A stretch of 15,612 bases of DNA from Archangiaceae bacterium (GTDB taxonomy: Bacteria > Myxococcota > Myxococcia > Myxococcales > Myxococcaceae), in contig JAYVCD010000451.1 of assembly GCA_043750125.1 (NCBI GenBank), positions 1 through 15,612 on the forward strand, read 5' to 3'. Positions 1 to 15,612 of the stretch are shown here, in pieces. Every line of letters begins with the position of its first letter. Position 1 is the first letter of the stretch. The notes under the pieces were generated by a model. It was given only the letters and a program-made list of their open reading frames with translations. It was not told the origin of the DNA and made no database searches. The translations under genes and the position numbers were made by a program.

Positions 1-1
1 G

Positions 2-1333
2 GTTTGGGCCCCGCTCGCCGCCTTGTTCCTCGCGGTGGGCTGTGGCCCAGCCGTCATCCCCAAATGTCAGGCCAGCAATTGCTCGGGGTGCTGCACCGAA
101 GACAACACCTGTTTCGGACTCACCAAGCAGAGCGTCAACGCGTGCGGAAGCCGCGGAATGAAATGCCAGACCTGCCTTCCCCAGCAAGAATGCTCGGGCC
201 TGCGCTGCATCGGGGGCGATGGAGGCGGCGGGGGCACGACGCCGTGCGGTGCGACAGGCGAGAGCTGCTGCGTCGGGTCCGGCACCGGCTGTCTGCTCGG
301 TCTGTTCTGCACCAACAACCTCTGCGGCACCACACCTGCGGACGCAGGAATCGGAGGAGGAACGGGAGCGGGCGGCGGTGGAACCGGGGGAACTGGAGGG
401 ACTGGCACGGGAGGAGGATCCGCAGGAGGCGTGGGCGGTGGAGGGGGCGGGGTCCCCGGCGCCCTGGGAGATCCCTGCGTGGTCAACAGCAACTGCAGCA
501 GCAACTACTGCCAGGCGTTCGGGTTCCAGGACGGCTACTGCACCAAGCCGTGCCTCACCCAGGCGGACTGCACCGTCGGGGCGTGTGGGCGAAATCCGGC
601 CGGGGGCAACGTGTGCTTGAAGGCGTGCGCTGCGGCGGGCCAGGCCCCCGGCGGGTGTCGGGCCGGTTACGTGTGCGAAAAATTTCAAAGCTCGCTCAAC
701 GGCACGCCGGTCTGCTTTCCGGGGTGCACCAACGCGAACTCCTGCGCGGGGGGCGCGCTCACCTGTGACAGCCGCGGGTTCTGCTGCGGGGTCAACGGCT
801 CGGTGTGCTGCAACAACACCACCTGCGACACCGGAGGCACCTGCGATGCGACGACGAAGCTGTGCAAGGTGCTGCCGGCAACCAACCGCCCGGTGGGCGA
901 GGCGTGCACCGCGAACGGGAACTGCGCAGGCAACCTCTGCGTCCCCGAGCTGTCAAACTCGCCTCCGGCCTGCACCCAGCCATGCTTCGCCAACGGCTAT
1001 TGCACCGAGGACTGCACGTCGGCGGTGTGCCCCGCGGGAAGCTCCTGTTCGCTCTACACGTTCTCGGGGGGCGTGAAGCGATGCGTGTCGAACTGCAGCT
1101 GGGACGGAGGACAGGGCGACTGTCGCAATTCGTACATCTGTGACCGGTATACCGTCGTGGGCTCGACCCAGTCGACCTGTTACAAAAAGTGCTTCAACGA
1201 CGCGGGGTGCTCCTCGACCAGCGCGTGTGACGGCACCGGGTTCTGCTGTGGGGGGAAGGGCTTTCGGTGCTGCTCCAGCGGCGCGAAGTGTCCCGGCGGT
1301 GGGGCCTGCAACGTCCTGGATTACTGCCAGTGA
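2..1333 (+). CDS. Cys-rich putative lipoprotein (5'-partial) with Gly-rich linker and two tandem Cys-rich modules
   Basis: Frame is open from position 2 (VWAPLAALFLAVGC), giving a hydrophobic segment and a lipobox-like AVG-C, so the true start is probably upstream of the window. Very high Cys/Gly content. TGA at 1331-1333 overlaps the next GTG start. Confidence 0.85.
   Translation, partial: VWAPLAALFLAVGCGPAVIPKCQASNCSGCCTEDNTCFGLTKQSVNACGSRGMKCQTCLPQQECSGLRCIGGDGGGGGTTPCGATGESCCVGSGTGCLLGLFCTNNLCGTTPADAGIGGGTGAGGGGTGGTGGTGTGGGSAGGVGGGGGGVPGALGDPCVVNSNCSSNYCQAFGFQDGYCTKPCLTQADCTVGACGRNPAGGNVCLKACAAAGQAPGGCRAGYVCEKFQSSLNGTPVCFPGCTNANSCAGGALTCDSRGFCCGVNGSVCCNNTTCDTGGTCDATTKLCKVLPATNRPVGEACTANGNCAGNLCVPELSNSPPACTQPCFANGYCTEDCTSAVCPAGSSCSLYTFSGGVKRCVSNCSWDGGQGDCRNSYICDRYTVVGSTQSTCYKKCFNDAGCSSTSACDGTGFCCGGKGFRCCSSGAKCPGGGACNVLDYCQ
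464..1330 (+). repeat. Protein-level tandem duplication of a ~130-145 aa Cys-rich module
   Basis: Copy 1 (~464-866): LGDPCVVNSNCSSNYC..FQDGYCTKPC..GGCRAGYVC..CDSRGFCCGVNGSVCC. Copy 2 (~893-1330): VGEACTANGNCAGNLC..FANGYCTEDC..GDCRNSYIC..CDGTGFCCGGKGFRCC. Confidence 0.8.
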
Positions 1334-1818
1334 CCGCTCTGAAAACTCTGGGGGCCGAGGCCTCGGACGCAGCCCTGAACGCGCTCGCGCGCCGGGTCAA
1401 GTCGCTGCGCGAGTCGCTGCGGCTGACTCAGGAAGAGTTCTCGAAGCGAATTGGAATCTCGGTTTCCTTCGCTTCGCTGCTCGAGCGGGGTGAGCGCGCT
1501 CCCAGCTACGAGACGCTGGTGGCGGTCGCCAGGGCGCTCGAGGTGCCGCTGGCCGAGCTGTTTCGCGACGGGGTCTCGGCCCAACCGGAAGACCGCTCGC
1601 ACGCGCGGCTGCTCGACTTTGCGCGCAAGGCCCAGCTGACCCGGGCCCAGGTGGATCGCTTCATCGCGGTCGGTCACGCGATGTACGGGCTGGATCACGA
1701 TCCCCGGGCGCGCGCCCGGACTCCGCAGCTGTGCGCGATCGAAGGGTGCGGTCGGGCGGTCTTGGCCCGCGCGCTGTGTGGACCGCACTACCACCAGCAA
1801 CGACGGCGCCGCGCCTGA
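1330..1818 (+). CDS. XRE/Cro-CI family helix-turn-helix transcriptional regulator with C-terminal C-x4-C-x9-C-x2-H finger
   Basis: HTH_3 pattern LARRVKSLRESLRLTQEEFSKRIGISVSFASLLERGERAPSYETLVAVARALEVPLAELF. C-terminal CAIEGCGRAVLARALCGPHY. GTG at 1330 overlaps the upstream stop (GTGA), so it is preferred to the 1267 start. Confidence 0.9.
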   Translation: MTALKTLGAEASDAALNALARRVKSLRESLRLTQEEFSKRIGISVSFASLLERGERAPSYETLVAVARALEVPLAELFRDGVSAQPEDRSHARLLDFARKAQLTRAQVDRFIAVGHAMYGLDHDPRARARTPQLCAIEGCGRAVLARALCGPHYHQQRRRRA

Positions 1819-1822
1819 AGCC

Positions 1823-2437
1823 CTAACTGCGGTCCAGCCTGGAAATCACCTTGCCCAGCCGCTCGAGAATCTTCTCGTCGCTGTCGAGAAACTCGAGCCC
1901 CATTCCCGGCTCGTTGCCGGTGGCGCGGACCCACGCGACGCGCGCGTTGAGGACCATCGAAGTCAAAGAGCCCGGCGGCCGCAGGTGGAGCTCGAGCATC
2001 TGTCCGACTTCGGCCGGCATCCCCGAACGCACGAACGCTCCGCCTTCGGACAAGTCGGCGAGGAACTCACGGCGCGTCACGCCCAGGTGGGTGATGCGAA
2101 TCTTGAGGTCCGTCATCAGCCGAACGGTTCCCCGGGTCGCGTCGAGGTCCAGGTCGGTGCGGGCGAAGGCCAGCAGCCGCTGGCTCGAGTCGTCCAGCGG
2201 GAGGAAGTCTACCCCGTAGCATTCCTTCAGGTTGCGCGAGCCTTTGTGGCGCGCCCAGGCCAGCTGGCCTTTGACGTTGAATTCGCGCTCCGGGCGCTCG
2301 ATTTTGACGCACAGCTCGATCAACTGCCCGAGCGCGCTGGGCACCGGGCCATCGACGGTCAGGCCCCCGAGCTTTCCGTTCGGGTAGAACCGCCGAAGGA
2401 TGTCGACGGGAAAGGCGACGGCGAGGTCCACGCGCAA
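1823..2437 (-). CDS. Tandem PilZ-domain protein (myxobacterial TIGR02266-like)
   Basis: Second domain has RGTVR (RxxxR), DLSEGG (DxSxxG), ARVAWVR and GMGLEFL. First domain is degenerate (GGLTV..GQLAWAR..YGVDFL). Start uncertain: TTG 2437 or GTG 2431 avoid overlap, while ATG 2503 overlaps the upstream gene by 44 nt. Confidence 0.85.
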   Translation of the reverse strand: MRVDLAVAFPVDILRRFYPNGKLGGLTVDGPVPSALGQLIELCVKIERPEREFNVKGQLAWARHKGSRNLKECYGVDFLPLDDSSQRLLAFARTDLDLDATRGTVRLMTDLKIRITHLGVTRREFLADLSEGGAFVRSGMPAEVGQMLELHLRPPGSLTSMVLNARVAWVRATGNEPGMGLEFLDSDEKILERLGKVISRLDRS

Positions 2438-2459
2438 GAAGGGCTCTCTGGCAACCTCT

Positions 2460-4553
2460 TCAGTTGCCCGGTACTGACTCCACGATGAGTGTGTTGTCGA
2501 CATGGGGCTCGCCGGCGATCAACCGGGCATGAAGCTTGGCGTGGCTGGCGAACATTTTTCCGTCGGTGAATACCCCGTCGGCGAAGAAGCCGACGGCACC
2601 GGCGGTGCGAATTGAGGGCATCACCTGCCACGTCGCTCCCCGTTTTGCCAGCTTGAGGTCACCTTTCGTGGCGTCCTGGTAGACAGCGTAAACCGACCCG
2701 GCGGTGGCCCCGAAAATGAGCGACGAATCGGTGCCCACCCAGTCCGACTCGCCCGAGGCGGCCGCGCCTGAGCCGGTGTCGATCGTCTCGGGGGTGACCC
2801 CGGTCTGCAGCTGGGCGGCGTAATAGAACTTGAGCTTCTTGCTGCTGAAGTCGTGGTACGCGATCGCGACGTTCTTCGTCGAAGGGTCGATCTTCACGTC
2901 CGGGAAATAGCCCGTGTCCCCCACGTCATCGAGCTTCACCAGCGGCCCCGGCACACCCGTCGCCGAGATCTTGATTCCGTAGAGGTCGCCGTCCGGGTTG
3001 AAGCGGGTCGCTCCCATCGGCGCGGGGGTGGTGCGCTTCATGAAACCGATGAACGCCTCTTTCCCGTTGAAGGCGATCGAAGAGAAGAGGCCGACCCCGT
3101 CGGTGATGTCGTTGAGCGTCGACGGGTTGTATTTCTTGGCGCACTTCGCCGCGGCGCCGACCGTGACGCAGGTCTCAGTGTTGGCGTCGCAGCCGGTGCA
3201 GGTGGTTGCCGGGGTGTAGCAGTCGGGCCCGATGCCCGGGTCGGCGCAGGTGTCGCTGGCCAGGCAGCTGAGGCAGGGGGGGGGGGGGCGGCTCTGACAG
3301 GCGAGCGTCTTCACCGTCCAGTCGCTGGCGCTCGAGGGCGTCGCGACCTTCGCGTGCGCGTATTTGAGCGCGGTGATGAAGCCCCGGGGGCCGGCCGGCG
3401 TGGGCAGGGGGCAGTCGGCGACGTTGAAGCTGGCCTCGGCGCCGCGCTGGAAATAACTGACGCCGGGCAGGCCGTCCGAGTCGACGGCGATCGATGAATA
3501 CAGGCCGAGCTCGGCGGTGTCCCCGTCGACCTTGTGCGAGGTCCACTGGCCCATTGCGTCTTTCACCGCGACCTTCAAATCTCCATGCGTCACATCGAAG
3601 TAGCTGACGTAGACGAGGCCTGAGTTCCCCGACGCGATGTCGGTGTAGCGGCCCACGTCGTCGCCCGGCTCGATGATTCCCCCCCGCGCTCCTGACGGCC
3701 CGAACTTCACCGCCGCCGCGGGAATGCCGTCGACGTAGTCGAGCCCGACCTTCACCCCGTTCAAGTCGAACCGCGCGACGACCAGGTCTCCGTATTGGCC
3801 ATCGTACTCCGAGACGTAGAGGCCTTTGCCCGCTTCGGCCGCGATCGCCGAGAACCGGCCGAGGTCTTCGGACTTCAAGCCGGGCAGCTCGGCACAGACG
3901 CATTTGACCAGCGGCAGGTTGCAGCTGTCCCAGATGTTCTTCGGGTCCTTGAAGGTGGCGAGGAATCCGGCGTTGCAGGTCATCGGACAGGCGGCCGTCG
4001 GGCGGCCCGTGGGTTGGGTGTAGTCCTGGCAGCGATCGCTGTCGGTGACGCAGCCCTTGCCCGCTTCGCAGGTGCCGCCGCAGGGAAGGTCGGTCAGGCA
4101 CTCGTTCGAGAAGCACGACTGGCCTTCGGGGCAGGCGCCCAGCGCGCCGCACGTCTTGTACTTGCAGCGGCTCGAAGTGCCGTAGACGTCCGAGTACACC
4201 TCGCAGAAGCGATCTCCCTTCTCACCGCAATCCACGTCCGTCTCGCATGAGAGGAACTTGTCGAAGCACTTCTTGCGCTCGGGAGGGCAGGTCTGGCCGG
4301 GGCAGCAATCGGCTTCGGTGACGCACTTGCGGTCTGTAAACACGCAGCACAGGACGCCAGCCTTGTCCTTGGGCGCTCCGCAGGTGAAGTGGTCGCCACA
4401 TTCGGCGCTGTCGACACACGCCTCATCGTGGCCGACCTGTTGTCCCGCGACGCCGCGGCACGTCTGGTCGGTGGGTTTCACCCCGTTGCCATTGCATTTG
4501 CACGCAGAGGTGACCACGCACAGCGACAGGGCCAGCCAGAACTTGGGAGACAT
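2460..4553 (-). CDS. Putative lipoprotein, 697 aa: N-terminal Cys-rich region plus C-terminal 7-repeat beta-propeller-like domain
   Basis: Signal peptide with lipobox-like TSA-C. About 200 aa Cys-rich region, then seven repeats starting DLGRFSAIA, DVGRYTDIA, ELGLYSSIA, GVGLFSSIA, DTGYFPDVK, WVGTDSSLI, AVGFFADGV, several ending in GDL-type strands. Confidence 0.85.
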   Translation of the reverse strand: MSPKFWLALSLCVVTSACKCNGNGVKPTDQTCRGVAGQQVGHDEACVDSAECGDHFTCGAPKDKAGVLCCVFTDRKCVTEADCCPGQTCPPERKKCFDKFLSCETDVDCGEKGDRFCEVYSDVYGTSSRCKYKTCGALGACPEGQSCFSNECLTDLPCGGTCEAGKGCVTDSDRCQDYTQPTGRPTAACPMTCNAGFLATFKDPKNIWDSCNLPLVKCVCAELPGLKSEDLGRFSAIAAEAGKGLYVSEYDGQYGDLVVARFDLNGVKVGLDYVDGIPAAAVKFGPSGARGGIIEPGDDVGRYTDIASGNSGLVYVSYFDVTHGDLKVAVKDAMGQWTSHKVDGDTAELGLYSSIAVDSDGLPGVSYFQRGAEASFNVADCPLPTPAGPRGFITALKYAHAKVATPSSASDWTVKTLACQSRPPPPCLSCLASDTCADPGIGPDCYTPATTCTGCDANTETCVTVGAAAKCAKKYNPSTLNDITDGVGLFSSIAFNGKEAFIGFMKRTTPAPMGATRFNPDGDLYGIKISATGVPGPLVKLDDVGDTGYFPDVKIDPSTKNVAIAYHDFSSKKLKFYYAAQLQTGVTPETIDTGSGAAASGESDWVGTDSSLIFGATAGSVYAVYQDATKGDLKLAKRGATWQVMPSIRTAGAVGFFADGVFTDGKMFASHAKLHARLIAGEPHVDNTLIVESVPGN
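3276..3288. repeat. G13 homopolymer (C13 on the coding strand, encoding R-PPPP)
   Basis: Direct read: aggca-ggggggggggggg-cggc, inside the 2460-4553 CDS. Confidence 0.9.
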
Positions 4554-4561
4554 GTATGCCC

Positions 4562-5095
4562 CTATAGCGCGCCAGCGTCGACTCGGGCGAGACGGTGCTC
4601 CAGCATCGCGGCGGGCTGGGGCAAAGCGGGAGTCTGGCAGCCCTCACCCACTGGAGTCGAGGTGGCCGAGCTCAAGGTGAGGGTGGAAGGCGTACAGGCG
4701 GTCACCCGGGTCTGAAAGCGCGCGGTGCACTCGCGCCCCGAAGGCAGCAGGGTGACGCTCTGGGCGATTCCGACGAAGCCCTCGGCCGTGCGTCGCAGGT
4801 GAACGACCGCGGTGGCCGGACTTCCTGCGTCTGCCACCGTCGCGCCGGCATCCTGTCCGCCCGAATCGAACACCCGGTAGACCCAGGCCGTCACGTCCTT
4901 GCGGTCGTCCTCGAGGTGGTAGCGGAAGGTCGGATCATCCTGGTGTTGCCATTCGCCGCTGAGCACACCGTCACACCCGGCTGGAATCTGAACGATGGGG
5001 GGCGCCGGCGGTGGGGGCGGCCTGGGGGGCGGGGGCACGGCCCGCGGGCAGCCGCACAGACAGACGAGAAGCATCCAGGCGGGCCGCGGGATCAC
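4562..5095 (-). CDS. Hypothetical lipoprotein, 177 aa, with Pro-rich tether
   Basis: GTG start, WMLLVCLCG-C lipobox-like signal, PPPPRPPPPPAPP linker, then a beta-rich domain with four Cys. Ends 8 nt before the next minus-strand gene. Confidence 0.75.
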   Translation of the reverse strand: MIPRPAWMLLVCLCGCPRAVPPPPRPPPPPAPPIVQIPAGCDGVLSGEWQHQDDPTFRYHLEDDRKDVTAWVYRVFDSGGQDAGATVADAGSPATAVVHLRRTAEGFVGIAQSVTLLPSGRECTARFQTRVTACTPSTLTLSSATSTPVGEGCQTPALPQPAAMLEHRLARVDAGAL

Positions 5096-5127
5096 GAGAA
5101 CGGCGAACCTTACTCAACGAATTGCCG

Positions 5128-5136
5128 TGGTACCCT
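5128..5136 (+). promoter_or_regulatory. Possible extended -10 element (TGG-TACCCT) for a leaderless PEGA transcript
   Basis: TGn-TAnnnT ends 6 nt before ATG 5143, and there is no Shine-Dalgarno upstream. Inference only. Confidence 0.3.
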
Positions 5137-5142
5137 TGCCGC

Positions 5143-6090
5143 ATGTCCTGGTCGAAAGTTCTGGTGCTTGCGCTGGGCGCTGTGTTGCTCGGCAGTTCCG
5201 CGTTCGCGCAAGACGACGACGATTTGATGCAGCTGAGCCCGAAGAAGAAGGTGGACCCCAAGGCGAAGCTGAAACCCAAAGCCAAGCCCCGGCCCCCGGT
5301 CGTCAAGCCCCCCCTCAGTTCGACCGACGACGAGCTGGCGCCGCTGACCCCCAGCAAAGCGGATCTGCTGCTGAAGCTGGCGGGGACTGCCATTCCCCGT
5401 CGGACCCGGGTCAGCATCGACGAGCGGGACGTGGGCCCGCTGCCGGTGGCCCCCCAGTCGCTGAGCGTCGGGGACCACACCGTGGCGGTGCGTGCGCCGG
5501 GCTACGCGACGTGGACGAAGAAAATCAGCATCGTCGCCAACAAACCGACCGAGGTGACCGTCGGGTTGGAAGCCACTTCGGCGATCGTGTCCGTCACCAC
5601 CGACGCGCCCGGCGCGCAGGTCGCGATCAACGGCAAATCGGTCGGGCTGTCTCCGCTCGAGGATCTCGAAGTCCTGCCCGGCACCACGACGATTACCGTG
5701 CGCAAAGAGGGCTACCGCGACTCGTCGCAGACCCTGAAGTTGATCCCGGGAAAGGAGTATCCGCTTTCGATCAAGCTCAGCCTGGCCCCCGTAGCCGAAG
5801 TGGCCCCCGACCGACCCGAAGCCCCGAACCTCGTTCCCCCGGCGAACGCAGACTTAGGCCTGGGGACCACCGTCGAACCCTCAGCTCCGGTCTACACCCG
5901 CTGGTACTTCTGGGTCGGAACGGCTGCGGTGATCGCTGCTGTCGCCGCGGGTACCGCCGTCGGAGTCAGCAGCAGCCAGCCCAAGCCGCTGGGCGAAAAG
6001 GCCATCTGCGGCGATAAGGGCTGCGACTCGTGCATCGGCTTCACGTGCATGACCTCGCCCGCGTCCGGAATCGTGCCGTTCAAGTTCTAG
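5143..6090 (+). CDS. PEGA-domain protein, 315 aa, with signal peptide and C-terminal hydrophobic segment
   Basis: Signal MSWSKVLVLALGAVLLGSSAFA-Q. Two PEGA-like repeats (VSIDERDVGPLP..GDHTVAVRAPGY; GAQVAINGKSVGLSP..PGTTTITVRKEGY). Hydrophobic segment PVYTRWYFWVGTAAVIAAVAAGTAVGV. ATG 5143 preferred to 5011, which overlaps the divergent gene. Confidence 0.88.
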   Translation: MSWSKVLVLALGAVLLGSSAFAQDDDDLMQLSPKKKVDPKAKLKPKAKPRPPVVKPPLSSTDDELAPLTPSKADLLLKLAGTAIPRRTRVSIDERDVGPLPVAPQSLSVGDHTVAVRAPGYATWTKKISIVANKPTEVTVGLEATSAIVSVTTDAPGAQVAINGKSVGLSPLEDLEVLPGTTTITVRKEGYRDSSQTLKLIPGKEYPLSIKLSLAPVAEVAPDRPEAPNLVPPANADLGLGTTVEPSAPVYTRWYFWVGTAAVIAAVAAGTAVGVSSSQPKPLGEKAICGDKGCDSCIGFTCMTSPASGIVPFKF

Positions 6091-6102
6091 CGACCGCCTT
6101 GC

Positions 6103-7423
6103 GTCGTCGCCCTGCTCGAAAATCCAAACCTCGCCGAGGTCGCGCTCACCCAGGGGGTGGACCAGGGGTTCGATTCGAACGGCCAGACGGTGCTTGCTGC
6201 AGAGGGCCGCGGTCTCGCTGCTGGAAGCCCAAATGCGGGCCCGCGTCAGCCGGGCGCGGGTCAATCGCGATGACCCCCATGATCCGTACAAGATCTTCCT
6301 CGCCAACGAAGCGGGGCGGCTGATCACCGGGCTGACCGACGAAGACGTGCTGGTCGAATACGACGACGACCTGCGCATCAAGCCGACCGCGCTGGCGCCC
6401 GCCGTTGCAAGCGCGCTCGAACCGCCCGCGCTCAAAGAGGTGACCGACGACCAACCCGAATCCACCGGGATCTTCGAGTTCGAGCAAAACCGATACCGCG
6501 TCAGCTACCGGTTGATCAAAGACACCTGGGGCTGGCGACTGGGAATCGTCGGCCCCGAGGACTACTACCGAAAGAGTTTGCGAGACCGGCAGCGGGCGAT
6601 GCTGTTGCTGATGTCGGCAGCCTTCGCTCTGCTCTTCCTCGGAGGGCCATCGCCGTACGCGTAATGCGCCAGGCGCTCGGTCAGATTCAACACGAGACCC
6701 AGGGGATGAGCCGGTTCAACTTCGCCGCTTCAATCGTGCGCTCGCCGTTCGCAGAAATTCGCCAGACGCTGTTCAGCCTCGAGCAGGCGAAGATCGCGGT
6801 GCGGGCGATGGGAAAGTACGTACCGCTGGCGCTGGTGCGAAAGCTGTTCGAGGAAAACCGCGAGCCGGCCCTGGGCGGAACGCTGCGCGAGGTGACCGTC
6901 TTCTTCTCGGACATCGAGGGCTTCACGTCGCGCGCGGAAGCAGAAGCGCCCGACCGGGTCGCGCAGTGGTTGGGGCTCTACCTCGAGGTGATGGCGACCG
7001 CGGTGCACGCCGAGCACGGAACAGTCGACAAGTTCATCGGCGACGCGGTGATGGCGCTCTGGAATGCTCCGGACGCGATTGAAAATCACGCGGTGCTCAG
7101 CGCCGACGTTCATCACAGCGCGCGCGGGCAGTTCGCGTTTCGCCGCCTCGACCTGGTGGCGGTGAAGGGCAAGTCCCAGGCGATCGCGGTCTATGAGCTG
7201 CTGGGCGAGCGAGATCAGCCTCACGTCATCACTCCCGAAATCGCGCGGTACGAACAGGCGCTCGAGCGGTACGTCGCCGGTGACTTCGAGGGAGCGCGCG
7301 CGCTGCTGGTTGCGAATCTGAAAGATCTTCCCAGCAAGGTCCTGGCAGAACGGTGCGGCGAGCTGCAACGGCACCCCCCCGGTCGGCCCCTGGGAAGGCA
7401 TCTCGTTCGCCCAGTCGAAGTAG
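6103..7423 (+). pseudogene. Degraded membrane-bound class III adenylate/guanylate cyclase (Cache-like sensor, TM, HAMP, cyclase, TPR-like tail)
   Basis: Cyclase motifs VFFSDIEGFT, VDKFIGDAVMALWNAP and VAVKGKSQAIAVYEL are present. Frameshift at ~6644-6646 splits the TM from the HAMP region (FLGG|AIAVRVMRQ). The RIGxHxG..GDxVNxAxR block is absent at ~7098/7099. A frameshift in C7 (7374-7380) hides the native-looking end WEGISFAQSK* (TAG 7421-7423). No start or first TM is found. Confidence 0.85.
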
Positions 7424-7425
7424 CG

Positions 7426-8004
7426 CTACTGGCCGCGCAGCTCGTCGCGCACCGAATCGGCCGAATCGATGACGACGAAGACGTCGGTGCAGCGGCCGAC
7501 TCCGTAGTTGTCGAGCACGGTCGCGCGCAGCTTCCACGGCCCTCTCTCGGGCACCAGCGACGAGAGGTTCACTTCACCCGCCTCGAAGTTAAACGCCTGG
7601 CGGCCGAGCAGGTCGATGCGGTCATTGCCCATGATCAACCCGTCGGTGAACCCGACCGCCGCACGATTGATGACTTTTCCGTCGGCCGTCAGCACCTCGA
7701 GCAGCACCACGTTGTCGAACGAAACGCCGCTGGTGGCCTTGTCATCGCCGAACAAGCGCACCCGCCCGCCGTTGCTCTCGAGCAGCCCGGTTTCTCCGCG
7801 GGCGACGACGTGCGCCTCGCGCGGCTGTTCCTTGGTGTCGAACTCGAGGTCCAGCCGCACCTCGATCAGCTTGGCGGTTTCTTTTTCCGGAGTGTCGTGC
7901 AGCAGCTGCACCGTGCTGGGCACCACCGGGTGCGTCTCGACTCGCTTCACACAGCCGCAGCCCAGCAGAAAGACGCAGAGGAAAGTGCGCATCGAGGCCC
8001 GCAT
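7426..8004 (-). CDS. Hypothetical lipoprotein, 192 aa
   Basis: Strong SD (GAGGAGGG) 8 nt before ATG 8004. Signal MRASMRTFLCVFLLG-C with lipobox. Only this part of the 7426-9219 ORF reads as protein-like. Confidence 0.8.
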   Translation of the reverse strand: MRASMRTFLCVFLLGCGCVKRVETHPVVPSTVQLLHDTPEKETAKLIEVRLDLEFDTKEQPREAHVVARGETGLLESNGGRVRLFGDDKATSGVSFDNVVLLEVLTADGKVINRAAVGFTDGLIMGNDRIDLLGRQAFNFEAGEVNLSSLVPERGPWKLRATVLDNYGVGRCTDVFVVIDSADSVRDELRGQ

Positions 8005-8039
8005 CTTGTCATCCCTCCTCAGTTTCGAACGGTTGGATT

Positions 8040-9230
8040 TCAGCGCACTTCGATGAAGAAGCTTTGCGAGGCGACAATCGGGAGGCCGAATTTTTCGGCG
8101 ATGCCCGCTTGAAGCTCGTTCGGCAGGCGCCAGGTCTGCCCTGAAATCTGCAACACGGTGATCGCGTAGCGGCCCCTGGGAATCGTCTTCAGCGGCTGCG
8201 GCGCGAGGGGGTTCGAGAGGTCGTACGCCTGGGGCTTGAGCACCAGCTTCAGGCGCGCCACCGGCACCGGCGTGGTCCGAACCATTCCGGTGATCGAATC
8301 GCTCAGCAGCGGGGCGAGGTCCGTCGGGTCGAAGCCGGCGGCGATCACCACCGCATCGGGCTTTCCGTCTGCCGCGATGGCCGCCCCGGTCATCGGGTTG
8401 ACGTGCTCGTAGTCTTCGCCCGTCGCGTCGAGCACCCCATTCTTGTCGAGGTCGTTCTCGTCGAGCAGCGGGTTGGCCCCGTTCGACAGCTTGCGCACCA
8501 GCACCTTCGGCCACATGTCCGGGACGCCGTCTTTGTTTGCGTCGTCGGGAATGCCGTTGCCATCGTCGTCGATGAATTTGGCGAGGAAGGCGGGTTGGGC
8601 CTGGTGGATGACGCCGACGTTGATCGGCAGCGGCTCGAGCTCGAGGACCTGCGGGCCGGCAGAGGCGGTGAGGACGTAGGACGCCAGGCCTCCGACGATG
8701 TCGAAGCTCGGTCGGTCGACGGGGACCAGCGCGGTGTCCCCGAAGCTCACCGGAACATCGAGGGCCGGGCTCTTCACTTCGACGAGAATTTCCCGATTCG
8801 CGCGGGTGGTCGGCTCGATCGCCGCTCCGCCAACGTCTCCGGCGTTCACCTGCGAAGTCACGTCGTACCAGGGGATGAAGTCGACGTTGCTGTCGATGAA
8901 GCCCCGCACCAGGTATTTTCCAGCGGGCACGAGGCTGAAGGCGAACGGCGCCGTGAAGGGCCCGGTGTCTCCGTCCAGAGCCCGGCCGAACACTTCGTCG
9001 CGGGACAGCACGGTGAAGCTGACGGGCCGCCCGCTGCCCGCGGGCGGAGGGGGCCGCGCCGCGTCGAACAGAAAGACCACCACGTTGCCGCGCGCTTTGC
9101 TCGAGACCACCACCGAGCCTTCGATGCGCGACAGCTCGGTGTTCTGACGGCGGTCGGCGGTGGGAAAGACCGGCGGCGCATCGCACCCCAGCAACACAGC
9201 GGACAGCAGGCAGGGCCACAGCGCTTTCAT
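8040..9230 (-). CDS. Putative lipoprotein, 396 aa, with Dx[DN]x[DN]G calcium-binding-like loops; candidate TBDR partner
   Basis: ATG 9230 overlaps the receptor stop (ATGA). Lipobox LLG-C. Prealbumin/Ig-like pattern (RIEGSVVV..PFAFSLVPAGKYLVRGFID). Acidic loops DDDGNGIPD, DANKDGVPD, DLDKNGVLD. Confidence 0.85.
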   Translation of the reverse strand: MKALWPCLLSAVLLGCDAPPVFPTADRRQNTELSRIEGSVVVSSKARGNVVVFLFDAARPPPPAGSGRPVSFTVLSRDEVFGRALDGDTGPFTAPFAFSLVPAGKYLVRGFIDSNVDFIPWYDVTSQVNAGDVGGAAIEPTTRANREILVEVKSPALDVPVSFGDTALVPVDRPSFDIVGGLASYVLTASAGPQVLELEPLPINVGVIHQAQPAFLAKFIDDDGNGIPDDANKDGVPDMWPKVLVRKLSNGANPLLDENDLDKNGVLDATGEDYEHVNPMTGAAIAADGKPDAVVIAAGFDPTDLAPLLSDSITGMVRTTPVPVARLKLVLKPQAYDLSNPLAPQPLKTIPRGRYAITVLQISGQTWRLPNELQAGIAEKFGLPIVASQSFFIEVR

Positions 9231-11725
9231 GGAGTCACCGAGATCGTCGCGAACACGCGGCGGTTGACCAGATTTCCAAACGGATGCTCTGCGTGGGTCG
9301 GGCCCAACTGCGAGCCGACCACCGCGACGGTCACCCGATCTTTCAACAGTCGGTAGCCGATTCGCGCGTTGATCACCGCGTAGCCCCCGAGGGCATTGCT
9401 GACATTCGAGATGCGCGTCGGGTCTTCGGCCGCCGGCTCGCGCTCGACCCAGGTCGTGGACGAGGTGTACGCAGCGTCGATCGAGAAATCGAGGTTCACC
9501 GGGGTCTGGTACCAGATGCCGCCAAACACCTTGACCGTGGGCGCCTGGCTGCAGGGGCCACACACCGCGGTGGTGTTGCTGGCGATGTTCTGGATCGCCG
9601 TCGACAACCGAAGATCGAGCCCGGTGATGATGCTCCACTTGAAGCCGAGCTCGCCGCCGCGGGCGGTGTAGGTGACCGGGTCATTTTGAAAGACCGATCG
9701 CCCCAGCAGGTACGACTGGCTGGTCGGGTCGTACGCTTGATCTGCCGACACCGGATTCACCGCCGTCAGCGCGATCAAGCTGTCGACCACGTTCCAGTAC
9801 AGCGCGAGGTCGTATTCCAGGCCCAGCCGGGCCAGCTCTCCGCGCCAGCCGACTTCGAACGCGAGCATCCGCTCGGGCCGCAGGGTGCGCGCGCCCTGGG
9901 TGAGCACTGAGGCCCCATTCACCCCCGGCACCGGGGTGCGGATCTCCATGTAGCTCTCGAGGAAAGTCGGTTCGCGAAACGCGGTCGCGAAGCTGGCGCG
10001 CAGGGCCTGGCCTTCGACCGGCTGCCACAGCAGCGACAGCCGCGGCGACTGGGCGTAGCCGGGTTTTCCGTTGTCGAGCAGCGGGTGGTAGTCGATGCGG
10101 TAGCTGCCGAGCAGGGTGAGCGAAGAGATCGGCCGGTACTCTTCCTGGACGAAGGCGGCGCCGTGAATTTCCTGCTGCAGCGGCCCGGTGAAGGTCCAGG
10201 CCAGCCGCTTGAAGCGCGACGAGATTCCCGCGGTCAGCCGGTGCGTTCCGAGCAGGGTGAAGTCGTGCTGAAACACCGCTTCGGCGTCGAAGACATTCGA
10301 TTCCAGAGTGGTCGCCAGCGAGCGCTGTCCGATCGGGGAGTACTGGGGGCCCGCGGCGGCCGACAGGTAGTTCCAGAACAGCTTCACCTTCACCGGGCCG
10401 ACCGAGAGGTCGGTTTTCACGTAGCCGACGACGCCATCGAGGGAGAAGTTTCGCAGCAACCCCAGCGGGTAGATCTCGGTGTAGACCCGGTTGATCCCGG
10501 CCGAGGCGCTGACGTTGGCGGCCCTGGAAAACGAGAACATCGTGGTGAGGTTGGCGCGGGCCGAGCGCATTCCCAGCGAAGGGCTCACCCCGTGAGAGGT
10601 CACGTCGGGCCGGTTTTCTTCGTAGTCGCGACTGAACTTGTCGGCTTGCCCGTAGCCGACCGAGGCGCGGTACCGCAGCCGGTCGCCTCCCGACCCGACG
10701 AAGCTTCCTCCGGCGGTGTTGCTGCTGCCTGCCCAGCCAGTGAATGAGGCCCGCGGGCCGGTGCCCGGGGAGCGGGTGATGATGTTGATCACCCCGAGCA
10801 TCGCGTTCGCCCCGTACAGCGCGCTGCCCGGCCCGCGAATGACTTCGATGCGTTCGATTTCGTCGAGCCCGACCGGGATCGCCGGCCACAGCGTCAGCCC
10901 GAGGAAGTCCTGATACTCGGTGCGCCCATCGAGCAGCACCAACACCTTGTTGGCCAGCCGCTGGTTGAAGCCGCGGATGCTGACGTTGTAGCTGCCCACT
11001 CCCATCGCCATCACTTCGGCGCCGGGCACGCGGCGCAGCAGCTCGGGCAGGGTGGTCGCTCCGGACATTCGAATTTCTTCGGCGGTGATCACCGTCGTCG
11101 CGTTGGGCGCTTCGAGGCTCGACTGGGCCCGTCGCGACGCGGTGACGACGGTCTCTTCATACGGAACGGCCGAGGTGTCTTCGACCAACTCGTCGGGCCC
11201 TTCGGGGTTGGTCCTCGGCTCGGCCCGCGGCTTTTCGGCCTCGCTGGTGCGCGCCTCGGCCCGGCTGACCGCATTCTCGAGGCGCTCGGCCAGTGCGTTC
11301 AGGCGGGCCACCGTCGCTTCGTCTGTCGCGGAAGAGGAGACCTTCGGCTCGTCCTTTCGCGGTCGGGTCTCGACCCGGGCGGGCGGCTCTTCCTTGCGCG
11401 GCAGCTTCGCTTCCAGCCGGGCAATCGCCTGCTGCACTGCGTTCGCATCAGGCGGGTCGGTGTCCAGATAGGCGCGGTAGTTGAGCAGCGCATCGACCGG
11501 CCGCCCCGCGCTCTCGTAGGCCTTGGCCATGTTGTAGAGGACGTTCGGGTGCGGCTTGATCTTGTACGCCGCGCGCAGCTGTTCGATGCCTTCGTCCAGC
11601 CGGCCGTCGTTGATCATCGCCATTCCGATGCGGAAGCGCTTTTTGGCTTCCTGGCGGGCGTCGGCAAGAACCAGCGTGGGGATCAACACCAACACCACTG
11701 CCCACCAACGATTGAGACGAGTCAC
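9227..11725 (-). CDS. TonB-dependent outer-membrane receptor, 832 aa, with N-terminal TPR-like domain
   Basis: Signal peptide, then TPR-like helices (EAKKRFRIGMAMINDGRLDEGIEQLRAAYKIKPHPNVLYNMAKAYESAGRPVDALLNYRAYL). TonB box-like EETVVTASR. Plug signature IERIEVIRGPGSALYGANAMLGVINIIT. Barrel motifs ATAFREPTFLESY and LRPERMLAFEVG. GTG overlaps the kinase stop (GTGA). Confidence 0.93.
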   Translation of the reverse strand: MTRLNRWWAVVLVLIPTLVLADARQEAKKRFRIGMAMINDGRLDEGIEQLRAAYKIKPHPNVLYNMAKAYESAGRPVDALLNYRAYLDTDPPDANAVQQAIARLEAKLPRKEEPPARVETRPRKDEPKVSSSATDEATVARLNALAERLENAVSRAEARTSEAEKPRAEPRTNPEGPDELVEDTSAVPYEETVVTASRRAQSSLEAPNATTVITAEEIRMSGATTLPELLRRVPGAEVMAMGVGSYNVSIRGFNQRLANKVLVLLDGRTEYQDFLGLTLWPAIPVGLDEIERIEVIRGPGSALYGANAMLGVINIITRSPGTGPRASFTGWAGSSNTAGGSFVGSGGDRLRYRASVGYGQADKFSRDYEENRPDVTSHGVSPSLGMRSARANLTTMFSFSRAANVSASAGINRVYTEIYPLGLLRNFSLDGVVGYVKTDLSVGPVKVKLFWNYLSAAAGPQYSPIGQRSLATTLESNVFDAEAVFQHDFTLLGTHRLTAGISSRFKRLAWTFTGPLQQEIHGAAFVQEEYRPISSLTLLGSYRIDYHPLLDNGKPGYAQSPRLSLLWQPVEGQALRASFATAFREPTFLESYMEIRTPVPGVNGASVLTQGARTLRPERMLAFEVGWRGELARLGLEYDLALYWNVVDSLIALTAVNPVSADQAYDPTSQSYLLGRSVFQNDPVTYTARGGELGFKWSIITGLDLRLSTAIQNIASNTTAVCGPCSQAPTVKVFGGIWYQTPVNLDFSIDAAYTSSTTWVEREPAAEDPTRISNVSNALGGYAVINARIGYRLLKDRVTVAVVGSQLGPTHAEHPFGNLVNRRVFATISVTP

Positions 11726-13251
11726 TGGTACGGGTCGTCCTTGTAGCCCGGCGGGTTGGGTTCGCTCTTCTTCACGGTCGGCTTCTTGATTTTGACCAAC
11801 GTCTGCTTCACCACGACCGCTGGCGCGGGGCCCTGGGCGGTGACGGTGACACTCTGGTAGCCCTCGAGCGCGAGGGTCAGGTCGGTCGAGGCCAGATGAT
11901 TTGCCCCGGGCAACAGCGAAAAATTCAACGGCGTCACCCCGAGCAGAACGCCCAGACGGATCACACTGGCCCCCGCAGGAGTGGTCGAGACCAGGAAAGA
12001 AATCGGCGAATCCGCCTCGGGCGGGGCCTCGGCCTCTCGGGGCGAGACGGCGAGCGAGGCCGGAGGCTTGATCGCCACTGCCGGCGGGGGCCCGGACACT
12101 TCAGGGCTGCGCAGAGCGAAAAAGAGGACCCCCAGCGCCAGCACTGCGAGCACGAGACCCGCGGCGATCCCGATCTGGCGCTGACGGTTTTTTCTCGCTA
12201 CCGGGCCGGTGTCTTCCCAGGGAATCTCGATTGCCCCGGTGGGCCGACCGGCGCGCGTCAGCTCGGCGGGGGTCATCAGCATCGACGGCGAGACCACCTT
12301 CACCGCCTGCGACGACGAGGTCCGGTAGACCATCGAGCGCGGGTCGGCGAACGCTCCCGACATTCCCGCGTTGGCGCCGGTCAGCTGCAGCGCCTCGAGC
12401 AGCTCTTCCATCGATTGAAAGCGGAGGGCGGGTTCCTTCTCGAGGCACTTCATCACCAGGGCGTTCACTTCGACGGGCAGGTCGGGCACCAGGGATTTCA
12501 GCGACGCCGGCTTCTCGCGAATGTGTTTGACGATGATGTCGATCGATTCTTTCCCGGTGAAGGGGGGCTTGCCTCCGATGCATTGGTAGAGCAGCACGCC
12601 CAGCGCGTAGATGTCGCTGCGGGCGTCGGCCTCGTTGCGTGCCTGCTCGGGCGCCATGTACAGCGGCGAGCCGAGCAGGACCCCGGCCTGGGTCAATTCG
12701 TTATCGGTGGGGGACAGTGGCCCGTCGGGCAGCAGCGACTTGACCAGGCCGAAGTCGAGCACCTTCACCATCTCGGAATCGGTCTCCTCGGTCAGCAGCA
12801 TCACGTTCGCGGGCTTGAGATCGCGGTGGATCATTCCCGCCTTGTGCGCTTCCCGCAGCGAACGGGCGATCTGCCCTGCGATGTGCAGCGCTTTGGGCCA
12901 GGGAAGAATCAGGTCCCGGGCCAGCCGCGCCTGGAGCGTCTCGCCTTCGACGTATTCCATCGCGATGTAATAGATGCCGTCGTCGGTGCGGCCGTAGTCG
13001 TGGACGGTGATGGTGTTGGGGTGGTGCAGCTTCGCGGTCATCGCTGCTTCGAGGAAGAAGCGGCGTTCGAAACCGGGGTCCTTGGTACCCGAATACCGGG
13101 GGTTCAAGACTTTCAGCGCGACAATGCGGTCGAGCGGCGACTGGAGCGCCTTGTACACCTTCCCCATCCCGCCCACGCCGAGCGGTTCGAGAATTGTAAA
13201 TCGCTCGTTGAGAATCTTGCCGATGAGCGGATCCGGCGACAACTCAGCCAT
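11722..13251 (-). CDS. Membrane-anchored Hanks-type Ser/Thr protein kinase (Pkn-like), 509 aa, with extracytoplasmic PEGA-like domain
   Basis: LGVGGMGKV, VALKVL, HRDLKPAN, DFG, YMAPE and DIYALG are all intact. TM IGIAAGLVLAVLALGVLFFAL. PEGA-like STTPAGASV..LLGVTP..LEGYQ. Tail GYKDDPYQ. ATG 13251 has a GGGGA SD upstream. Confidence 0.95.
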   Translation of the reverse strand: MAELSPDPLIGKILNERFTILEPLGVGGMGKVYKALQSPLDRIVALKVLNPRYSGTKDPGFERRFFLEAAMTAKLHHPNTITVHDYGRTDDGIYYIAMEYVEGETLQARLARDLILPWPKALHIAGQIARSLREAHKAGMIHRDLKPANVMLLTEETDSEMVKVLDFGLVKSLLPDGPLSPTDNELTQAGVLLGSPLYMAPEQARNEADARSDIYALGVLLYQCIGGKPPFTGKESIDIIVKHIREKPASLKSLVPDLPVEVNALVMKCLEKEPALRFQSMEELLEALQLTGANAGMSGAFADPRSMVYRTSSSQAVKVVSPSMLMTPAELTRAGRPTGAIEIPWEDTGPVARKNRQRQIGIAAGLVLAVLALGVLFFALRSPEVSGPPPAVAIKPPASLAVSPREAEAPPEADSPISFLVSTTPAGASVIRLGVLLGVTPLNFSLLPGANHLASTDLTLALEGYQSVTVTAQGPAPAVVVKQTLVKIKKPTVKKSEPNPPGYKDDPYQ

Positions 13252-13302
13252 CTCATCCCCCGCGGTGCAAAGGCGCGCCGCATCGAGGGGATTTAGCACG
13301 CG

Positions 13303-14146
13303 TTAGCCGAAGAGGCTCTTTTGCGACGAGTTCCAATTGAACCCTGGAAACGCTCCCGCAGGGTCGGGCAGTCCCAGGTGGACGCCCAGGATTTCTGCGA
13401 GGACCTGACGGATGTCGGTCGTGGCCTTCAGGTCTCTGTCCTCGTGCAACGACGCGAGGCCGGGCCAGCGGCCGTACACCTTGCCGCCGTTCACTTTTCC
13501 GCCAAAGACGAAAAGCGCCGAGGCGGTGCCGTGGTCGGTGCCCCGGGTGCCGTTCTCTCGGGCGGTGCGGCCGAACTCGGTCATCGTCACCAGGCAGACG
13601 TTTTCGAGCGCCTCGCCGAGGTCCTGGGCGAAGGCGGCCAGGCAGCCGATCAGCAGCCCGGCGACCTGTCTTGGTCTTCGCCGCGTAGACGGCGTCGGTC
13701 CACATTCCTGGCGCGGTGAAGATCGCCCGATAGGTGGCCCGAAGATCGCCGTCGGCCCGAAGGAACTCTGCGGCCACCCGGTCGACCAGGGCTTGAGGAG
13801 GATTGTCCGAGACGAGTTGTCGAGGTAGAACAGCATCGCGGGGTGCTTCGACGTGGCCCCGAGCAGGTCGCGAAAGCGCCCGAAGACGTGCAGTCGAATC
13901 GCGTCGCGCTCGTAGGCTCTCACCATCCACCGGGTGCGGCCCTTCTGGGCCGAGACGTTGAAGTGGTTGAACCAGAAGTCGACCAGCACCTCTTCGAGCT
14001 GCCGCTTCGAGTTGGCGGCCCGCAGCAGCCGGGCCTGGGTGGCCTCGAGCACCACCTGGCGAGGCAGCTCATCGCGCCCGGGCGGGTGGGGGGACAACCA
14101 CGCAACCGACGAGAGTCAACGCCACCAGTGGTCTGAGCGAGAACAC
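13303..14146 (-). pseudogene. Collapsed DUF1800 + DUF1501 gene pair (four remnant segments)
   Basis: (1) GTG 14146 MFSLRPLVALTLVG-C signal/lipobox. (2) DUF1800-like RQLEEVLVDFWFNHFNV..GRFRDLL..HPAMLFYLDN. (3) In another frame, DUF1800-like VSDNPPQALVDRVA..DGDLRA..AKTK. (4) DUF1501-like C-terminus LAAFAQDLG..MTEFGRTARENGTRGTDHG..GGKVYGRWPGL..RDLKATTDIR, stop at 13303-13305. Confidence 0.85.
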
Positions 14147-14153
14147 AGGGTTG

Positions 14154-14180
14154 ATTACACCCGGGGCGGCAAAAGGTTCG
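14154..14180 (-). promoter_or_regulatory. Candidate ECF-sigma promoter for the DUF1800 locus
   Basis: Minus strand CGAAC-CTTTTGCCGCCCCGGG-TGTAAT gives AAC-N16-TGTA, the same geometry as SigW-type TGAAAC-N16-CGTA. Lies just before GTG 14146 and next to the ECF gene. Confidence 0.45.
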
Positions 14181-14233
14181 ATTTTGAAAGGGCGTTGAAA
14201 CCAAGTGGCGCTCAGGCGCACATTGGGGACCCC

Positions 14234-14821
14234 GTGCTTCGGTTGCTGCGAAAAAGTGTGCCCGTCGAGGAGACCCCCGAAGCGGGGTTGGTGCGTCGCG
14301 CGCAAGACGGGGAAGCCGACGCGTTCCGGATCTTGTTCGAGCGCAATGTGACGGGCGTGCGTCGCTTTCTGGGCGATCTGCTGAAGGACGCGTCGGCCGC
14401 CGACGAGGCGACGCAAGAGACCTTCGTGCGCGCCCACTCTCTGTTGGGGCGGCTGAAAGACCGCGTTCGGCTGCAGGGTTTCTTGCTCGGCATCGCACGC
14501 AACGTGGCGTTCGAGCACCACCGTCGCGGACCGACGATGGAATACGTCGAAGACGAAGCGACGATCGAAGCCGTGTTGCCCGCGCCAGATCCGGAAACGC
14601 TGATGCTGGATCGCGAGCTGGCCGAAGCGTTCGCCGGAGCGTTGTCCGCGCTGAAGCCCGAGCGCCGCGCGGCTTTGCTGATGCGGGTCGATCACGGACT
14701 ACCGTACGAAGAGATCGCCGAAGCGATGGGTTGGTCGCTGCCGACGGTCAAGAACGAGATTCACCGGGCACGGCTGAAGTTGCGGCAGCTGATGCTCCCT
14801 CATGTGGGAGGCCGATCATGA
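14234..14821 (+). CDS. RNA polymerase ECF-type sigma-70 factor, 195 aa
   Basis: Region 2: LVRRAQDGEADAFRILFERN..AADEATQETFVRA..FLLGIARN. Region 4: ALSALKPERRAALLMRVDHGLPYEEIAEAMGWSLPTVKNEIHRARLKLR. GTG 14234 has GGGGA upstream. Confidence 0.93.
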   Translation: MLRLLRKSVPVEETPEAGLVRRAQDGEADAFRILFERNVTGVRRFLGDLLKDASAADEATQETFVRAHSLLGRLKDRVRLQGFLLGIARNVAFEHHRRGPTMEYVEDEATIEAVLPAPDPETLMLDRELAEAFAGALSALKPERRAALLMRVDHGLPYEEIAEAMGWSLPTVKNEIHRARLKLRQLMLPHVGGRS

Positions 14822-15288
14822 GCCGCTGTGGAAAGACCGAAGGTTTGGATGCGCTGGTGCTGGGTGAGCTGAGTGTCGCCCAGGCCACTGTGTTGGAGCT
14901 TCACACCTCGCGCTGTGCGGTGTGCCACCACGAGCTCAACTGGCTGAAGACCGAGCGGGTGATGTTCGAGCAGCGAATCGCGCGGGAGCAGGTGCAGCAG
15001 CTGTGGGAAGGGTTTGCGGCCAAGCGCGCAGTGCCGATTCGGCAGCGCACCTGGGGGCGGTGGGCGATGGCGATCGGCGTGGCCGCGTCTGCGGTGCTGA
15101 TGGTCGGGCTGTCTGCGAAGGGACGTTCTGGGTCGCTCGAGCAGGGCGAAGCCTTCGAGCTGAAGATGTCGCTGGAAGAGATGTCGCGGGACATGGGCTC
15201 GCCGCGCGACTGTTCGCAGCTGCAGCCCGGAATGGGGTTCGCCTGCGGGCCGTATCTGCCGGCGAGCTTCGTTGCGCAACGAGAGTAG
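14818..15288 (+). CDS. Zinc-binding (ZAS / zf-HC2-type) transmembrane anti-sigma factor, 156 aa
   Basis: ATG overlaps the sigma stop (ATGA). HxxxCxxC motif (HTSRCAVC). TM WAMAIGVAASAVLMVGL. Short C-terminal domain with two Cys. Confidence 0.85.
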   Translation: MSRCGKTEGLDALVLGELSVAQATVLELHTSRCAVCHHELNWLKTERVMFEQRIAREQVQQLWEGFAAKRAVPIRQRTWGRWAMAIGVAASAVLMVGLSAKGRSGSLEQGEAFELKMSLEEMSRDMGSPRDCSQLQPGMGFACGPYLPASFVAQRE

Positions 15289-15463
15289 GGTTCACATCCC
15301 AGGTGGGCACTGGGGGTGGACTGACCCCGCTCCATTTTGCACAACGGTTCGTTGACGCTGAATCCCGCCGATTTCCGGTAAGCCCCTGAAGCCGCTGGCG
15401 CGCTGGTTTTGAAACCTGTCGGGTATTGTGCGTATCGGCATCGCTTTTTGAGTTTGACGCTCT

Positions 15464-15479
15464 TGGCTTGAGCGTTGCT
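15464..15479 (+). promoter_or_regulatory. Candidate sigma54 (-24/-12) promoter
   Basis: TGGCTTGAGCGTTGCT has GG-N10-GC with TGGC and TTGCT matching the TGGCAC-N5-TTGCW consensus, 46 nt before ATG 15526. Confidence 0.55.
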
Positions 15480-15525
15480 CCAGGTGGTCGCGATGTTCAC
15501 CCAATTAAACCGTGGAAGGGCAACC

Positions 15526-15612
15526 ATGAACCTCCGGAAAGCCATTCTTGTTGTTGTGTTCCTGGCTGCTGCAACGGCGACTGCGCAAACCGTAACCGCG
15601 GAAAAGACGGAG
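15526..15612 (+). CDS. Secreted protein (3'-partial; only the signal peptide is visible)
   Basis: GGAAGGG SD, then MNLRKAILVVVFLAAATATA-QTVTAEKTE, a Sec signal with an A-x-A cleavage site. Runs off the window. Confidence 0.7.
   Translation, partial: MNLRKAILVVVFLAAATATAQTVTAEKTE

Follow-up and report, generated by a model that had tools for sequence, protein, structure and literature searches.

A myxobacterial gene cassette that joins a Ser/Thr kinase to a TonB-dependent receptor with a TPR extension: a candidate link between the outer membrane and protein phosphorylation

Genes and domains at the locus

The window, that is, the whole stretch of DNA that was analyzed, comprises 15,612 nucleotides. 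Positions 7426–13251 hold four genes, all intact in the open reading frame translations and all on the minus strand. An earlier note on this DNA had described the first three as joined by four-nucleotide overlaps, and both its coordinates and the overlaps were recovered: the kinase stop and the GTG start of the receptor share GTGA (11725–11722), and the receptor stop and the ATG of lipoprotein 1 share ATGA (9230–9227). Lipoprotein 2 follows lipoprotein 1 after a gap of 35 nt and is preceded by a GAGGAGGG site. GC3 is 0.84–0.86 in the kinase and receptor frames, a value that supports their being coding. A promoter and terminator scan of 7200–13600 gave nothing above the shuffled expectation. 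The domain calls made earlier (a Hanks kinase with PEGA, a TPR-bearing TonB-dependent receptor and two lipoproteins) agreed with Pfam and with the translations. The features are as follows.

11722..13251, minus strand: Hanks Ser/Thr kinase, 509 aa (Pkinase 8.9e-45, catalytic motifs, TM)
12400..13197, minus strand: kinase catalytic domain, residues 19–284 (Pfam, motifs in translation)
12112..12174, minus strand: single predicted TM helix, residues 360–380 (hydrophobic stretch IGIAAGLVLAVLALGVLFFAL in translation)
11779..12006, minus strand: periplasmic PEGA domain, residues ≈416–491 (extent of custom HMM, Pfam)
11725..11748, minus strand: C-terminal tail GYKDDPYQ, residues 502–509, proposed docking peptide (orthologue alignment)
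9227..11725, minus strand: TonB-dependent receptor with N-terminal TPR extension, 832 aa (Plug and barrel, orthologue alignment)
11402..11662, minus strand: two-repeat TPR module with capping helix, receptor residues 22–108 (TPR families, consensus-TPR PDB matches)
11252..11317, minus strand: conserved linker helix, residues 137–158, LxxLxxRLExAVxRAE (orthologue alignment)
11123..11164, minus strand: predicted TonB-box region PYEETVVTASRRAQ, residues 188–201 (receptor alignment)
10790..11113, minus strand: plug domain, residues 205–312 (PF07715, 2.2e-22)
9230..10594, minus strand: beta-barrel, residues 378–832 (PF00593, 5.2e-27)
8040..9230, minus strand: lipoprotein 1, 396 aa, third cassette gene (putative lipobox LLGC)
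7426..8004, minus strand: lipoprotein 2, 192 aa, neighbor and not a cassette member (single beta-sandwich)

The first gene is assigned to the Hanks-type Ser/Thr kinases by its Pkinase match and by a full set of catalytic motifs in the translation, consisting of the G-loop (residues 25–32), VALK (44–48), HRDLKPAN (142–149), DFG (166–168) and APE (200–202). The catalytic residues do not vary among the 15 orthologues, and the ATG start at 13251 agrees with the orthologue alignment. The cytoplasmic kinase domain is followed by the predicted TM helix, a Pro-rich periplasmic linker, a PEGA domain and the C-terminal tail. PEGA (PF08308) scored 19.3 bits over residues 420–470 of the window kinase, slightly below the cut-off of 20.8, and was matched in all 15 orthologues at E ≤ 0.01 (best 1.6e-7), so that the domain is identified as PEGA by way of the orthologues. 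The best NCBIfam match of the kinase was NF033483 (PknB/Stk1), with 312.8 bits over residues 10–380. Membership in these PASTA kinases was rejected, since the score lies below the cut-off of 450 and there was no PASTA match. The kinase shares with PknB/Stk1 a Hanks domain in the cytoplasm, a single TM helix and a sensor part beyond the membrane, but its ectodomain is made up of PEGA and the tail rather than PASTA repeats.

In the tail, K504, P507 and Y508 are invariant in the 15 orthologues, and alignments indicate that the form [YF]-K-x-x-P-[YF] is phylum-wide. The pattern [YFWT][KR]x2-3P[YF] was present in 35 of 41 upstream kinases from loci in public genomes; the tail was off-motif or masked in the other six. 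It persists where tblastn no longer detects the rest of the periplasmic part (GYKDDPYQ, GFKDIPY, GYKSNPFD, YKGNPY, etc.), and the cassette kinase is the sole ORF in the assembly with a C-terminal end of the type [DE][DEN]PY.

The product of the second gene is classed as a TonB-dependent receptor by its Plug and barrel matches (the latter over residues 378–801), both of which were above the Pfam cut-offs. The closest solved relatives of the receptor profile were CirA (1.5e-43) and BtuB. Behind a 21-residue signal peptide, several Pfam TPR families matched residues 29–104 (TPR_14, 25.1 bits against a cut-off of 23.5), and the profile of 15 receptor orthologues matched consensus-TPR crystal structures over positions 29–97 (e.g., CTPR3, 2.2e-11), which identifies the N-terminal extension as TPR. 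STN (PF07660) had no match in the receptor at E ≤ 0.01 in Pfam; the TPR families were found there instead. Among distant orthologues, conservation within the receptor is highest in the TPR module, which has a mean identity of 41.6% compared to 35.0% for the barrel and was the higher of the two in 28 of 30. The linker helix is conserved only within the Myxococcaceae-type receptor orthologues. Further along, the motif EETVVTA is conserved at residues 190–196, with E191 and V194 invariant and their neighbors almost so, and the NCBIfam CirA and BtuB models start aligning at residues 185–190, i.e., at this motif. We take the region to be a putative TonB box, and the TPR module lies N-terminal of it.

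Both small proteins start with a signal peptide that ends in LLGC (residues 13–16, as read from the translation), and the lipobox Cys is invariant in the orthologue alignments (C16 in lipoprotein 1 and C18 in lipoprotein 2); on these grounds, both are classed as bacterial lipoproteins. Pfam and NCBIfam had no match for either. Lipoprotein 1, with its putative lipobox at Cys16, has tandem beta-sandwich domains and Asp-rich loops. Its AF2 model was all-beta (pLDDT 73), and a fold search returned only generic Ig-like or pilin-like matches with TM < 0.3. Its profile found one weak match among PDB sequences (E = 0.019), and the leads from the Atlas were weak (carboxypeptidase-regulatory-like and DUF3823, 0.79–0.86). 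Lipoprotein 2 was modeled by AF2 as a single beta-sandwich (pLDDT 82.7), for which the fold search had no match at E ≤ 0.001.

Conservation of the three-gene unit

A receptor orthologue was present in 22 of the 40 relatives searched; the cassette is thus not universal. The receptor also occurs in named strains of Myxococcus, Corallococcus, Pyxidicoccus and Hyalangium. Loci were taken from the 16 of these 22 relatives with a strong receptor orthologue; in the other six, the gene is on short, cut contigs. The order kinase, receptor, lipoprotein 1 was found in all 15 relatives for which upstream DNA was available, with the kinase always co-directional and at receptor identities down to 36–39%, and in all 16 relatives the lipoprotein 1 gene followed that of the receptor. 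Public genomes supplied 52 loci with the TPR extension, 46 of them informative, and a co-directional kinase was found upstream in 41 of the 46, as opposed to none of 22 related receptors that lack the TPR module and have at least 2.5 kb of upstream DNA each (Fisher p = 2e-13, a value that is overstated because the compared genomes are related). Five TPR-receptor loci (L051, L053, L056, L066 and L077) have no kinase in 4.6–7 kb of upstream DNA. Start/stop overlaps or short gaps are common in the public cassette loci, and lipoprotein 1 was present in 38 of the 47 loci with sufficient downstream DNA. The adjacency of the kinase among TPR-receptor homologues, which had been proposed earlier as a check on a functional connection, is thus retained both in the relatives and in the public loci. 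The conserved unit consists of three genes: kinase, TPR receptor and lipoprotein 1.

Lipoprotein 2 was located within the fetched locus in five of the 16 relatives, always at a distance of 1–5 kb from lipoprotein 1; 1–5.5 kb of variable genes separate the two in relatives, and in five further genomes it was on other contigs (three) or was not found (two). We therefore place it outside the system and reject it as a subunit of the cassette; its adjacency in the window is due solely to a local deletion. Consequently, the earlier suggestion of two accessory lipoproteins survives for lipoprotein 1, as the conserved third gene, and fails for lipoprotein 2.

No output regulator is encoded close to the cassette, and two candidates for an output were discarded. 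An ECF sigma factor gene (14200–14821, plus strand) lies ≈1 kb from the cassette on the opposite strand, together with a possible anti-sigma gene (14731–15288, plus strand) that has no Pfam match. This pair recurs solely in L014 among the 16 relatives and was rejected as part of the system. An FHA/sigma-54 activator was sought as a conserved output in 70 sequences, comprising 69 cassette loci and the window, and was rejected as well, since L077 alone had one; the FHA stretch in L018 is unrelated.

TPR modules beside paralogous PEGA kinases

With an HMM that was trained on nothing but the 15 receptor TPR modules, ORFs were detected immediately behind three further kinases of the genome (contigs C11, C85 and C94); these kinases all carry PEGA and a tail of the Pro-aromatic type. 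When PEGA kinases were identified with an HMM derived from the cassette kinases alone, an ORF with the TPR module was found to follow four of the seven PEGA kinases in the genome, compared to none of the 29 other kinases (p = 6e-4). A count based on the widened tail pattern is partly circular, because that pattern was written after the paralogue tails had been seen; the PEGA-based count is not. Another PEGA-kinase/TPR pair was found in L018. The C11 protein combines TPR with PEGA, and its orthologues in relatives retain a kinase upstream, whose tails include KELKDLPD, DDLKDAPF and EDLKDAPY; the kinase was upstream in 14 of 30 such loci, several of the others having too short a flank. The nearest PEGA-kinase paralogue in the genome (C339) has neither a tail nor a TPR neighbor, and a tailed PEGA kinase on C51 has no TPR neighbor. 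A second receptor family with a TPR and PEGA extension (n = 3) had one member with an upstream kinase, one with none within 1.5 kb and one with a short flank.

Since the stand-alone module directly follows other PEGA kinases, the receptor appears to have gained the partner domain of a PEGA kinase, as far as the sequences indicate.

From receptor to kinase: a possible mechanism and its alternatives

The described route inward from a TonB-dependent receptor runs from an STN domain through an anti-sigma factor to an ECF sigma factor. As in FecA-FecR-FecI, the extra periplasmic domain of the cassette receptor is N-terminal of the predicted TonB box, and the adjoining gene encodes a single-pass inner-membrane signaling protein with a periplasmic C-terminal part. 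In contrast to FecA-FecR-FecI, the receptor has TPR and no STN, the place of FecR is taken by a Hanks kinase that bears PEGA and a tail, and conservation of the cassette does not extend to an ECF sigma factor. No part is homologous to its counterpart, and the cassette is therefore an analogue, not a member, of this type. A classical cell-surface signaling transducer is ruled out by the missing STN and the lack of conserved FecR/FecI-type neighbors. The earlier note had proposed that TPR replaces STN and that the kinase replaces FecR. The topology fits this analogy, which is strengthened by the fact that this TPR module also exists as a protein of its own beside paralogous PEGA kinases.

In the reading that we propose, to which we assign a probability of roughly 0.5, the three-gene unit acts as a TonB-dependent transducer, and its signal goes to a Ser/Thr kinase where other transducers use an anti-sigma/ECF pair. 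The receptor would bind and import a ligand, with lipoprotein 1 probably serving as its accessory or substrate-binding partner. The periplasmic TPR module, on its flexible linker of ≈80 residues, would dock to the periplasmic end of the kinase, most likely to the C-terminal tail behind PEGA, and a ligand- and TonB-dependent shift of the receptor N-terminus would then alter the activity of the cytoplasmic kinase domain and any steps downstream of it. The co-occurrence of the genes and domains points both to a periplasmic contact between kinase and receptor and to the TPR–tail contact in particular. A complex prediction for receptor residues 22–200 and kinase residues 399–509, based on orthologue alignments, scored 0.22 against a mark of 0.32, and it counts neither way.

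A lipoprotein gene immediately after the gene for a TonB-dependent transporter is a common arrangement for uptake, as in SusC/SusD-like and similar pairs. The translational coupling of the lipoprotein 1 gene to the receptor gene resembles these pairs; by neither sequence nor fold, however, could lipoprotein 1 be placed in SusD or another named family. The cassette could accordingly be an uptake module in which the kinase senses the imported nutrient or envelope stress via PEGA and regulates expression without contacting the receptor, the TPR module serving lipoprotein 1, peptidoglycan or a TonB-family protein. This layout, with the lipoprotein gene directly 3' of the transporter gene, speaks for such a module, as does a receptor core that looks like an ordinary CirA/BtuB-like transporter with a predicted TonB box; the kinase–receptor contact, moreover, is deduced solely from co-occurrence, and five TPR-receptor loci do without the kinase. 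Such a module, however, leaves unexplained why kinase adjacency tracks the TPR extension and not the barrel, and why the same module stands separately after paralogous PEGA kinases without a nearby receptor. We consider it unlikely on balance.

The signal might also run from the cytoplasm to the outer membrane, with the kinase arm holding or gating the receptor via TPR, be it for positioning, assembly, transport or secretion. The co-occurrence evidence serves this reading as well as the transducer reading. TonB itself consists of a TM helix, a Pro-rich linker and a small domain, a layout that the outer part of the kinase resembles. Oar, a TonB-dependent transporter of myxobacteria whose N-terminal extension is likewise not STN (CarboxypepD_reg, where the cassette receptor has TPR), is described as acting in protein secretion rather than uptake in Myxococcus (PMC6434023). 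Against inside-out control or tethering, the sequences carry no indication of direction, and the kinase retains all its catalytic residues, which suggests a signaling output over a purely structural role, and we regard this alternative as rather improbable.

A last alternative, that the gene order was simply inherited and the neighbors are functionally unconnected, is disfavored and very hard to maintain: many of the compared genomes are related and the counts are not independent, but the order is kept at 33–39% receptor identity across Myxococcia- and Polyangia-labeled genomes with wholly different flanking genes, start/stop overlaps or short gaps are frequent, and the TPR module recurs beside paralogous kinases.

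If the transducer reading is correct, passage from a receptor to a Hanks kinase would constitute a second route inward, mechanistically unrelated to the STN/anti-sigma/ECF route. It would also assign a concrete input to some members of the large set of orphan Ser/Thr kinases in myxobacteria, the signals of which are mostly unknown. We found no paper on TonB receptors coupled to a kinase or on pairs of a PEGA kinase with TPR, as judged from listings in a search that had subscription journals mostly outside its reach, and the cassette probably represents a previously undescribed connection between an outer-membrane receptor and protein phosphorylation. A census of 34,893 transporters distinguished five N-terminal architectures, made up of CarboxypepD_reg, STN, AMIN or none, and neither TPR nor tetratricopeptide occurs in its main text (PMC6434023). 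Receptors that are scored as having no extra N-terminal domain in Pfam-threshold censuses can conceal signaling modules.

More generally, and more tentatively, there may be a periplasmic docking code in which the C-terminal tail of PEGA kinases is read by a dedicated two-repeat TPR module, carried both by small membrane-anchored partners and, as a graft, by TonB-dependent receptors; receptors of the latter kind would make up a class of transducers whose output is Ser/Thr phosphorylation and not an ECF sigma factor. TPR domains are known to clamp C-terminal peptides, as in Hop/CHIP with EEVD and PEX5 with PTS1. The likeness is that one protein ends in a short, invariant motif and its partner bears a small TPR module. 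Here, however, the pairing would be bacterial and periplasmic and would involve two repeats and a cap, and the binding is hypothetical. The proposed pairing is small, consisting of one peptide and a domain of ≈90 residues, and, should it prove real, it could account for the way in which dozens of PEGA kinases locate their partners in the envelope. In raw pair counts, which ignore phylogeny, TPR position 57, within I-K-P-H-P, follows the tail: it was K or R in 34 of 34 pairs with an acidic tail (YK[DE][DN]PY), and in all 23 pairs with other tails it was L or a different non-basic residue.

The kinase, receptor and lipoprotein genes

The window corresponds to contig C451 in an assembly of 6.17 Mb (460 contigs, 89% complete). 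The earlier note had described four intact genes with overlaps at 7426–13251, and these were confirmed:

11722–13251, minus strand: kinase, intact, 509 aa
9227–11725, minus strand: TonB-dependent receptor, intact, 832 aa
8040–9230, minus strand: lipoprotein 1, intact, 396 aa
7426–8004, minus strand: lipoprotein 2, intact, 192 aa

The kinase stop and receptor start have GTGA in common, and the receptor stop and lipoprotein 1 start have ATGA. Lipoprotein 1 is separated by 35 nt (8005–8039) from lipoprotein 2, which is preceded by a Shine-Dalgarno-like GAGGAGGG. The Hanks catalytic domain of the kinase is complete (Pkinase, 8.9e-45), with the G-loop, VALK, HRDLKPAN, DFG and APE all located, and is followed by a single hydrophobic helix (residues 360–380), from which the membrane topology was read, and a Pro-rich stretch (residues 386–416). 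The PEGA domain (≈416–491) is marginal in the window protein and was detected in 15 of 15 orthologues; behind it lie a Lys-rich linker and a tail of eight residues, GYKDDPYQ, that ends the protein.

The receptor consists of a signal peptide of 21 residues, a TPR module of two repeats and a capping helix (residues 22–108), a low-complexity linker with one conserved helix inside (137–158), a TonB-box-like motif, PYEETVVTASRRAQ, at residues 188–201, and a plug and barrel for which CirA and BtuB are the nearest solved relatives. Its C-terminus (9230–9238) reads ...VTP, as in most Myxococcaceae-type orthologues; among distant orthologues, the last residue is F at loci L027 and L028 and L at L026. 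Outer-membrane barrels seldom end in a non-aromatic residue. Both lipoproteins have lipobox signal peptides, from which their sorting was read, and neither has a family match. Their predicted structures are all-beta, with tandem sandwich domains in lipoprotein 1 (pLDDT 73) and a single sandwich in lipoprotein 2 (pLDDT 82.7), and fold searches gave generic matches only.

Of the 40 relatives searched, 22 have a strong orthologue of the receptor (E < 1e-90), comprising 19/24 of the same family and 3/16 from other families of the order. We compared 10–20 kb of DNA around 16 of these loci; in the other six, the gene lies on short, cut contigs. Lipoprotein 1 directly follows the receptor in all 16, and a co-directional kinase lies upstream in all 15 that include upstream DNA. 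The conserved unit is three genes: kinase, receptor and lipoprotein 1.

Public genomes, one per species, were scanned with the receptor alignment, returning 79 loci that were counted by script. The public relatives bear Myxococcota names such as Archangiaceae, Myxococcus and Corallococcus. The TPR extension is found in 52 loci, six of which have too little upstream DNA for a kinase call. The kinase adjacency on which the earlier note had proposed a neighbourhood survey was kept here as well as in the 15 relatives: a co-directional kinase is upstream in 41 of the 46 informative loci, including genomes labelled Labilithrix, Sorangium, Polyangium and Byssovorax, where receptor identity is 33–36%. 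No kinase was found in the 4.6–7 kb of upstream DNA at the remaining five (L051, L053, L056, L066 and L077), and in L077 an FHA/sigma-54 activator takes its place. Of the 27 related receptors that lack the TPR extension, 22 come with 2.5 kb or more of upstream DNA, and no kinase is present at any of the 22 (Fisher 2e-13, a value that overstates the case because the genomes are related). Downstream DNA is sufficient at 47 TPR-receptor loci, and in 38 of these a lipoprotein-1-like gene follows the receptor. In some lineages, it is multiplied, as two or three tandem copies or as one frame of ≈1400 aa with repeated modules:

Loci with multiplied lipoprotein 1
L027, 5198–9400
L071, 9968–12760
L086, 1926–4730
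L044
L068

No output regulator is conserved near the cassette. In a protein collection, 146 clusters have the TPR-receptor extension at E ≤ 1e-5; the source names of all 120 clusters listed are generic, e.g., TonB-dependent receptor or iron complex outer-membrane receptor protein. Three TPR-receptor contigs (L043, L061 and L067) come from metagenome bins labelled Rickettsiales, Enterobacterales and Cognaticolwellia, which may reflect mis-binning or mislabelling rather than transfer; the kinase was seen in L061 and L067, and L043 is short of upstream DNA.

The kinase tail and the TPR module

Three residues of the kinase tail, K504, P507 and Y508, do not vary in any of the 15 orthologues. The pattern [YFWT][KR]x2-3P[YF], at the C-terminus or one residue off, occurs in 35 of the 41 upstream kinases of the survey, and the tail persists where tblastn no longer detects the PEGA region. 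Apart from the cassette kinase, no ORF in this assembly ends in [DE][DEN]PY. One position of the TPR module is K or R in all 34 pairs with acidic YK[DE][DN]PY tails and non-basic (mostly Leu) in the 23 other pairs; this tracking of the tail class is only a hint, and the split mostly follows phylogeny.

When the 15 receptor TPR modules alone were made into an HMM, it matched small ORFs on contigs C11, C85 and C94, each of them immediately behind another kinase of this genome. In the encoded proteins, a signal peptide precedes the TPR module, PEGA is present in some, and a hydrophobic segment lies at the C-terminus. All three kinases have PEGA and tails of the Pro-aromatic type: KELKDLPD, GQVDPFN and STIDPFSE.

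PEGA-kinase paralogues in this assembly
C11 (L108): TPR partner; kinase with an N-terminal FHA-like domain besides
C85 (L110): TPR partner
C94 (L109): TPR partner
C51 (L111): tailed, no TPR neighbour; N-terminal FHA-like domain besides
C339: closest paralogue of the cassette kinase, lacking both the tail and a TPR neighbour

With cassette kinases as its sole source, a PEGA HMM found the domain in 7 of the assembly's 36 kinase-motif ORFs, and a TPR-module ORF follows 4 of these 7 versus 0 of the 29 others. Only this PEGA-based count is free of circularity, since the tail pattern for the paralogue count was widened after the paralogues had been viewed. A further kinase/TPR-module pair is found in locus L018. 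In relatives, orthologues of the C11 partner have an upstream kinase, with similar tails, in 14 of 30 loci; five of the other 16 have an upstream flank shorter than 1.2 kb. The stand-alone partner's TPR+PEGA part also matches the N-terminus of a second TonB-dependent receptor family with open frames of 877–973 aa:

Second receptor family
G010:C218 (L122): upstream flank too short
G011:C156 (L124): kinase upstream
G012:C1:4908892 (L137): no kinase within 1.5 kb

Proposed signalling from receptor to kinase

At several loci the TPR module is a protein of its own beside a kinase, and here it is fused to the receptor; this is the classic Rosetta-stone case for receptor and kinase being functionally linked. 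In distant orthologues, the module is better conserved than the barrel (41.6% versus 35.0% identity, with the module ahead in 28 of 30), which fits a conserved protein partner and a diverging ligand site. Our best reading, at about even odds (≈0.5) and judging from sequence, is that the receptor is a TonB-dependent transducer that would signal to the Ser/Thr kinase, with contact between the TPR module and the kinase tail carrying the signal and lipoprotein 1 serving as the receptor's accessory protein. The earlier note's signalling proposal stands in part: the conserved link of kinase, receptor and lipoprotein 1 supports it, while lipoprotein 2 drops out as a subunit.

A module in which uptake and sensing are paired and receptor and kinase do not touch is a less probable account of the same genes, and control in the opposite direction, with the kinase regulating or tethering the receptor from inside, is less probable again. 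That gene order was merely inherited, with no function behind it, is very improbable; the flanking genes turn over completely and the triad stays.

The proposed transducer resembles those of the FecA type, in that the TPR module sits where STN does, in the periplasm, N-terminal of the TonB box and on a long linker. In its proposed function, the cassette is like cell-surface signalling, yet it lacks both features that define membership: the receptor has no STN domain and the cassette no conserved FecR/FecI pair. A census of 34,893 TonB-dependent transporters gives, in its main text, five N-terminal architectures, with CarboxypepD_reg, STN, AMIN or no extra domain, and TPR is absent from that text (PMC6434023). 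In full-text searches, which reached few subscription journals, nothing was found on kinase-coupled TonB receptors or on PEGA kinases with TPR partners.

Lipoprotein 2 and the flanking region

Lipoprotein 2 was ruled out as a cassette member: it lies inside the locus in only 5 of 16 relatives, each time 1–5 kb past lipoprotein 1. What fills the gap varies between genomes: L017 has genes for a 2OG-Fe oxygenase and a member of the ornithine-cyclodeaminase family, and L015 has an IS-type integrase. In the same-genus locus L014 (11818–16958), the gap is ≈5 kb and encodes a DUF4190 protein, a hybrid histidine kinase, a FIST protein and what remains of a cyclodeaminase. Searches of five further triad-bearing genomes placed lipoprotein 2 on another contig in three and did not find it in two. 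The four-gene appearance of the window is therefore a product of local deletion. Besides the four genes, the window contains the following:

1823–2503, minus strand: PilZ protein
2460–4553, minus strand: unknown 697-aa protein
5011–6090, plus strand: secreted PEGA protein
6194–7400, plus strand: broken adenylate/guanylate cyclase
13303–14097, minus strand: 264-aa ORF joining DUF1800 to DUF1501
14200–15288, plus strand: ECF sigma factor gene overlapping a 185-aa ORF

The block formed by the first three adjoins lipoprotein 2 in L015, L016 and L017, with PilZ itself seen only in L017; in L014, just the PEGA protein is beside it. Since the block stays with lipoprotein 2, the latter fits that neighbourhood more than the cassette.

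The cyclase is split into separate ORFs for its N-terminal and cyclase parts, which meet at 6664; the catalytic match is limited to model positions 7–80 of 183, and the ORF continues antisense into lipoprotein 2. In L014, the cyclase is down to a 75-residue remnant. The 264-aa ORF matches DUF1800 (model 63–147 of 419) and DUF1501 (274–379 of 390), and looks like an internal deletion fusing two adjacent genes; L015 has separate matches ≈1.9 kb apart. Together with the ≈5 kb difference from L014, this apparent fusion and the broken cyclase show several deletions in the region. The 185-aa ORF, with a Cys/His-rich N-terminus and no Pfam match, is possibly an anti-sigma factor; among the 16 relatives, L014 alone keeps this pair.
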